From contig OZ242186.1 in assembly GCA_965205675.1 (NCBI GenBank), positions 1,856,001-1,920,000 of the forward strand: a DNA stretch of 64,000 nt, given 5' to 3'. Below the pieces are notes generated by a model. The model was given only the letters and a program-made list of their open reading frames with translations, was not told the origin of the DNA and made no database searches. This stretch comes from Nitrosopumilus sp. (GTDB lineage Archaea; Thermoproteota; Nitrososphaeria; Nitrososphaerales; Nitrosopumilaceae). This document shows positions 1 to 64,000 of this stretch, one piece after another (the first letter of the stretch is position 1; each line of letters starts with the position of its first letter). Both the position numbers and the translations under genes were made by a program.

Positions 1-708
1 CATAGCACCACTTCCTACAGGCACTATAAGGTGATCAGGTACTTGCCAATCAAGTTGTTCTGCAACTTCAAATGAAAATGTTTTTGAACCTTCGACATAG
101 TGAGAGCGCATATTGATGTTTACTATTCCAATTCCTTTACTGTCACCAATTTGTGCAGCAATAGTGTTTGCATCATCATATGTTCCATCTACTGCAATGT
201 AATTTGCACCGTAAGATAATGCTTGAGTGATCTTTGCCATTTCAATATTACTTGGTGCAAATACATGACAGGGTAATCCAGCTTTAGCTGCATGAGCTGC
301 AGTGGCAGATGCTAAATTTCCAGTAGATGCACATCCTACAGCAGACAGACCAAATTCTTTTGCTTTTGATATTGCAACACCAGCAGGTCTGTCTTTGAAT
401 GAAAATGTAGGATTCACAGAATCATTTTTTATGTAGAGATTATCTAACCCTAATTTTTTTCCAAGATTCTCAGCTTTGATAAGAGGAGTCATGCCTGCGC
501 CAATGCTGACAATATTGGATTTGTCCTCTATTGGTAATAATTCAAAATATCTCCAATAGTTATCTTCGCGATTTGCAAATGTATCCTTTGTAATTGTAGT
601 AAAGTCATATTTTACATCAAGTGGGCCAAAACACTCATCGCAGATATATTTGAAATCTGTATCACACTCTTTTTTACATTCTCTGCATTGCAGTGAGGTT
701 CTAGTCAA
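1..708 (-). CDS. thrC: Threonine synthase (5' part; runs off window)
   Basis: Reverse strand from TTG at 708 reads MTRTSLQCRECKK..CDECFGPL..; contains NPTFSFKDR PLP-lysine motif and CASTGNLASA. Confidence 0.9.
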   Translation of the reverse strand, partial: MTRTSLQCRECKKECDTDFKYICDECFGPLDVKYDFTTITKDTFANREDNYWRYFELLPIEDKSNIVSIGAGMTPLIKAENLGKKLGLDNLYIKNDSVNPTFSFKDRPAGVAISKAKEFGLSAVGCASTGNLASATAAHAAKAGLPCHVFAPSNIEMAKITQALSYGANYIAVDGTYDDANTIAAQIGDSKGIGIVNINMRSHYVEGSKTFSFEVAEQLDWQVPDHLIVPVGSGAM

Positions 709-883
709 GATCAATATCTACTTTGAGAATATAGATAAAAAATCCTAATATCAAGTTAAGTATTACTTAACTCTAAAGAGGGTAAAATATAATAAAAAAA
801 TTCATCATTAGAAGGTGAGATAATCTAAAAATTAATAAAAAATCAAGATTTCATAGATTTCTGAATTATAAGGTAAGGTTTTT

Positions 884-2279
884 GTATGTATCAAGCACTT
901 TAGATGTATTTTGCCATCTCAGAAAACATATTCAACTCCCTTATCCTCCATGTTTCAAAGCATGTTAAAAATATAGAAAGCATCCTCATTCCCTGATTGC
1001 TTTTCATCTGTCCGCGAACATTTCTCTGCATGATACACTTTTGAATAGAATTTTCAGTGTCATTGTTAGTTGATGGAATACAGGGATATTTCACAAATGT
1101 AAACAGACTATTTCTTGCAGTTTTTAGTTTCTTACCAAACTGAATCATTTCTTTATCACCTGACATGTATTGACATATTATAGAATCTGTTTGTTTTAGT
1201 AAATTCAACGCATATCTTTTACGTTGTTTCTCTGAATGTTCTTGTATGCTATACCGTCTTGCACGATGCAATGGTTTTGAGAGTTTTCCATAAATGGTTT
1301 TAGCCTGTTTATCATTTGATTTTCTTGCAAGATATTTTGCATCACGCTGCAGATGTGCAGTGCATCTCTGTTTTACATTATCACAAAATACCGTTCTGTA
1401 TGGAGCATATCCATCAGATATTAAAATCCCTGAGAATTTCTTCCAACATTTTTTTAGGATTTTAGCACCTCTACTGTACTCTAAAGTGTGATGAGCTTCT
1501 GTTTTGCTTCTTGCAACCTAACACCCAATCCAGTCTTTCCGTCAATTGGAAATGCTGTCTCATCCATTCCAAGAATCTTTTCAGTCACGATTTCACTACT
1601 AATGTCATGGTACAATGGTTCTAACATAATACTGCCAGTGCGAAGAATAGATTGTACTGTAGTGCAGCTAATTTTCAATCCATATCTTTCTTGAAGAGTT
1701 ACTCTAATGGTATCGTATGGCATTCTCTTTGAGAATAATGAGACTGCCTCACGTATTGCAGAGGAATCAAAGCATCCACATGGTGGAAGATTTCCATCTG
1801 TCTTGAAACTATCAGAGCAGTTCTTGCAATTATACTGATACAAGACATGCTCAGTTGCAATGTATTGAGTTGGTGGAGGGATTTCAACCATTATTCTTTT
1901 GGCAGTCTTGGTTTGAAGGATATCTTCACTTCCACATTTGGGGCATTCTAAACATTTGTGATGTATGGTACTAGTTGGGGTGAATTTCTGTGTTGTGCCC
2001 TTGTGACCTGGTATGCCACCACGTTTTGATTTGCCAGAATCAGAATCTCTGTTTTTCTTTGCATCTTGTTTCTATTTTTTCCATTCAAGTGAATTTTTTG
2101 ATGGTGGCGAGTGTGGATTTTCATAGTATGATAATTTTTGCGTGAGTTGTTTTACTTTTTCTTGTAATTGTAAGATGATTTTCTCATGACCACACTCTGA
2201 CATGTATTGTAGAATGATTTAGATGATCTTTGATTTTTTGTGTAATGGTATTGATTTATGTGTGAAGCTTGATACATAC
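884..2279 (-). mobile_element. IS66-family insertion sequence (degenerate, TnpC only)
   Basis: TIRs GTATGTATCAAGC 884-896 and GCTTGATACATAC 2267-2279 enclose IS66 transposase fragments. Confidence 0.9.
900..2203 (-). pseudogene. IS66 transposase pseudogene (frameshifts and in-frame stop)
   Basis: Fragments NPHSPPSKNS, RGGIPGHKG, CPKC..CKNC Zn finger, MDET, STNNDTENSI in different frames; ATG at 2203. Confidence 0.9.
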
Positions 2280-2414
2280 TTGAAAACGTGGTTTTAATTC
2301 TATTTTCATAATTATGGTTCCAGATCGCTAAATATCCCATAATCAACAAATTAACATAAAATGTCAATAATCCTAGCGTGGATATTTTATCTCGTAATTT
2401 GAATAGGAAAACTC

Positions 2415-2501
2415 GTTGGGTTCGCCAAGTTAGGTATGACGAGTGTCTGAAAAACACTATCTGTTACCACGGATACATGGGTTCAAATCCCATACCCAAC
2501 G
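2415..2501 (+). tRNA. Type II (Ser-like body) tRNA with GAA (Phe) anticodon; atypical or pseudo-tRNA
   Basis: Acceptor GTTGGGT/ACCCAAC with G73; D arm GCCA..GG..TGAC (one C-A mismatch); anticodon stem AGTGT/ACACT, loop CTGAAAA; 6-bp variable stem ATCTGT/ACGGAT; T arm ATGGG-TTCAAAT-CCCAT. Confidence 0.8.
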
Positions 2502-2582
2502 GGTTATGATATCTATCTAATTATTAATCATAAAAACATTTGTGAGTTTTTAGGTTCAAGAATTATTCTAAAAATGATAAAT

Positions 2583-2676
2583 AAACCAATAGTTTAGAGT
2601 TGGTTTCCTGCCAACAACTTAGTGCTAACTATTAGTTTCTACTCAAAAAAAGATCGCAATAGAAACCTATTGGTTT
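2583..2676. other. Putative structured element (multi-stem inverted repeats)
   Basis: AAACCAATAG (2583-2592) pairs with CTATTGGTTT (2667-2676), enclosing GTTGG/CCAAC and GTTTCTA/TAGAAAC hairpins. Confidence 0.4.
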
Positions 2677-2784
2677 TTAATTAGGCATAAAAATAGTTAT
2701 CATTACAAAATATTCATAATTTTAATTACTTGTTGTTATTTTTACAAGTTTACAGTTATTACATATTAATTATGAGTATTATTT

Positions 2785-2982
2785 ATGAAGAAAGCGTTTG
2801 ATAAGACATTAGATAGTATTTCAGATTTACAAGATGCCTTAGATTATATTAACACAGAAAAGACAATTTCAGATAAACAAAAAACCAAAGATTTGGATGA
2901 GGTAAATGAACATCTAAAACAAGCACAAGATATTATTGTAAAGGCTCTTGTGATATTTCGGAAATATGAGAAAGACCTGTAA
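2785..2982 (+). CDS. Small helical hypothetical protein (transposon cargo)
   Basis: 65-aa ATG ORF with natural amphipathic composition and AT-rich upstream region. Confidence 0.65.
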   Translation: MKKAFDKTLDSISDLQDALDYINTEKTISDKQKTKDLDEVNEHLKQAQDIIVKALVIFRKYEKDL

Positions 2983-3153
2983 ACCCATCTAATGTTTTAA
3001 CATAATTACAATTTTTACACTTGTAAAATATCAAACCATTTGAATGAGTTGTTATTTTGATAGGCTCATTTTTTATACATTCAGGATAATTAATGTCATG
3101 TTGTGTTTTCAATACTTACTATTACAAAATAAGTATAAAAACACATTAGTGGG

Positions 3154-3233
3154 GTATGAATCAAGTCATCTATCCCATCAGGAACAAAAATGGAAACTGA
3201 AAACAAATTCTAGACGTGAGGCTTGATACATAC
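3154..3233 (+). mobile_element. MITE with IS66-type ends, copy 1
   Basis: 80 bp, ends GTATGAATCAAG and GCTTGATACATAC; near-identical inverted copy at 38654-38734. Confidence 0.9.
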
Positions 3234-3452
3234 AGGTTTTTAGTTATTTTAGCAAAAAGATGTTTTTGCCAATAAATTATAATTCCAATTATTATTAGAA
3301 CAGTTATTGCAATAGTTGGAATTGCTATGATAAGGCAATGAAGAATCAGATACAAAAGAAATTAAAAGTTTTGTGATGAAAAATTAAATGATAGCAAAAA
3401 TTGAAGATAAGATAGACCAAGGGTTTTAAACGCAAATTTAGAAGGTGGACAT

Positions 3453-3828
3453 ATGCCTAAACTAAGAGAACAGATTACATCTGGATCATTTAAAATTAAT
3501 CGAAATGAATACGTCTTAGGTGAAAAATTTCATGATAACTAGAGGCTTGGATTTTAATAAAAAAAGAAGAGACAAAGTTTCTAAGACTGTCATCTAATGG
3601 TGTATACATTATTTAGTGTATTTGATTAGTTCTTTTGATAGAGTAGATTTAGCAGGAATTGAACTATTATTTAGATTCAAAGCTTTCAAAAATTAACAGG
3701 TATTGTACTACAGAGAATTTTATTGGAGAGGGATAATGTTTAGGAGAACAGATTATTCAAACTTGAGTTTAAGATAACAGATGAAATTATACCAGATGAT
3801 GATAAAATTATGAACCAGTATGTTATAG
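3453..3828 (+). pseudogene. Decayed hypothetical protein gene (approximate limits)
   Basis: Protein-like segments (QITSGSFKINRNEYVLGEK; NYYLDSKLSKINRYCTTENFIG; FRRTDYSN; FKITDEIIPDDDK; YEPVC) broken by stops and frameshifts; resembles from memory a conserved Nitrosopumilus hypothetical. Confidence 0.55.
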
Positions 3829-3829
3829 A

Positions 3830-4159
3830 TTATTTTTCTAAACTGTTATGAAAACAAACATCTTTACCTAAATGACATGCAGGTCCAGAAGGTTCAACAA
3901 GGTAAATAATTGCATCTGAATCACAATCAACTAAAATCTCTTTAATTTTTTGAGTATTGCCAGATTCTTCTCCCTTCATCCAAAGTTTATTTCGCGAACG
4001 ACTCCAAAACCAAGAGTTTCCAGTTTTTTTTGCAAGTTCTAATGATTCTTTGTTAGCATAAGCCAAAGTCAAAACATTTTTTGTATTTGCATCTTGAACG
4101 ATTACAGGTACAAGACCTCCGCTTTTATCAAAATCTATTTCATTAATTGACTTTTCCAT
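3830..4159 (-). CDS. hisI: Phosphoribosyl-AMP cyclohydrolase
   Basis: WSRSRNKLWMKGEESGN, DCDSDA, ACH motifs. Confidence 0.96.
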   Translation of the reverse strand: MEKSINEIDFDKSGGLVPVIVQDANTKNVLTLAYANKESLELAKKTGNSWFWSRSRNKLWMKGEESGNTQKIKEILVDCDSDAIIYLVEPSGPACHLGKDVCFHNSLEK

Positions 4160-4185
4160 GTTATATAAAAAAAATAAAATAGCTA

Positions 4186-4989
4186 TTATAATCTTACAGG
4201 GATTTGATTGTTTTTCAAATGAGACTTTACTCCATTTACACCATGTGTGTTATAGTGAAATATTGAGGCAGCTAAAGCAGCATCCACATTTGATTCTTTA
4301 AAGATATCAATCATATCATCAGGTTTCCCACATCCTCCTGAAGCAATTACAGGTATAGATACAGATTCTACAACTTTTTGTGTTAATAAAATATCATAAC
4401 CGTCTTTTGTTCCATCTTTATCAATACTAGTAAGAAGAATTTCGCCAGCTCCTAGTTTTTCAGCATTTTGTACCCATTCTATAGCATCTATTCCAGTACT
4501 TTCTTTTCCACCATAAATGAAAACTTCAAACCAGAACTGTTTTTTATTTTCAACAAATATATTTTTTGCATGTGTAAGATCATAATTTCTTTTAGCATCA
4601 ACTGCTACTACAATACATTGACGACCAAACAATTCCATTAATTCAGTAATAACTTTAGGATTCTTTATTGCACCAGTATTAATTCCAACTTTATCAGCAC
4701 CATTAAGTAAAATATTTCTTGCATCCTCTAATGATTTAACTCCGCCACCTACAGTGAATGGAATATCGATCACAGATGCAACTTTTCGAACCAAGTCTTT
4801 GATTGTTTTTCGTTGTTCATCAGATGCAGTAATATCTAAAAATATTAGTTCATCAGCTCCCTCATTACTGTACTTTTCAGCTAGTTTTACAGGATCACCG
4901 GCATCTTTAATTGATTCAAAGTGTAATCCTTTGACTACTCGGCCATTTTTTACATCTAAACAAGGAATAATTCTTTTAGTTAAGGTCAT
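4186..4989 (-). CDS. hisF: Imidazole glycerol phosphate synthase cyclase subunit
   Basis: [17 protein letters not shown]; [12 protein letters not shown]; ALAASIFH. Confidence 0.97.
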
Positions 4990-5693
4990 GATAATTTTTT
5001 TACATCCTCAATTGAAATTTTATTCTCATAGAGCGCTTTTCCAAGAATTACACCAAATACATTTTTTCTTTTTACATCTGCAACATCATTAACATTAGAG
5101 ATTCCTCCACTGGCAATTACATTAGCATTTGAAAATATGCAAGTCTGCTCTAAAAATTCTAAATCAGGACCTTCCAAAGTTCCATCGCGACTGACACTTG
5201 TTAGTAAGAATTCTGTAAATCCCATCTCAAGAAACTCTTTGAGAGCAGGAATTAATTTAATTCCAGTATCTTGTTGCCAACCATTAATTACAATTTCACC
5301 ATCTTTATGATCAACTGATATTACAATTTTTTCTGGACCAAGTTCAGATAATAATGACTGTAATAGTTGTTTGTCTTTAAATGCCAAAGTTCCCAACACT
5401 ATTCGTTCTGATAGATTTGCCATTTCCAAAACCAGTGATTTTTCTCTCAATCCACCAGCAACTTCAACAGGAATTGATACAGTATCAAGAATTTTTTTAA
5501 TGACATCAAGATTAGACCCCCTGCCTAATGTAGCATCTAAATCTACCAAATGAAGTATATCTGCACCTGCAGATTCCCATTTTTTGGCAATTTCTACAGG
5601 GTCATCGCTGTATACAGTTTTTTGATTAGGATCTCCTTTGTACAATCTAACAACACAACCATCCATTAAATCAATAGCAGGAATAACTTTCAT
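4986..5693 (-). CDS. hisA: ProFAR isomerase
   Basis: VIPAIDLMDGCVVRLYKGD; LHLVDLD; DGTLEGPD. Confidence 0.96.
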   Translation of the reverse strand: MKVIPAIDLMDGCVVRLYKGDPNQKTVYSDDPVEIAKKWESAGADILHLVDLDATLGRGSNLDVIKKILDTVSIPVEVAGGLREKSLVLEMANLSERIVLGTLAFKDKQLLQSLLSELGPEKIVISVDHKDGEIVINGWQQDTGIKLIPALKEFLEMGFTEFLLTSVSRDGTLEGPDLEFLEQTCIFSNANVIASGGISNVNDVADVKRKNVFGVILGKALYENKISIEDVKKLS

Positions 5694-6295
5694 TTTTTAC
5701 ACTCTTTAAGAAAATTCTCTAACATAATTTTTCCAACAATGCTAGATTTTTCAGGATGAAACTGTGTTCCAAAAAAATTATCAGATTCAACAACAGCGGG
5801 TACTTTAATTCCATAGTCAGATTCAGCAGTAATTACATCAGCAGATTCGGGTTTTACTCTATACGAATGAACAAAGTAAGCCCAAGAACCATTTTTTACA
5901 CCTTCAAGAATTTTTCCAGGTTTTTTGATTTCAAGATTATTCCATCCCATGTGTGGTATTTTCATAGATGACGGTAAAACAATTACTTGGCCATCTATTA
6001 CATTCAAGCCTTGCTCCTTACCCTCTTCGCTTTTCTCAAAAAACATTTCCATTCCAAGACAAATACCAAGAACAGGAATGTTTTCAACATAGTCTTGGAA
6101 TTGAATTTTAGAAAAATTTCGGATACTTTTCATGGCAGGATCAAAATTCCCCACACCAGGTAATAACAAACCAGAATAGATATTGATATCATCAAAATTC
6201 GTTATTATATCAACTGTAGCATTTATTTTTTCAAGTGAATTTTTCAAGCTGAAAATATTTCCAGCGCCATAATCAAAAATTGCAACATTGACCAT
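5690..6295 (-). CDS. hisH: Imidazole glycerol phosphate synthase glutaminase subunit
   Basis: DYGAGN, PGVG, GICLGM, PHMGWN, QFHPEKS. Confidence 0.97.
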   Translation of the reverse strand: MVNVAIFDYGAGNIFSLKNSLEKINATVDIITNFDDINIYSGLLLPGVGNFDPAMKSIRNFSKIQFQDYVENIPVLGICLGMEMFFEKSEEGKEQGLNVIDGQVIVLPSSMKIPHMGWNNLEIKKPGKILEGVKNGSWAYFVHSYRVKPESADVITAESDYGIKVPAVVESDNFFGTQFHPEKSSIVGKIMLENFLKECKK

Positions 6296-6891
6296 TACAT
6301 TGAACCCTTTGTACTTGGTATTCCTTTTTGTTTTTTATCCAAAGCAGATGCATTTCTTAATGCAACAGCAAGTGATTTTATTGCGGCCTCAACTTTGTGG
6401 TGATCATTATCGCCATACTTTACAGTAAGGTGAATACAGCTATTGAGGTTTTGTAATAATGATTGGAAAAAGTGTTCTAGATCTTCTTTTGGTACACTCT
6501 CAATTTTGTTTCGTTTAATAGATAAAGTCAATTTTGAAGATGGACGCCTTACCAAATCAATTGAAGCCTCAGCTAGTGACTCATCCATTGGAACAGAAGC
6601 ATAACTGAATCTAGTAATTCCTTTTCTAGAGCTTAATGCTTTGTCTATTGTTTGTCCTATTGTAATTGCAGTATCTTCAATTAAGTGATGTTCAATCCCA
6701 TCATTTGATTTGGCATCAACTTTAAGATCCATCATACCATGTGTGCCAAGAGATACAATCAAGTGATCAATGAAATTGATGCCAGTTTTGATAGATGTTT
6801 TTCCAGATCCATCCAAGTTTACAGACACAGAAATGCTAGTTTCTTTTGTATTTCGTTTGATTGATGCTTTTCGTGGTATCATTTTTCTCAC
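6295..6891 (-). CDS. hisB: Imidazoleglycerol-phosphate dehydratase
   Basis: [31 protein letters not shown]. Confidence 0.96.
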
Positions 6892-6911
6892 AGATTATGT
6901 GATTTGCATCA

Positions 6912-7886
6912 TTATTCTAAATTTAATACCTTTGGTAACTGATGAATCGAGTCCAACACCAAAATAGCATCATTTTTCTCAAATAGTTCTAACTTATCAA
7001 AAGGATTCTTGCTTGTACCAATAATTCCACAGAAAATAGTCTTGTGACCCAACTCTGTTGATTTTTTAGCCATGATAAAATCCTCCATAGAGTCTCCAAC
7101 ATAAAGAGTTAGGGTACTATTCATTCCATTAATGGAGGTTAGCAAGGATTGAGGATTAGGTTTTGCAAGTTCGCGTGATTCATATTCAAGAAATATGGAA
7201 TTACATAAATCAAATTTAGTCAAAAGAGATTTCAAAGAATATCGTACAGATTCTTTTCCTCTGCCAGTAACCATGGCAATTTTTGAGTCAAATTTTTTCT
7301 GTAATTTTTGAATTAAAATATCATCTAGAATAACATCATCTTGTTCAATCAAACCAGATGCAAAAAAGTTTGAAGGTTTGTTAAATAATTTTTGATATAA
7401 TTCAGGCCCATAGAAAATTTGATCAAATATTTGATACAAGAGATTATCATGGTGAGTTCCAGGATAAGATAGTTGTTTTTTAATATCAGAAATATCAACT
7501 TGTGTTTGAATATATTTTTCTGTAAAAGCAATACCACTGGAATTAGAATTTTTTATTACATCAAAGATAAAATCAGTTGGGTCTTTGTTTAATTTTTTAG
7601 CAGCAACAAGGGAAATTATTGCAGCATATGTTAAATCAACTTCATCATTAAATCCACCAGTAGATTTGAATCCATCAATGATTTTAAAATCAACATCAAT
7701 AGAAGAATTAATTTTTGCCAGATTTTCTAAAACATACTGAGTTGTTTTTATGATTGTGGAATCATATGATTTTGTAATATCAATTAGTACCCCATCACAA
7801 TCAAAAATTATTGCATCTACTTGATTTAGAGTTTCAATTTTAGAATCATCGCTGTAGATTCCTTCAGATTTTTTTGTTAGAGTCAT
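6912..7886 (-). CDS. HAD-family phosphatase, probable histidinol-phosphate phosphatase
   Basis: FDCDGVLID, AKPNP, YVGDSMED motifs; lies between hisC and hisB. Confidence 0.8.
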   Translation of the reverse strand: MTLTKKSEGIYSDDSKIETLNQVDAIIFDCDGVLIDITKSYDSTIIKTTQYVLENLAKINSSIDVDFKIIDGFKSTGGFNDEVDLTYAAIISLVAAKKLNKDPTDFIFDVIKNSNSSGIAFTEKYIQTQVDISDIKKQLSYPGTHHDNLLYQIFDQIFYGPELYQKLFNKPSNFFASGLIEQDDVILDDILIQKLQKKFDSKIAMVTGRGKESVRYSLKSLLTKFDLCNSIFLEYESRELAKPNPQSLLTSINGMNSTLTLYVGDSMEDFIMAKKSTELGHKTIFCGIIGTSKNPFDKLELFEKNDAILVLDSIHQLPKVLNLE

Positions 7887-8953
7887 CCCAATAAATCACG
7901 AATAGCTAGTAAAAATTTTGAATTCATTTCTTTTGTACCAATAGTTACTCGAAGGCATCCATCATGATCTCCAATTTTACCAAGTTTGCGAATTGAGATG
8001 CCTTGTTCGGCAAGTGCAGAATAAACACGTTTGTAGGCTTTATGTGCGTCAAAAAGGACAAAATTAGCCTTGGAATCAAAGACGTTAAAGGCATCATATT
8101 TTTCCAAAGTCGCAATAATTCTTTTTCTCTCAATTTTGATATTATCAAGAGTGTCTTTTATGATCTTTGGTTTTTCTAAAGCATGGATTCCAGATTCAAT
8201 TGCAATGGTACTAACAGGATACGGATATTGTAAAACAGTCATAAAAGTATCAGTGAATTTTTTGCTTGCAATAAAATAACCTAATCTTAATCCTGCTAAA
8301 CCAAATGATTTTGAAAATGTTTGAACAACGATCAAATTACTTTGAGTTTTAACCATATTTGCAAGAGAGTAGTCACTGAATTGCCCATACGCTTCATCAA
8401 TTATTACAAGACCGCTAAAAGATTTTACAAGTTTTTGTAATTCGCTTTTAGAAAATTGAAATCCAGTAGGATTATTGGGAGAATCTAGATAAAGAATATC
8501 AGCATTTTTGGATTGTTTTAGAAAGTCTTTGATATTTAATTTCATATCATCACAAAAAGGTATTGCAATTAATGGTATATCATATAATTTACAACGTTCT
8601 TCAAAAAATCCAAAAGTAGGATTTGAGGTAAGAACTTTGGTCTGTTTTGATGCAAAATTTGAAAGAATCAAGTCCAAAATTTGATCAGAGCCATTACCCA
8701 CACCGATCATCGAGGAAGGAATTTTGATGAACTTGGATATTGAATTGATTAGTTTTTCAACTCCACCAAGTGGATATTCTCGTATATCAGAATTTTTTCT
8801 TGCTGAAGAGATTAGATCATTTTGAAATTGTTTTGGTATCATATAGTTTTCATTTGAATCAAGTTTTACAGAATCTTGAATAAGTTCGGGTTTTTGATAA
8901 CCTCTAATAGAACTAAATTTTTTAATTTTTTCTTCAAACCAATTTTTTTTCAA
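7883..8953 (-). CDS. hisC: Histidinol-phosphate aminotransferase
   Basis: LDSNEN, GNGSDQ, PNNPTG, DEAY, TFSKSFGLAGLRLG. Confidence 0.95.
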   Translation of the reverse strand: MKKNWFEEKIKKFSSIRGYQKPELIQDSVKLDSNENYMIPKQFQNDLISSARKNSDIREYPLGGVEKLINSISKFIKIPSSMIGVGNGSDQILDLILSNFASKQTKVLTSNPTFGFFEERCKLYDIPLIAIPFCDDMKLNIKDFLKQSKNADILYLDSPNNPTGFQFSKSELQKLVKSFSGLVIIDEAYGQFSDYSLANMVKTQSNLIVVQTFSKSFGLAGLRLGYFIASKKFTDTFMTVLQYPYPVSTIAIESGIHALEKPKIIKDTLDNIKIERKRIIATLEKYDAFNVFDSKANFVLFDAHKAYKRVYSALAEQGISIRKLGKIGDHDGCLRVTIGTKEMNSKFLLAIRDLLG

Positions 8954-10224
8954 TTTAATCTACCTCTTACTGCTTCATAGTGATTTGAAAGTCCTTCAGC
9001 ATTAGCTAAAATTTCTAAATGTTTTGAGATTTTAGATAAGGATTGTTTTGATGAACTTATCTGGGTGTTTACCTTGATAAAATCTAAAACAGAAAGAGAG
9101 CCTCTAATTTTTCCAAATCCATTAGTGGGTAAAATATGATTTGAGCCTAGAATATAGTCGCTAGCTGATGAAGGCGTATTATTTCCAATCAAAACAAGTC
9201 CCGAAGAAGTAATTTTTGAAGATGCAGATTCAGGATTTTTAGTCATTATTTGCAAGTGTTCAGGAGCTAAAATATTTGCTAGTTTTAGCATATCAGAATT
9301 GGTTTTACATATACCAATAAATCCATTATTCTCAAGACTAAATTTGGTAATTTTTCCTCTCTTGATTCTAGGAATTAATTCTGAAATAATTCTCTTAACT
9401 GACATTGCAAGTTTTTCAGAAGTAGTAATCAAATAACAAAAGGTGTCATTACTATGTTCTGCTTGTGAAATTAAATCTAACGCAATAAATTTTGGGTTTG
9501 ATGAATTATCTGCAATTATTCCTAATTCAGTTGGACCTGCAAGCATATCAATTCCAGTATTATCACTAATTAGGGATTTTGCAGCTGTAACAAATATACC
9601 ACCAGGACCAACAATTTTATCTACTTTTAAAATTGACTTTGTTCCATAAGATAATGCTGCAATAGATTGTACACCCCCGGTTTTGTAAATTTCAGTTGCA
9701 CCACAAATATCAGCAGCAACAATAGTTAGCGGATTAATATTTCCTTTAGAATTTGGTGGAGTTACAATCACAATTCGTTTTACACCTGCAATTTTTGCAG
9801 GAACAACTGACATTATAACAGAGCTCGGGTATTGTGCTAAACCTCCAGGGATATAGCACCCCACACTTTGAATTGGAATGAATTTTTTTAAGATTTTTAT
9901 TCCATCTTGATTGATTGTTTTGTTTTTTAATAGTGATTTTACAATAGATTCAGTTTTGCCAAGTTTATTTTTTGCTAATTGTAATGCAGCAAGTTCTGAT
10001 TTTGAAGTCTTTGAATATGCATTTTTTATTTCATGTTGAGATAAACGTAATGTGGAGATGTTTGCTTTGCTAAATTTTTTCTCATATTTTCTAATTGCAG
10101 TATCGCCATTTTTTTTAACATCTTTTAGAATAGATTCCACTATAGTCTTGTTATTTTGAGGCTGTTTTGGAATAATTTTAGCTGCAAATTTTTCAACATT
10201 GTTTACTTTGATTACTCTCATCAA
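8950..10224 (-). CDS. hisD: Histidinol dehydrogenase
   Basis: GCYIPGG, DKIVGPG, SQAEH, APEHL, GSNHILPT. Confidence 0.96.
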   Translation of the reverse strand: MMRVIKVNNVEKFAAKIIPKQPQNNKTIVESILKDVKKNGDTAIRKYEKKFSKANISTLRLSQHEIKNAYSKTSKSELAALQLAKNKLGKTESIVKSLLKNKTINQDGIKILKKFIPIQSVGCYIPGGLAQYPSSVIMSVVPAKIAGVKRIVIVTPPNSKGNINPLTIVAADICGATEIYKTGGVQSIAALSYGTKSILKVDKIVGPGGIFVTAAKSLISDNTGIDMLAGPTELGIIADNSSNPKFIALDLISQAEHSNDTFCYLITTSEKLAMSVKRIISELIPRIKRGKITKFSLENNGFIGICKTNSDMLKLANILAPEHLQIMTKNPESASSKITSSGLVLIGNNTPSSASDYILGSNHILPTNGFGKIRGSLSVLDFIKVNTQISSSKQSLSKISKHLEILANAEGLSNHYEAVRGRLN

Positions 10225-11213
10225 TTTTCTTCCTGACGCTTTATCTCCTCGAGTTCAAGTATTTGTCGTGGTTCATGAACTACAAGGCCTTGAGCTATTT
10301 TCCTCAATTTAGGAATGAGTTTGTGGAATTCTTCTTTTTTAATGACGGTGTTTACTCCAAACCACCCTTGTTCGCTTAATGGGCTTATTGTAGGCTTTTT
10401 CAGTGAAGGCATCTGAGTCAAAAGTTTGTTTAAATTTTTTTCTTCGACATTTAGATAAATGTGTAAGAATTTTCTGCCATGAACTGCACCTCTCATCAAA
10501 GTAACAATATCAAAGATTTTTTCATGTTTTTTAGGATCCTTTAATGATTTTTTATTTACAATCAAGTGTGCAGTTGAAGTAAGGACTTGATCTACAATTT
10601 TGAGTTTGTTTTGTTTTAGAGTTGTTCCGGTTTCTGTAACATCCATTATAGCATCAACGTCCTCAGGAGGTTTTGCTTCAGTTGCACCAAAGGATAAATG
10701 AATTTGAACACTTTTGTTAGTTCCCAATCTCATCCACGGAGTAACAATCAATGGATCTTTAGAACCATAATATTTTTTGTATGACTTTAGTTGCTTTAGA
10801 AATTTTGAAGCCGTGGTAAGATATTCTGATGATATTCTAAGTGTTTTTTTCTTTTTGCCATAATCTGCAATCATTGCATCGAGATTTTTGTATCTATATT
10901 TGTCAGGAAAGGCAATTACTAGTCGAATTTTACCATATTCTAGATCTAAAATTGGCTCAACATCAGAATTTGTTTCACCAACCCAGTCCTTCCCAGTAAT
11001 TCCAACATCATAGAGTCCTTCTGCAACTAACGTTGGAATTTCTTGCGGGCGAAGCATTTTGACAACAATACTAGGATCATCCAGATATACACGATAAGTT
11101 CTATTTTTACGATTTACTCTAGTCCAAGACTTTTCTAATAATTTGAAAGTTGCATCTTCTAAACTTCCTTTTGGAATAGCAAATTTTATTTCAGACATTT
11201 TTAATTTTTTCAC
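10221..11213 (-). CDS. hisG: ATP phosphoribosyltransferase (long form)
   Basis: AIPKGSL, DVGITGKDW, GATE, DVTETGTTL, C-terminal regulatory domain. Confidence 0.96.
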   Translation of the reverse strand: MKKLKMSEIKFAIPKGSLEDATFKLLEKSWTRVNRKNRTYRVYLDDPSIVVKMLRPQEIPTLVAEGLYDVGITGKDWVGETNSDVEPILDLEYGKIRLVIAFPDKYRYKNLDAMIADYGKKKKTLRISSEYLTTASKFLKQLKSYKKYYGSKDPLIVTPWMRLGTNKSVQIHLSFGATEAKPPEDVDAIMDVTETGTTLKQNKLKIVDQVLTSTAHLIVNKKSLKDPKKHEKIFDIVTLMRGAVHGRKFLHIYLNVEEKNLNKLLTQMPSLKKPTISPLSEQGWFGVNTVIKKEEFHKLIPKLRKIAQGLVVHEPRQILELEEIKRQEEN

Positions 11214-11236
11214 TTTTTAGGTATATAATCGCATGT

Positions 11237-12493
11237 TTAAATTTGCTCGAGTAGTTCTTTAGCTCTGCCAAGTGAAATTTTCTTTTCTTTAATCATTTTT
11301 TGTACAATATCATCTATTTGATCAAGTGTAGCACCTGCTGCTACAGCCAAGTTTCTTGCATGAAGACGCATGTGTCCTTTTTGAATTCCTTCTGTAGATA
11401 GTGCTCTAATTGCACTATAATTTTGCGCCAAACCAGTAGCAATCATAACACATCCAAGTTCTTGTGCCGATGAAGCTCCTAGAATTTTTGTACAAACTTT
11501 GGCTACTGGATGAATATTGGAAATCCCGCCAACAATCCCTACAGAAAGAGGCATTTCCAAGGTTCCAACTAGATTGCCTTCTTTATCTTTGCTCCATTTA
11601 CTTAAAGAACGATATTGTCCTGTTTGTGCAGCATATGCATTTGCTGCAGCTTCAATTGCCCTACTATCCTGACCTACAGCATTTGCAACAGCTATAATTC
11701 CATTCATGATACCTTTGTTATGAGTAACTGCTCGATACACATCATTATCAGCAAATTCAAATGCAGAAATAATATTATCAACTACTTGTTTGCCTCCTAC
11801 TGCTTCTTTTTCAAATACTGCTTTTGCTTTGGCTATTCTTCTTGTTGAATAATTGGACAAAATTCGTAGTAATGCTCTACCGCCAGTAATTTTTTCAATT
11901 AATGGAGAAATTGCTTCACACATTGTATTTGTAAGATTAGCACCCATTGCATCACCAACATCAATTAATAATTCAACGATGAGCATATTTCCAGAAGATG
12001 TTTTGATTTCTTTGCATGAAATCTCCTTTGCACCTTTATCCATTTTAGATAGAGTATTACTTTTAGAATTTGCTAGTTGAAGAATTTCATTTGTAGAATT
12101 TTTTATTTGTGTAATAGCATGAGGAATATCAATGTCTAACATCTGTATTTGACCAATGCTAAAAGATTCATTTGCAGATACTTCAAATCCACCTTTAATT
12201 CGTGCAATTTTAGCTCCTTTTGATGCAGCAGCTATTACAGATGGCTCTTCAATAACCATAGGTACAACGTAATCCTTATCATTAATTTTGAAATTAGTAG
12301 CAATTCCCAATGGTAATGAAAATGTTCCAATTACATTTTCTATCATTTTATCTGCTTTCTCAAAAGAAATTCCTCCATTATCATTTTGTAAAATGGCTAG
12401 TTCTTCATCAGAAAGATTTGCAAAATTAGCAACAGTGTCTAATCTTTCTTTTCTAGATTTTTCAAAAAATTTAGAAATTGATGAATCAGGCAT
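11237..12493 (-). CDS. hmgA: Hydroxymethylglutaryl-CoA reductase (class II type)
   Basis: ENVIG, EEPSVIAA, DAMGAN, HNKGIMNG, EGIQKGHMRLH. Confidence 0.93.
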   Translation of the reverse strand: MPDSSISKFFEKSRKERLDTVANFANLSDEELAILQNDNGGISFEKADKMIENVIGTFSLPLGIATNFKINDKDYVVPMVIEEPSVIAAASKGAKIARIKGGFEVSANESFSIGQIQMLDIDIPHAITQIKNSTNEILQLANSKSNTLSKMDKGAKEISCKEIKTSSGNMLIVELLIDVGDAMGANLTNTMCEAISPLIEKITGGRALLRILSNYSTRRIAKAKAVFEKEAVGGKQVVDNIISAFEFADNDVYRAVTHNKGIMNGIIAVANAVGQDSRAIEAAANAYAAQTGQYRSLSKWSKDKEGNLVGTLEMPLSVGIVGGISNIHPVAKVCTKILGASSAQELGCVMIATGLAQNYSAIRALSTEGIQKGHMRLHARNLAVAAGATLDQIDDIVQKMIKEKKISLGRAKELLEQI

Positions 12494-12494
12494 T

Positions 12495-13586
12495 TTATTT
12501 CAATATCCTCAATAATTTATCATCCATACTATCTGGAAAACCTTTTCCATCAGTATTTGAAGTAATTACATAAAGACTGCCATCAGGGCCTTCTACCACA
12601 TCACGAACGCGACCTATTCCACTAAGAATGGATTTTTGAGAATTAAGGCCTTCTTCAAAATTTAATTGGTAAAGATTTGCAGCCCTCATTGAAGCCATGA
12701 TAAATGAAGATTCAAAATCCAGGGAATCTCCAAAATAAAACAAGATACCACCAGGTTCTATACTTGGATCATAGCAAAGAATAGCATCTTCAAAATTCTC
12801 ATTACCAGAACATTGCTGTTCAGGCCATCCATAGTTTTTTCCTGCTTGGATCAGATTAATTTCATCATTTTTCTCAGGTCCAAATTCAGCCACAAACATG
12901 TTTCCATTATCATCCCAAGTAATTCCTTGGGGATTTCTATGTCCTAACGAATAGATTGGAGAATCAGAAAAAGGGTTATCATTTGGGATACTACCATCAT
13001 CATTTAATCTTAAAATTTTTCCAGACAAAGAGTCAAGATCTTGTGGAAGATGTGAAACATCAGAGATAGTACCTGTACCTACATACAATTTATCATCAGG
13101 TCCAAATTTAATAAATCCGCCATTTGTAAATGAAGAACCGGGAATTTTATCTAAAATAGTTTCTGCATTTTGTAATTTATTATTAGATTCAGTAATTTTT
13201 AAAATCTTATTCCATAAAATATCATCCTCAACATATGTCAAAAATACATACATGTGATGGTTGGTAGAAAAATTTGGATGTAGAGCAATTCCTAATAATC
13301 CACCATCAAATACATCGGCACTACGTAGTGTAGCCAAAGGAGATTCCAACAGCGTATTGTTTTGAATTACTTTGATTAACCCATCTTTTTCAGTAACAAA
13401 AATTCTATCGCCAGAAATAGCAATTGCACGAGGTTTATCTAAATTTTCAGCTAAAACTGTAACAAAATCATTTTTAGATTTTGGATTTGGATCAGGTAAT
13501 GGAATTGGATCAGTAGGGGATGTTAAGACTAAAACAGAAAATATAACGGCAACAGCAATTACAATAATTTGGAATTTTTTATCCAC
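12495..13586 (-). CDS. PQQ-dependent glucose/sorbosone dehydrogenase family protein, N-terminally anchored
   Basis: GGLLGIALHPNF, FGPDDKLY, GKILR, GHRNPQG, NYGWP. Confidence 0.9.
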   Translation of the reverse strand: MDKKFQIIVIAVAVIFSVLVLTSPTDPIPLPDPNPKSKNDFVTVLAENLDKPRAIAISGDRIFVTEKDGLIKVIQNNTLLESPLATLRSADVFDGGLLGIALHPNFSTNHHMYVFLTYVEDDILWNKILKITESNNKLQNAETILDKIPGSSFTNGGFIKFGPDDKLYVGTGTISDVSHLPQDLDSLSGKILRLNDDGSIPNDNPFSDSPIYSLGHRNPQGITWDDNGNMFVAEFGPEKNDEINLIQAGKNYGWPEQQCSGNENFEDAILCYDPSIEPGGILFYFGDSLDFESSFIMASMRAANLYQLNFEEGLNSQKSILSGIGRVRDVVEGPDGSLYVITSNTDGKGFPDSMDDKLLRILK

Positions 13587-13669
13587 GAAAAGATGAGTCC
13601 TTCAAATCCTATTAATTACTTTCAAGAATTTGATAAAGCGTATATTACGGCTCAATTTCATTTATCTTC

Positions 13670-13744
13670 AGCGGGGTGGGGAAGCCAGGTCATCCCGGCG
13701 GGCTCATAACCCGCAGTTCAGTAGTTCAAATCTACTCCCCGCTA
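13670..13744 (+). tRNA. tRNA-Met initiator (CAT)
   Basis: A1-U72 acceptor AGCGGGG/CCCCGCT; anticodon stem GCGGG/CCCGC with loop CTCATAA; TTCAAAT T-loop. Confidence 0.96.
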
Positions 13745-13745
13745 C

Positions 13746-15098
13746 TTAGTTTTCATAAACACAAAACCATGAAAGAGATGGATTGAATTTCGTAGGTTTA
13801 TTTGTAATTCCAATTCTTTGTAATGGTCTAGTAAGATGCCTATGGGCAGATATTTTTGGAAGGTATAATTGTTTTTTGATATTTCTTGGAACTTTAAGTA
13901 TAACTTTGGCAGATGCCTTTTTTCCACAGCGAATGCATTGAAATCCTTGATCTGTACCCTTAGATTTCATTTTCTTGTTGCATTTTTTACATTTAGGATT
14001 TGATAATTTAGTATTTCTTGCAAGAGAAATAATATGAAAAAATTCAAGGTTAATTATTCGTGGGAAATTTTTAGAAGCCTTTCTAACACCGCCACCTACA
14101 TTGATTTTATCACCTTTTAGTAAATTTGATGCAGCTACAGTCATACCAGTTGGTTTGTAAACAGCACACCAAAATTCATGGTTATCAGAATTAATTTTAA
14201 AAAATACATGACCTCCCTTTACAACTTTTGGATTATTTGAAATAACTCCAGAAATTTTTCCAGATGCATATGGTTTCATATTTTTATGATTTAGTTTATT
14301 TTTCAAATGATCACCAGTTCCTTGGTTTGATTTAAAGATCATATATCCATCTAATTTTTCAGATGTTTTTAGAATTTTAGTGGCATGAACTAAAGAATTT
14401 ACATTCTCTCCTCGTACACCATAGAAGACAGGATCAGGTCCATGAGGAGTGATTAGAACACGGCCTTTTTTGGTATCAAAACTATTAAACGTATTAGGAG
14501 AGGTTCTCTCTTGCATGTTTTGCACACTTTGAGTAGAAATTTTTCGTTTTTTTCCAAATTTTGATTTTTTTCTATAACTTAAAAGCTCTAATGTATGATC
14601 ATCAAAATCGTATCCTACTGCACCAATTGCACCAATTAATCCCTGACCATTACCTTGATAGTGAATTTCAAGATTATTTTGTTTTGCAAATTTTTTGGCA
14701 TTATTCCGATTAATTAGTTGCCATAAAGCTAGTTTGCTAAATTTAGTAAACTCAGAAGGAATATTATCACTTTCAAGAAATACTAATCCGGGATTTGCGC
14801 CATTTTCAGTATCAGAATATTTTAAAACAAGATTTTTTATTTGATTTTTTGTTTTAGAAGGATTTTTTGTTTTTATTTTAAAAGAAACTGCCCCATTTCC
14901 CCTTGTTTTCCAAGGAATGTTAGGATTAAATCGAATCAATCTTGGAAAATCAAGAAATTCAATTTTCTGTTTATGAAGTAAATCAATGATTTTGTAAGCT
15001 AAAAATGTAGTACACATTCCTTTAGGAGAGTCAGTATCATCAAATCCTACATTGAGAATAGTTTTATTTTCCATGACTTGTTTTATCTGATCAGACAT
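13746..15098 (-). CDS. tiaS: tRNA(Ile2) 2-agmatinylcytidine synthetase
   Basis: GFDDTDSPKGMCTT, PWKTRGNGA, NQGT, C-terminal Zn ribbon, RHLTRPL. Confidence 0.95.
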   Translation of the reverse strand: MSDQIKQVMENKTILNVGFDDTDSPKGMCTTFLAYKIIDLLHKQKIEFLDFPRLIRFNPNIPWKTRGNGAVSFKIKTKNPSKTKNQIKNLVLKYSDTENGANPGLVFLESDNIPSEFTKFSKLALWQLINRNNAKKFAKQNNLEIHYQGNGQGLIGAIGAVGYDFDDHTLELLSYRKKSKFGKKRKISTQSVQNMQERTSPNTFNSFDTKKGRVLITPHGPDPVFYGVRGENVNSLVHATKILKTSEKLDGYMIFKSNQGTGDHLKNKLNHKNMKPYASGKISGVISNNPKVVKGGHVFFKINSDNHEFWCAVYKPTGMTVAASNLLKGDKINVGGGVRKASKNFPRIINLEFFHIISLARNTKLSNPKCKKCNKKMKSKGTDQGFQCIRCGKKASAKVILKVPRNIKKQLYLPKISAHRHLTRPLQRIGITNKPTKFNPSLSWFCVYEN

Positions 15099-15156
15099 TT
15101 TTAGTTGTTGGATATTACAGTTGATTTAAATTAATAATGTTATATTCCAAGCTGAA

Positions 15157-16152
15157 TTGATTATAGTTGATGAAGAAAGAATCTTCAAAGAAATAAAAGA
15201 AAAAAATCCTGCATCAGTTTCACTAAATGGTCCTGATGGAATTTTACCTCAAGTTCAGGATACTGCTATGAAAATAACCAAGAAATTTAGAATTCCAGCA
15301 TATGTTTTAGCAGATACGACATGGGGAACATGTGATCTTAATACCAATGGTGCAAAGGTTCTTGGATCTGAAATTCAATTCAATATTGGACATACAATCA
15401 ATACTGAATCATTAGAAAAGAATCTAGTTTTAATTGATGCATTTGATGACGTAGAATTTGATAGTGTTGCAAAAAAATGTACAAGTATGCTACAGGGAAA
15501 AACTATTTCGTTAGTTACTGACAGTCAACATTTACACCAAGTTGATAAAGTTGGAAAAATTTTGACAGATAGTGGAATTAATGTCAAAATTGGAGAGGGT
15601 AAGGGACAATTAAATGATGGTCAAGTTTTTGGTTGTGAGTTTTATCCTGCATCAGAATTAAAAAAAGAAGTGGATGCCTATGTTTTTTTGGGACAAAGTA
15701 ATTTTCATGCAGCGGGAATTGCATTATCAACTAATTTACCAACTTTTATTTTAGATCCATATTTCAACGAAGTAAGAGAAATTACAGAATTTGCTCAGAA
15801 ATTAAAAAAGAAAGCTACTATGGCAATCTACAAAGCTGCAGAGGCAAAATCTTTTGGAGTCATTGTAGGATTAAAGGAAGGACAATTATCCAAAGTCTTT
15901 GCATTAAAAATAAAAAAAGAATTAGAAGCAGAAGGAAAGGAAGTGCAATTATTTGCATTAACTGATATTACAAATGAAAGATTGAAAAATTTGAAAGGAG
16001 TTGATGCATTTATTCAAGTTGCATGTCCAAGAATTTCTACAGATAATCAATTTGACAAACCAGTTTTATCAACCCCACAAGCAAATGCACTTCTCAAAGT
16101 TTTACGAAAAGAAAGTATTGATGAGTATTTAGAAATTCCACATTGGTTGTAA
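15157..16152 (+). CDS. dph2: Diphthamide biosynthesis enzyme Dph2
   Basis: WGTCD, GQVFGC, ACPRI Fe-S cysteines. Confidence 0.93.
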   Translation: MIIVDEERIFKEIKEKNPASVSLNGPDGILPQVQDTAMKITKKFRIPAYVLADTTWGTCDLNTNGAKVLGSEIQFNIGHTINTESLEKNLVLIDAFDDVEFDSVAKKCTSMLQGKTISLVTDSQHLHQVDKVGKILTDSGINVKIGEGKGQLNDGQVFGCEFYPASELKKEVDAYVFLGQSNFHAAGIALSTNLPTFILDPYFNEVREITEFAQKLKKKATMAIYKAAEAKSFGVIVGLKEGQLSKVFALKIKKELEAEGKEVQLFALTDITNERLKNLKGVDAFIQVACPRISTDNQFDKPVLSTPQANALLKVLRKESIDEYLEIPHWL

Positions 16153-16788
16153 TTATAAAACTAATTTTTTAAATTTAGGATTACCTGCCAATTTTTCAAA
16201 GACTTTTGATTTTCTAGCCTTAATTTTATATTGGATTCCTTGAGCGATAGCATGCTCAAGTGTATTTAATGCTTCGTCATTTTTAGACAACATTACAAAA
16301 TTAGAAGATTTATCAAATAAGACATCCCCATTATCAGGATAATCATCTAAAATTTGATTGCAACATAAAATAGATTCAGGATAGTTTTCCATATAGAATA
16401 AAATTCGTTCTTTGTGATAAAGTACTATATTGTATTTTGGATTAGTATTCAATATTTTGTTGCAAATAGATAATGCATTAGAAAAATTTCCTTGCTTACG
16501 AAATGACGAGATTTTGTTAACTAGTATAGATAGATCATCAGGAGAACTCTGTAAAGCAGCATCATAGCATTTCATAGCATTATCAAAATCTTTTAGTTTG
16601 CTTAAAGCATATCCTTTATTGTTAAGGGAACTTACATGGAGAGAATTTTCATTTAGAATTTTATCATAATATGTAATTGCTTCATGTAATTTACCTTGTA
16701 AAAATAATCTATTACCTTCATCTAAAATAGAATTTGTTTTTGGATCTTCCATATTATCAAGACCTTGGCTTGAGCAGAATTTTTCCAA
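16153..16788 (-). CDS. TPR repeat protein
   Basis: Repeated NKG..L..A..YD.A TPR helices; true start probably the internal ATG (MEDPK). Confidence 0.88.
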   Translation of the reverse strand: MEKFCSSQGLDNMEDPKTNSILDEGNRLFLQGKLHEAITYYDKILNENSLHVSSLNNKGYALSKLKDFDNAMKCYDAALQSSPDDLSILVNKISSFRKQGNFSNALSICNKILNTNPKYNIVLYHKERILFYMENYPESILCCNQILDDYPDNGDVLFDKSSNFVMLSKNDEALNTLEHAIAQGIQYKIKARKSKVFEKLAGNPKFKKLVL

Positions 16789-17842
16789 ATAGACCTTTAC
16801 CGTTGAGCATTTTTGTGTGAGCTATAGAAGCTTCTTCTAAGAAATAGACTGAATCAACTATTGATTTTATTTTACCTTGTGACATCCAATACAGACCTTG
16901 TTCTAATTCAGCGCGAGTTCCCTGTGTAGAACCTAAAATATTGATGCCTTTAAAGAAAATATGGCGTAAATCAGTTTTAGCGTCATAGCCTGTAGTAGCA
17001 CCAGTTGTAACTATTGTTCCACCGTAATTTAGCAAAGTTAGTTCTTTGTTCCAATGAGAACCTCCAATGTGTTCAAAAATTACATCTACGCCAGGGACAT
17101 CACCTAATTGTTTAGGAATTTTTTTTGCAATTGATCTTACTTCTTTATGCCAGTCTTCTTTTCTATGATCTACTGCATAATCAGCTCCAAGTTCTAATAA
17201 TTTGTCTAGTTTATCTGGACTAGCAGTGGCAATAACAGTGCAATCAAATAATTTAGCAATTTGAATTCCATAATTTCCAACTCCAGAACTTCCACCCATT
17301 ATCAAAACTATTTGTCCCGGTTGAATTTTTGCTCTACTGATTAACATGTGCCATGATGTCAGCAAAGTCATGGATGCAGCAGCTGCTTGATCATATGAAA
17401 CATCATCAGGAATTTTTACAACATTAACTTCTGGAAGATGTGTAAATTCACAATAGCCTCCCCAGAGAGGACCAGTTTCAAAACCCCAGATAGTTCTTTT
17501 TCTACAATCAAATTCTCTACCACCTGTACATGCCTTACAAACTCTACATGAAATGTTTCCATGAGAGACAACTCTATCTCCCACTTTGATATTTTTTACA
17601 TCACTGCCAATTGCTGTAACTTTACCGGCAGCATCAGTACCAGAAATATGTGGCAATGGAATCGCTAGAGGTTTACCTCTCATACCCCAAATGTCATCAT
17701 AGTTCAGAGCAGCCGCCTCTACCTTGATGATTACTTCATTAGATTTTGGTTCAGGAGTTGGAATTTCTTTAATTTGTAGTATTTTAGAAAAATCGTCATC
17801 ATCAGTATATTGATCATATACTAGAGCTTTCATGATTTTCAT
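16757..17842 (-). CDS. Zn-binding medium-chain dehydrogenase/reductase, paralog 1
   Basis: AAALNYDD, PHISGTDAAG, CxxCxxC..C structural Zn site, GGSSGVG. Confidence 0.9.
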   Translation of the reverse strand: MKIMKALVYDQYTDDDDFSKILQIKEIPTPEPKSNEVIIKVEAAALNYDDIWGMRGKPLAIPLPHISGTDAAGKVTAIGSDVKNIKVGDRVVSHGNISCRVCKACTGGREFDCRKRTIWGFETGPLWGGYCEFTHLPEVNVVKIPDDVSYDQAAAASMTLLTSWHMLISRAKIQPGQIVLIMGGSSGVGNYGIQIAKLFDCTVIATASPDKLDKLLELGADYAVDHRKEDWHKEVRSIAKKIPKQLGDVPGVDVIFEHIGGSHWNKELTLLNYGGTIVTTGATTGYDAKTDLRHIFFKGINILGSTQGTRAELEQGLYWMSQGKIKSIVDSVYFLEEASIAHTKMLNGKGLFGKILLKPRS

Positions 17843-17965
17843 CTATTTTTTGAAGATATATGATTATGCTATCTAATTTCCTAGCTGATTTTGGCACATA
17901 TGGTTATAGTTATCAAGATCCTTCAAGCCACAAACAATTATAATCATAAATACAAAATTCTCATT

Positions 17966-18517
17966 ATGTCTGAAAATGCGATATTCCCAGGTGACAAAAT
18001 AGCAGCTATTGAAGAATATGAGGCAGGTCATAATGCTTTTGATGACGGAGATATGGTCAGAGCAGCAACTGTTGGAGAGAAAGATATCGATAAAACATTA
18101 CGAGTTGCTAATGTAAATCATCCAAAACTCCTATCAATACCAAAAGTAGGCGACATCATTATTGGGACTGTCGCTGCAGTAATGTCATCTATGATTGCAG
18201 TTTCAATTGATTACATTAATGGAAAACCAACAACATCCAAAGTAGAGTGTATATGTGGAACACGAAATCTAAGAATAAGAAATATTGCATTGGTAAATGA
18301 TATAGTCACATTAAAAATTCTTAATCATCTTAATGGTACTATTCATGCAGCGATTAATGAACCGAATTTAGGAATTTTGTTTACTAAATGTAGAAAATGT
18401 GGTGGTAAAGTTGTTCCAATGCGTGATGCAATAAAATGTACTGATTGTGCTTGGATTGATGAGAGAAAACTTTCTGCAAACTTTGGAAATAGTGATTTCG
18501 TAAACTTGAGAGGTTAA
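17966..18517 (+). CDS. csl4: Exosome complex RNA-binding protein Csl4
   Basis: FPGD..EEY, S1 domain, C-terminal CxxC..CxxC..ERKL; ATG at 17966. Confidence 0.9.
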   Translation: MSENAIFPGDKIAAIEEYEAGHNAFDDGDMVRAATVGEKDIDKTLRVANVNHPKLLSIPKVGDIIIGTVAAVMSSMIAVSIDYINGKPTTSKVECICGTRNLRIRNIALVNDIVTLKILNHLNGTIHAAINEPNLGILFTKCRKCGGKVVPMRDAIKCTDCAWIDERKLSANFGNSDFVNLRG

Positions 18518-18520
18518 GAA

Positions 18521-19336
18521 ATGATACATGTTTCGTTCCAAGGTGAACGAGGTGCTTATAGTGAAGCAGCAGCTAGATCATTTTTTAATGAAGAAATTGA
18601 AACTGTACCTCAAACTACATTTGCAGAAGTATTAGATGCCACTTCTAAAGATAAAACACAATTTGCAGTCTTACCAGTAGAGAATTCTTTGGAAGGAAGT
18701 GTTGGTGAAAGCTATGATTTGTTATATTTGACATCCCTAAATGCTACAGGTGAAATTTATCATAGAATTGAGCATTGTTTGATTGGAATTGGAGGTATAG
18801 ATAAAATAGATACAGTATATTCACATCCACAAGCTTTAGGTCAATGTAGAAAATTTATTGAGAGCCACGATATGAAAACAATTCCAACATATGATACAGC
18901 AGGAAGTGTTCAAATGGTCAAAGAACTAAACAAAGAAAAATATGCATGTATCGCAAGTAAAGATGCTGCAAGAATACATGAGATGCCAGTCATATTAGAT
19001 GATATTGCAAATAATTTGAATAATCATACCAGATTTTTAATTCTATCAAAAGAAAATAGTTCTGATACTGGCAATGATAAAACATCAATAATATTTTCTA
19101 TAAAACATGAACCAGGGTCATTATTTAGAATAATTGAGAATTTTAACAAAAATAATGTAAACCTAACAAAGATTGAATCAAGACCTACTAAAGCAAACAC
19201 ATGGGAATACAATTTCTATGTGGATTTTGAAGGACACCAAAAGGACTCTAAAGTTTCAGAAATACTAGAAAAAATAAAACGAGAAACTCTATTTATGAAA
19301 ATTCTAGGATCTTATCCCTCTGCAAAATTAAGCTAA
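18521..19336 (+). CDS. pheA: Prephenate dehydratase
   Basis: FQGERGAYS, PVENSLEGSV, SHPQALGQC, TRF, IESRP. Confidence 0.96.
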   Translation: MIHVSFQGERGAYSEAAARSFFNEEIETVPQTTFAEVLDATSKDKTQFAVLPVENSLEGSVGESYDLLYLTSLNATGEIYHRIEHCLIGIGGIDKIDTVYSHPQALGQCRKFIESHDMKTIPTYDTAGSVQMVKELNKEKYACIASKDAARIHEMPVILDDIANNLNNHTRFLILSKENSSDTGNDKTSIIFSIKHEPGSLFRIIENFNKNNVNLTKIESRPTKANTWEYNFYVDFEGHQKDSKVSEILEKIKRETLFMKILGSYPSAKLS

Positions 19337-19806
19337 AATCCTTTAGGCTTTCTTAACGTAAAACCCATACTGAATCCAATTATTATAACTCCAGAAGTTA
19401 TCACCATAAGATCAAAGGTAAATCCAATTGGATCAGGGGTTTGTAAAGTATCTGCTTTTATATTTAATTCCTCATCACCCGTATTCTGAATAACGATATT
19501 TGTTTCACCATCTTGCAGATGAGTCCAATCTAAGGTTAACTCATTTACATAAGAAGTCATATTTGGAATCTGTAATCCGTCACCTGGACTCTTTAGCTTG
19601 AGATCAAATGTATCTCCAGTAATCTCTAGATGTTGTGATGCATGATTTGGTGCAGGGATTTTTAGAGTGACTCTATCGCCTTGCCCTATAACAAAATTTT
19701 CAGTTATAGAAACAGTGGGTCCTATATGGGAAATTATCGAATAACCACCCAGTCCAATAATTATACTTCCAACAATCATTCCAATAATTGTTCTTTTAGA
19801 AAGCAT
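19333..19806 (-). CDS. Hypothetical membrane protein (N- and C-terminal TM helices)
   Basis: Hydrophobic termini around a soluble beta-rich core. Confidence 0.75.
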   Translation of the reverse strand: MLSKRTIIGMIVGSIIIGLGGYSIISHIGPTVSITENFVIGQGDRVTLKIPAPNHASQHLEITGDTFDLKLKSPGDGLQIPNMTSYVNELTLDWTHLQDGETNIVIQNTGDEELNIKADTLQTPDPIGFTFDLMVITSGVIIIGFSMGFTLRKPKGF

Positions 19807-19972
19807 GATGGAATTATTTTTAATACTGTTTAAAAAATTATCTACATCAAAACAAGGCTGAATTATGAATTAAAAAGAGTATTGGTAATTACTAAGAATT
19901 GAGCAAATACCAATAACATTGTTTTCTGTCTACCATATAGATTTTTCAGTCAACCAGAATAGCAATTGTTTA

Positions 19973-21403
19973 CTACATCAAAGAAACATCATGAGGTTGA
20001 CTTTCTGCAAATCCAGCTCTTGACATTTTGATAAATTCTGCATTTTCTTGCATTTGTGGAATTGTATGTGCACCACAATAGCTTAATCCAGAACGTATTC
20101 CACCTGTTAATTGTTTTAGAATATCAGTTACAGTTCCTTTGTATGGAACCATTGCCTCTACACCTTCTGCAACATAGTCATTAAGATCATCATCAAGGGA
20201 CATTGAGCCTGTTTCTTTAGATTTTCTTCCTAGGGAGGCAGCTAAAGAGGCCATGCCACGATAAACTTTGAATCGTTTCCCATTTTTAGTTAACACAGTA
20301 CCAGGAGATTCATCAGTACCGCCAAGCATACTGCCTACCATCACAGTTGATGCACCAGAAGCTAATGCTTTAGTTGCATCACCTGAAGTCCTAGTTCCAC
20401 CATCAGAAATTATTGGAACACCATGGTCCTTGCCTACTTTTGCACAATCTATTACGGCAGTTAATTGTGGAACTCCAGAACCTGTAATTACTCTAGTGAT
20501 ACAAATTGAACCAGAACCTACACCTACTTTTACTGCATCTACACCAGCTTTAATCAAGTCTTCAGCACCTTGAGCAGTTGCAATATTTCCTGCAATCAAT
20601 TCACAGTTTGGAAATGCTTTTTTGATATTTCGTACAGTGCTAATTGCATTTGCACTATGTCCATGAGCAATATCAACAACAAGAACATCGACTCCCGCTT
20701 CTAAAAGAGATTCACTTCTTTCTAAAAAGTCACCTTTTACTCCAACTGCTGCACCAACTAGAGGTCTACCTTTCTTATCTTTAGAGGCATTTGGAAAATT
20801 TTCATTGTTAGTGATATCTTTACTTGTAATCAAACCCTTGATTATTCCTGAATCATCAACTATTGGTAATTTTTCAATTCTATGTTTGTGTAAGATGTCT
20901 TTAGATTCGTCTAATGTAACACCAAGTTTTGCAGTTACAACATCTTTTGTCATTACATCTTGAATTTTACTAGTTTTGCTTGCAAATAACAAATCTCGTT
21001 CAGTGACAATACCGATTAATTTTGAATCAGGATCAACAACTAAAAGTCCCGAAATCTCTTTATCTTCTGCATAATCTAAAGCATCTTCAATAGATTTCTC
21101 AGGGGAAATGGAGTAAGGATTTTCAATCATAATACTACCTGATCGTTTTACTTTGAGAATCTCATTTGCCTGCTCTTTGATTGTCAAAAATCTATGAATG
21201 ATGCCTATGCCCCCAGCACGAGCCATGGCTCCTGCCATAGAAGATTCAGTCACAGTGTCCATATTTGCACTCACAAAAGGGATGTTAATTGTAATATTTC
21301 GAGATAATTGTGTACTTAGATCTGTTTGGCTTCTACTAGTGATATCTGAATATTTGGGTACGAGAAGAACGTCGTCAAAAGTTAATCCTTCTTTGAATTC
21401 CAA
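19973..21403 (-). CDS. guaB: IMP dehydrogenase
   Basis: LTFDDVLLVP, CBS pair, VGVGSGSICITR, YRGMAS. Confidence 0.97.
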   Translation of the reverse strand: MEFKEGLTFDDVLLVPKYSDITSRSQTDLSTQLSRNITINIPFVSANMDTVTESSMAGAMARAGGIGIIHRFLTIKEQANEILKVKRSGSIMIENPYSISPEKSIEDALDYAEDKEISGLLVVDPDSKLIGIVTERDLLFASKTSKIQDVMTKDVVTAKLGVTLDESKDILHKHRIEKLPIVDDSGIIKGLITSKDITNNENFPNASKDKKGRPLVGAAVGVKGDFLERSESLLEAGVDVLVVDIAHGHSANAISTVRNIKKAFPNCELIAGNIATAQGAEDLIKAGVDAVKVGVGSGSICITRVITGSGVPQLTAVIDCAKVGKDHGVPIISDGGTRTSGDATKALASGASTVMVGSMLGGTDESPGTVLTKNGKRFKVYRGMASLAASLGRKSKETGSMSLDDDLNDYVAEGVEAMVPYKGTVTDILKQLTGGIRSGLSYCGAHTIPQMQENAEFIKMSRAGFAESQPHDVSLM

Positions 21404-21433
21404 TGAAACCTTGTTAAGAAAGTAAAATATCGA

Positions 21434-22315
21434 TTATAAGCCTTTGTGTTGTTTTAAGAGTTCAGAGGCGATCATAATTGCATCTTTTGTTGCTCCTACA
21501 TTATGGGTACGAATAACATCAGCTCCATTTATCACAGAAACTGTTTCGGCGGCAATTGAGCCAAATAATCGATCATTTGGATTTTCTTTTTTCAGAATTT
21601 TTCCAAGAAATGATTTATTTGAAACAGAGATCAAAACAGGAAATTTCCGTTTTATGGAATTTAGGTTTGTTAATATAGATAGATCTCTTTTTAACCAATC
21701 AGTTTTAATTTTTGTAAAAAATGGACCTTTACCTGTTTTTCTGAAAAATCCAATAGCAGGATCTAAAACAATCTTTTTAGAAGAAATATGTGATTTTTTT
21801 GCTATCTTTAAGCTATCTTGAAGTAATTTTTTAGTTACAAGTACGTTATTAGCACTACTGACAGTTTTTGGACTATATGCACATAAAATTAAAGAGGGGT
21901 TAAATTTTGAGATCACTTTTTGCATTTGTTTATCATATTTTAATCCGGAAATATCATTAATGATTTCAACATCATGTTCTAAAGCATCTTGTGCAACTTT
22001 TGCCCTACAAGTATCAACAGAAATTGGAAGATTGGAAAAATTTTGAACTATTTTAATCGCATCAAGAATTCTTTTTGATTCTATTTTTTCTGAAACTGTG
22101 GTAGACAGATATGGTGCAGTAGACATTCCTCCAATATCAATAAAATCTGCACCCTGAGATTCCATCAGTTTAACATTATTTTTTATGAGAATTTTACTAG
22201 TACTAACAGATTTTTTATGAAACGATTCAGGACTGGTGTTTAAAATACCCATAATACGAACCGGATTTTTTCCACCTACACACACATTGCCAAGTTTAGC
22301 CACATAGTTTATCAA
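21434..22315 (-). CDS. folP: Dihydropteroate synthase
   Basis: MGILNTSPESF, DIGGMSTAP, SVDT, INDISG, RTHNV. Confidence 0.92.
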   Translation of the reverse strand: MINYVAKLGNVCVGGKNPVRIMGILNTSPESFHKKSVSTSKILIKNNVKLMESQGADFIDIGGMSTAPYLSTTVSEKIESKRILDAIKIVQNFSNLPISVDTCRAKVAQDALEHDVEIINDISGLKYDKQMQKVISKFNPSLILCAYSPKTVSSANNVLVTKKLLQDSLKIAKKSHISSKKIVLDPAIGFFRKTGKGPFFTKIKTDWLKRDLSILTNLNSIKRKFPVLISVSNKSFLGKILKKENPNDRLFGSIAAETVSVINGADVIRTHNVGATKDAIMIASELLKQHKGL

Positions 22316-22327
22316 ATCTAATATAAT

Positions 22328-23074
22328 TTGAGTGATATGATGATTTCAGGTTGGAAAAAGAGATATCAAGAGATTTTAAAAGAATTCAACTATAGTGAAA
22401 AAAAGGATAAAGAGTCAGCTATTATTTTAAATTCAATCCTAAAGAAAATGGATACTAGCAAAAAAATTAGAGATTTGGTGAAAGGAAAAACAGTTTTAGT
22501 TATCGGTTCAGGTCCATCATTATCATCAGCTATTTTAAAATTAAAAAATTATAAAAAAATTGTAAAGATTGCTGCAGATAGTTCAATAAAACCACTGATA
22601 GAAAATGGAATCATACCAGATATCATCATAACAGATTTGGATGGAGATAAAAAAACGTTAAAAAAAATTGGAAGAACCAGTTCTATTTTTATTGTACATG
22701 CACATGGAGATAATATAGAAAAATTAGAATTTGTTAAAAAATTTAAAAATTGTATGGGAACAACACAATCTATTCCTTTTGATAAAATACAAAACTTTGG
22801 TGGTTTTACAGATGGGGACAGAGGAGTTTTTCTCGCAAATTATTTTCAAGCAAAGAAAATTATTCTCTTTGGCATGGATTTTGGGGAACAGATAGGAAAA
22901 TTTTCAGAAACTAAAAGAGCAGATAGAAAAATAAAATTAATGAAATTAAAACGAGGAGAATTTCTTTTAAATTGGCTATCTACATTTACAAAATCAGAAT
23001 TATTTACAACCTCAAAGCCAATTAAAGGATTTAAAAAAATATCATACAAAGAACTTGATATTATAATTACCTAG
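22328..23074 (+). CDS. mptE: 6-hydroxymethyl-7,8-dihydropterin pyrophosphokinase (MptE-like)
   Basis: GSGPSL, TDLDG, HAHGDN, NFGGFTDGDR; divergent from folP. Confidence 0.88.
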   Translation: MSDMMISGWKKRYQEILKEFNYSEKKDKESAIILNSILKKMDTSKKIRDLVKGKTVLVIGSGPSLSSAILKLKNYKKIVKIAADSSIKPLIENGIIPDIIITDLDGDKKTLKKIGRTSSIFIVHAHGDNIEKLEFVKKFKNCMGTTQSIPFDKIQNFGGFTDGDRGVFLANYFQAKKIILFGMDFGEQIGKFSETKRADRKIKLMKLKRGEFLLNWLSTFTKSELFTTSKPIKGFKKISYKELDIIIT

Positions 23075-23109
23075 AATGCATTTAATACCCATTCTTCATT
23101 AAACAAATT

Positions 23110-23676
23110 ATGAAATTCTCAGAGGACCAAGTAAAAGAGATTGTTGCTTTGAAGGAAACTTTGATCGAGCAAATTGGTAAACATCAAGAAGGGATAGAGA
23201 TGCTAGAAAAAAACATTACAGTATTAGATCTGTTCCTAAAAGACTCTAGTTTTACAAAAGCTTCTCAATTAAAAACAAGAAAAGAAGAAGTTAAACCAGA
23301 GATCATAGAAAAACCTGTAGAAAATTCAATTCCAATTAAAAGAGTAAATGATGGTAAAATTATTGCCAATGCATTTGTAACACCAGATCAAGTTTCCATA
23401 ATTTTAGATAATGAAATTGCAATTAATGCAGACACACCACCTTTCAAATCATTTTTTTTAGATAGAATAATTGGAGAAATGAAAAAGAAAGACTCCAGAG
23501 AAGCAGAAAATGGGAAAATCCAGAAAGAATCGATAATTGAATATATTATTAACAAAAATGGTGCAGACATCAGAGAGATAATAATCAAAAATTACAGGCA
23601 GAAAGAAAGAGTAAATGAATTGATTAACACAGCAGGGTGGTCACTAACAAGAATGCTTGAGAACGTAAACAAGTGA
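23110..23676 (+). CDS. Hypothetical protein
   Basis: 188-aa ORF with N-terminal coiled coil, directly upstream of guaA. Confidence 0.8.
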   Translation: MKFSEDQVKEIVALKETLIEQIGKHQEGIEMLEKNITVLDLFLKDSSFTKASQLKTRKEEVKPEIIEKPVENSIPIKRVNDGKIIANAFVTPDQVSIILDNEIAINADTPPFKSFFLDRIIGEMKKKDSREAENGKIQKESIIEYIINKNGADIREIIIKNYRQKERVNELINTAGWSLTRMLENVNK

Positions 23677-23680
23677 TGAT

Positions 23681-25204
23681 ATGGATAAGATTGTAGTTTT
23701 AGATTTTGGATCACAGTATAGTCATTTAATTTGTAGAAGAATCAGAGAATTTTCTGTTTATGCAGAACTTGTTCCATATGATATTAGTTATGAAGAATTG
23801 CAAAAACTAAAACCGATAGGAATAATTTTTTCCGGAGGTCCATCAAGTGTTTATAGTTCAAATGCTCCAATTCCAGAAAATAAAATTTTTGATATGAATT
23901 TACCATTACTTGGAATTTGTTATGGTCATCAATTGATTGTTAACAAATACGGAGGCAAAGTCAAAAGAACAAATAAAGAATATGGTTCATCACTACTAAC
24001 AATTGATAATGATGAAGATCTTCTAAATGGGGTTGGTGAATCAGTTAGAGCATGGATGAGTCATGGTGATGAAGCAGAACAAATCCCGAAAGGCTTCAAA
24101 GTGATTGGCCATACAAAAAGTGCAAAAGCAGCTGCAATTGCCTCAGAAGAAAAATCAATCTACGGTATCCAATTCCATCCCGAAGTAGTACATACAGAAC
24201 AAGGTACAGAAATTCTCAAGAATTTTGTTTTGAAGGTCTGTGGTGCTAAACCAGATTGGACCATGGAAAATTTTATTGATACAGCTGTCAAAAAGATTTC
24301 AAGAGTTGACGGTAGTGTTCTTTGTGGAGTTAGTGGAGGAATAGACTCTACAGTTGTAGCATTATTAATTCATAAAGCAATTGGAGATAGGCTAAAGTGT
24401 GTTTTTGTAAATAATGGTTTGCTACGGTTAAATGAAGAAAAAGAAATTGAAGAGATGTTTAAAGATAATTTCAAAGTAGATTTTACATCAGTAGATGCAT
24501 CCAAAGCATTTCTTGGGAAACTCAAAGGAATAGAAGATCCCGAAAGAAAAAGAAAAATTGTAGGAGAAGAATTCATTCGGGTTTTTACTGAATTTGCAAA
24601 AGAAAATGGCCCTTTCAAATGGTTAGCTCAAGGTACATTATATCCAGATGTGATTGAAAGTGGAGTGTCAAAAGGCCCTGCTGCAGTAATCAAATCGCAT
24701 CACAATGTAGGGGGATTGCCAGATTGGCTCAATCTAGAGATTTTAGAACCAGTAAGGGACCTGTACAAAGATGAAGTAAGACAAATTGCAAAAATTCTTC
24801 AGGTTCCAGAAAAACTTTTCATGAGACATCCATTTCCAGGTCCAGGTTTGTCAGTTAGGATAATTGGCGAAGTTACTCCAACAAAACTAGAGACTTGTAA
24901 AGTAGCTAGTAAGATTGTAGAAGAAGAATTGATGGATGCTGGCTTGTATGAAAAAGTATGGCAAGCATATGCAGCAGTAGGAGACGATAGAGCAGTAGGG
25001 GTTGTAGGAGATGAGCGTCGATATGGAAACATAGTAATGATTAGAGTAGTAGATTCAATTGATGCAATGACTGCAGATTGGACAAGATTACCACACGGAT
25101 TATTAGAAAAAATGAGTAACAGAATAACAAATGAAATTGAAGATGTTACTTGGGTTACCTATACCATTTCAAGTAAACCACCGGCAACAATTGAGCCACA
25201 GTAG
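23681..25204 (+). CDS. guaA: GMP synthase (glutamine-hydrolysing)
   Basis: DFGSQY, GICYGHQ, QFHPEV, SGGIDS, IKSHHNVGG, KPPATIE. Confidence 0.97.
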   Translation: MDKIVVLDFGSQYSHLICRRIREFSVYAELVPYDISYEELQKLKPIGIIFSGGPSSVYSSNAPIPENKIFDMNLPLLGICYGHQLIVNKYGGKVKRTNKEYGSSLLTIDNDEDLLNGVGESVRAWMSHGDEAEQIPKGFKVIGHTKSAKAAAIASEEKSIYGIQFHPEVVHTEQGTEILKNFVLKVCGAKPDWTMENFIDTAVKKISRVDGSVLCGVSGGIDSTVVALLIHKAIGDRLKCVFVNNGLLRLNEEKEIEEMFKDNFKVDFTSVDASKAFLGKLKGIEDPERKRKIVGEEFIRVFTEFAKENGPFKWLAQGTLYPDVIESGVSKGPAAVIKSHHNVGGLPDWLNLEILEPVRDLYKDEVRQIAKILQVPEKLFMRHPFPGPGLSVRIIGEVTPTKLETCKVASKIVEEELMDAGLYEKVWQAYAAVGDDRAVGVVGDERRYGNIVMIRVVDSIDAMTADWTRLPHGLLEKMSNRITNEIEDVTWVTYTISSKPPATIEPQ

Positions 25205-25212
25205 GGATAAGA

Positions 25213-25569
25213 ATGGAATATGAAAAAATTTGTGAACAGATTTTAGAATGTGATGATGATATTCGATATGTAGGGATTTATGATTTTGGAGAACTATATG
25301 ATAAAATGCGACCTGGATTAAAAAATCATTTATCAAGAGAAGAAACAGAAATGTCTTTGTCCCAAGCAGTTTATCGATGGTCTACACGTAAAAAAACTGC
25401 AGATAAAATTGGAAAGCCAATTTATGCATTATCAAAATATGAAAAAATCTACAGAATAACTATTCCAATTGGAGGTGCAGGACTAGTTCTAATCAGCACC
25501 GAGTTAAATGCCAATGTAAATTTAATTATAGAAAAAATTATAACAATTAAAGATCAATATTCATCATAA
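25213..25569 (+). CDS. Roadblock/profilin-like small protein (thaumarchaeal family)
   Basis: CEQILECDDDIRYVGI..IGKPIY pattern. Confidence 0.65.
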   Translation: MEYEKICEQILECDDDIRYVGIYDFGELYDKMRPGLKNHLSREETEMSLSQAVYRWSTRKKTADKIGKPIYALSKYEKIYRITIPIGGAGLVLISTELNANVNLIIEKIITIKDQYSS

Positions 25570-25572
25570 TTT

Positions 25573-25842
25573 GTGGTTGATGTGGATTTTCATGTTTTTG
25601 ACACATATGTAAAAGCAAAAGATGGGCATACAATGCATTTTGATGTAGTTACAGAAACAAGTGATATAGAAAAAGCAATCTCATTTGCTAAAATATGGCT
25701 AAAATCTATTGGAGAAGAATCATCCACAGTAACTACAAATGAATGTAAGTTTTGTCACACACAATCTGTTCTCGAGGATATGGAGATCGAAATCATGATA
25801 GACGGATATTCTATTTCGAAGATGGAAGGGTGTCCAAATTAA
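25573..25842 (+). CDS. DUF2024-family protein
   Basis: HVFDTYVK..MHFDV..CKFCH..GCP. Confidence 0.8.
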   Translation: MVDVDFHVFDTYVKAKDGHTMHFDVVTETSDIEKAISFAKIWLKSIGEESSTVTTNECKFCHTQSVLEDMEIEIMIDGYSISKMEGCPN

Positions 25843-26702
25843 AGCACACATGCACCAAAAACACCTGCAGAATCACCTAGTTTATTTTTCAAAATAGGAG
25901 TATCCACTAGGTCTGAAAATACTTTGTTGTGCACTGATTCTTTTCCCTCAGTGTACAAAAAATCAATATTTGATAAGCCACCGCCTAAAACAATTGCATC
26001 AGGATCCAAGATATCAATAACATTTGCAAGACCGTATCCAAAATTTTCTATAAACTCATGTTTCCATCTTTTTCCATGTTCATTATCAATACTAGTAATA
26101 ATATCTGGAAGGGATTGGGATTTTCCTGTGAGATTAGTCCAATGATTTTCAAGAGAAGGGCCGCTAATGTAAGTCTCTACACATCCAGATTTTCCGCAAT
26201 AACATTGACGTCCATTACGATGTAATGTATGATGACCCCACTCACCACAGATATTTGTTCGTCCAGGATACAGTTTCTTATCAATTATGATTCCACCACC
26301 TACGCCAGTACCAAGTATGGCGCCAAAAACTAAATCAAAATTAATAGCTGCACCCAGTGTTGCCTCAGCTAATGCAAAACAATTAGCATCATTTTCTATA
26401 GAAATTTTTCTTTCTGTCTTATTTTCCAGATCTTCTTTTAGAGATTTTCCAATAAGACATTGTGTATTACTGTTTTTAATTAATCCAGTTTGTTTAGAAA
26501 TTGCGCCAGGTGTACAAATTCCTAATGAAAAATCAGAGATATTTTTGGATATTTCTGATACAAGATAAGAGATAGAATCTAGAATTCTTTGATAATCATT
26601 TTGAGGTGTTGGAATTCTTTTTCTTTCAATAACATTCAATTTTTCATCCAATAAAATAGACTCAATTTTAGTACCACCTAAATCAACACCTAATTTGTAC
26701 AT
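25839..26702 (-). CDS. ROK family sugar kinase
   Basis: GVDLGGTK, ENDANC, GTGVGGG, GEWGH, CYCG. Confidence 0.93.
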   Translation of the reverse strand: MYKLGVDLGGTKIESILLDEKLNVIERKRIPTPQNDYQRILDSISYLVSEISKNISDFSLGICTPGAISKQTGLIKNSNTQCLIGKSLKEDLENKTERKISIENDANCFALAEATLGAAINFDLVFGAILGTGVGGGIIIDKKLYPGRTNICGEWGHHTLHRNGRQCYCGKSGCVETYISGPSLENHWTNLTGKSQSLPDIITSIDNEHGKRWKHEFIENFGYGLANVIDILDPDAIVLGGGLSNIDFLYTEGKESVHNKVFSDLVDTPILKNKLGDSAGVFGACVL

Positions 26703-26746
26703 TAATTATATACAAAAACTAAAACGCTTAAGCTTTAACTAAGATT

Positions 26747-28369
26747 TTAGCCCATAGGAGGCATGCCGCCACCGCCCGGAGCTCCAGATATGGCGATAAC
26801 ATCATCAATTCTAAGAACCATACATGCTGCTTCAGTGGCAGATTTGATAATTTGTTCTTTAACTACAATTGGTTCTACAACATTAATTGCCATCATATCT
26901 GCAATCTTCATATTTTTAGCATCAATACCAGTCCATTTTTGACCTTGATTTTGTTTTGCTCTAAGGTTAGCCATAGTATCAATTGGATCCATTCCTGCAT
27001 TTTCTGCTATAGTTAATGGAATAGTTTCAAGGGCTTCTGCATATTTCTTAATTGCAAGTTGTTCTCTACCATCAAAATTATCAGCCCAATCTTTGAGTAA
27101 TGAGGCTGCAAATGCTTCAGGGGCACCGCCACCAGCTACAATTGCTGGTTTTTCAATAACATCTTTTACTACCATTAAAGAATCATGAATTGAGCGATCT
27201 ACTTCATCAATTACTCTTTGAGTTCCACCACGAATTAACATTGTAACTGATTGTGGGTGTTTACATCCTTCAATGAAGACCCATTTGTCAGATTCAACTT
27301 TCTTTTGGTGAGCCAAATTTGCAGCGCCAAGATCATCTTCTGAGAGATCATCAAGATTACTAATTACGCGTCCACCTGTAGCTTTAGAGAGTTTAATCAT
27401 GTCACTTTCTTTTACACGACGTACTGCCATGATACCATATTTTGCAAGATAGTGTTGTGAAATATCATCAATTCCTTTTTGACAAATTAACACGTTAGCT
27501 CCAACATCATGTAGTTTGTCAACCATAGACTTTAACATTCTATTTTCTTCTTCTAAGAACATCTGCATTTGTGTCGGGTCAGTAATTCTAATTTCTGAAC
27601 TTAATTCAGTTTTTTCAATTTCTAATGCAGAATTCACTAGTGCAATTTTTGCATTTTCAATTTTTGTAGGCATTCCACTGTGAACAATTTCTTTATCTAA
27701 AACAATTCCTTTAACAATTTGAGTATTATCTATAGAGCCACCAGCCTTCTTTTCTACTTTGATATTTTCAATATCTACAGAGTAAGTATCACCTTTTTTT
27801 GTTGCAATGCTAAGTATTGCATCAACTATGATTTTAGAAAGTAATGAACTGTCTTCAGAAATTAATTTTGATTGCATGCTTGTTGTTGCAATTTTTAAAA
27901 GAGATGCCTTATCATCAGGCTGTATTTGTTTTGCTAAATCGGAGTAAATTTCAAGAACTTTATCAGATGCTGCCTGATATCCATCAATAATAGTTGAGGC
28001 ATGAACATCTTTGTTGAGAAGATCTTCTGCTCGTGCTAATAATGCACCTCCAAAAATTACAGAAGATGTAGTACCATCACCTACTTCATTATCTACAGTT
28101 TTAGAGATTTCAACCATCATTTTAGCCGCTGGATGCTGAACATCAATTTCTTTTAGAATTGTCGCTCCATCATTTGTAATAGTAACATCACCTAAGGAAT
28201 CAACTAACATTTTATCAAGACCTCTAGGTCCAAGACTACTTCGGACTAGTTGTGCTACCAATTTGGCTGCAGCAATATTATTTTGTTGGGCATCCTTACC
28301 TTTTTGCTGTAATGCACTCTCTTTGAGAACTAAAACAGGTCCATTTGGTCCTTGCTGAATTGATGCCAT
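26747..28369 (-). CDS. ths: Thermosome (group II chaperonin) subunit
   Basis: [33 protein letters not shown] tail. Confidence 0.97.
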
Positions 28370-28412
28370 TTAGATTAGCTTCAATCCACCAAATCCCCCT
28401 TTTTAACATTAC

Positions 28413-30176
28413 TTAGTAGATCGCTGGTATGTAACTTCGTTTTTTTATATCAACAATTCCACTAGAAAGAATTCTAACTGATGGCAGAGCCAAGAAAGGT
28501 AAGAATAGTGGAATCAGATGTGGTTTAGAAAAGTTAGAACCCGAATCTACAATAGTGTTATTGATTTTTTTAAAATTAGATGAAACTTTTTCAAAAGAAT
28601 CTGTAGATACAATACCTCCAAATTGTAAAGGTAGAGAAGCAAGGATTTTTCCAAATTTAACTACAACAAGGCCACCTTGATTCTTGATAAGATGATTGCA
28701 TGCAACTGCCATATCAGAATCATCAGATCCAATTACAATCATGTCATTTTCATGAAAACTCCAAGTTGAAGCAAAAGCACCAATATCTGCGCCAAAATTT
28801 TCCAGAAATCCCATAGAATGTTTACGAGTTCCATGAACTCTATCAAATGCAGCAACTTTCCAAACATCAAGATCAGAAGAGGCAGATACATGACCGTTTA
28901 TAGAACAAAGTTCAGCAGATCCTAACTTTGTAATAATCTCAGTTTGCATATAGATAGTATTTGCAATAACATCTTTCTTTTTGGATTTTAAAATAAAATC
29001 ATTTTTTGAAAAATTTTTTAATTTTACAGTTTTTTTAATCCAAGATGGAATTGTTTGTTTTTTAATCGATGTGATTATTTGTCCATTAGATACTATTAGC
29101 TTACCTCCAAGAAAGACTTTGTTTGGTTTAAATGATTTCAAATCATCAAAAACTAGAATATCAGCCAATTTTCCAGGAGCTAAACCTCCAAGATCTTTTC
29201 CCATATTGTAATAATCAAAATTATTCTTAGATGCCATTGTGATTGCATCTATTGGTTTTAGACCAAGTTTGATTGATTCTCTTATGCAATGATCTATGTG
29301 ACCGAACTTGGATATGTCAAGTGGATCAAGACCATCAGAACAAAACATTAATTGATTAAGATATGTCCCATGAGACAATACACGAGGAATTATTTCTTTC
29401 AAATCACGTCTAATAGAACCCTCTCTAATCATTATCCACATTCCAAGACGTAATCTTTCTAAAACCTGATCAAAGTTGATTGGTTCGTGACACGATAACA
29501 CTCCAGATGAAACATATGCGTTAAGTTTTTTCTCACTTGCACCAGCAGTATGCCCATTTATTATACAATCACATTCCAACATTGATGAAAGTGATTTCAT
29601 GGTTTTTGGTTCACGTAATGTAACTTTAGTCCAAGAAAAAACTTCACCTAATCCAAGAACGTGGGGATGTTTTATTGCAGATTTTTCTTGTGATAATGAT
29701 AGAGATTTACTACTACTAAATTTTGCATCTACTGGAAGACCTCCTGGCACTACTTGAAAAATTCTAATTGGCAGATTCTCACCAAGTTTAAGAAATTCTT
29801 GAAAACCTCGATATCCAGCAACACTTACGATATCAATAGGATCAGAGAATAGAGATGTCACTCCACAGAGTAAAGCCTTTTTTGCAAATTCAGATGGTAA
29901 CACAAATTGATCAATATGTAAATGAGGATCTGCAAATCCAGGACTAACATATTTTCCCTTTAGATCGATTACAGTAGTTTTAGGGCCTGTTGTATGTGTA
30001 GCATTAGGACCAACATACGCAATTCTATCATTAGTAATAGCAATCTGAATTTTTGGAATTATTTCTCTTGTATACACAGAAAGTAAATTACAATTTTTTA
30101 AAATCAGATCGGCTTTCTTATCACCCATTGCTACGGAGTTAAGAGATAAGATCGAATTTGCTAGGCTCGAAGTCAC
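28413..30176 (-). CDS. ade: Adenine deaminase
   Basis: PGFADPHLHID, INGH, CHE, REGS, C-terminal FLALP. Confidence 0.88.
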   Translation of the reverse strand: MTSSLANSILSLNSVAMGDKKADLILKNCNLLSVYTREIIPKIQIAITNDRIAYVGPNATHTTGPKTTVIDLKGKYVSPGFADPHLHIDQFVLPSEFAKKALLCGVTSLFSDPIDIVSVAGYRGFQEFLKLGENLPIRIFQVVPGGLPVDAKFSSSKSLSLSQEKSAIKHPHVLGLGEVFSWTKVTLREPKTMKSLSSMLECDCIINGHTAGASEKKLNAYVSSGVLSCHEPINFDQVLERLRLGMWIMIREGSIRRDLKEIIPRVLSHGTYLNQLMFCSDGLDPLDISKFGHIDHCIRESIKLGLKPIDAITMASKNNFDYYNMGKDLGGLAPGKLADILVFDDLKSFKPNKVFLGGKLIVSNGQIITSIKKQTIPSWIKKTVKLKNFSKNDFILKSKKKDVIANTIYMQTEIITKLGSAELCSINGHVSASSDLDVWKVAAFDRVHGTRKHSMGFLENFGADIGAFASTWSFHENDMIVIGSDDSDMAVACNHLIKNQGGLVVVKFGKILASLPLQFGGIVSTDSFEKVSSNFKKINNTIVDSGSNFSKPHLIPLFLPFLALPSVRILSSGIVDIKKRSYIPAIY

Positions 30177-30246
30177 TTCTTTTAATTGGGTTTTGCGCCT
30201 ATTATAGATTCAATGCTTAAATTACGGTTGAAGAGGTTTTGTTGAT

Positions 30247-30528
30247 ATGAACATCCCTAAGGTGATCAGAAAGTATTGTGCAAAATGTAAAACACATACT
30301 GAACAAAAGGTCTCCATTTACAAAGCTGGAAAAAGACGTGGTTCTGCCAGAGGTGAGCGTAGACATGCAGAACGTAAACAGGGATATGGTGGACAAAAGT
30401 TTCCAAAATTAGCAAAACCAGCCAAAGTTACAAAAAAAGTTACTCCTCTTATGACATGTACTGTTTGTAAAAAGAAATACAATAAAAAAGGCGTTAGAAT
30501 TAAGAAATTTGAGCTGGTGGCTGCATGA
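30247..30528 (+). CDS. rpl44e: 50S ribosomal protein L44e
   Basis: YCAKCKTHT..GYGGQ..KVTKK..CTVC. Confidence 0.96.
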   Translation: MNIPKVIRKYCAKCKTHTEQKVSIYKAGKRRGSARGERRHAERKQGYGGQKFPKLAKPAKVTKKVTPLMTCTVCKKKYNKKGVRIKKFELVAA

Positions 30529-30722
30529 AAAAAGATCATGTGGGAATTCCAAAACCATCAAGCAAATTTCAAAAAGTTAATTGTAACGAATGTGGTGAAA
30601 TACAAGTTATTTATTCACATGCATCAACACAAATTGCATGCAATTCCTGTGGAAACACCATTTCAGAACCAACAGGATCAAAAGCACAAATTAACGGTAG
30701 AATCTCAGGCAGTGCTGAGTAA
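30525..30722 (+). CDS. rps27e: 30S ribosomal protein S27e
   Basis: PSSKFQKVNCNEC..SHAS..CNSC..PTG. Confidence 0.95.
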   Translation: MKKDHVGIPKPSSKFQKVNCNECGEIQVIYSHASTQIACNSCGNTISEPTGSKAQINGRISGSAE

Positions 30723-31289
30723 ATCATAATCTTGTTTAGAATTTAGATTAAAAGCCACTCTTTTATCATCAATTATAATATAATTTTCAATTAAGGTTTC
30801 TAGAGATAAGATTTTTTCTGAATTTATCAAAGAAAGTCCGGTGTAATGACAGATTTGTCCATCAAAAGTGACAGAGTAATCAGATTCTAAACCAAGGGTT
30901 GTTAAAAATTTGTTAGTAACCAAAATACTAGTCCAAATCTTTTTAGGATCAAATTGATTGATTATTATTTGTATTATTTCTTTATCCAAAAACGGTAAAT
31001 CACCAGATACGACTAGAATAGAATCATGAATAGTTTTTAATGTTGAATTTAGATCTTCAACATAACCAATTCCGGATGTATCAAGAGTTTCAATATTATT
31101 TTCTTCTAATAGTTTTTTTGTTTTAGGAGAATTGCAACTAGTTGCAGCTAATATTTTTGAAAAAGATTTTGAATTTTTTAATGAATCAACTACATGCAAT
31201 ATTATAGGTTTTTTATATTTGAGTAATAATTTTTCATCAGTTAAATTCATTCGAGTGCCTTTACCACCAGCCATAATCAATCCAATCAT
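30705..31289 (-). CDS. cobY: Adenosylcobinamide-phosphate guanylyltransferase
   Basis: MAGGKGTRM NTP-transferase motif; follows cobS. Confidence 0.85.
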   Translation of the reverse strand: MIGLIMAGGKGTRMNLTDEKLLLKYKKPIILHVVDSLKNSKSFSKILAATSCNSPKTKKLLEENNIETLDTSGIGYVEDLNSTLKTIHDSILVVSGDLPFLDKEIIQIIINQFDPKKIWTSILVTNKFLTTLGLESDYSVTFDGQICHYTGLSLINSEKILSLETLIENYIIIDDKRVAFNLNSKQDYDLLSTA

Positions 31290-32011
31290 AATGAAACAAA
31301 CACCATCAAAGAAGCCAATCGTGTAAATTCGTTAGTAGCTCCCATTACATCACCGGTTATACCACCAAAACTACGAGTAGACAAAGCTAAGAGAAACATA
31401 GTCAAAGCAATAGTTACACCCAACATTATCAATCCGGTAGTCTCGCCTATTACAATAACAGGGATAAACATAATGATGAACGCTGCTAATAGTTTTTTCT
31501 TATCTTTCATAAATTCAACAAAAGGGGAATTTGAGCCTAATGAAGCTGATTTACCTAAACTAGCCATTAAAACCATTGAGAATTTTGCCAGAATTTCACT
31601 AATCAAAAGTACTTTAAACAAATCAAAACCACTAGTAAGAGAAATAGTGATTATTAATCCAATAAAATACAAAACAATTGCAACAATACCAGCTGAACCA
31701 GTGGAAAGATCCTTCATGGCTTTGAGTTTTTTATCTTTTAAACCTTTTACCATAAGTCCATCAGCAAAATCAGCCAAGCCATCTGCATGATGTACTCCAG
31801 TGATTATTGTAATTGATGCAACAACTAGCAAGCTAACTAACAAAGGTTCTAAAAAGAGAGATAAGCCAAAACCTAAAGTTCCAGTTAAAAATCCAATAAT
31901 AATTCCAATAACAGGAAACATGAACATATATTTCGCAACATTATCTAATGTGGAATTTGAGGATGGAAAAATTGTTAGAAATGAAAAAACAGATCCAATT
32001 TCTTTAAGCAT
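31286..32011 (-). CDS. cobS: Adenosylcobinamide-GDP ribazoletransferase
   Basis: FLTIFP, HADGLADFADG, MKD, GGITGDVMGA. Confidence 0.95.
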   Translation of the reverse strand: MLKEIGSVFSFLTIFPSSNSTLDNVAKYMFMFPVIGIIIGFLTGTLGFGLSLFLEPLLVSLLVVASITIITGVHHADGLADFADGLMVKGLKDKKLKAMKDLSTGSAGIVAIVLYFIGLIITISLTSGFDLFKVLLISEILAKFSMVLMASLGKSASLGSNSPFVEFMKDKKKLLAAFIIMFIPVIVIGETTGLIMLGVTIALTMFLLALSTRSFGGITGDVMGATNEFTRLASLMVFVSL

Positions 32012-32975
32012 GCATCCACAATCCTACAAGTAATAAAAGGGAAATTATAGGAATAGTAACTATTCCAAAGAAAAGTATCGAAGTGAGTTTCATTATTGAA
32101 ATGGCAGAGTGTATATGTTCTTTTGTTAGAATAATTTTGTTATCACCTAGTTTGTAGTGATTAATTTTTTCAAATTTTGTTTCTAGAGCTCCAGCTAAAG
32201 CAGCCATAGGGTATCCAGCATTAGGACTTTCAGTGTTTTTACCATCTCTAATCATTATTTTGTAAGATTCTTTCCAATTGTTTTGTAGAATAGCAGCAGA
32301 GATAATCATTATCAAACCAGTCAATCTAGAAGGAATATAATTCAGAACACTATCACATGTTGCTGCAAACCAACCAACATTTTTAAAAATACTAGTTTTA
32401 TAACCAATCATAGAATCTGCAGTATTTACCACACGATACACAAATGCCCCTGGTAATCCAAATAGAGCATAATAAAACATAGGCCCCGTAATTCCATCAA
32501 CAGTATTTTCACTTATACTTTCTAACACGCCTGAAATAACGTGATTTTTGTCTAAATTTTTGGTATTTCGCTTGACAATCATAGATAGATGATTTCTGGC
32601 CATATCAAGATTATCATCATCCAAAGATTTTAAAACAGATGTTGCATGTTTTTCCATTCCATTAATAGCAATTGTGGTTTTTAACAACAATCCACCAACA
32701 ACTACAGAAACAATCAATGAAAGATAATCAATAGTAATTAAAGATATTCCAATATCTAATGTAAAAAGTAACAATATTGCCAAAGCAGAAATAATAATAA
32801 CAATGCATATACCTCCAAGTTTTTCTATTGTAGAATGATCATTTTTTGCTACTGGTGTTAATTTAGCAATCAGAATTCCAATCCAAGCAGTTGGATGGTA
32901 TTTATTTTGAGGATCTCCGAATTTAAAATCAAATAAAATAGCAAAACCAATTACAAGTATATATTCAATAATCAT
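32004..32975 (-). CDS. cbiB: Cobinamide-phosphate synthase CbiB
   Basis: GDP..HP, ESISEN..DG, NTADSMIGYK, SPNAGYP. Confidence 0.95.
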   Translation of the reverse strand: MIIEYILVIGFAILFDFKFGDPQNKYHPTAWIGILIAKLTPVAKNDHSTIEKLGGICIVIIISALAILLLFTLDIGISLITIDYLSLIVSVVVGGLLLKTTIAINGMEKHATSVLKSLDDDNLDMARNHLSMIVKRNTKNLDKNHVISGVLESISENTVDGITGPMFYYALFGLPGAFVYRVVNTADSMIGYKTSIFKNVGWFAATCDSVLNYIPSRLTGLIMIISAAILQNNWKESYKIMIRDGKNTESPNAGYPMAALAGALETKFEKINHYKLGDNKIILTKEHIHSAISIMKLTSILFFGIVTIPIISLLLLVGLWMHA

Positions 32976-33811
32976 TTTAACATCCTTTCAATAGATTTTA
33001 TATCAACGTTTGATTTGATAACTTTTGCTAGTTTATTTAATTCATCATCAATTTTTGAAATATTTTTTTTAGTCCATCGAATATTTTTAGCAGTGACATT
33101 TAGAGAATCTTCTTCAGGTAAATCTATTGAAATTGATGGGATGGTTCCCACTACAGGTATTTTTGTGACATTTTTGAGTTTTCGAAATCCCGGTTTTAAT
33201 ATTTCTAGATCTCCTCTAAATTTATTAAAAATAAAACCTTTTACAAGTTCTTGATATTTTTTTTCAATTAAAGCCATAGTTCCAACAAGACTTGCAAAAG
33301 AACCACCTTTGTCAATATCCGAAACTAAAAGTACAGCAGCATTTGCTTTGTGAGCAATCTTCATATTCGCAATATCAAATTTTTGTAAATTAATTTCTGC
33401 TGGAGAACCTGCACCTTCTAAAATAACTAAATCATAATTTTTTTGCAATGTTTTAAGGGATTTTGATGCAATACCAAGTCCTCTATGATTTACAAACTTT
33501 TCATAGTAATCTTTTGCATGCATTTTTTTGTATCGTTTTCCATTTAGATACACAGTGCTGTTGTAATTTCCCAGAGGTTTTAGTAAGATTGGATTTAGAT
33601 CAGGTGTGATTTTACAGCGTGAGCCAATAGCCTGAATCGCCTGAGCACGAGATATTTCAAAATCAGGCGTGACATATGCGAAATTTGACATGTTTTGAGA
33701 TTTGAATGGAACAACACTGTAACCTTTATCAGAAAAAATTCTGCAAAGAGCTGCTACTAATGTTGTCTTACCTGCTCCAGAAGAAGTCCCTTGAATCATT
33801 AAAGATTTCAT
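32972..33811 (-). CDS. cobQ: Cobyric acid synthase, synthetase domain only
   Basis: QGTSSGAGKT, PFKSQNMS, EGAGSPAEINL, NKFRGD, EEDS; 279 aa. Confidence 0.9.
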   Translation of the reverse strand: MKSLMIQGTSSGAGKTTLVAALCRIFSDKGYSVVPFKSQNMSNFAYVTPDFEISRAQAIQAIGSRCKITPDLNPILLKPLGNYNSTVYLNGKRYKKMHAKDYYEKFVNHRGLGIASKSLKTLQKNYDLVILEGAGSPAEINLQKFDIANMKIAHKANAAVLLVSDIDKGGSFASLVGTMALIEKKYQELVKGFIFNKFRGDLEILKPGFRKLKNVTKIPVVGTIPSISIDLPEEDSLNVTAKNIRWTKKNISKIDDELNKLAKVIKSNVDIKSIERMLK

Positions 33812-34890
33812 TTGATTTTCTCCAATGCTTTTACAAGTTTTAGATTATCTTTATGTGATTTTACAGCTATTCTAATATAATGATTATTTAATCCTCTAAA
33901 ATTTTTACAATCTCGAATTAGGATTCTTTGTTTTAACAATTTTTTTTGTAATTTTGTTGAATCTTTTTTTATTTTAATTAAAATAAAATTTGTAGAAGAA
34001 TTATCACAATTAAATCCATTTATTTTATTTACCTTATTTACCAAATAATTTAATTCTTTTTTAATTACAGAATTTGATTCAATTAAATGGGATTTATTTT
34101 TAAGTGCAATATTTGCTGCATCTTGAGCTAATGAGTTTACACTCCATGGGATTTTGATTTTTTGTAAAATTTCAATTATATCTTTAGAAGCTGCAGCATA
34201 TCCAATACGTATTCCAGGCAAAGCAAAAGATTTTGTTAATGATCGTAAAACAAAAAGATTTTCATATTTTTTAACATAAGATATTATGGATTGATTTGAT
34301 TCTGGAACCATTTCAATAAAACATTCATCTACAAATACTAATGTAGATAATTTTTTTGCGTGTTTGGTTATTTCGAGTAATTGATTTTTTGGTAATAACT
34401 GTCCTGTAGGATTGTTAGGATTACAAATGAATACACATCCATTCTTTGGAATTTTTGAAATAAAGATATCAAGGTTTTTAGATAAATTCATAGTTTTAAA
34501 GTATAAAATTTTACATTCATTAAGTTTAGCTGCTGTTTCATACTCTTGAAAAGTTGGGATTGGTATCAGTACTTTTGTTTTCTTTGATAAAAATGCAAAA
34601 CAAAAATTGTAGAGAATCTCAATTGCTCCATTTCCAACCAAAAGATTTGATTTATCTAACTGCGTGTATTTTTGTAGGCTTGAAATTACAGTTGATGAAC
34701 TAAAATCAGGATAATTTTTGATATTATCAATATTTTTCTTAAGGATTTTTTTTATTGATAGTGGCGTTCCAATAGGAGACACATTTGAACTAAAATCAAT
34801 GATTTTTGGATCAGTACTTTGTAATGGATTTTGTCCTCCATGTATTGCAGGTACATGTCTAATAACAGATAATTTTGGCCGTATTTTCAC
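33808..34890 (-). CDS. cobD: Threonine-phosphate decarboxylase
   Basis: HGG..DFSSNVSP, GNGA, NPNNPTG, SLTK; first gene of cob operon. Confidence 0.85.
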   Translation of the reverse strand: MKIRPKLSVIRHVPAIHGGQNPLQSTDPKIIDFSSNVSPIGTPLSIKKILKKNIDNIKNYPDFSSSTVISSLQKYTQLDKSNLLVGNGAIEILYNFCFAFLSKKTKVLIPIPTFQEYETAAKLNECKILYFKTMNLSKNLDIFISKIPKNGCVFICNPNNPTGQLLPKNQLLEITKHAKKLSTLVFVDECFIEMVPESNQSIISYVKKYENLFVLRSLTKSFALPGIRIGYAAASKDIIEILQKIKIPWSVNSLAQDAANIALKNKSHLIESNSVIKKELNYLVNKVNKINGFNCDNSSTNFILIKIKKDSTKLQKKLLKQRILIRDCKNFRGLNNHYIRIAVKSHKDNLKLVKALEKIK

Positions 34891-34973
34891 AGTTCCAAAT
34901 AGAATTAGCCGATTTAGTATGTTTTGGTAACTCAGAAAACGATTATTAGTTGAAGGCGATCAATAATCAAAAT

Positions 34974-36050
34974 ATGAGTAAAAAAAGAGTGGCAATAATT
35001 GGGGTTACTGGTTCTGTAGGTCAAGAATTTGTACAGTCTTTAAACAATCACCCATGGTTTGAAGTTACTCAAATTGCAGCATCTTCACGTTCTGCAGGAA
35101 AGAAATACCTTGATGCTATTAAAGATGCAAGTGGGATTGTAGCATGGGATGTAGGCGGAGAAATTCCAGAATATATCAAAGAAATGACAGTAAGATCAGT
35201 TGATGGATTAGATGTTTCTCAATTAGATGTGATATTTTCAGCAGTTGAATCAGAAGCAGCTAGAGACATAGAAACGAAGATGGCAGCAGATTTGCCAGTT
35301 ATCTCTACAAGTTCTGCTTATAGATATGAAGATGATGTACCAATACTAATTCCAGGGATTAATGATGAGCAAACAGAATTACTTGAAACTCAAAAAAAGA
35401 ATAGAAATTGGAAAGGTTGGGTAGCACCGTTACCAAATTGTACTACAACCGGTTTAGCAATTACATTAAAACCATTACTTGAAAAATATGGAGCAAAAAA
35501 AGTCATGATGACTTCAATGCAAGCAATATCAGGAGGTGGAAAAACAGGAGTGCCAGCAATGGGAATTACAGATAACATTATTCCATTTATTCCTAGCGAA
35601 GAAGGTAAAGTAAGACGAGAAACTAGGAAAATTTTAGGCAAATTAAAAGATGGGAAAATTGAAGATGCAGACATTAGAATCAGTTGTACTTGTACCAGAG
35701 TTCCTGTAATTGATGGACATACAGAATCAGTTTTTGTTGAAACTACAGAGAAAATTGATCCGTTAAAAGCAAAAGATACCTACAATGAATACAACAGAAA
35801 TATTTCAGTATCAGGATTACCATCAGCTCCTGAAAAATATTATGCATTTCATGAAGATCCAACTAGACCTCAACCAAGAATGGAGAGAACCGTTGGAGAT
35901 GGAATGACTACAACAATTGGAAGAGTAGAGACAGAAGAATTGTTTGATAATGGATTGAAATACATGTTGTTCTCTCACAATAAAAAAATGGGTTCAGCAA
36001 AAGGAGCTGTTTTGTTAGCAGAGATGCTATACAAGAAAGGCAAGATTTAG
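34974..36050 (+). CDS. asd: Aspartate-semialdehyde dehydrogenase (archaeal type)
   Basis: GVTGSVGQ, PNCTT, QAISGGG, CTRVPVIDGHTE. Confidence 0.9.
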   Translation: MSKKRVAIIGVTGSVGQEFVQSLNNHPWFEVTQIAASSRSAGKKYLDAIKDASGIVAWDVGGEIPEYIKEMTVRSVDGLDVSQLDVIFSAVESEAARDIETKMAADLPVISTSSAYRYEDDVPILIPGINDEQTELLETQKKNRNWKGWVAPLPNCTTTGLAITLKPLLEKYGAKKVMMTSMQAISGGGKTGVPAMGITDNIIPFIPSEEGKVRRETRKILGKLKDGKIEDADIRISCTCTRVPVIDGHTESVFVETTEKIDPLKAKDTYNEYNRNISVSGLPSAPEKYYAFHEDPTRPQPRMERTVGDGMTTTIGRVETEELFDNGLKYMLFSHNKKMGSAKGAVLLAEMLYKKGKI

Positions 36051-36125
36051 AGAATTTTTTTGCAATTTTTACAATAATAACTTTATAAGATCCAGAAATC
36101 TAGATCGACTCAGGTGTTTTAAACG

Positions 36126-36590
36126 ATAAAAGTAGATGACTTGGATTTACAAATTTTATCAGAATTATCTAATGATGCCTCAATATCAGTTCCTCGCTTA
36201 TCAAAAAAAATCAATGTTAACTCATCTGTAGTGTATTCCAGAATCAAACGACTAGTCAAAAGAAAACTAATTGAGCGTTTTACAATTGTAGTTAATGATG
36301 AAGAGCTCGGATACAATGTAAAAGCATTAACTGGGATTAACATGGATACAAAAAAACGAGACCACATTATTGAAGAATTATTCAAGATAGACGGAGTTAG
36401 AGAGGTAGCAGAAGTTACAGGGAGATTTGACATTCTAGTTACAATGTATTCAAAATCACTGGATCAGATGCATAAAATGGTCTCTGAACGGATTGGTAGA
36501 ATCGAAGGGATTCAATCTTCTGAATCATTCATAGAAATGAAATCACGAATGAAAGCAATGCCATATATGCCATCAAAGGATAGTGACTGA
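36126..36590 (+). CDS. Lrp/AsnC family transcriptional regulator (start uncertain: ATA 36126 or TTG 36141)
   Basis: (KVDD)LDLQILSEL HTH; VTGRFDI RAM domain. Confidence 0.9.
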   Translation: MKVDDLDLQILSELSNDASISVPRLSKKINVNSSVVYSRIKRLVKRKLIERFTIVVNDEELGYNVKALTGINMDTKKRDHIIEELFKIDGVREVAEVTGRFDILVTMYSKSLDQMHKMVSERIGRIEGIQSSESFIEMKSRMKAMPYMPSKDSD

Positions 36591-37522
36591 TGTTGCAAAA
36601 GCAAAAATCAGAATCTAGAATGGCAGTATATTATGAATTAACAAAACCAAAAATTTGGTATTTACTAGTTTTTACAGCATTTGGTGCAGCATTGACAGCT
36701 TCTAATGTTTACGGCATAGAAATATCTCCAGCAACATGGCTTTTGATGTTATTTTCAGTTGCAGCAGGTTCAGCCGCTGCAAATACTTTGACAAATTATC
36801 ATGATAGAGATATTGATGCAATTATGGAAAGAACAAAAGATCGACCTTTACCATCAAAAAGAATCTATCCTGCAGTAAAGGCAAGAAATTTTGGATTAGC
36901 ATTAGCAGGCATATCACTAGTTCTAGCATTTGGAATATCTTTTACTACAACGTTAGAACAAGGAGCATGGGCAACTGCATTTATTGCATTTGGATTAGTA
37001 AATAATATTCTAATTTACTCATATGTTCTAAAACGAAATTCAAGGACTAACATAATTTTAGGAGGATTGTGTGGAGGATCACCACCAATGATTGGATGGG
37101 TGGCAGTAAGTATGTCAGATTTATGGACAATGGGTCTTGCCATGGCAGGTTTGGTATTCATTTGGATTCCAATGCACATTTGGGCACTTACGTTACATTT
37201 CAAAGAAGATTATAACAAAGTCAATGTTCCTATGTTAACTGCAGTACAATCAGAAAAAACTTCTGCAAGAGCTATTGCATTATCAACAGTTGTAATGGTG
37301 TTATTTTCGATTGCTCCATTTTTTATTACAACTGAGAATAATGAAAAAATGATTGGAGATGTGTATTTATGGACTGCAATTGTATCTGGTGCATTAATGG
37401 TGGTATTATCAGTGTGGGTGATAGTCAAACCAATGGAGAAAGCTGCTTGGACATTGTTTAAATTTTCTAGTCCATATTTGACAGTGTTATTTATTGCACT
37501 AATGGTTGACTCTGCGTTATAA
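36590..37522 (+). CDS. cyoE: Protoheme IX farnesyltransferase (heme O synthase)
   Basis: LTKP, DRDIDAIMERTKDRPLP, W.PMH.WAL, DY..VPML. Confidence 0.93.
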   Translation: MLQKQKSESRMAVYYELTKPKIWYLLVFTAFGAALTASNVYGIEISPATWLLMLFSVAAGSAAANTLTNYHDRDIDAIMERTKDRPLPSKRIYPAVKARNFGLALAGISLVLAFGISFTTTLEQGAWATAFIAFGLVNNILIYSYVLKRNSRTNIILGGLCGGSPPMIGWVAVSMSDLWTMGLAMAGLVFIWIPMHIWALTLHFKEDYNKVNVPMLTAVQSEKTSARAIALSTVVMVLFSIAPFFITTENNEKMIGDVYLWTAIVSGALMVVLSVWVIVKPMEKAAWTLFKFSSPYLTVLFIALMVDSAL

Positions 37523-37750
37523 AATATTCCCTTTATCATCCAAACTATTCAATTCTTTAGTAATTTTAGAATGATCTTCTATCAATACTCCAAGTCCATT
37601 TTTTAGTTCTTCAGAATTCCAGTCAGATGAAATAAGAGATGTTAATTTTGAAACAATTTCCCATTGAATATTATTTTGATCATCAATTAATTTTAAAAAA
37701 TGCTTTCCCTTCTCTTCATCATTCATAATTTTTGGATATAATGGAATCAT
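37517..37750 (-). CDS. Small helical hypothetical protein
   Basis: 77-aa ORF; probable start at internal ATG (MNDEEK). Confidence 0.7.
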   Translation of the reverse strand: MIPLYPKIMNDEEKGKHFLKLIDDQNNIQWEIVSKLTSLISSDWNSEELKNGLGVLIEDHSKITKELNSLDDKGNIL

Positions 37751-37816
37751 AAAAAGTTAGCATTGGTAATTAGATAATTTTAAAGTTTTATTAGTAGATA
37801 ATAGATATTTTTCATA

Positions 37817-37972
37817 TTGCAATGCAGTATTTCAGAATGCAAAGAAAAAGCAACAGAAACAGTCCAAATAAGTTTCAAGGAAACAAGAAATTTATGCAAA
37901 AATCACTTCAAATTATTTAAAAATAAAGATAGAAAACATAATCCAATGTTTTCTAAAGCATCAGATTTTTAG
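37817..37972 (+). CDS. Putative Zn-finger microprotein (51 aa)
   Basis: TTG-started MQCSISECKEKAT..LCKNH..; C-x4-C..C-x2-H; below the ORF-track cutoff. Confidence 0.65.
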   Translation: MQCSISECKEKATETVQISFKETRNLCKNHFKLFKNKDRKHNPMFSKASDF

Positions 37973-38040
37973 TATGTATAGGTGTTTTTTAACTAAAGAA
38001 TTATTGAAAGATTTAACATCTACTATTTTCAAATTAGAAT

Positions 38041-38511
38041 ATGGCAACCAAGAAGAAAAATACGCCTAAGAAAACAATAAAAAAATCAACTGCTAAACCC
38101 AAAAAACAAGTTAAGAGTTCATCAAAAAAACCAGAATTTGAAAAAGCATGGAAAGATTACAATTCAGCTTTGGATGGTTGGAAAGAATCTCTTGCACAAT
38201 GGCAAAAGGCTACTAATGAAACTTTAATGACATATCATGATGCTTGTCAAAAAGCAGTAGAATCAGATGCGGAACTGTTAAAAAAAGTTAGTTCAAGCTG
38301 GGAAAATACATGGGAAGAAATTGGTCCTCAATACATTAAACAACAAACAAAGATGATGGAAAATATCTTTAAAGAAACTAATATTGAATCAATTAAAAAA
38401 TTCAACAGTCAGTGGGAAAAATTTCTGAAAACATCTGGAAATGATTCAATTATAGCATATCAAGAAGCTATAAAAAAATTCAACCAAGCATGGCAATCAG
38501 GTCAAATGTAA
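38041..38511 (+). CDS. Trp-rich amphipathic helical protein with Lys-rich N-terminus
   Basis: 156-aa ORF; KKxxKK leader, many W/Q/K helices. Confidence 0.8.
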   Translation: MATKKKNTPKKTIKKSTAKPKKQVKSSSKKPEFEKAWKDYNSALDGWKESLAQWQKATNETLMTYHDACQKAVESDAELLKKVSSSWENTWEEIGPQYIKQQTKMMENIFKETNIESIKKFNSQWEKFLKTSGNDSIIAYQEAIKKFNQAWQSGQM

Positions 38512-38549
38512 TTATAGATATTTCTACATAACAAATTTAATTTTTTCAT

Positions 38550-38803
38550 TTTTACTATTAAGAAAACTTTACACTCACATACTAAACAATTCCTTTAACT
38601 GCAGATCTTCTATTTTTCATGGTAGTTTCCATAGGATTTTTGATGGTTCTTTTGTATGTATCAAGCCTCACGTCTAGAATTTGTTTTTAGTTTCCATTTT
38701 TGTTCCTGATGGGATGGATGACCTTGATTCATACGTTCTTTTTGTTTTATACCTAACACAACACGCTTCTTGTGTAGGAGATTTTGAGATTCCAGTTTGA
38801 CAT
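38550..38803 (-). pseudogene. DUF5679-like small Zn-finger pseudogene interrupted by MITE (approximate limits)
   Basis: With the MITE removed it reads QEACCVRYKTKRTIKNPMETTMKNRRSAVKGI, then frameshifted VCECKVF. Confidence 0.6.
38654..38734 (-). mobile_element. MITE with IS66-type ends, copy 2
   Basis: 81 bp; 8-bp TSD GTTCTTTT (38646-38653, 38735-38742); differs from copy 1 by 2 substitutions and 1 indel. Confidence 0.93.
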
Positions 38804-39019
38804 TTTATATGAATTATAAAGTTTGTTTTTAATAGGTTCTGTTAACCTGACAGGTGGTAATTCCTCGTGTTAAGTTTCGAGGGGTAATCTAACATCTTCA
38901 AGACTTGAAATGCGGGTAATAGGATTTGAGATTTACATGTAGGGCTTGAATCTCAGAAAGAAGACGTAGATTTTGCCACATGACTAGAAAATCTAGCTTT
39001 AACTGAAAAAATCATATTT

Positions 39020-39125
39020 TATTTGCTAAATTCAACAGGTATTGGTACTGGCAATCCATTATCATCTGTGGTAACATGTATTTTCATGCTTGTCATCTCT
39101 TTTAAATCCATCAAATTCATTTCTG
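39020..39125 (-). pseudogene. IS5-family transposase remnant
   Basis: Reverse strand FDGFK / MKIHVTTDDNGLPV resembles the IS5 G.KIH..VD..GLP motif. Confidence 0.6.
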
Positions 39126-39199
39126 CTTTAGTTTTACAGATGATTTCTAAGAAGCCGATGATTTTAATGGTTTTTTAGTTCGTAGATGTAAAGTAACAT

Positions 39200-40033
39200 A
39201 TGAACATTCAAGATTTTGGGATGGCTCCAAAAGATAACCCACTCTGCTATCCTGGCAAAAGACCTCCCCACTCTTTCTTGTTTTGTTCTGATGACATACT
39301 CTCAATTACGATGACTCCCAATGTCAAAATCGAAGATTGTATGGTAGATGATATTACGTTGGCAGAAAAACTTGAAGAATATGGCGCAAAGGGTATCTCA
39401 GACAGATATCTTGTGGTAGGGTATGGCTCTAATGCAAATCCTGCACAACTGCAAAACAAATTCAAGAATAATGTAAACAGTATTTTCCCAGTCTTCAAGG
39501 GAACCATTACGGGATATGACGTATCTTATGCAAGAGCATTTGCATCATACGGTGCAATCCCTGCAACTATAACTGATTCTCCAGGAACCGTTGTAGAGGT
39601 ATGGGCAAACTTGTTTGATGAAGAGCAGTTGGAGATTATGAACAAAACAGAGGGCAGAGGCACATCATACTGTCTTGGAAGATTAAACAGTGCATTAACG
39701 CTTGAAAATAATGAGATTTTTTCCTCTGCATGCTCCTACATACACATGCAGGGATCGTTGCCTGTCAACAGCAAACCAATCAGACTTGATATGATTAGTG
39801 CCATAAACGCAAAATTTGATGGGCTTGATCAGCCCCAGATACTCTCAAAAATATCTGAGATGTTTGGCTTGTCAACAACTCCTGAAGAGTTCTTATCTGA
39901 AATCAAATGTAAACGTCGTAATTATACTAAAAAACTCTGTAATCTCACAAAAGGCATTCCTACTATGGGATTCACAGAGATACCCAGAGATGGTAATCCT
40001 CCAAACATTACTGCAACCAAAAGATCTTTCTAA
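39200..40033 (+). CDS. Gamma-glutamylcyclotransferase (AIG2-like) fold protein
   Basis: VVGYGSN loop, G..PATI, EQLEIMNKTEG candidate catalytic Glu region. Confidence 0.7.
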   Translation: MNIQDFGMAPKDNPLCYPGKRPPHSFLFCSDDILSITMTPNVKIEDCMVDDITLAEKLEEYGAKGISDRYLVVGYGSNANPAQLQNKFKNNVNSIFPVFKGTITGYDVSYARAFASYGAIPATITDSPGTVVEVWANLFDEEQLEIMNKTEGRGTSYCLGRLNSALTLENNEIFSSACSYIHMQGSLPVNSKPIRLDMISAINAKFDGLDQPQILSKISEMFGLSTTPEEFLSEIKCKRRNYTKKLCNLTKGIPTMGFTEIPRDGNPPNITATKRSF

Positions 40034-40965
40034 AATCTATTATTAGATGTCTTATAATTGGATGCTGTAACCGTACTCCATACAACCCATAACATAAAAA
40101 ATATAGTCAAAGCCCAATAAATGATCTGTTCGGGATTTGATATTAGTGGAATCATAGTTACTGACAGAGCAACCATGCTAAATGAACCAAGATTGTTGAG
40201 TTTTTTCATAAACTCCCCCCGAAACGAACGTTTTATTTTCACAGGGTGACATTTCTTTATATTTAATTTTTCTCTGATCATAGAGTCCACAAATATGGGA
40301 TGAATGGAATTGCTATCCTTCCTCTCGCAGTTGCCTTCATCCATTTCAGAGTCTATTAATTCATCATGTCTTTGCTTCATTGAAGATGTAAGTGGCATGC
40401 ATTTTGCCTTGGTCTTTTCCTTATCTGAATCTTCTGCAGCGTCAATTGTTATTTCATCACCATATTCAGCATTAATCATGTTTAACATCTCTTCACATAT
40501 GCAAATAACAGGAATTTTTTGTTCCTTGTATATACTATTCTCATGAATTTGGACTATTGCATTTTGAAAATTTATCCTGTTTAGCATTTGTTCTTTGATT
40601 CTCCTTTTTGTTTTAGAACGGGTTATGTTGATTTCCTCACCCACGTCAACTGACAATGCTTCTCGGTATGTCTGGTCAAGACCCACTTCGTTTTTTTCTA
40701 AATGGTACTCTTTATTCACTGCTCCGTCTTTATCGCTAATTACAAGTGATCTAATCTTGAACGTACCTTTTTGTTCCTCACGCTGTTTTTTCTCCAAGAT
40801 GACATGATCATATTCTTTTATTTTCATCTCTTTCATCTGCTCTTTGTTCATAATTGTAACATAGTCTGGAAAGGGCTGTTCTTTGATAGAGCTTTTCTTT
40901 ACTGTACAACATATAGGTAACCCAGACTGTTTTTCAGAATTGTTCTTTCTCCTGAGCCAGGTCAA
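40030..40965 (-). CDS. Hypothetical protein, predicted tandem double-psi beta-barrels plus two C-terminal TM helices
   Basis: Four half-barrel-like motifs (IMNKEQMKEMKIKEYDHVIL; LDQTYREALSVDVGEEINI; ICEEMLNMINAEYGDEITI; VDSMIREKLNIKKCHPVKI). Confidence 0.6.
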   Translation of the reverse strand: MTWLRRKNNSEKQSGLPICCTVKKSSIKEQPFPDYVTIMNKEQMKEMKIKEYDHVILEKKQREEQKGTFKIRSLVISDKDGAVNKEYHLEKNEVGLDQTYREALSVDVGEEINITRSKTKRRIKEQMLNRINFQNAIVQIHENSIYKEQKIPVICICEEMLNMINAEYGDEITIDAAEDSDKEKTKAKCMPLTSSMKQRHDELIDSEMDEGNCERKDSNSIHPIFVDSMIREKLNIKKCHPVKIKRSFRGEFMKKLNNLGSFSMVALSVTMIPLISNPEQIIYWALTIFFMLWVVWSTVTASNYKTSNNRF

Positions 40966-41219
40966 TCTTTTACATTTTGATATGAGAGATAACTAGACAA
41001 ATGTACAATAAAATTCAGTGGATAGCTAATACGTCTTTACTATGTGTTGGTGGATAGTTAAAACACATCATATACTCGAGACATGGGCATAACTAATTCT
41101 AATTTTTGAGTCAATTCTCAAATTATTCAAATAGAAAAAGCTATACCTCGGAGCATAATTCTTTGCAATTTTTCAAAACAAATAGCAATACTTTTTGATC
41201 AGTAGTTAGAAATAATTTC

Positions 41220-41456
41220 ATGGACATCACAAATGACGAGTTACTCCAGGCCTACAAAAAAGAAAAGTACGGTAAGAAAAAGGAAAGACTGCATGCAATG
41301 TGTATTATTAAAATCAACGAATCCACAATTGCTGAAACTGCCAACCAAATGTTTTGTACCTACAATTCTGTAAGAAACTGGCTTGATTCATTTGAAAAAT
41401 ACGGACTAGAGGGCCTGGAGGACCTCCCTCGTTCTGGCCGTCCGCCATTAATCTGA
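41220..41456 (+). CDS. IS630 transposase N-terminal HTH fragment
   Basis: VRNWLDSFEKYGLEGLEDLPRSGRPP. Confidence 0.85.
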   Translation: MDITNDELLQAYKKEKYGKKKERLHAMCIIKINESTIAETANQMFCTYNSVRNWLDSFEKYGLEGLEDLPRSGRPPLI

Positions 41457-41503
41457 TACAATTCATATTTTACAGAACACGCATTACATATCATATCACT
41501 CAC

Positions 41504-42148
41504 GTGCGTCGTTTGATGCATAAATGGAATCTAAAACCAAAGGTTCCACAAAAACTACATGTACGTGCCGCATCCAAGGATGTATGTCGCAAGTGGAAAA
41601 ACCGCATCATTTCACGCATAGAAAAGGCAAAAAAGAAAGGTTTTACAGTATTTATCCAAGACGAATCAGTATTTGTAGACGATGTACGTCTTGGCAAAAA
41701 ATACTGGACAGATGCACACCAAAGATTAATTGTGCATTGGAGAGGATCACATCAAAGATTTTTGGTTTATGGAATGATGACTGATGATAATCAAAGTTTT
41801 TTTAGATCGTATGAAAAATTTAATTCAATTGCATTTATAGATTATTTGGAAGCAGCTCGTAGAAAATTTGGAAAAATATTTGTTATCGTCGATAGAGCAC
41901 CGCAACACAAAGCTAATGATGTAAAAAAATATCTGCACAAAAACAAAGATGTCAAACTGGCATATCTTCCAAGAGGTTCTCCACATTTGAGTATGATTGA
42001 AGAGATTTGGAGGCAGTGCAAACATGTTAATGTTGAATCAGAATTTTATGAATCTATTCATGAAATGAGGCATACAGTTATGGAATATTTTAGAACCCAT
42101 AAATTTAATTTGAATATGTATCAGTATTTTGCAAGAACAGTAAATTGA
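41504..42148 (+). CDS. IS630 transposase DDE fragment
   Basis: QDES, VDRAPQH, YLPRGSPHLSMIEEIW. Confidence 0.88.
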   Translation: MRRLMHKWNLKPKVPQKLHVRAASKDVCRKWKNRIISRIEKAKKKGFTVFIQDESVFVDDVRLGKKYWTDAHQRLIVHWRGSHQRFLVYGMMTDDNQSFFRSYEKFNSIAFIDYLEAARRKFGKIFVIVDRAPQHKANDVKKYLHKNKDVKLAYLPRGSPHLSMIEEIWRQCKHVNVESEFYESIHEMRHTVMEYFRTHKFNLNMYQYFARTVN

Positions 42149-42257
42149 AAAGACTTATGATCTGGGGTATAAGGATCTTATCATGTTTTGTTCATTGTAA
42201 TGTCAAAACAAATGAAAATCCCTAGGCAAGATTCTATCGGAATCATTTCTTATTGGT

Positions 42258-43202
42258 ATGTTACATTTGGTGGGAATGTTGTCTTTGTATGAGGAGATAC
42301 TGAAACCCGGTAGACCGTACGTATACTCTACAATTCTGATGGTACAGCTGTTCATCATAAAGTCATGGATGAGAATTCCAAGCAACAATACATTACATTA
42401 TTTCCTTTCGACTAAAGGTACCAATGATAAATTGCTCAAGGTTTGCAGACTAACTCAAATTCCAAACAGAAGAACCATCGACAGGAGATTCCAAGTTCTG
42501 CCAATTGGTGATATAATCAGTAATATGGGAAGTCTGTTTGTATCAGAGAAACTAGTCGATGACATATCTGCATCAGTGGATAGTTCCATGCTAAAAGCAG
42601 ATGGTCCAGTATGGCACAAGTCAGATATGAAAAAGAATAGAATTCCAATCTCAGGAATTGACACAGATGCAAAATGGGGTTTTTCAAAATCAAAGGGTTG
42701 GGTATTTGGGTACAAACTGCATATGAGTTGTAGTACTGGCAAACTGGTTGTTCCACTATCTGCTGATGTCTCAACTGCAAATGTTTCTGATGGTAAAATG
42801 TATTATACAATAGTTGAATCGCTTTCAGGACTGGTTGAGAATATTTTATGTGATCCAGCATATGATGATAAATCATTATATCAGTTTAGTGATGAGAGAC
42901 ATTTGAGATTGATTTGTCCTATCAAAATATATCCATCAACACCACCAGAGCGAATCAAACTTGCAGATTTTTATAATTCTGTACAAGGTCAAGAGTTATA
43001 CTCACAAAGAAAAGTTTCAATTGAACCTTTATTTGAAATATTCAAAGATACGTTCAACATTAGAACTGTACATGTGAAAGGATTTGACAACGTGAAATCA
43101 TTTGTATTGGTTTGCGTGTTGGTGTATCAACTTGCAGTATATTACAATTGCATAACAAAAACAGAGAATCCAAGAATTGTGAAGAGAATGCTGTGTTGCT
43201 AG
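42258..43202 (+). CDS. DDE transposase (DDE_Tnp_1 type); possible N-terminal frameshift from ATG 42200
   Basis: VDSS, DAKWG..WVFGYKLH, TANVSD, DPAYD, Y..R..IEPLF. Confidence 0.9.
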   Translation: MLHLVGMLSLYEEILKPGRPYVYSTILMVQLFIIKSWMRIPSNNTLHYFLSTKGTNDKLLKVCRLTQIPNRRTIDRRFQVLPIGDIISNMGSLFVSEKLVDDISASVDSSMLKADGPVWHKSDMKKNRIPISGIDTDAKWGFSKSKGWVFGYKLHMSCSTGKLVVPLSADVSTANVSDGKMYYTIVESLSGLVENILCDPAYDDKSLYQFSDERHLRLICPIKIYPSTPPERIKLADFYNSVQGQELYSQRKVSIEPLFEIFKDTFNIRTVHVKGFDNVKSFVLVCVLVYQLAVYYNCITKTENPRIVKRMLCC

Positions 43203-43411
43203 AGCGATATTGGAAATTATTTTTGTAATTGATTATGCCCATGTCTCATATACTCAATAACAAAAATTCGTCACCCTATTTTGAACTCGATTTACGTACA
43301 TTGTAGATTCAAGTTTAAATTTCAGGAATTAGCATAATTTGAAAGATTTTGGGTCATGAATATTTGTTAGACAGTATAGAATTATAATTAACACAATATC
43401 ATTATAGATAA

Positions 43412-43792
43412 ATGGAGATATCTATCGAACCATGGAAAAAATTGATTATTCATGAGGTAATAGAGTACAAGTTTGAAGATTGGGTCATGCAAATTGCTTT
43501 TAGTACACGATCATCAGGAGGAGGAATTCCAACTATGCAATGGACTAATGGAATTGTTTTCTCACCAGCAAATTTTCCTACAACTAATTCTACAGTAGAA
43601 GAGCAATTGAAAGGTGTACTACATTGGTCATCAGTATCATTTGCAATTAAGGAGAAATTTGAAAAACAGATAGTCAAAGAAAATGCTACAATAAACTTAG
43701 TTGATGTTAGTGTAAATGAAATTTTCAAAGAGTTAGCTACCAGTTTAAGATCACAATCAAAATATACAGATTCAAAATCTGATAAATTCTAA
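43412..43792 (+). CDS. Hypothetical protein
   Basis: 126-aa ORF, host-like composition. Confidence 0.8.
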   Translation: MEISIEPWKKLIIHEVIEYKFEDWVMQIAFSTRSSGGGIPTMQWTNGIVFSPANFPTTNSTVEEQLKGVLHWSSVSFAIKEKFEKQIVKENATINLVDVSVNEIFKELATSLRSQSKYTDSKSDKF

Positions 43793-44469
43793 TGGATATT
43801 GAAGAAACAATAAAAAAATGTGAGATTTCTTTAAAACAAATTAAACAATATGATCCCGATCCATTTTATGTAAATCACTTTTTTAATGAATACATTAATT
43901 TACGAAATAATATAATTGTAGAAATTTTTGAGGAGGCAAATAGAGATTTTGGATTATTTTTATCAGAAAAGATTACTGAAAAAAACTTTTATGAGAAAGC
44001 AAAATTAAAGAATGATGAAAATGCTATAAAATTTTCAGAATGGTTTACAGTAAAATATAGTGAAGAGCATAAAAATCCATATCCAAATTTTATCAATTAC
44101 ATATGTAATTTTAGAAAAAAATTTGACAGATTACCTGAAATTAAAATTATGATTAGAGCTGTAGATAGATACAGAGAGGATTTTAATCAACAAATTAAAA
44201 TCGATTTAAGTCAAAAGAAATTACGATCTAAAGAAGAATTAAAAATTGAAATAAAAAGACAGTTACCAATATTTTTAGAAATTATCAATCATAAGAGACA
44301 TGAAAAAAATGAGCCAAGAGTTAATGGAAATCAAATTACAGCATCAGCATTTTTGGATAGTAAAAACGATAAAAATATGGAAATTGTTTATGCAGCAGAA
44401 ATTTACATTCCAGTAATGAAACGGTTAGTGGAGGAATCAAGAGAAAAAATTAAAGAGTTAACCAGATAG
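43792..44469 (+). CDS. Hypothetical protein
   Basis: 225-aa ORF overlapping the upstream stop (TAATG). Confidence 0.8.
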   Translation: MDIEETIKKCEISLKQIKQYDPDPFYVNHFFNEYINLRNNIIVEIFEEANRDFGLFLSEKITEKNFYEKAKLKNDENAIKFSEWFTVKYSEEHKNPYPNFINYICNFRKKFDRLPEIKIMIRAVDRYREDFNQQIKIDLSQKKLRSKEELKIEIKRQLPIFLEIINHKRHEKNEPRVNGNQITASAFLDSKNDKNMEIVYAAEIYIPVMKRLVEESREKIKELTR

Positions 44470-44490
44470 TTTTCTCTCATTGTAAAAAAT

Positions 44491-44904
44491 TTATGATGAT
44501 TTTGGCCACATGGAGGCCCAAGTTTCAGCAAATTTTTTCATCATTTCGCCATAGACATTCATTTGTTCTAATCCAGATGAGCTAAGAGATTTTTGCCAAT
44601 TTTCAGTGAATTGCTTGAAAGCAGATGTGTTAGTATCATTGAGAGCTTTTTGCCAATTTTCGCCAAATTCTTTAAAAGAATTCATACCAACATCATTGAG
44701 AGCTTTTTGCCAATTTTCGCCAAACAATTTCATGGTTTCTACACTTGATTCAACATTTGCTTTATCCCAAACATCATTGAATTTTGATTGCATGTCTTTA
44801 CTTGCATTCTGAATTTGTTCAAAAAGAGATTTCCAGGTTTCAAGAGATTTTGTATATTCCTGCCACAATGAATCCCATTCATTATTTTTTGGTTGATCTG
44901 ACAT
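44491..44904 (-). CDS. Trp-rich amphipathic repeat protein
   Basis: Three 19-aa repeats F(G/T)ENWQK(A/S)L. Confidence 0.8.
   Translation of the reverse strand: MSDQPKNNEWDSLWQEYTKSLETWKSLFEQIQNASKDMQSKFNDVWDKANVESSVETMKLFGENWQKALNDVGMNSFKEFGENWQKALNDTNTSAFKQFTENWQKSLSSSGLEQMNVYGEMMKKFAETWASMWPKSS
44586..44724. repeat. Intragenic 57-bp period tandem repeat
   Basis: 33-bp exact match at 44635-44667 and 44692-44724; degenerate third copy at 44586. Confidence 0.9.
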
Positions 44905-44958
44905 TAACTAAAGATAGTTGTCATTATTCTTAAGTACATCTATGAACAAAAAATAAAG

Positions 44959-45447
44959 TTATTTTTGACGATTTTTTAATCTGTTATCCATTCGAATTTT
45001 ACCTTCTTTGAATTTTATTCGATCATCATCTGTTTTTAGAGCTAATTTAGGAGCAGGTGTGGGTTTTCCATTTTCATCAAGAGTTATAAATGTCACAAAG
45101 GCGGTTCCAGTAACAGTTTTAATCCCAGTTACAATATCTTCAGCTTCTACTTTTACCTCTATCTCCATTGATGAATTATGAACATAATTTATTCTAGCAT
45201 TTAATGAAAGAACATTTCCAACAAAAACAGGTTTTAAAAAATTTACACTATCCATAGAAACAGTAACTGCATTAGATTGACAATGACGCTGAGCAACAAT
45301 TCCTGCCACCATATCAATATGTTTTAAAATTTCACCTCCAAATACATTACCTGCAGGATTTGCATCTGAAGGAAACATTCTAACAATTACTTTAGCGTGA
45401 GATTCAGAAGGACTTTTTTTTCGCATAGTGGGATTTTCTGATGACAT
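44959..45447 (-). CDS. Acyl-CoA thioesterase (hotdog fold)
   Basis: PSDANPAGNVFGGEILKHID; SSMEI. Confidence 0.92.
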   Translation of the reverse strand: MSSENPTMRKKSPSESHAKVIVRMFPSDANPAGNVFGGEILKHIDMVAGIVAQRHCQSNAVTVSMDSVNFLKPVFVGNVLSLNARINYVHNSSMEIEVKVEAEDIVTGIKTVTGTAFVTFITLDENGKPTPAPKLALKTDDDRIKFKEGKIRMDNRLKNRQK

Positions 45448-45504
45448 TTGTTATCTAATAATGGTTCTTAATTTATCCAATTTAATTTAATCAGTTGACT
45501 CAGG

Positions 45505-46842
45505 TTATTTGAAATATTTCTCTAGTTTAATTTTGTCAACTTTTGGGATTTTGGCTAATTCAAATCCTTCTGGACGTTTAGATAGAGACCGAGTTGCATC
45601 AATGCCCATTTTAGCAGTCTGTAATTTTTGTTGATTGCTTGAAGGATCCAAGCTAGAACCACGAATGTTTTTGAGAATAACTAGATCTTTGTCAGCTTGG
45701 AATCTTGTAGCCATAGCATATTCTACAGATTCTGCACTATTAGGATCAATATCTTCATCAACTACTGTAACTTGTTTTAATGAACGATGAGATTCGAATG
45801 TTTTTTTAATTATTTTTTTAGGATCTGAATCATTTTTCTTTTTAATTTGTACTACGGCATGTAACCAATTACAACCACCATTAGTCATTGAAACTTGTTT
45901 GGTTTGAGAAAAGGATTTTTTTAATTCTCCATTTAATTTAGATTCAACAGGCATTCCCATCAACAGTCTATGTTCTGAATATCCAGATAACACATCATGG
46001 AAAATAGGATTATTTCTGAAATAGAGATTTTCAAGCTCAAAGACAGGTTGAGATCTTTTATGATCATATGTCTGAAGCATCTCAACCATCCATTCAGGGT
46101 GGGTTTTGTCACGGAGAATTTTTCCCTCCATTACAATTTCTGCTCCGGATGGTACATTCAAACCAGAAAATGGTAATTTTGCCAAAGTTAGTTTTCCACC
46201 AAGAAGAGAATTTGCAATATCAATCTCATCTTTTCCCCAATCAGCTTGATATGCACCAGCAATCGATACTGCAGGATGAACACCTATAGTAATAGCAATT
46301 TTCAGATCTTCATCATGATCTTTTGCATCCATAAAACATCGATGGAGATGTCGTCCTTCAACCATTCTTATGGAAAAATGAGTTTTGTCAATTGGCATCA
46401 ATCTATGAAAAGAAGAATTTTGTTTTCCAGTTTCAGGATTTTTTGCATATGCAATAGAAGATGTGATAAAGGGACCAGATTCTTTTTCAAAATGAGTTAC
46501 TATAGGCATAGAAAGTAGGTTTTTTGATTTATTTTCCATGAATTTTCCAGAAGCAATAACTTTGGGTTTCTTGGCTTTTTTAATTGCGGAAATTATTTTT
46601 TTGTGAATATTAGATTCTGATCCACCAACTGCCATATCAAAACGTTTTCGAGTTCCAACTAAATTGGAGATTAATCTGAAATGACTTTCTTTAATTTTTT
46701 CAAATAATACAGCATGAGAACCATCAACTTTGGCGGTGATTCCAGCAATTTCATATTTTGTAGAGACAGACGATTTTATAGTTTTAAGTGCATTTGTTTT
46801 TTTGATTTGGGAAATGTAATTTCTTAAATCACTCATTCTCAA
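45505..46842 (-). CDS. UbiD family decarboxylase
   Basis: SFHRL, AEIVMEG, VVDEDID, SLDPS, KMGIDAT. Confidence 0.93.
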   Translation of the reverse strand: MRMSDLRNYISQIKKTNALKTIKSSVSTKYEIAGITAKVDGSHAVLFEKIKESHFRLISNLVGTRKRFDMAVGGSESNIHKKIISAIKKAKKPKVIASGKFMENKSKNLLSMPIVTHFEKESGPFITSSIAYAKNPETGKQNSSFHRLMPIDKTHFSIRMVEGRHLHRCFMDAKDHDEDLKIAITIGVHPAVSIAGAYQADWGKDEIDIANSLLGGKLTLAKLPFSGLNVPSGAEIVMEGKILRDKTHPEWMVEMLQTYDHKRSQPVFELENLYFRNNPIFHDVLSGYSEHRLLMGMPVESKLNGELKKSFSQTKQVSMTNGGCNWLHAVVQIKKKNDSDPKKIIKKTFESHRSLKQVTVVDEDIDPNSAESVEYAMATRFQADKDLVILKNIRGSSLDPSSNQQKLQTAKMGIDATRSLSKRPEGFELAKIPKVDKIKLEKYFK

Positions 46843-47173
46843 TCATCTCCATAATCTCAGACATTAAGGCTTTTGCAGTATCAGACTCTAATGGTTTTTG
46901 AATAAAAGTAGAAACTAAAGCAATTCCTCTCATACGAGTACTAATTCGTTCAGAAATAAGTTTCAGAAAAAGAGATTCAGATCGAGAAGGAATAACAGTG
47001 GTGGTAATAGGAGTAGGTCCCGTAGCCAATGATACTACCATAGAACCTAACTTGTTAGAACCTTCAGTGACTGAAACAAAATAACCATTTTCAAATTTTT
47101 GGATTTGCAAAGAAAAACTACGACTCTCCAAATTTACCATTTTCTGGAAAAATCCATTTGGAGAGGTCAACAA
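46829..47173 (-). CDS. Hypothetical protein (proteasome assembly chaperone-like)
   Basis: 114-aa ORF overlapping the ubiD start; fold guess from LGSMVVSL..ISERIS pattern. Confidence 0.55.
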   Translation of the reverse strand: MLTSPNGFFQKMVNLESRSFSLQIQKFENGYFVSVTEGSNKLGSMVVSLATGPTPITTTVIPSRSESLFLKLISERISTRMRGIALVSTFIQKPLESDTAKALMSEIMEMIENE

Positions 47174-47187
47174 GCTATGAACAAATC

Positions 47188-47643
47188 TTATGCTTTTATT
47201 GCTATTGATTCATTTTTCTGGGAAGTTGTGACTTTAGAGTTCTTCTTGCAATTCTTCTCATGTTTATCTGGATAAACAAAGAGTTTTTCACAGTGTTTGC
47301 AGGGAGTTTTCTCTTTAGATTTTTTTACAGCTTTGAATTTAGCAGTTTTAGATTTAGCTTTAGATTTGGATTTTGCTTTAACAGGTAAATCTTGAACTCC
47401 TGATTCAATTTCAGTAGCTGCTGCAGCTTCCATAGAATCGGCTTCAACTCTAGCACGTAGTTTTGCTTTGTATTTCAAATTACGTGGTTTTGTTCTTAAT
47501 CTATATCCACAACATGGACACCAAAGTCCTTCCCATTTGATGAATATTTCACAAATTTGGCATCGACGTTGTCCAGAAGCATATCTTCCAGTGCCAACAG
47601 GCTTTTGAGCCTTATATCTAACACAAATTCCTTTACAAGTCAT
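47188..47643 (-). CDS. Cys-rich Zn-binding protein with Lys-rich linker
   Basis: CKGIC..CQIC..CPCCG..RTKPR; second CKHC..H..C finger. Confidence 0.8.
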   Translation of the reverse strand: MTCKGICVRYKAQKPVGTGRYASGQRRCQICEIFIKWEGLWCPCCGYRLRTKPRNLKYKAKLRARVEADSMEAAAATEIESGVQDLPVKAKSKSKAKSKTAKFKAVKKSKEKTPCKHCEKLFVYPDKHEKNCKKNSKVTTSQKNESIAIKA

Positions 47644-47934
47644 CTTGGTAGTATAATATAGAATTCATAACTATATAAGCATGGATCGATAAAATCTATA
47701 AAAAATCATAATAAAACTTGGAATAATTTCATATTTTAGCTCGATCAAAATTATTATTTTCAAATAAAACCTTAAAATCTTCAATAAATATGTATAGCTA
47801 ATTCTAAATTCGTATTTTTTGAAAAAAAAATATGTAGCAATATAGTTGTTTACAACTCATCCTAAAACAGATCATTTAGTAAATTATTGGTGTGATAATA
47901 CAGATCTAAAAAATAACCTTCAACAAATTATTTC

Positions 47935-48263
47935 ATGATTCACAAAGAAATGACTGATTCCCAATGAAACACAATCGTAAAACATTTACCAAAACCAGCT
48001 AAAACAGGAACACCCACCCAAGATGCAATGATAGAAGCACAATCAATGGGATTTTATTTGTTTTATCTGTTGGATGACGGCAAGAGAAGGGAATTTAGAA
48101 AAAGATTCTATCTGAGCTAATCAAAACAGCTCATAAAGCAAACAAGATTAATCTCCAAAAAATATCAGTTGATTCATCGTCAATTCCCAACAAAAAAGGA
48201 CAGCATAACAGGATATGATAGATTCACAAGAATCACAGATGCAAAAATACATGTTGCAGTGGT
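47935..48263 (+). pseudogene. IS5-family transposase remnant
   Basis: MIHKEMTDSQ*..HLPKPAKTG, DRSTINGILFVL, ISVDSSSIP.KKG, GYD...KIHVAV, with stops, frameshifts and deletions. Confidence 0.8.
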
Positions 48264-48326
48264 AATTCCAATACGTCAGTTTTGTAAGGGATCGATAATT
48301 GATAAAATGAAATATGAGATTTAGGT

Positions 48327-48662
48327 TTATGCCTTCAAAACAGTTGACACTACATATTTGACTGCTTCATCAAAATTTGCATCAATATTTAACTGGATTT
48401 TAGCCAATTTTGCGTCACCCTCTTGAGCAATTTTTGCAGATTCAGCAGTTGCTGTATCTTTTGAAGCATTGATAATGACTTCAGCCTCTTTGGTGGCCAT
48501 TTCACGGGTTTTTTCTAGTAAATTATCAATTTCAGTTATAGCTTTTACAGATAGTTGTTTTTTGATATCTCCAACTTTACTGTTTAGAGAATCGAGATCA
48601 TCTTCTAAGACATTCAAAGATTTGATAATTCCCGAAACTTTGGACTCAGCCATACTACTCAT
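48327..48662 (-). CDS. Coiled-coil protein, A/V-type ATPase subunit H/G-like
   Basis: Ala/Glu/Lys helix ending FDEAVKYVVSTVL. Confidence 0.6.
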   Translation of the reverse strand: MSSMAESKVSGIIKSLNVLEDDLDSLNSKVGDIKKQLSVKAITEIDNLLEKTREMATKEAEVIINASKDTATAESAKIAQEGDAKLAKIQLNIDANFDEAVKYVVSTVLKA

Positions 48663-48734
48663 TATGCTTTGAAATCAGATAATCCATTACTTAAATCATT
48701 CATTTTTAGGCACAAAGATAGAGATATTGTGAGA

Positions 48735-49076
48735 CTATCCAGTTGCTAAAAGTAGGATAGCTCGGGCAATCTCACCTTCAGCTTCCTCTAGAGCACTTTT
48801 TGCTTTTTCCTGATCTACTCCAGCTTTTTGGCTAACAAGTTGAATATCTTCTTCTGAGAAAATAGGAACTTCCAATTCCCTTTCTTCATAACTATCAGCA
48901 GTCACAGTAAAAACAGAATTATCTTTTGCTTTCATTTCTGTAACAGAAGGTTTTGAAATAATGATTTCTTTTTTATCGGTTTTAATTATGACTTCTTGAA
49001 CGTTGGATAATTCATTCATATCCAAACCCATCTTATCCATCATTCTTCGCATTTCACGGTTTCCTCCTCGCATCAT
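48735..49076 (-). CDS. nac: Nascent polypeptide-associated complex protein
   Basis: MRRMMDKMGL, EVII, UBA domain EEDIQLV..A..AL. Confidence 0.93.
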   Translation of the reverse strand: MMRGGNREMRRMMDKMGLDMNELSNVQEVIIKTDKKEIIISKPSVTEMKAKDNSVFTVTADSYEERELEVPIFSEEDIQLVSQKAGVDQEKAKSALEEAEGEIARAILLLATG

Positions 49077-49546
49077 GAACTTATTTCACCATTACGACTT
49101 TTTAAACTATCTCTGACCTTTATGGCTACGCCTCTATCAAAATCTAAAATCATCTCAGAAGATAAAATTGCTCGACCTACTGCAATTACTCGATTTTTGA
49201 ACAAGATAGGGGTATCTGCAGATATTTTAACATTTTTCCCACATGTAATGACATGCTTACAAAAGACGGATCTGCCCTGTTCAACAAATGGAGCAGCATC
49301 AGAATTTATCTCAACACAATTTTCTTTAAATTTTTTATTTTTCAATAACATCTGAGCAAAATGAGTACTAATTGCTAGACTGCCATCAATTCTTAATGTA
49401 CATAGTAATTTCCCATTATGTGAAACTGTTCGTATTCTACCAGTTTTTCGTGAAAAGACGATTTCAAGATCTTTTGGTAGAAGCTTAGATATACCATTTC
49501 CAAATAATGCATCAAGTGAATATTGAAGTTTGAGTAGGTGATCCAA
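49073..49546 (-). CDS. PUA-domain protein (archaeosine TGT C-terminal-like)
   Basis: SRKTGRIR, GRSVFCKHV, GVAIKVR. Confidence 0.85.
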   Translation of the reverse strand: MDHLLKLQYSLDALFGNGISKLLPKDLEIVFSRKTGRIRTVSHNGKLLCTLRIDGSLAISTHFAQMLLKNKKFKENCVEINSDAAPFVEQGRSVFCKHVITCGKNVKISADTPILFKNRVIAVGRAILSSEMILDFDRGVAIKVRDSLKSRNGEISS

Positions 49547-49638
49547 TACTTATAGTAAAAAATTTTCTAAATATTAGTTCAATGCTACCATATATTATGA
49601 AGATTAAACTATATAGAATGGAATTTTCCCTTTAGATT

Positions 49639-50679
49639 ATGGAAAATAGAGAAGAGACTAGAAAGATCCAGTTTACGGGTAAATCATCTTACATTGTATC
49701 ATTACCAAAACAATGGATTATGGAATTAGGTCTCAAGCAAGGAGACCAAATCAGAATGATTCGAAAAGGTTCATCAACATTAGAGCTTTATCCTCCAAAA
49801 TTTGAATCACGTGCACACACAAAAGAAGATGCAGTAATTGAGATTAAAGGAGATGAGGAAGCATCATCAATTGTTCGAAAATTAATTTCATTGTACTTTT
49901 TAGGATTCAAGACGATTAATGTAAAACCAAAAAATGGTAGATTAAGTGCACGTCAAAGAAATACGGTCAAAGGAGCAGTAAAACGAATGCTAATGGGTTC
50001 AGAAATAATTGCTGATTCTAGTGACGGAATTACAGTACAGGTTCTAGTTAATTTATTAGAATTATCAGTAGACGGTGCTTTCAAAAGAATGATTCATTTA
50101 GCAAAATCAATGTCAAGTGATGCAATTCTGGCAGTAAAAGAAAATAATATAGAATTAGCCCAAGAAGTCATCAACACAGATGATGAAGTGGATAGATTTG
50201 GGTTTTACATTATTCGTCAATTAAAGATTGCAATCCAAAATGAACATATGTTAGAAGAAATGGGTTTTAGAAATGCCAGAAATTGTTTAGGATATAGGTT
50301 GGTTGTAAAAAACATAGAAAGAACAGGAGATCATGCTGCATTTATTGCCAAAGATCTAATTGAATTTAAAAAATCAGTGAAAAAAGAAATTTTGCAGAAA
50401 TTACAGGAGATGAATGAATTTTGTTTGTCTGTTTTAGATGATTCATGTCTTGCATTATTCAAAGAAGATTATAATCAAGCAGAAAAAACAATTACAGAAA
50501 TTAATGAGATTACCAAATATGAGAAAAAAGTCAGAGATGCCTCAAAATCATTAAAAGATGATGAGGAGATTTACAGAGTCAGAAGAATGACTGAAAATAT
50601 TAGAAGGGTTTCCGAATATGCTAGCGATATAGCAGAAATAGTTTTGAATATGAACATAGAGAAAACACTAAAAAAATAG
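49639..50679 (+). CDS. phoU: AbrB-PhoU phosphate uptake regulator
   Basis: RKIQFTGKSSYIVSLPKQW; DDEVDR; ERTGDHA. Confidence 0.9.
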   Translation: MENREETRKIQFTGKSSYIVSLPKQWIMELGLKQGDQIRMIRKGSSTLELYPPKFESRAHTKEDAVIEIKGDEEASSIVRKLISLYFLGFKTINVKPKNGRLSARQRNTVKGAVKRMLMGSEIIADSSDGITVQVLVNLLELSVDGAFKRMIHLAKSMSSDAILAVKENNIELAQEVINTDDEVDRFGFYIIRQLKIAIQNEHMLEEMGFRNARNCLGYRLVVKNIERTGDHAAFIAKDLIEFKKSVKKEILQKLQEMNEFCLSVLDDSCLALFKEDYNQAEKTITEINEITKYEKKVRDASKSLKDDEEIYRVRRMTENIRRVSEYASDIAEIVLNMNIEKTLKK

Positions 50680-50736
50680 GATAATTTATTAAATGTCCAA
50701 TACAATTAACTTAGATTCCATCAAAAATGAATTAAA

Positions 50737-51858
50737 ATGAATTCAGCAATTCTGATCACATATGACCAAGAAGATTCAATAAATGAGGCTAAAGGATTAT
50801 GTGATGCAGCAGGATACAAAATAGTCCACATTATCAAACAAAATTATCTTCAGAAACCAAAGTATGGCATCAGTGGTGGAGTACTAGAAAAACTAGAAGA
50901 AATATCAGAAAAATTAAGACCAGATGTAATTATATACGATGAAATTCTAAAACCAAGTCAAAATTACAATCTTGCAACAGTATTACATAGAGAAGTGTTA
51001 GATAGAGAAGCACTAATTCTTGAGATTTTTGAAAGTAGGGCATCAAGTGCAGAATCAAAATTACAAGTAAAATTAGCACAATTAAGATATGAAATGGCCA
51101 GAGCTAAAGAAAAAGTTAGGCTTGCAAACATTGGTGAGCAACCAGGATTTATGGGAATAGGAAAATTTGAAGTTGATGTGTATTATAATGACATCAAACA
51201 TAGAATGCAAACAATAAGATCAAAACTTGAAAAAGCAGGAAAACAAAGAGAGTTACACAGACAGGGAAGAAAGAGAATGGGATTTAAGACCATATCACTT
51301 GCAGGGTATACTTCTGCAGGAAAGACAACATTATTTAACAAAACAACAGGTGAAACAAGAACTCAAAGCAAAGAATTGTTCACAACTCTTACTACAACTA
51401 CACGACGATTAATTATAAATCAAGAATCATTTTTAATTGCAGATACAGTTGGATTTATCAGTAAATTACCAGCCTATATGATTGATGCATTCAAATCAAC
51501 ATTAGAAGAATTAGCACATACTGATATGATTATTTTGGTAATTGATATCAATGACTCATTGTCTGAACTAAAAAAGAAATTTTCTAGTTGTATGAGAACA
51601 TTAAATGAATTAGGAGTTGAACAAGATAAAGTAGTTTATGCTTTAAACAAATCAGACATGCTAAAAGATGAAGAAATTGAACAAAAAATTCATAATCTTA
51701 ATTTAACTGAAAATAAAAAACTAATTTCAGTTTCTGCAAAAACTGGAAAAAATATCAATGAATTAAAAAAGTTAATCAGAGAAATTATAGAGAATCAAAA
51801 TTTTCATAAACCAAAAAATAATCCATGGGAAGGAAGTGATAAGACATTTGGTAATTGA
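50737..51858 (+). CDS. hflX: GTPase HflX
   Basis: [27 protein letters not shown]. Confidence 0.95.
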
Positions 51859-52381
51859 AGTAGTTAGGATTGGACAGCGTGTTGTAAGAGACGATAGAGT
51901 AACAACTCATGTTGCATTGGTTTCTAGAGGATTTGGCGCAGAGCGAATTTACATGACTGAAGTAAATCCAGAAATTAAAGAAACAGTTGAGAAGATCAAC
52001 AATACATGGGGAGGTAATTTTGAAGTCAAATTTATTGAAAAATGGAAAACAATTATAAAAAATAAGAAAGATGAAGGATTCAAAATTGTTCATCTTTCGA
52101 TGTACGGAAAAAGCATCAACGACATTCAAGAAAAGATCAGAGGCGAAGAGAATCTGTTAATTGTTGTAGGTGCAGAAAAAGTTCCAAAAGAAATTTATGA
52201 GTTAGCAGATTATAATGTAGGAGTAGGAAGTCAGCCTCATTCAGAGATTAGTGCTTTGGCAATTCTTTTGGATCGTATACAAAAAGGGAAACAATTTGAA
52301 AAAGAGTTTTCAAATGCAAAGCGAAAGATAATTCCCACTAAAAATGGTAAAAATGTGCAAATAAAAGAAACAAGGGATTAA
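51836..52381 (+). CDS. trm56: tRNA (cytidine56-2'-O)-methyltransferase
   Basis: [31 protein letters not shown]. Confidence 0.93.
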
Positions 52382-52407
52382 TAGTAGAAAATTAGGAGTG
52401 ATTAGAG

Positions 52408-52923
52408 TTGGTAGACAAATACGAAGATCCTTTTGTTAGAATTGCTTCAATGATTGGAGGAGATGAATACCTCAAAGTAGCAAGATCTCTACTAAAAGCT
52501 GAGGATGCAACAGATGAAGAGATTGCTAGTTCTACAGGTCTTAGAATCAACATGGTTCGAAAAGTACTGTATGACTTGTTTGGAAAGTCTCTCATTACAG
52601 GAATTAGAGTTAAGGATGAAAGAAAAGGATGGTTTGTCTATAGATGGAGAACCAGAAGAGAAGAAGTTGAACACTTTATTGAAAACCAAAAGAAGAAAAT
52701 AGATGAAAGATTACAACAGAGATTAGATTATGAAAATGCTTCAGACTTTTATCATTGTGGAAATCAAGATTGTCCTAGAGTAACTTTTGAAAATGCTCTT
52801 GACGGAATGTTCAAATGCCCATCATGTCAAAATGTATTGAATCTAAAAAAGAATGATAAATCAAAAAAGGCATATCAAAAGAAAATTGATGAAATCAAAA
52901 AAGATATGCAACAAACATTTTGA
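52408..52923 (+). CDS. tfe: Transcription factor E alpha
   Basis: TDEEIA..VRKVLY..GWFVYRW; Zn ribbon FKCPSC. Confidence 0.93.
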   Translation: MVDKYEDPFVRIASMIGGDEYLKVARSLLKAEDATDEEIASSTGLRINMVRKVLYDLFGKSLITGIRVKDERKGWFVYRWRTRREEVEHFIENQKKKIDERLQQRLDYENASDFYHCGNQDCPRVTFENALDGMFKCPSCQNVLNLKKNDKSKKAYQKKIDEIKKDMQQTF

Positions 52924-53000
52924 TTAAATCAAATTAAAAAAACAAGTACAAAATACATCATTACCACGTTGAATTAACTATATTACAATTTTAAAAAAAA

Positions 53001-53273
53001 CTAGTTCTCAAAGTCATCATCATCGTCATCACATTCTTCCAACTCAACATGAGTTGGATTACCATCATCATCAAAAAAAATCTCAATACATACATTAGTT
53101 GCCAAAGTAGAGACTAAAATCTCAGTTAATTCTTTAGGAAAATTTCCTAATCTACTAGGATCTGAGGAATGTCGATAAATTGTAATATCATCTTCATGAT
53201 AAAAATCAAATTCAATATCACCATTAACAAATTTTCTTACTGTTGTTACTTGACCAAATACACTATGTGCCAA
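53001..53273 (-). CDS. Acidic hypothetical protein
   Basis: 90-aa ORF directly downstream of the hemerythrin gene. Confidence 0.7.
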   Translation of the reverse strand: MAHSVFGQVTTVRKFVNGDIEFDFYHEDDITIYRHSSDPSRLGNFPKELTEILVSTLATNVCIEIFFDDDGNPTHVELEECDDDDDDFEN

Positions 53274-53275
53274 AT

Positions 53276-53833
53276 TTAATTACCTTGTTGAGAAACATCT
53301 TTTGCAAGATTTTCTGCTAATTGTTCATAATGCTCTCTAGTTTTACCTAATTCATCAAATTTTGATTTTTCAATTTCCTTAAGTTCCTTGTCAACTTTTT
53401 CTGAAACATATTGTAATCGTGTTTCAGCCATCATGAATAATTTATTATTCTCTTTCCACAAATGTTCTGTAATATGTTCAACATATTCTTGCATGTTACT
53501 TACTAATTTTGTAGAATCTCCTGAGAGAAGATATTCTTTTGTAGATATTTCCATTTCAGTACCAATTTCGCGTGAACGTTGATGATCAATTAGCATCATT
53601 GCAATTGGTCCCATATTGGTAGGTAAACCAGCTTGTTCTAAAGCTGGAAATAATGATTTTTCCTCTTTACTGTGATGACAAACATCAGTAAAGTTTTTTG
53701 AAAAATCAATTACAGGCAATAGTATAGATTCAGGGATTTGTTTGCCATCATTTAGTAATTGAATAGTAGATTCCATTGCTTTAATGACTTTTTCAATTAA
53801 TTCATGATCACGTCTTAATGATTCTGTAGACAT
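53276..53833 (-). CDS. Hemerythrin (HHE) domain protein
   Basis: DH, HHSKEE..LFP, DH, HLWKEN..LF. Confidence 0.9.
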   Translation of the reverse strand: MSTESLRRDHELIEKVIKAMESTIQLLNDGKQIPESILLPVIDFSKNFTDVCHHSKEEKSLFPALEQAGLPTNMGPIAMMLIDHQRSREIGTEMEISTKEYLLSGDSTKLVSNMQEYVEHITEHLWKENNKLFMMAETRLQYVSEKVDKELKEIEKSKFDELGKTREHYEQLAENLAKDVSQQGN

Positions 53834-53935
53834 AATTGAATAAAATTAAATCCAATATCTATATCTTATTCATTATAAGAAAAATAATTAAAAGATAGAA
53901 GTTAGTTAACGATGATTCGCTAACATATGTTGGGT

Positions 53936-54157
53936 TTAACGATTAGAAAGGTCCTTTGATTTTACAAATGCCCAAATCTTTTTTGTCATTTCACTTGGTG
54001 CAATTGGTTTTTTACCAAATACTTGTTCTACAGTTTCAGAACGTCCTGCGAAACTGATTGCATATCCTCCAAATGCAGGTTTTGTAGCTTTTGATTTAGT
54101 TGCTTTCTTTTTTGGAACTGCTTTCTTTTTTGTTGTAGTTTTCTTTTTAATTACCAA
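53936..54157 (-). CDS. SWIB/MDM2-like small protein with Lys-rich tail
   Basis: FGKKPIAPSEMTKKIWAFVKSKDL resembles SWIB core (..VG....R.EV.KKLW.YIK...L). Confidence 0.75.
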   Translation of the reverse strand: MVIKKKTTTKKKAVPKKKATKSKATKPAFGGYAISFAGRSETVEQVFGKKPIAPSEMTKKIWAFVKSKDLSNR

Positions 54158-54193
54158 TCTCTTGTAATTTTATTTCAAATAAAGTATAATAAC

Positions 54194-54868
54194 TTACACT
54201 TTCAGATAATTCAAAATAAGATGATTTTTGAGCGTCTTGACAGATTTAAGTCGTAGATTAGGGGATTTGGATATTTTATCAAATCCATCACCTTGAACAA
54301 GCGATATTGAATTTTTCCCTCCTATCAAAAATGGAGAAACGGTAAGAATTAATTCATCAAAAAGACTTTGTTTAATAAATTCCCAATTTACTGTTCCACC
54401 ACCTTCAACTAAAATTGTGGATATTTTTCTATCTGAAAGTTTCTTCAAAAGAGACTTGATGTTAACAGAATTTTTTCCAGTAATAATTATTTGAACTGGA
54501 TGTTTTTTTAATTTTTGAAGGTTGGATTTGGATATTTTTTCTGACACAGCTATAATTGTTGGAACAACAGATGATGTTTGTAGGATTTTTGATTTTGAGG
54601 AGATTTCACCTTTAGAATCTAGTATGATTCTAACAGGGTTTTTTCCTTTAGTGTAACGTACAGTCAATAAAGGGTTATCACGTAACAGGGTATTCTTTCC
54701 AATAAGTATTCCATCTACCTTTGTTCTTAGTTTATGTAATCTATGAAGATCGTCACTAGAGGAAAGTTTTGAATTCCCTGTTCTTGTAGCAATTTTACCA
54801 TCAATAGAAACTGCTGCACTTAAAATTACATAAGACTTAGAGCTTTCCATATACGATTTCTCCTCCAA
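54194..54868 (-). CDS. Pyrimidine nucleotide reductase (RibD C-terminal / ArfC type)
   Basis: AVSIDGKIA, LR, DNPLLTVR, VEGGG. Confidence 0.9.
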   Translation of the reverse strand: MEEKSYMESSKSYVILSAAVSIDGKIATRTGNSKLSSSDDLHRLHKLRTKVDGILIGKNTLLRDNPLLTVRYTKGKNPVRIILDSKGEISSKSKILQTSSVVPTIIAVSEKISKSNLQKLKKHPVQIIITGKNSVNIKSLLKKLSDRKISTILVEGGGTVNWEFIKQSLFDELILTVSPFLIGGKNSISLVQGDGFDKISKSPNLRLKSVKTLKNHLILNYLKV

Positions 54869-56027
54869 TCATTACAGCCTTGATTGTAGATTCAGATGCT
54901 CTATGAACAATTGATGCATGTGGATTATGCATTGGTTCTAAATCTAATGCATGTTTATCCAAAAATATACAATCAGCAATTTTTCCAGATTCAATACTTC
55001 CAATATTTTTATTTAGAATTTTTCCACCATTTACTGTAGCCATTTTAAGAATTTCTTTGGGATCGATTCGTTTTTTATGTAATCCCATAGTGACCTTCCA
55101 AATAAAATCCATTTCTCTAAACATGTCAGGAGAATTTATCATAACATTATCTGTGCCTAAAGCTAGAGTACAACCAGCTTTTTGCATTAAATCAATATCA
55201 GGAATTCCTTCAGATAGTGCTGAATTAGCTCTAGGACAAATTACAATTCCTCTTATTTTTTTAGATGCAGTTAGAAGATCAGATTTTGAAGCATATGTCA
55301 TATGAACTAGAAAATCAGGTTTTAGAATTAAAGCTCTAATTACTTCAGATACTCCGGTTATTTTTTTTGATTGTGTTGTACTTTGTTTAGTTTCAGCAGA
55401 ATGAATTGCTCGAAGTTTTGGTGTTTTTGAATATTTATTTAATACAAAATCACTATTTTCATTTGCACCACTTACACCAATGCCATCACATTTTTTTAGT
55501 AAATCAAGTAATTGCGCAGATTTTGTGCTTGGAAATGATGATTTTTTTTTAATTTCTTTGGCATCTTGATAAAATTCCATTCGTCCTAAAATTATTGAAC
55601 GTAAAGGAATATCTTTTAGGACTTTCTTTAATAAAACAACGCCATCTAGTTCGCCTTCTCTAAAATCAACAAAAGTAGTAATTCCCTTTCCAAGCATTGA
55701 ATAACATGCATTTTTCATAAAATTTCCCAAGTTTTGGTTTGAAGTGTTTTTGAGTATTTTTGATTTGACACCAAATACAGGATGAATTTTTTCATCAACT
55801 GTATTGTTTAAAGAAATATCTTTTCCAATAGAATCTCCAATATGGGTATGAGCATTAATGAATCCAGGAATCATCAACAAACCTTCACAATCAATAGATT
55901 CTTCTTTTACATTTGATTTAATTTTTGGTTTAATTTTTTTAAATTTTTTATTTTGGATACATACATCTGTATTTAAAATAAAATCTAGGTCTTGTCCAAT
56001 TAATACACTGGTGTTTTTAATTAACAT
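54837..56027 (-). CDS. Metal-dependent amidohydrolase/deaminase
   Basis: PGFINAHTHIGD, HSAE, VH, CPRAN, LGTDN. Confidence 0.88.
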   Translation of the reverse strand: MLIKNTSVLIGQDLDFILNTDVCIQNKKFKKIKPKIKSNVKEESIDCEGLLMIPGFINAHTHIGDSIGKDISLNNTVDEKIHPVFGVKSKILKNTSNQNLGNFMKNACYSMLGKGITTFVDFREGELDGVVLLKKVLKDIPLRSIILGRMEFYQDAKEIKKKSSFPSTKSAQLLDLLKKCDGIGVSGANENSDFVLNKYSKTPKLRAIHSAETKQSTTQSKKITGVSEVIRALILKPDFLVHMTYASKSDLLTASKKIRGIVICPRANSALSEGIPDIDLMQKAGCTLALGTDNVMINSPDMFREMDFIWKVTMGLHKKRIDPKEILKMATVNGGKILNKNIGSIESGKIADCIFLDKHALDLEPMHNPHASIVHRASESTIKAVMIGGEIVYGKL

Positions 56028-56770
56028 GATAATTCATAAACTTCAGGTTTTTCTCTACCCGAATCTCGAATTTCGCGTATAGTGTCAAGAGATTTTGTGG
56101 CTAATTTTACTGCATCTCTACCAGTATTTGCATTGCCAATTCCACAATTCAACAAAATTCCATTATTTTTTACAATATTGATAAATTCCTCAACAGATTG
56201 TTTTGCTTCCTCACTTGATACCACCATAAAGTTATCACCACCCATAAAAAAAGTAAGGGAATTTTTTTTTAAAAAGAATTTAGACATTTTTGAATATAAT
56301 TCAAAAATTATTGATGAAATTTCATAAGGGGAATTGGTTTCTCTTTTTGATGTAAGATCATCAACATCCAAATGCATTATTGAGACTGTTGAGTCAGATT
56401 TTTCATAAATAAAACCAAAAATATTATTTTCTACATCTAAAACAATTTTATTTTTTTTTCCTTCATATGCTTTTAGATTAGCTGTAAAAGGAGAATTCCC
56501 ATATCCTATAGATATTGTTAATCCAATAGTAAATGATTTTTTAAGTATTTTTTGGATGTGAATATGATCTTCTAAATTCAAACCATTAGAAACTACAAAA
56601 AATTCATCAGCTCTGTTAAGAAAAACTATGCAATTTTTTTCAGAAAATAACTTTTGTATTTCTTTGTAGAGGGATGCTTGGAGCATTTGGAGTTGGTGCT
56701 CTCTATCACTATCAAGAGTTAAAGTCCAAGGACCATATTCAGTAATTTTTAAGATACTTAGTTGAATCAT
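56021..56770 (-). CDS. gch3: GTP cyclohydrolase III (IIa)
   Basis: YGPWTLTL..DRE..LQ..Q; FMGGDNF; GIG. Confidence 0.9.
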   Translation of the reverse strand: MIQLSILKITEYGPWTLTLDSDREHQLQMLQASLYKEIQKLFSEKNCIVFLNRADEFFVVSNGLNLEDHIHIQKILKKSFTIGLTISIGYGNSPFTANLKAYEGKKNKIVLDVENNIFGFIYEKSDSTVSIMHLDVDDLTSKRETNSPYEISSIIFELYSKMSKFFLKKNSLTFFMGGDNFMVVSSEEAKQSVEEFINIVKNNGILLNCGIGNANTGRDAVKLATKSLDTIREIRDSGREKPEVYELSC

Positions 56771-57183
56771 TTTTGAATCCTTTTTAGTTCATTAGATATT
56801 TTTACAACAGCTTCTACAGCACGTTCTGCAACAGGTCTTATTCTAGCATAAGCATGTCTTTCTTGCATTCCAGGGCCAGAGATTCCCAAAGATATAGGTT
56901 TTTGATATTTTAATGATAAATCAGTAAGAGCTTGAGCTACAGCATGAGAAATAACTTCATCATGTTTTGTTTGACCTTTAATAATAGCACCCAAAGTAAC
57001 TATAGCATCAACATCATTTTTTTTAAATAATGAATCCACAACTATAGGCATGTCATAAGCTCCTGGAATCATACAGATATAAGAAATTTTTAGTTTCAAT
57101 AGATCAGCTTTCTCTTTAGCTACAGCAAGCATTCTAGATGTTATTTCTTCATTAAATTCCGAAACTACTATTGCAATATTCAA
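56767..57183 (-). CDS. ribH: 6,7-dimethyl-8-ribityllumazine synthase
   Basis: VSEFN, PGAYDMP, GAIIKGQTKHD. Confidence 0.95.
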   Translation of the reverse strand: MNIAIVVSEFNEEITSRMLAVAKEKADLLKLKISYICMIPGAYDMPIVVDSLFKKNDVDAIVTLGAIIKGQTKHDEVISHAVAQALTDLSLKYQKPISLGISGPGMQERHAYARIRPVAERAVEAVVKISNELKRIQK

Positions 57184-57185
57184 AA

Positions 57186-57851
57186 TTAATTCACCTTGGC
57201 GTATTCTAAAAGTTCTTTTCCATCAATTAATGGAATTCCATTTTGATCTGCAAATTTTTCAGCTTTATCTACAGATAATGCAACATAAGTTTCAGCATCC
57301 ATCATTTCACAAATTGCTGTAACAGGAGTTAAACCTGCAGCCTGTGCCAAATAAACAGACATTTCTGTATGCCCCTGACGTACAGTCAGCAAACCTTGAG
57401 ATGCAATCAACAATGGAACATGACCGGGGGTTTTAAAGGATGAAGCAAATTTTTTCTGTCTATTTTCAACATTATAGATTTTAGCCATTTCACTAATCGT
57501 TAATGCCCTATCTTTATCAGTAATCCCAGTGTATGTTTGATAATGGTTTACAGATAACGAAAAAGTGGGATGATCACCGTAAGGTGCTAATCCCATGATC
57601 ATTTCTTTATTTGGGATTGAAGATTCGGAAAGAATTTCATGCATATATTGTAAATTAAGAGATTTGGCAAAATCATTGTTTATTGCAACACACAATAATC
57701 CACCTGCATATTGTCGCATTCTTGCAACGTGTTCAGGCGTTACAAATTCTGCTGCTACAACCATATCTATTTCATTTTCTCGTCCAGCTGAATCAAATAA
57801 TAAAACAAATTCACCATGTTTCAGAGACTGCAAGGCAGAATCAAGAGACAT
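57186..57851 (-). CDS. ribB: 3,4-dihydroxy-2-butanone-4-phosphate synthase
   Basis: RENEID, TGITDKDRALT, PGHV, RQGHTE, CEM. Confidence 0.95.
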   Translation of the reverse strand: MSLDSALQSLKHGEFVLLFDSAGRENEIDMVVAAEFVTPEHVARMRQYAGGLLCVAINNDFAKSLNLQYMHEILSESSIPNKEMIMGLAPYGDHPTFSLSVNHYQTYTGITDKDRALTISEMAKIYNVENRQKKFASSFKTPGHVPLLIASQGLLTVRQGHTEMSVYLAQAAGLTPVTAICEMMDAETYVALSVDKAEKFADQNGIPLIDGKELLEYAKVN

Positions 57852-57929
57852 GTGGGGGGAGATTCTTCATCTAATTATAAAGTTTACTAAAAAACTGGTA
57901 ATTACCACTAAAATTGTAGATAATTGGCT

Positions 57930-58514
57930 TTATTTTAGAATATATTTTCCAAGAATGTCAGTTTCAATATTAACTTTATCGCCTATTTTTTTTGTGTGAA
58001 AATTTGTGACATCGATTGTATGAGGAATCAATGATACAGACACGAGTGAATTTTTTACATCAACTACTGTTAAACTAATTCCATCAATTGCAATAGAACC
58101 TTTTTTTACAACAAATTTAGATAATTTTTTTGGGATTTGAAACCAAACTTGAACTTCTTTAGGTTTGTTTAAGATCTTTTTAATTATTGCAACACCATCT
58201 ACATGGCCTAAAACAAAATGTCCTTCAAGTCGATCATCAGCTTTTAGACTACGTTCAATATTTACAACTCCGCCAATTTTTAAATTTCCTAAATCAGTTT
58301 TTTTAGTAGTTTCCTCAATTATTTCAAAAATACAGCTGGATTTAGAGAGTTTAGTTGCAGTTAAACATACTCCATTTAAAGCAATACTTTGTCCAATTTT
58401 TAATCCCTTGACATGTTTACCTAAATTTACAGTCATTTGAATATTACTTCTATTTTTTGTATTTTGAGAAATTTTTTCAATTTTGCCAATTCCTTCTATA
58501 ATTCCAGTAAACAT
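57930..58514 (-). CDS. ribE: Riboflavin synthase (bacterial alpha type)
   Basis: MFTGII, NGVCLT, GH.VLGHVD, KGSIAIDGISLT. Confidence 0.95.
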   Translation of the reverse strand: MFTGIIEGIGKIEKISQNTKNRSNIQMTVNLGKHVKGLKIGQSIALNGVCLTATKLSKSSCIFEIIEETTKKTDLGNLKIGGVVNIERSLKADDRLEGHFVLGHVDGVAIIKKILNKPKEVQVWFQIPKKLSKFVVKKGSIAIDGISLTVVDVKNSLVSVSLIPHTIDVTNFHTKKIGDKVNIETDILGKYILK

Positions 58515-58598
58515 TTGATTATCTAAAACACATATCTATAAAATTCTTCAGATATTCAAAGGTAATAATTTAAAATTAACGGTTTTGTTAGTTTGGAT

Positions 58599-59303
58599 TT
58601 ATTTAGAATTTAATTTTTGGAATTCATCATCACAAAATTGATGAAAAACAGAACATTTGTTTTCTTTAGCATCATTTTTAATTTTTTCCATATCTTGATT
58701 AAGAATTCCTTGTGCAGCTAAAAATGCATCGTCATTCATTCCTAATTTTTTAAATAATTGTGATTTCGTAAGAGATAATTCTTTTAATTCAGGATCAATC
58801 ATTTGTGCTTTGTCATAGTAAATTATGGCATCTTCATAATCTCCTAAATGACTAAGAGAAATGGCCTTATTCATTAAAGCTGTGATATCAGCGGGATTAA
58901 TCAGAAGTGACGTATTGTAGCATTCAAGGGCTTCTTTATGACGATTTAGTTCATTAAGAGAAATTCCCATACTGTTTAGAGCCCAAACATCTTTTGGATT
59001 AGATGTAAGAATTTGTTGACACAGTGTTAGAACTTGATCATATTGCTCTAGATTTTCTAGTGCAAAAATCTTATTTTTTAGCGCATATGTATCAGAATTT
59101 TTTATATCTAAAACCTGATTACAATAATCAATAGATTCATCATATTTTTTTAGGTAAATCAAAGATAGGGAAATATTTTGTAATGCAGTCATATCGTCTG
59201 GGGTTTTTTCAAGTAAGCTTTTACAATAAGTATACATTTCTTCATATTTTTTAGCATTAAACATTCTAGTTATTACATTAGAGGGATCAAGAAGATCTAC
59301 CAT
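58599..59303 (-). CDS. TPR repeat protein
   Basis: Multiple TPR units. Confidence 0.88.
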   Translation of the reverse strand: MVDLLDPSNVITRMFNAKKYEEMYTYCKSLLEKTPDDMTALQNISLSLIYLKKYDESIDYCNQVLDIKNSDTYALKNKIFALENLEQYDQVLTLCQQILTSNPKDVWALNSMGISLNELNRHKEALECYNTSLLINPADITALMNKAISLSHLGDYEDAIIYYDKAQMIDPELKELSLTKSQLFKKLGMNDDAFLAAQGILNQDMEKIKNDAKENKCSVFHQFCDDEFQKLNSK

Positions 59304-59781
59304 ACCATAAAATGAGAATTTATCCTCTTTAATCTATTCTAATTTAAATAGAAATTCATTGGATCATTTCAAAACTTTACAAAGTGTTTTATTTAAGACT
59401 GTGAGATAAGTATACGATGATTATTCTAATTGAGTTAATTTTGCTTGGCGTAGTCTAAGTTTTTTGTCAAGATCTTCATCAATCATGGTATGTCAATTAA
59501 ACTATTAGTAAAACATTTTAATAGATTTTCAAGTGCTCTTAAAAAAAATTCAACGATTAATATTGAAAAATTTAATTTTACGTGGATTAATTATAGAATC
59601 AGAAAAAGTTCTAGATGAAAGTAAAAAATCTCTAAATCATAATAGGTTTTCCAGGAAACCCAACTAGATATCAAAAAAGATAAGATCGGTATTATTAAAG
59701 TCACAGATAGAAAAATATTTGAAAAAAACACAGGTATCAAAGTAATTATATAATCATTTGAATAAAATCAACTAAAAATAT

Positions 59782-60636
59782 TCATTTTATAAGATCAAGT
59801 AAGGCTTTTGCTTGTTTGAAATGTACTTCATCTATCATTTTTCCATCTACAGTAGTAGCTCCTTTACCTTTCTTTGTTGATTCAAGATAGATTTTACATA
59901 CTTTCTCAGCCCAAGATATTTCGTTTTTATTTGGATAGAATGATTTGTGAACTATAGGTATTTGATCTGGGTGTATAATGCTTTTACCATTATATCCTAA
60001 ACTTTTGCCTAATTTACAGTCTTTTTCTAATCCTTCAGAATCTTTGATATCTTGCCAAATAGCATCAATTACTGCAACTCCGGCTGCATGTGCATCTACA
60101 GATATTTTTCTTCTAGAATATCTTTCACTCTCAGAGTCTTTCACATATTCAACACCCAAATCATTTAGTAAATCAAAAACACCAAAAACTACTGCAGAAA
60201 CTCGTTTTCCAAAAGATGCAATTTCATATGTCTTTACAACACCCTCTGCAGATTCAATTGAAGGAATAATTTGTATGGGTTTTAGTTTTCGAGTTTTTTC
60301 AAGATTAGATAGTATTTTTTCAATTTTTTTCATTTCCTTGATATTGTTAACTTTGGGAATCACAATTCCATCAATACCTTTTTGAATAATTTCTTTAAGA
60401 TCAGACAGAATTTTTCCGGAATTTGGAGAATTTGTTCTGACAAAAATTGGAGATTTGTAAGATTTTCTAGACTTTAATACAGATTTGATTAATTTTCGTG
60501 CATTAACTTTTTCATCATCTGGAACAGAATCTTCTAAATCAAAGCAAATAATGTCAGCATCAAGGATTTTCGCTTTTTCTAAGAATCTGGAATTATTGCC
60601 AGGAACAAAGATCAGACTACGAAAAAGCTGAGTCAT
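59782..60636 (-). CDS. CitE/malyl-CoA lyase family CoA-ester lyase
   Basis: RSLIFVPG, DLEDSV, IESAEG, GK..IHPDQI, GKMID. Confidence 0.9.
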   Translation of the reverse strand: MTQLFRSLIFVPGNNSRFLEKAKILDADIICFDLEDSVPDDEKVNARKLIKSVLKSRKSYKSPIFVRTNSPNSGKILSDLKEIIQKGIDGIVIPKVNNIKEMKKIEKILSNLEKTRKLKPIQIIPSIESAEGVVKTYEIASFGKRVSAVVFGVFDLLNDLGVEYVKDSESERYSRRKISVDAHAAGVAVIDAIWQDIKDSEGLEKDCKLGKSLGYNGKSIIHPDQIPIVHKSFYPNKNEISWAEKVCKIYLESTKKGKGATTVDGKMIDEVHFKQAKALLDLIK

Positions 60637-60643
60637 TAAATGA

Positions 60644-61723
60644 CTAAACGCCCTCTGGCTTCATTAAGATTTTTCCAAACATTCCTTTTCCGGTTAACAT
60701 CTTTGTATGAGCCTCAGCTGCTTGCTCAAAGGTATAAGTTGAGTCAATTGCTGCTTTAATTTTCCCTTGACCCATCCAGTAAAGAGCTTGATCAAGTTCA
60801 GCTTTAGTTCCTTGAGTTGAACCTAAGATGTTAGTTCCTTTAAAGAATACATGTCTAAGATCAGTCTTTGCATTATATCCAGTGGTTGCACCACATGAAA
60901 CTAGTGTTGCACCATACTTTAACAACTGTAATTGTTGATTCCAGTGAGTTTCACCAATATGATCAAATGATAAATCAATTCCTGGTGCTTCACCTTTTCT
61001 CTTTGCAATTTCTTTTGAAATCTTAAAGACTTCTTTACTCCAATCGTCTTTTCTGTGATCTACTGCAAAGTCTGCTCCAAGTTCCAAACATTTGTCTAGT
61101 TTGTCTGGGCTTGCAGTTGCAATAACATCACAGTTGTATAATTTTGCGATTTGAATTCCAAAGCTTCCAACTCCAGAACCTCCACCCATAATTAGAACAG
61201 TTTGTCCGGGTGTAATCTTGGCCCTACCTACTAACATATGCCATGAAGTAAGAATAGTCATTGATGCTGCTGCCGCATCATCATACGATACATCTTCAGG
61301 AATTTTTGAGATATTAACTTCAGGAAGGTGAGTTATTTCTTGGAATGCTCCCCAAGTTGGACCAGTTTGGAATCCCCAAATGGTTCTCTTGATACAATCA
61401 AATTCTCTACCATCAGTACACGCTTTACAAACTCTACATGACATATTAGAGTGAGAGACTACTCTATCTCCAACTTTGATATTTTTAACATCATCACCAA
61501 CTGCGATAACATCACCAGCAGCATCAGAACCTGATACGTGTGGTAATGGAACTGCGACTGGAACACCACGCATTCCCCAAATATCATTATAGTTAAGGGC
61601 TGCAGCCTTTACTGAAAAGACTACCTCATCTGGTTTTGGTTTTGGGTCATCTATATCCTGGACTTTGAGGATTTTAGCATAATTATCATCTGGTGCATAT
61701 TCATTGTATACTACGGCTTTCAT
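60644..61723 (-). CDS. Zn-binding medium-chain dehydrogenase/reductase, paralog 2
   Basis: Highly similar to 16757-17842 along its whole length. Confidence 0.9.
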   Translation of the reverse strand: MKAVVYNEYAPDDNYAKILKVQDIDDPKPKPDEVVFSVKAAALNYNDIWGMRGVPVAVPLPHVSGSDAAGDVIAVGDDVKNIKVGDRVVSHSNMSCRVCKACTDGREFDCIKRTIWGFQTGPTWGAFQEITHLPEVNISKIPEDVSYDDAAAASMTILTSWHMLVGRAKITPGQTVLIMGGGSGVGSFGIQIAKLYNCDVIATASPDKLDKCLELGADFAVDHRKDDWSKEVFKISKEIAKRKGEAPGIDLSFDHIGETHWNQQLQLLKYGATLVSCGATTGYNAKTDLRHVFFKGTNILGSTQGTKAELDQALYWMGQGKIKAAIDSTYTFEQAAEAHTKMLTGKGMFGKILMKPEGV

Positions 61724-61764
61724 AATTTATTAGGAATTTTTCCCATAATTATATTTTATCTGAA

Positions 61765-62046
61765 TCAGACTCGATTTATCTTAAAATCACGTTTGGGTTG
61801 CTGTGCAGAGAGTAAAATTTGTTTTAATTGATCGTCATTAATTTGACCAGGGATTTTACCCTGTGTGGCCATGCCGATCAAATATCGTTCAACCATATCA
61901 GAGAGTTCAGGTTTCACCATTTTGATATTATTTAGTCTCATTCTAGCTTCAGAGGTTAAAATTTGTTTGAGTATCTGTTCTTTTTGTGCAGTTAGTTCAT
62001 GATTAGTATTATCAGCAGATGGTTCATTAGATTCTGGAAAACTCAT
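61765..62046 (-). CDS. PDCD5-like DNA-binding protein
   Basis: ILTSEARMRLNNIKMVKPE; adjacent to rps19e. Confidence 0.92.
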   Translation of the reverse strand: MSFPESNEPSADNTNHELTAQKEQILKQILTSEARMRLNNIKMVKPELSDMVERYLIGMATQGKIPGQINDDQLKQILLSAQQPKRDFKINRV

Positions 62047-62053
62047 TTTGAAT

Positions 62054-62506
62054 CTAAGAATATACTTTCAATTGAGGATTTTCAACAATTAGTTCTTTAA
62101 GAATTTCTGTAGATAATCTATCTAATTTTTGCATCCCCTGTTTAGAAATTATACGTCCTTTCTTCTCAACTTTTTCTACATAACCAAGTTTTTCTAATCC
62201 GCGAATTGCATTACGGATAATTGCACCACCAGCATCTTTATGATGTGCAGCTCCATATCCAGACGGTTTACCACCACCATAATCATTTCTTAAAGCATTA
62301 ATTCCAATTGGACCATTAAGGTAAATTTTTCTCATAATTGAAGCACATCTTGTATACCACCATTCTCTATCTTGAGGAGGTTTATCTGCATGAGCACCAG
62401 TTTTTACAAATGGAATCCATGAAGGTGCAGGAATATCTTCACTTTTTAGTGATGAAGATAGTCTTTCTATCAAAAGAATCGCAGGTACATCATAGACTTT
62501 TGCCAT
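62054..62506 (-). CDS. rps19e: 30S ribosomal protein S19e
   Basis: VYDVP, FVKTG, WWYTRCASIMRKIY, YGG. Confidence 0.96.
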   Translation of the reverse strand: MAKVYDVPAILLIERLSSSLKSEDIPAPSWIPFVKTGAHADKPPQDREWWYTRCASIMRKIYLNGPIGINALRNDYGGGKPSGYGAAHHKDAGGAIIRNAIRGLEKLGYVEKVEKKGRIISKQGMQKLDRLSTEILKELIVENPQLKVYS

Positions 62507-62889
62507 AAAGTCAAAAACTTGATAATCGTCTTATAAATCATTGAGATATTATGTCTGATTTAGCTTAGCATAATTCAACATGAAATTATGAATTAAGATG
62601 AAATTATTCCCAAAAATTCATGGCTGTAAAATCAAAATAATCATCTGTCTTTCAATTACTCACATTCTTGTTCAGTTTTGCGATCCTTGAGTTTACTGAC
62701 ATAATTTTTTAATTAATTATTGAAATCAGTATATGTCAGATTAGTTCACGTTTTGGTAAAACATAGTCATATTTTTTGAGATTTTCTCTTACTGATTTCA
62801 TATTTTTCAGGGATTACAAAACTTGAATAATGTAAAAACACGATTATGAATACTGAAAGTTAAGAATGAAGAAGTGGACGTATCATTAA

Positions 62890-64000
62890 TCAATTAGATT
62901 TTTTGTTACAGAGTACCAAATCAGGAAGAGCAGTAAGCCAAGTTTGTCGAGTTTTATCAACATCAAGTTCTACAAGAGATTTTGAATTAAAAATAAATTG
63001 GATTTTTTTATCGCAAAACTGTCCAATTTCTTTGAATGAAACATTATTCTTTTTGAGAATTTCTTTTATCTTTGAGAGATTGCCCTTATCAAAGGCAAGT
63101 AAATAACGAGAATGACTTTCAGAAAATAAAACTCTGTCAACATCAAGTTTGTCACCAGGAATTTCATCTAAATATACGTTACAACCAATTTGATTAATTA
63201 TGCAAAGTTCGGAAATTGCAATTGCCAAACCGCCTTTAGAGCAATCATGTACGGATTTAACAAGATGGTTATCAATTATATCTAAAACAGAAGTCATGTT
63301 TTTCTTTGAATCATTAAAATTAACTGCAGGGCATTTACCTCCAATGAATTTGTGAATATACTCAAAGTATTCAGAACCACCCATTTCATTTTTAGTATCA
63401 CCAATAATGATTAAACAATCACCTTGAGAGATTTTTTGTGGAACAGATGGTTTTTGATCAGCTAATCCAATAACTCCAATCACAGGAGTAGGTTTGATTG
63501 GACCTGTAGAAGTCTCATTGTATAAACTGACTTTTCCACCAACACATGAAATTTCAAAATATTTGGCAAAATCGGTCAAGCCTTTCAAAGACTCTAAAAA
63601 TGTCCAAAAGATTTCAGGATCTTTAGGATTTCCAAATTGAAGATGATCAAGCATCCCAATCGGTTTTGCTCCAGTACAAACAACGTTTCTACATGCTTCC
63701 TCAAAGCAGCCAATTGCACCTTCCCTAGGATTAATGTAGCAGTGTTTTGGATTTCCATCAATTTTAGCAGAAAGATATTTTCCATTATCTAATCGTAAAA
63801 CAGATGCGTCAGATCCTGGTTTTACTACAGTTCTAATTCCAACCTCATAGTCATATTGACCATAAACCCAAATCTTACTTGCAATGTTTGGGGATACAAG
63901 CAACCTTATCAGAACGTCAGAATGATTATTGACAGGATCAAACTCTTTTTCAGTTTCAATAGTTTGCAGATATGCTGGCTCTTTTGAAGGCAAGTCAAGT
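62890..64000 (-). CDS. purL: Phosphoribosylformylglycinamidine synthase PurL (3' part)
   Basis: ASK.WVYGQYD..V, FGNP, GGKVSLYNE, HDCSKGGL, LFSES. Confidence 0.95.
   Translation of the reverse strand, partial: LDLPSKEPAYLQTIETEKEFDPVNNHSDVLIRLLVSPNIASKIWVYGQYDYEVGIRTVVKPGSDASVLRLDNGKYLSAKIDGNPKHCYINPREGAIGCFEEACRNVVCTGAKPIGMLDHLQFGNPKDPEIFWTFLESLKGLTDFAKYFEISCVGGKVSLYNETSTGPIKPTPVIGVIGLADQKPSVPQKISQGDCLIIIGDTKNEMGGSEYFEYIHKFIGGKCPAVNFNDSKKNMTSVLDIIDNHLVKSVHDCSKGGLAIAISELCIINQIGCNVYLDEIPGDKLDVDRVLFSESHSRYLLAFDKGNLSKIKEILKKNNVSFKEIGQFCDKKIQFIFNSKSLVELDVDKTRQTWLTALPDLVLCNKKSN

What the first reader, a model, noticed from the sequence alone, without database searches (positions are those of the whole stretch)
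2415..2501. Mobile tRNA with a serine-type body but a phenylalanine (GAA) anticodon
Seen: an 87-nt cloverleaf with 7/7 acceptor, 5/5 anticodon and 5/5 T-stem pairs, U8/A14, G15/C48, G18G19 and a TTCAAAT T-loop. It has a 6-bp variable stem, G1-C72, G30-C40 and discriminator G73; the only defect is a C11-A24 mismatch. The anticodon loop is CT-GAA-AA (GAA at 2449-2451), one base from tRNA-Ser(GGA). A TATA-like TTTTATCT lies about 25-30 nt upstream. Flanking bases extend the acceptor helix (AACTC/GGGTT), and no CCA is encoded. Established: SerRS reads the long variable arm and ignores the anticodon, whereas tRNA-Phe is short-armed with A73. Inference: if expressed it would insert Ser at UUC/UUU codons, like an allo-tRNA or missense suppressor. 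It could act as a mobile mistranslation, toxin or anti-viral module, or as a decoy for anticodon nucleases. Its acceptor and anticodon stems are more AT-rich than those of the host tRNA-iMet here, which suggests a foreign origin.
Basis: partly seen in the sequence, partly recalled or inferred. Interest (0 to 1): 0.88.

Follow-up and report, generated by a model that had tools for sequence, protein, structure and literature searches.

The report
Transposon-borne serine-like tRNA reading Phe codons
A jumping-gene pair carried into this archaeal chromosome a well-formed extra tRNA gene that looks like a serine tRNA but reads phenylalanine codons; it belongs to a conserved mobile family that may put the wrong amino acid into proteins, though which amino acid it carries has not been measured.

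Summary
Window 2415-2501 (+) is a real 87-nt tRNA gene with a long variable arm, G73 and anticodon GAA.

It is not a one-off G35A decay product. The genome holds three intact copies and one degraded copy. A model of the family gave 30 hits of 75 bits or more in 19 of 151 genomes of the genus.

Among 52 distinct non-canonical long-arm tRNAs from 24 genomes, 35 carry GAA, 8 GAU, and 50 have G73. The stems co-vary while the anticodon loop stays fixed.

"Mobile" is shown for this copy. An IS66 remnant plus an IS66-ended MITE bracket it, with an 8-bp target duplication. A related genome has the empty site.

"Serine-type body" is partly supported. It scores 61.2 bits on a host tRNA-Ser model against 46.3 on a tRNA-Leu model, while true Ser tRNAs score 95.6-105.2.

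Charging by SerRS, and so Phe-to-Ser miscoding, is inferred and not shown; PheRS charging or a role outside translation remain open. No RNA data were available.

This scan already reported the same family in this genome (e1-2592016) and in another genome of the genus (e1-5476547). My six literature searches found no paper describing it. Verdict: a new variant of known anticodon/identity-mismatched tRNAs.

The parts
2415..2501 (+). Class II (long variable arm) tRNA gene, anticodon GAA, discriminator G73, no encoded CCA; one C11.A24 mismatch in the D stem
   Evidence: ARAGORN; Rfam RF00005 at 48.3 bits; family model R1 at 100.1 bits; fold
2449..2451 (+). Anticodon GAA inside the loop CTGAAAA (A37, A38)
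   Evidence: The loop is YTGAAAA in 34 of the 35 GAA members. No variant at these places in contigs of three runs
2385..2392 (+). TATA-like box about 25-30 nt upstream of the mature 5' end
   Evidence: TTTTAT is invariant in the alignment of the four copies of this genome. Its role as an archaeal promoter is inferred
2313..2572 (+). Conserved 'tRNA module': upstream leader with promoter box, tRNA, and downstream trailer. It recurs in this genome and in other genomes of the genus
   Evidence: BLAST of the cargo: G167, G158, G165, G009 and copy B of G000 match query 34-293 or parts of it at 74-78%; alignment A1
2515..2556 (+). Trailer hairpin ending in a T5 run (2548-2552); a possible terminator
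   Evidence: Fold of 2400-2556; sequence conserved in copies B, C, D. Function inferred
884..2279 (-). Decayed IS66-family element with perfect 13-bp terminal inverted repeats (884-896 and 2267-2279); transposase in fragments
   Evidence: Pfam DDE_Tnp_IS66 on ORFs 900-1271 and 1481-1891; 99% identical copy elsewhere in the genome; ends read
3154..3233 (.). About 80-bp MITE with IS66-type ends (right end identical to the IS end); multi-copy in the genome
   Evidence: Six other copies at 93-96% identity; ends read
876..883 (.). Left copy of the 8-bp target-site duplication AGGTTTTT
   Evidence: single copy at the empty site of G064
3234..3241 (.). Right copy of the 8-bp target-site duplication AGGTTTTT
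   Evidence: single copy at the empty site of G064
884..3233 (.). Whole 2350-bp composite transposon-like insertion (IS66 remnant + 874-bp cargo with the tRNA + MITE). It lies between a PALP-enzyme gene and the his operon
   Evidence: In L164 (G064), window 1-883 and 3234-4730 abut with an 8-bp overlap; flanking genes from Pfam

Best explanation
**Shown**
- Window 2415-2501 is an intact member of a mobile gene family of class II tRNAs in one genus of ammonia-oxidising archaea. Earlier notes of this scan name it Nitrosopumilus; I did not test the name.
- Family members keep a phenylalanine anticodon (GAA, less often the isoleucine anticodon GAU) on a body with a long variable arm and G73.
- The gene travels as a short cassette of promoter box, tRNA and trailer hairpin.
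- This copy was carried to its present site, between a PALP-enzyme gene and the his operon, as cargo of an IS66 remnant and an IS66-ended MITE that transposed together.
- Selection acts at the RNA level: the stems co-vary, while U8, A14, U33, the anticodon, A38 and G73 stay fixed.

**Inferred**
- After transcription from its own TATA box, end-processing and CCA addition, the host's single standard-type SerRS most likely recognises the tRNA. That enzyme has the N-terminal arm that reads long variable arms and ignores anticodons.
- G73, G1-C72 and G30-C40 would support that recognition.
- The tRNA would then deliver serine at UUC/UUU codons, in competition with the canonical tRNA-Phe.
- It has A37 where the canonical tRNA-Phe has G37, and it lacks A73 and G20. 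It is therefore probably a weak competitor, giving low-level Phe-to-Ser miscoding rather than recoding.

**My odds**
- Real, selected, mobile tRNA family: about 0.9.
- Serine is the amino acid delivered: about 0.45.
For: **Gene and structure:**

**Family in this genome**
- Three intact copies and one degraded copy, all with GAA.
- Canonical tRNA-Phe (75 nt, A73, G37, 69% GC) and tRNA-Ser(GGA) are both present, so this gene is an extra.

**Family in the genus**
- 30 hits of 75 bits or more in 19 of 151 genomes. Ordinary tRNA-Ser(GCU) is the best non-family hit, at 72 bits or less.
- 52 distinct non-canonical class II genes from 24 genomes: GAA 35, GAU 8, CAG 3, and one each of ACG, GGA, CAU, UAU, UAA, UGU. 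G73 in 50 of 52.
- G1-C72 in 48 of 52, G30-C40 in 40, U33 in 52, A38 in 52, A37 in 46. Pair 2:71 occurs as TA 34, AT 6, GC 6, CG 5.

**Covariation:** 94.6% of cells paired, 10 of 21 pairs with double changes, 0 of 500 shuffles as good.

**Ser against Leu models built from host tRNAs**
- This copy: 61.2 against 46.3 bits.
- The Ser score is higher in 45 of 52 members, by 5 bits or more in 39, although the anticodon favours the Leu model.
- Its D loop has the Ser length, without the two extra Leu bases.

**Host enzyme and identity rules**
- One SerRS gene with the Seryl_tRNA_N arm, 90.9 bits.
- G73 and G30-C40 are named as strong Ser determinants for bacterial-type and archaeal SerRS (passages of PMC9976931).

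**Mobility**
- Inverted repeats, target duplication and the empty site.
- 9 of the 20 neighbouring ORFs that I scanned one by one are transposases, of several families.
- Among all 80 ORFs within 1.5 kb of 36 loci, at least nine transposase Pfam families appear.

**Independent DNA:** contigs from two studies show the same anticodon.
Against: - No expression, processing or charging data exist. No RNA run was listed for this organism.
- The body is far from a true tRNA-Ser: 61.2 bits against 95.6-105.2. The variable-arm loop is C-rich, not the GCAA of all four host Ser tRNAs. The T arm is closer to that of the Leu tRNAs.
- G34, A35 and A36 are three of the four universally conserved PheRS determinants. 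A yeast tRNA-Tyr given GAA is mischarged by PheRS (passages of PMC9976931). PheRS could therefore charge it in part or in full.
- Seven of 52 relatives score equal or higher on the Leu model. A sister-genus relative has A73.
- This particular copy has a C11.A24 mismatch. A variant seen in public contigs has it repaired (A>G at 2439), so this copy may be slightly impaired.
- The count of GAA among relatives is inflated. The search model was built from GAA members only, and I fetched only the best hits.
Confidence: 0.45

Rival explanations
1. It is a working extra tRNA-Phe. PheRS, which relies mainly on the anticodon, charges it with phenylalanine despite the long arm and G73. Mobile elements carry it to boost decoding of the very frequent UUU/UUC codons (and, for the GAU/UAU relatives, AUU/AUC/AUA codons) of an AT-rich genome.
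For: - G34, A35 and A36 are conserved Phe determinants in all five organisms studied, including the archaeon A. pernix. A tRNA-Tyr with GAA is mischarged by yeast PheRS (passages of PMC9976931).
- The anticodons seen most often (GAA 35, GAU 8 of 52) read codons that are abundant in a genome of about 32% GC.
- The host has only one canonical tRNA-Phe gene.
- A sister-genus relative has A73.
Against: - G73 is kept in 50 of 52 members, although A73 is the fourth conserved Phe determinant.
- Position 20 is U, not the G20 used in A. pernix and yeast.
- Position 37 is A, not the G37 of the canonical tRNA-Phe.
- Nothing in this model explains why a long arm, G1-C72 and G30-C40 are preserved.
- One member with the family's acceptor stem carries the Ser anticodon GGA (L037).
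Confidence: 0.22
2. It is a tRNA-shaped RNA or DNA element whose main role is not decoding. It could be an integration target that mobile elements carry with them, a decoy or spare for an anticodon-cutting nuclease, or a source of regulatory tRNA fragments.
For: - Copy A of this genome has a 22-nt repeat of its 3' end 6 kb downstream, next to mobile-element genes. Copy B has an archaeal integrase gene 2.5 kb downstream.
- 39 of 68 thaumarchaeal integrated elements use tRNA genes as targets (passages of PMC6563490).
- Mukai et al. concluded that many allo-tRNA(UAU) species may not be used in translation (passages of PMC5389517).
Against: - A DNA target would not keep base pairing through compensatory changes, nor keep U33, A38, G73, G18G19 and the T loop.
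- This copy has no att-like repeat.
- I identified no nuclease or partner gene that travels with the module. The neighbours are diverse transposases and methylases.
- A decoy role cannot be tested with these tools.
Confidence: 0.2
3. This particular copy is a decaying passenger. The family may be functional, but the window gene, with its C11.A24 mismatch and its place inside a dead IS66/MITE unit, is on its way to being a pseudogene.
For: - The mismatch is absent from a near-identical variant in public contigs (A>G at 2439).
- Each of the other copies in this genome has one or two stem defects, and copy D is clearly degraded at 34 bits on Rfam.
- The IS66 transposase is in fragments.
Against: - All other stems are perfect. 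The promoter box and trailer are conserved.
- It has the fourth-best score in the genus on the family model, 100.1 bits.
- A single C.A mismatch in a D stem is tolerated in many tRNAs (general knowledge, not tested here).
- An identical copy occurs in a run of a different study (X4, record 23).
Confidence: 0.13

Closest known systems
Allo-tRNAs of soil bacteria (Mukai et al. 2017, PMC5389517; passages read)
   Same: Long variable arm, serine-type identity joined to non-serine anticodons (UAU the most common), patchy occurrence, links with transposon-related genes and toxin-antitoxin loci, and many members of doubtful translational use.
   Different: Allo-tRNAs are defined by an 8/4 or 9/3 acceptor/T-stem layout and are bacterial. 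This gene has the ordinary 7/5 layout and is archaeal. Some allo-tRNAs were shown to insert Ser in E. coli; nothing has been tested here.
Nematode nev-tRNAs / eukaryotic non-canonical V-arm tRNAs (PMC3333845, PMC4300185: abstracts in the listing; PMC4033280: passages)
   Same: Class II tRNAs with anticodons of class I amino acids (Gly CCC, Ile UAU), forming a conserved multi-copy family of low expected use. The mismatch between body and anticodon is the defining trait.
   Different: Nev-tRNAs are eukaryotic, are charged with leucine in vitro, and are not reported on mobile elements. This family has G73, which does not fit archaeal leucine identity (A73).
Human tRNA-Ser-AGA-2-3 G35A (anticodon AAA), a Phe-to-Ser mistranslator (PMC12993449, PMC8599886; abstracts in the listing)
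   Same: The same logic and the same substitution class: a serine tRNA whose position 35 became A, so that it reads Phe codons. SerRS ignores the anticodon.
   Different: The human variant is a single recent mutation of an otherwise normal tRNA-Ser. This is an old, diverged, mobile family whose body is no longer close to any host tRNA-Ser.
Bacterial mistranslating tRNA-Pro variants (PMC10404621; abstract in the listing) and CTG-clade yeast tRNA-Ser(CAG) (recalled; PMC6041473 seen in the listing)
   Same: Naturally maintained tRNAs whose anticodon and acceptor identity disagree.
   Different: Different amino-acid pairs, different domains of life, chromosomal rather than transposon-borne. For those, the function was shown by experiment.
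Canonical tRNA-Ser, tRNA-Leu and tRNA-Phe of the same genome
   Same: Shares the class II architecture, G73, G1-C72, G30-C40 and D-loop length with tRNA-Ser. Shares the T arm with tRNA-Leu. Shares the anticodon with tRNA-Phe.
   Different: - 61.2 bits on the Ser model (true Ser 95.6-105.2) and 46.3 bits on the Leu model (true Leu 95-109.2).
- 46% GC against 57-69%.
- A37, U20 and G73 where tRNA-Phe has G37, G20 and A73.

Membership tests
tRNA (Rfam RF00005) | Cloverleaf with conserved U8, A14, G18G19, U33, T loop and 7/5 acceptor/T stems; score above the gathering threshold | tested here: met
   48.3 bits against a threshold of 29, full-length match; ARAGORN; fold
Archaeal tRNA-Ser | Long variable arm | tested here: met
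   Six-pair stem plus 4-nt loop
Archaeal tRNA-Ser | Discriminator G73, with G30-C40 and G1-C72 (determinants named in PMC9976931) | tested here: met
   All three are present. Family-wide: G73 in 50 of 52, G30-C40 in 40, G1-C72 in 48
Archaeal tRNA-Ser | Serine anticodon (NGA or GCU) | tested here: not met
   GAA
Archaeal tRNA-Ser | Overall likeness to the host's own tRNA-Ser genes | tested here: not met
   61.2 bits on model R2 against 95.6-105.2 for true Ser tRNAs. The variable loop is not GCAA
Archaeal tRNA-Ser | Aminoacylation by SerRS | not testable with these tools
tRNA-Phe | Anticodon G34 A35 A36 | tested here: met
tRNA-Phe | A73, G20 (A. pernix, yeast), short variable loop, G37 | tested here: not met
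   G73, U20, an 18-nt variable region and A37. The host tRNA-Phe has A73, G20 and G37 (determinants)
Archaeal tRNA-Leu | A73 and a Leu-type variable arm and D loop (20a, 20b) | tested here: not met
   G73; D loop two bases shorter than in host Leu tRNAs; 46.3 bits on model R3 against 95-109.2 for true Leu tRNAs
Allo-tRNA | 8/4 or 9/3 acceptor/T-stem layout | tested here: not met
   7/5 layout
Allo-tRNA | Long variable arm and Ser-type acceptor joined to a non-Ser anticodon | tested here: met
Non-canonical V-arm tRNAs (nev/nov-tRNA) | Class II body with an anticodon of a class I amino acid, kept as a family | tested here: met
   52 such genes in 24 genomes
Non-canonical V-arm tRNAs (nev/nov-tRNA) | Eukaryotic (nematode) origin; leucine charging | tested here: not met
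   Archaeal genome. G73 does not fit Leu identity. Charging itself was not tested
Composite transposon | Two elements with the same terminal repeats bracket the cargo; one target duplication flanks the whole; an empty site exists in a relative | tested here: met
   The 13-bp repeats sit at 884-896, 2267-2279 and 3221-3233. AGGTTTTT lies at 876-883 and 3234-3241. Neither element alone has a duplication. G064 has a single AGGTTTTT with both flanks abutting

The most novel reading that the evidence does not exclude
Mobile elements of ammonia-oxidising archaea spread a ready-to-express 'miscoding cassette': a serine-charged tRNA that reads Phe (or Ile) codons. It would be kept by selection because controlled proteome-wide Phe-to-Ser errors serve the element or the host, for instance as an addiction or abortive-infection weapon, or as a stress-induced source of protein diversity. 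This would be the first natural, transmissible mistranslation device in archaea. Together with the look-alikes this scan noted in DPANN and Thermoplasmata genomes, which I did not check, it would point to a recurrent archaeal strategy.
Probability: 0.15. Interest if true: 0.88.

Novelty: new variant of a known kind. Interest (0 to 1): 0.62.

Why it matters
- Natural tRNAs whose anticodon and amino-acid identity disagree are rare and have taught much about how far the genetic code can bend. Examples are Candida tRNA-Ser(CAG), the allo-tRNAs, the nev-tRNAs and the human tRNA-Ser G35A variant.
- An archaeal family would extend the phenomenon to the third domain of life. This one is old enough to show compensatory evolution, is still fixed on GAA and G73, and is demonstrably moved by transposons. 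It would also tie the phenomenon to horizontal transfer.
- It gives a concrete set of sequences for a simple charging test with SerRS and PheRS. The answer either way is informative: natural Phe-to-Ser miscoding, or a PheRS that accepts a long-armed G73 tRNA.
- For annotation it is a warning. Anticodon-based callers label these genes tRNA-Phe, which inflates tRNA-Phe counts in these genomes. The same callers miss the true multi-intron tRNA-Leu(UAA).

Tried and rejected
**Rejected readings**
- *Single G35A decay or sequencing error.* Rejected: GAA is kept in 35 of 52 diverged relatives, and in contigs of three runs.
- *tRNA-Leu derivative (UAA/CAA to GAA).* I considered this because most of the odd anticodons are one step from Leu anticodons. 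I judge it less likely: G73, A37 (host Leu tRNAs have G37), a Ser-length D loop, and a Ser model score above the Leu score.
- *G73 is uninformative because the only detected tRNA(UAA) of the genome has G73.* Rejected. That tRNA has no orthologue in 40 other genomes of the genus. A canonical two-intron tRNA-Leu(UAA) with A73 exists near G000 305307-305440.
- *Integrase att site for this copy.* No repeat of its 3' end was found.

**Searches that led nowhere**
- *Virus-borne family.* Three exact-pattern scans of IMG/VR gave 11, 17 and 43 stretches.
  - ARAGORN on the first two sets and model R1 on the third (best 49.1 bits) found no member.
  - The only find was an unrelated long-arm GAA tRNA with encoded CCA on a 58% GC contig (L109).
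  - Exact patterns miss diverged members, so this does not show absence.
- *Expression.* No RNA holder was listed. Only contigs were laid, and they cannot show RNA ends.
- *Order-wide search* with R1 (151 genomes).
  - I examined only the 10 new loci. One long-arm GAA tRNA, with A73, lay outside the genus (G175).
  - A second long hit in G175 was not examined.
- *PheRS beta next to a family tRNA.* One ORF of 80 hits tRNA_synthFbeta. It was not among the 20 ORFs I then scanned singly, so the locus remains unidentified.

**Not done**
- I did not run complex prediction, structure prediction or protein homology searches; they do not bear on the question.
- Supplementary tables were closed and may bear on the claim that this is not in print: tRNA targets in PMC6563490, isotype disagreements in PMC8450103.

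**Literature.** The searches behind "not found in print" are.
Full report
**1. The observation**

The stretch 2415-2501 (+) is a tRNA gene by two independent programs. ARAGORN calls 2414-2502 with anticodon GAA. Rfam RF00005 matches 2415-2501 end to end at 48.3 bits, E 3e-7, against a gathering score of 29.

- Seven acceptor pairs with G1-C72.
- D stem GCCA/TGAC with one C11.A24 mismatch.
- Five anticodon-stem pairs with G30-C40.
- Loop CTGAAAA with GAA at 2449-2451.
- A six-pair variable stem with a four-base loop.
- Five T-stem pairs, T loop TTCAAAT, and G73.
- No encoded CCA.

The flanks lengthen the acceptor helix to 12 pairs in the precursor fold. A TTTTAT box lies 25-30 nt upstream.

**2. 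It is one of a family, not a lone mutant**

The window is G000:C1:1856001-1920000 of a 2.01-Mb single-contig genome. ARAGORN on the whole genome finds three long-armed GAA tRNAs:
- c1261574-1261656 (copy A).
- 1794332-1794417 (copy B).
- The window gene (copy C).

BLAST adds a degraded fourth at c533584-533670 (copy D), again with GAA. Rfam scores it at 34 bits.

The ordinary tRNA-Phe is present: 75 nt, A73, G37, 69% GC. So is tRNA-Ser(GGA), which holds a 14-nt intron. The window gene is therefore an extra.

Copies B, C and D share about 100 nt upstream, including the TTTTAT box. They also share about 60 nt downstream, a hairpin ending in a T run. The unit is thus a small cassette rather than a bare tRNA.

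**3. Selection acts on the RNA**

I aligned eight members from five genomes. Of the pair cells, 94.6% form standard pairs. Ten of 21 pairs show changes on both sides. None of 500 column shuffles reaches this, and slid partners pair at 34-47%. The anticodon loop is YTGAAAA in all eight.

A covariance model of these eight (R1) was run on 151 genomes of the genus. It gave 30 hits of 75 bits or more in 19 genomes. The ordinary tRNA-Ser(GCU) is the best non-family hit everywhere, at 72 bits or less.

After fetching more loci and aligning all hits to the model, I counted 52 distinct non-canonical class II tRNA genes from 24 genomes:

| Anticodon | Genes |
|---|---|
| GAA | 35 |
| GAU | 8 |
| CAG | 3 |
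| ACG, GGA, CAU, UAU, UAA, UGU | 1 each |

- The discriminator is G in 50 of 52.
- U8, A14, U33 and A38 are invariant.
- A37 is present in 46, G1-C72 in 48 and G30-C40 in 40.
- The acceptor pair 2:71 occurs as TA 34, AT 6, GC 6 and CG 5.

Caveat: the model was trained on GAA members and I fetched only the best hits. The share of GAA is therefore inflated.

**4. Is the body serine-like?**

I built one model from the four host tRNA-Ser genes (R2) and one from three host tRNA-Leu genes (R3). I scored all loci with both.

| tRNA | Ser model (bits) | Leu model (bits) |
|---|---|---|
| True Ser tRNAs | 95.6-105.2 | 50.1-63.1 |
| True Leu tRNAs | 49.3-65.5 | 95-109.2 |
| Window gene (C) | 61.2 | 46.3 |
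| Copy B | 55.4 | 41.5 |
| Copy A | 58.7 | 51.5 |
| Copy D | 25.1 | 27.4 |

- Of the 52 non-canonical genes, 45 score higher on Ser, 39 of them by at least 5 bits. Two tie and five lean to Leu. Those five have the longer, Leu-like D loop.
- This holds although the anticodon itself favours the Leu model.
- The window gene's D loop has the Ser length.
- Its loop context CUG-A-AAA differs by one base from the host tRNA-Ser(GGA) loop CUGGAAA. All host Leu tRNAs and tRNA-Phe have G37.
- On the other side, no member comes near a true Ser score. The variable-arm loop is C-rich, not GCAA. The T arm is closer to that of the Leu tRNAs.

So "serine-leaning, but its own lineage" is the fair description.

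**5. Who would charge it?**

The host has one SerRS with the N-terminal arm domain (PF02403, 90.9 bits).

From passages of the identity review PMC9976931:
- G73, followed by G30-C40, are strong serine determinants for bacterial-type and archaeal SerRS.
- Archaeal leucine identity needs A73.
- Phenylalanine identity rests on G34, A35, A36 and A73 in all five organisms studied, with G20 in addition in A. pernix and yeast.

The window gene has the serine set. It has three of the four Phe determinants but lacks A73 and G20, and it fails the Leu requirement.

The retention of G73 in 50 of 52 diverged genes is best explained by an enzyme that reads G73 on a long-armed tRNA, which points to SerRS. 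This is inference. Partial or dual charging by PheRS cannot be excluded.

**6. Mobility of this copy**

A decayed IS66-family element occupies 884-2279. It has transposase fragments, a 99% identical copy elsewhere and perfect 13-bp inverted ends. An 80-bp multi-copy MITE with the same right end occupies 3154-3233.

Neither element alone is flanked by a duplication. The whole 2350-bp unit is: AGGTTTTT lies at 876-883 and at 3234-3241.

In genome G064, window 1-883 aligns to L164 1202-2097 and window 3234-4730 aligns to 2090-3597. That is an 8-bp overlap, and the site reads a single AGGTTTTT. This is an empty site. The tRNA therefore arrived here as cargo, between a PALP-enzyme gene and the his operon.

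The cargo is a mosaic. Its tRNA module recurs in G167, G158, G165, G009 and copy B. Its other half, with a 65-aa ORF, recurs elsewhere in G036 and G172 without the tRNA.

Around other members:
- At least nine transposase Pfam families occur among 80 ORFs within 1.5 kb of 36 loci.
- 9 of the 20 ORFs scanned one by one are transposases.
- Copy A sits among MT-A70/ParB, Fic, TFB and ParB genes, with a 22-nt repeat of its 3' end 6 kb away.
- Copy B has an integrase 2.5 kb downstream.
- G172 has four tandem modules.

Three pattern scans of IMG/VR found no member on viral contigs.

**7. Independent DNA**

Contigs of three public runs from two studies cover the gene with no change in the anticodon.

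In two of the runs, a variant at 20-180 times the depth of the unique flank carries A>G at 2439, which repairs the C11.A24 mismatch. The mismatch is thus particular to this copy.

**8. What is known**

My searches found:
- Allo-tRNAs (passages of PMC5389517).
- Nev-tRNAs (passages of PMC4033280).
- The human tRNA-Ser G35A variant and bacterial tRNA-Pro variants (listings).

They found no description of archaeal class II tRNAs with Phe anticodons. In particular:
- The tRNAscan-SE 2 paper discusses isotype disagreements but not these (section 25 and passages).
- The thaumarchaeal mobile-element survey treats tRNAs only as integration targets (passages).

Supplements were closed and could hold relevant tables.

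This scan itself has reported the family before: on copy A of this genome (e1-2592016), in another genome of the genus (e1-5476547), and as look-alikes in DPANN and Thermoplasmata. I did not check that last group.

**9. Verdict**

- "Mobile" is shown.
- "Serine-type body" is partly supported.
- "Inserts Ser at Phe codons" is the most likely reading but is untested.

It is a new variant of a known kind, the anticodon/identity-mismatched tRNAs. It is notable for being archaeal, of ordinary 7/5 layout, long-lived and transposon-borne.

Noticed in passing
G000:C1 c1307300-1307385 (L069:2001-2086, minus strand): A second kind of mismatched tRNA in the same genome. Its body is nearly that of tRNA-Ser(UGA): same acceptor stem and T arm, G73, 75.6 bits on the Ser model against 56.7 on Leu. 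Its anticodon is UAA (Leu). No orthologue appeared in 40 other genomes of the genus, which only show their tRNA-Ser(UGA).
   Followed up: partly
G000:C1 about 305307-305440 (+): The canonical tRNA-Leu(UAA) (A73, Leu-type variable arm) carries two introns. Both ARAGORN and Rfam miss it. I found it only with a D-loop motif search.
   Followed up: partly
L020 (G172:C1:405560-408645), 1207-2039: Four tandem copies of the tRNA module with a period of about 293 nt. Three carry GAA, one of them with a stem defect. The last carries GAU and has a broken acceptor stem.
   Followed up: no
window 2406-2513: Public contigs (runs X1, X3) hold a 95-99% identical variant of the tRNA at 20-180 times the depth of the unique flank. 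It has A>G at 2439, which restores the C11-G24 pair, and its sequence diverges from the window after 2545. The module therefore sits in another context in the dominant strain of those samples.
   Followed up: partly
L062, L067 (G162), L064 (G149): Class II tRNAs with the Leu anticodon CAG but G73, each next to a transposase (IS240-like or IS1595). This is the same combination as the CTG-clade yeast tRNA-Ser(CAG).
   Followed up: no
window 2785-2982 (+): An intact 65-aa ORF with no Pfam match lies in the transposon cargo. This half of the cargo (window 2696-3148) recurs at 85-87% identity in G036 and G172, away from any family tRNA.
   Followed up: partly
one of 36 family loci (not identified): One ORF within 1.5 kb of a family tRNA matches the PheRS beta-chain CLM domain (E 2.9e-35). 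It was not among the 20 ORFs scanned one by one, so I cannot say which locus, or whether it is the housekeeping pheT.
   Followed up: partly
L184 (G175:C1:799062-802150), 1500-1592: A sister genus of the same family has a long-armed GAA tRNA with a different acceptor stem and A73 instead of G73. A second long hit in the same genome (663374-663463) was not examined.
   Followed up: no
window 13670-13745 (+): The Rfam gathering search of the whole window did not list this tRNA-Met. ARAGORN finds it, and the whole-genome Rfam search scores it at 60.6 bits. This is a filter effect of the tool, not biology.
   Followed up: no
L109 (IMGVR_UViG_2920785022_000002), c1767-1856: A 58% GC viral or proviral contig carries an unrelated long-armed tRNA with GAA, G73 and an encoded CCA (bacterial style). 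The same body/anticodon mismatch therefore also occurs on bacterial mobile DNA.
   Followed up: no
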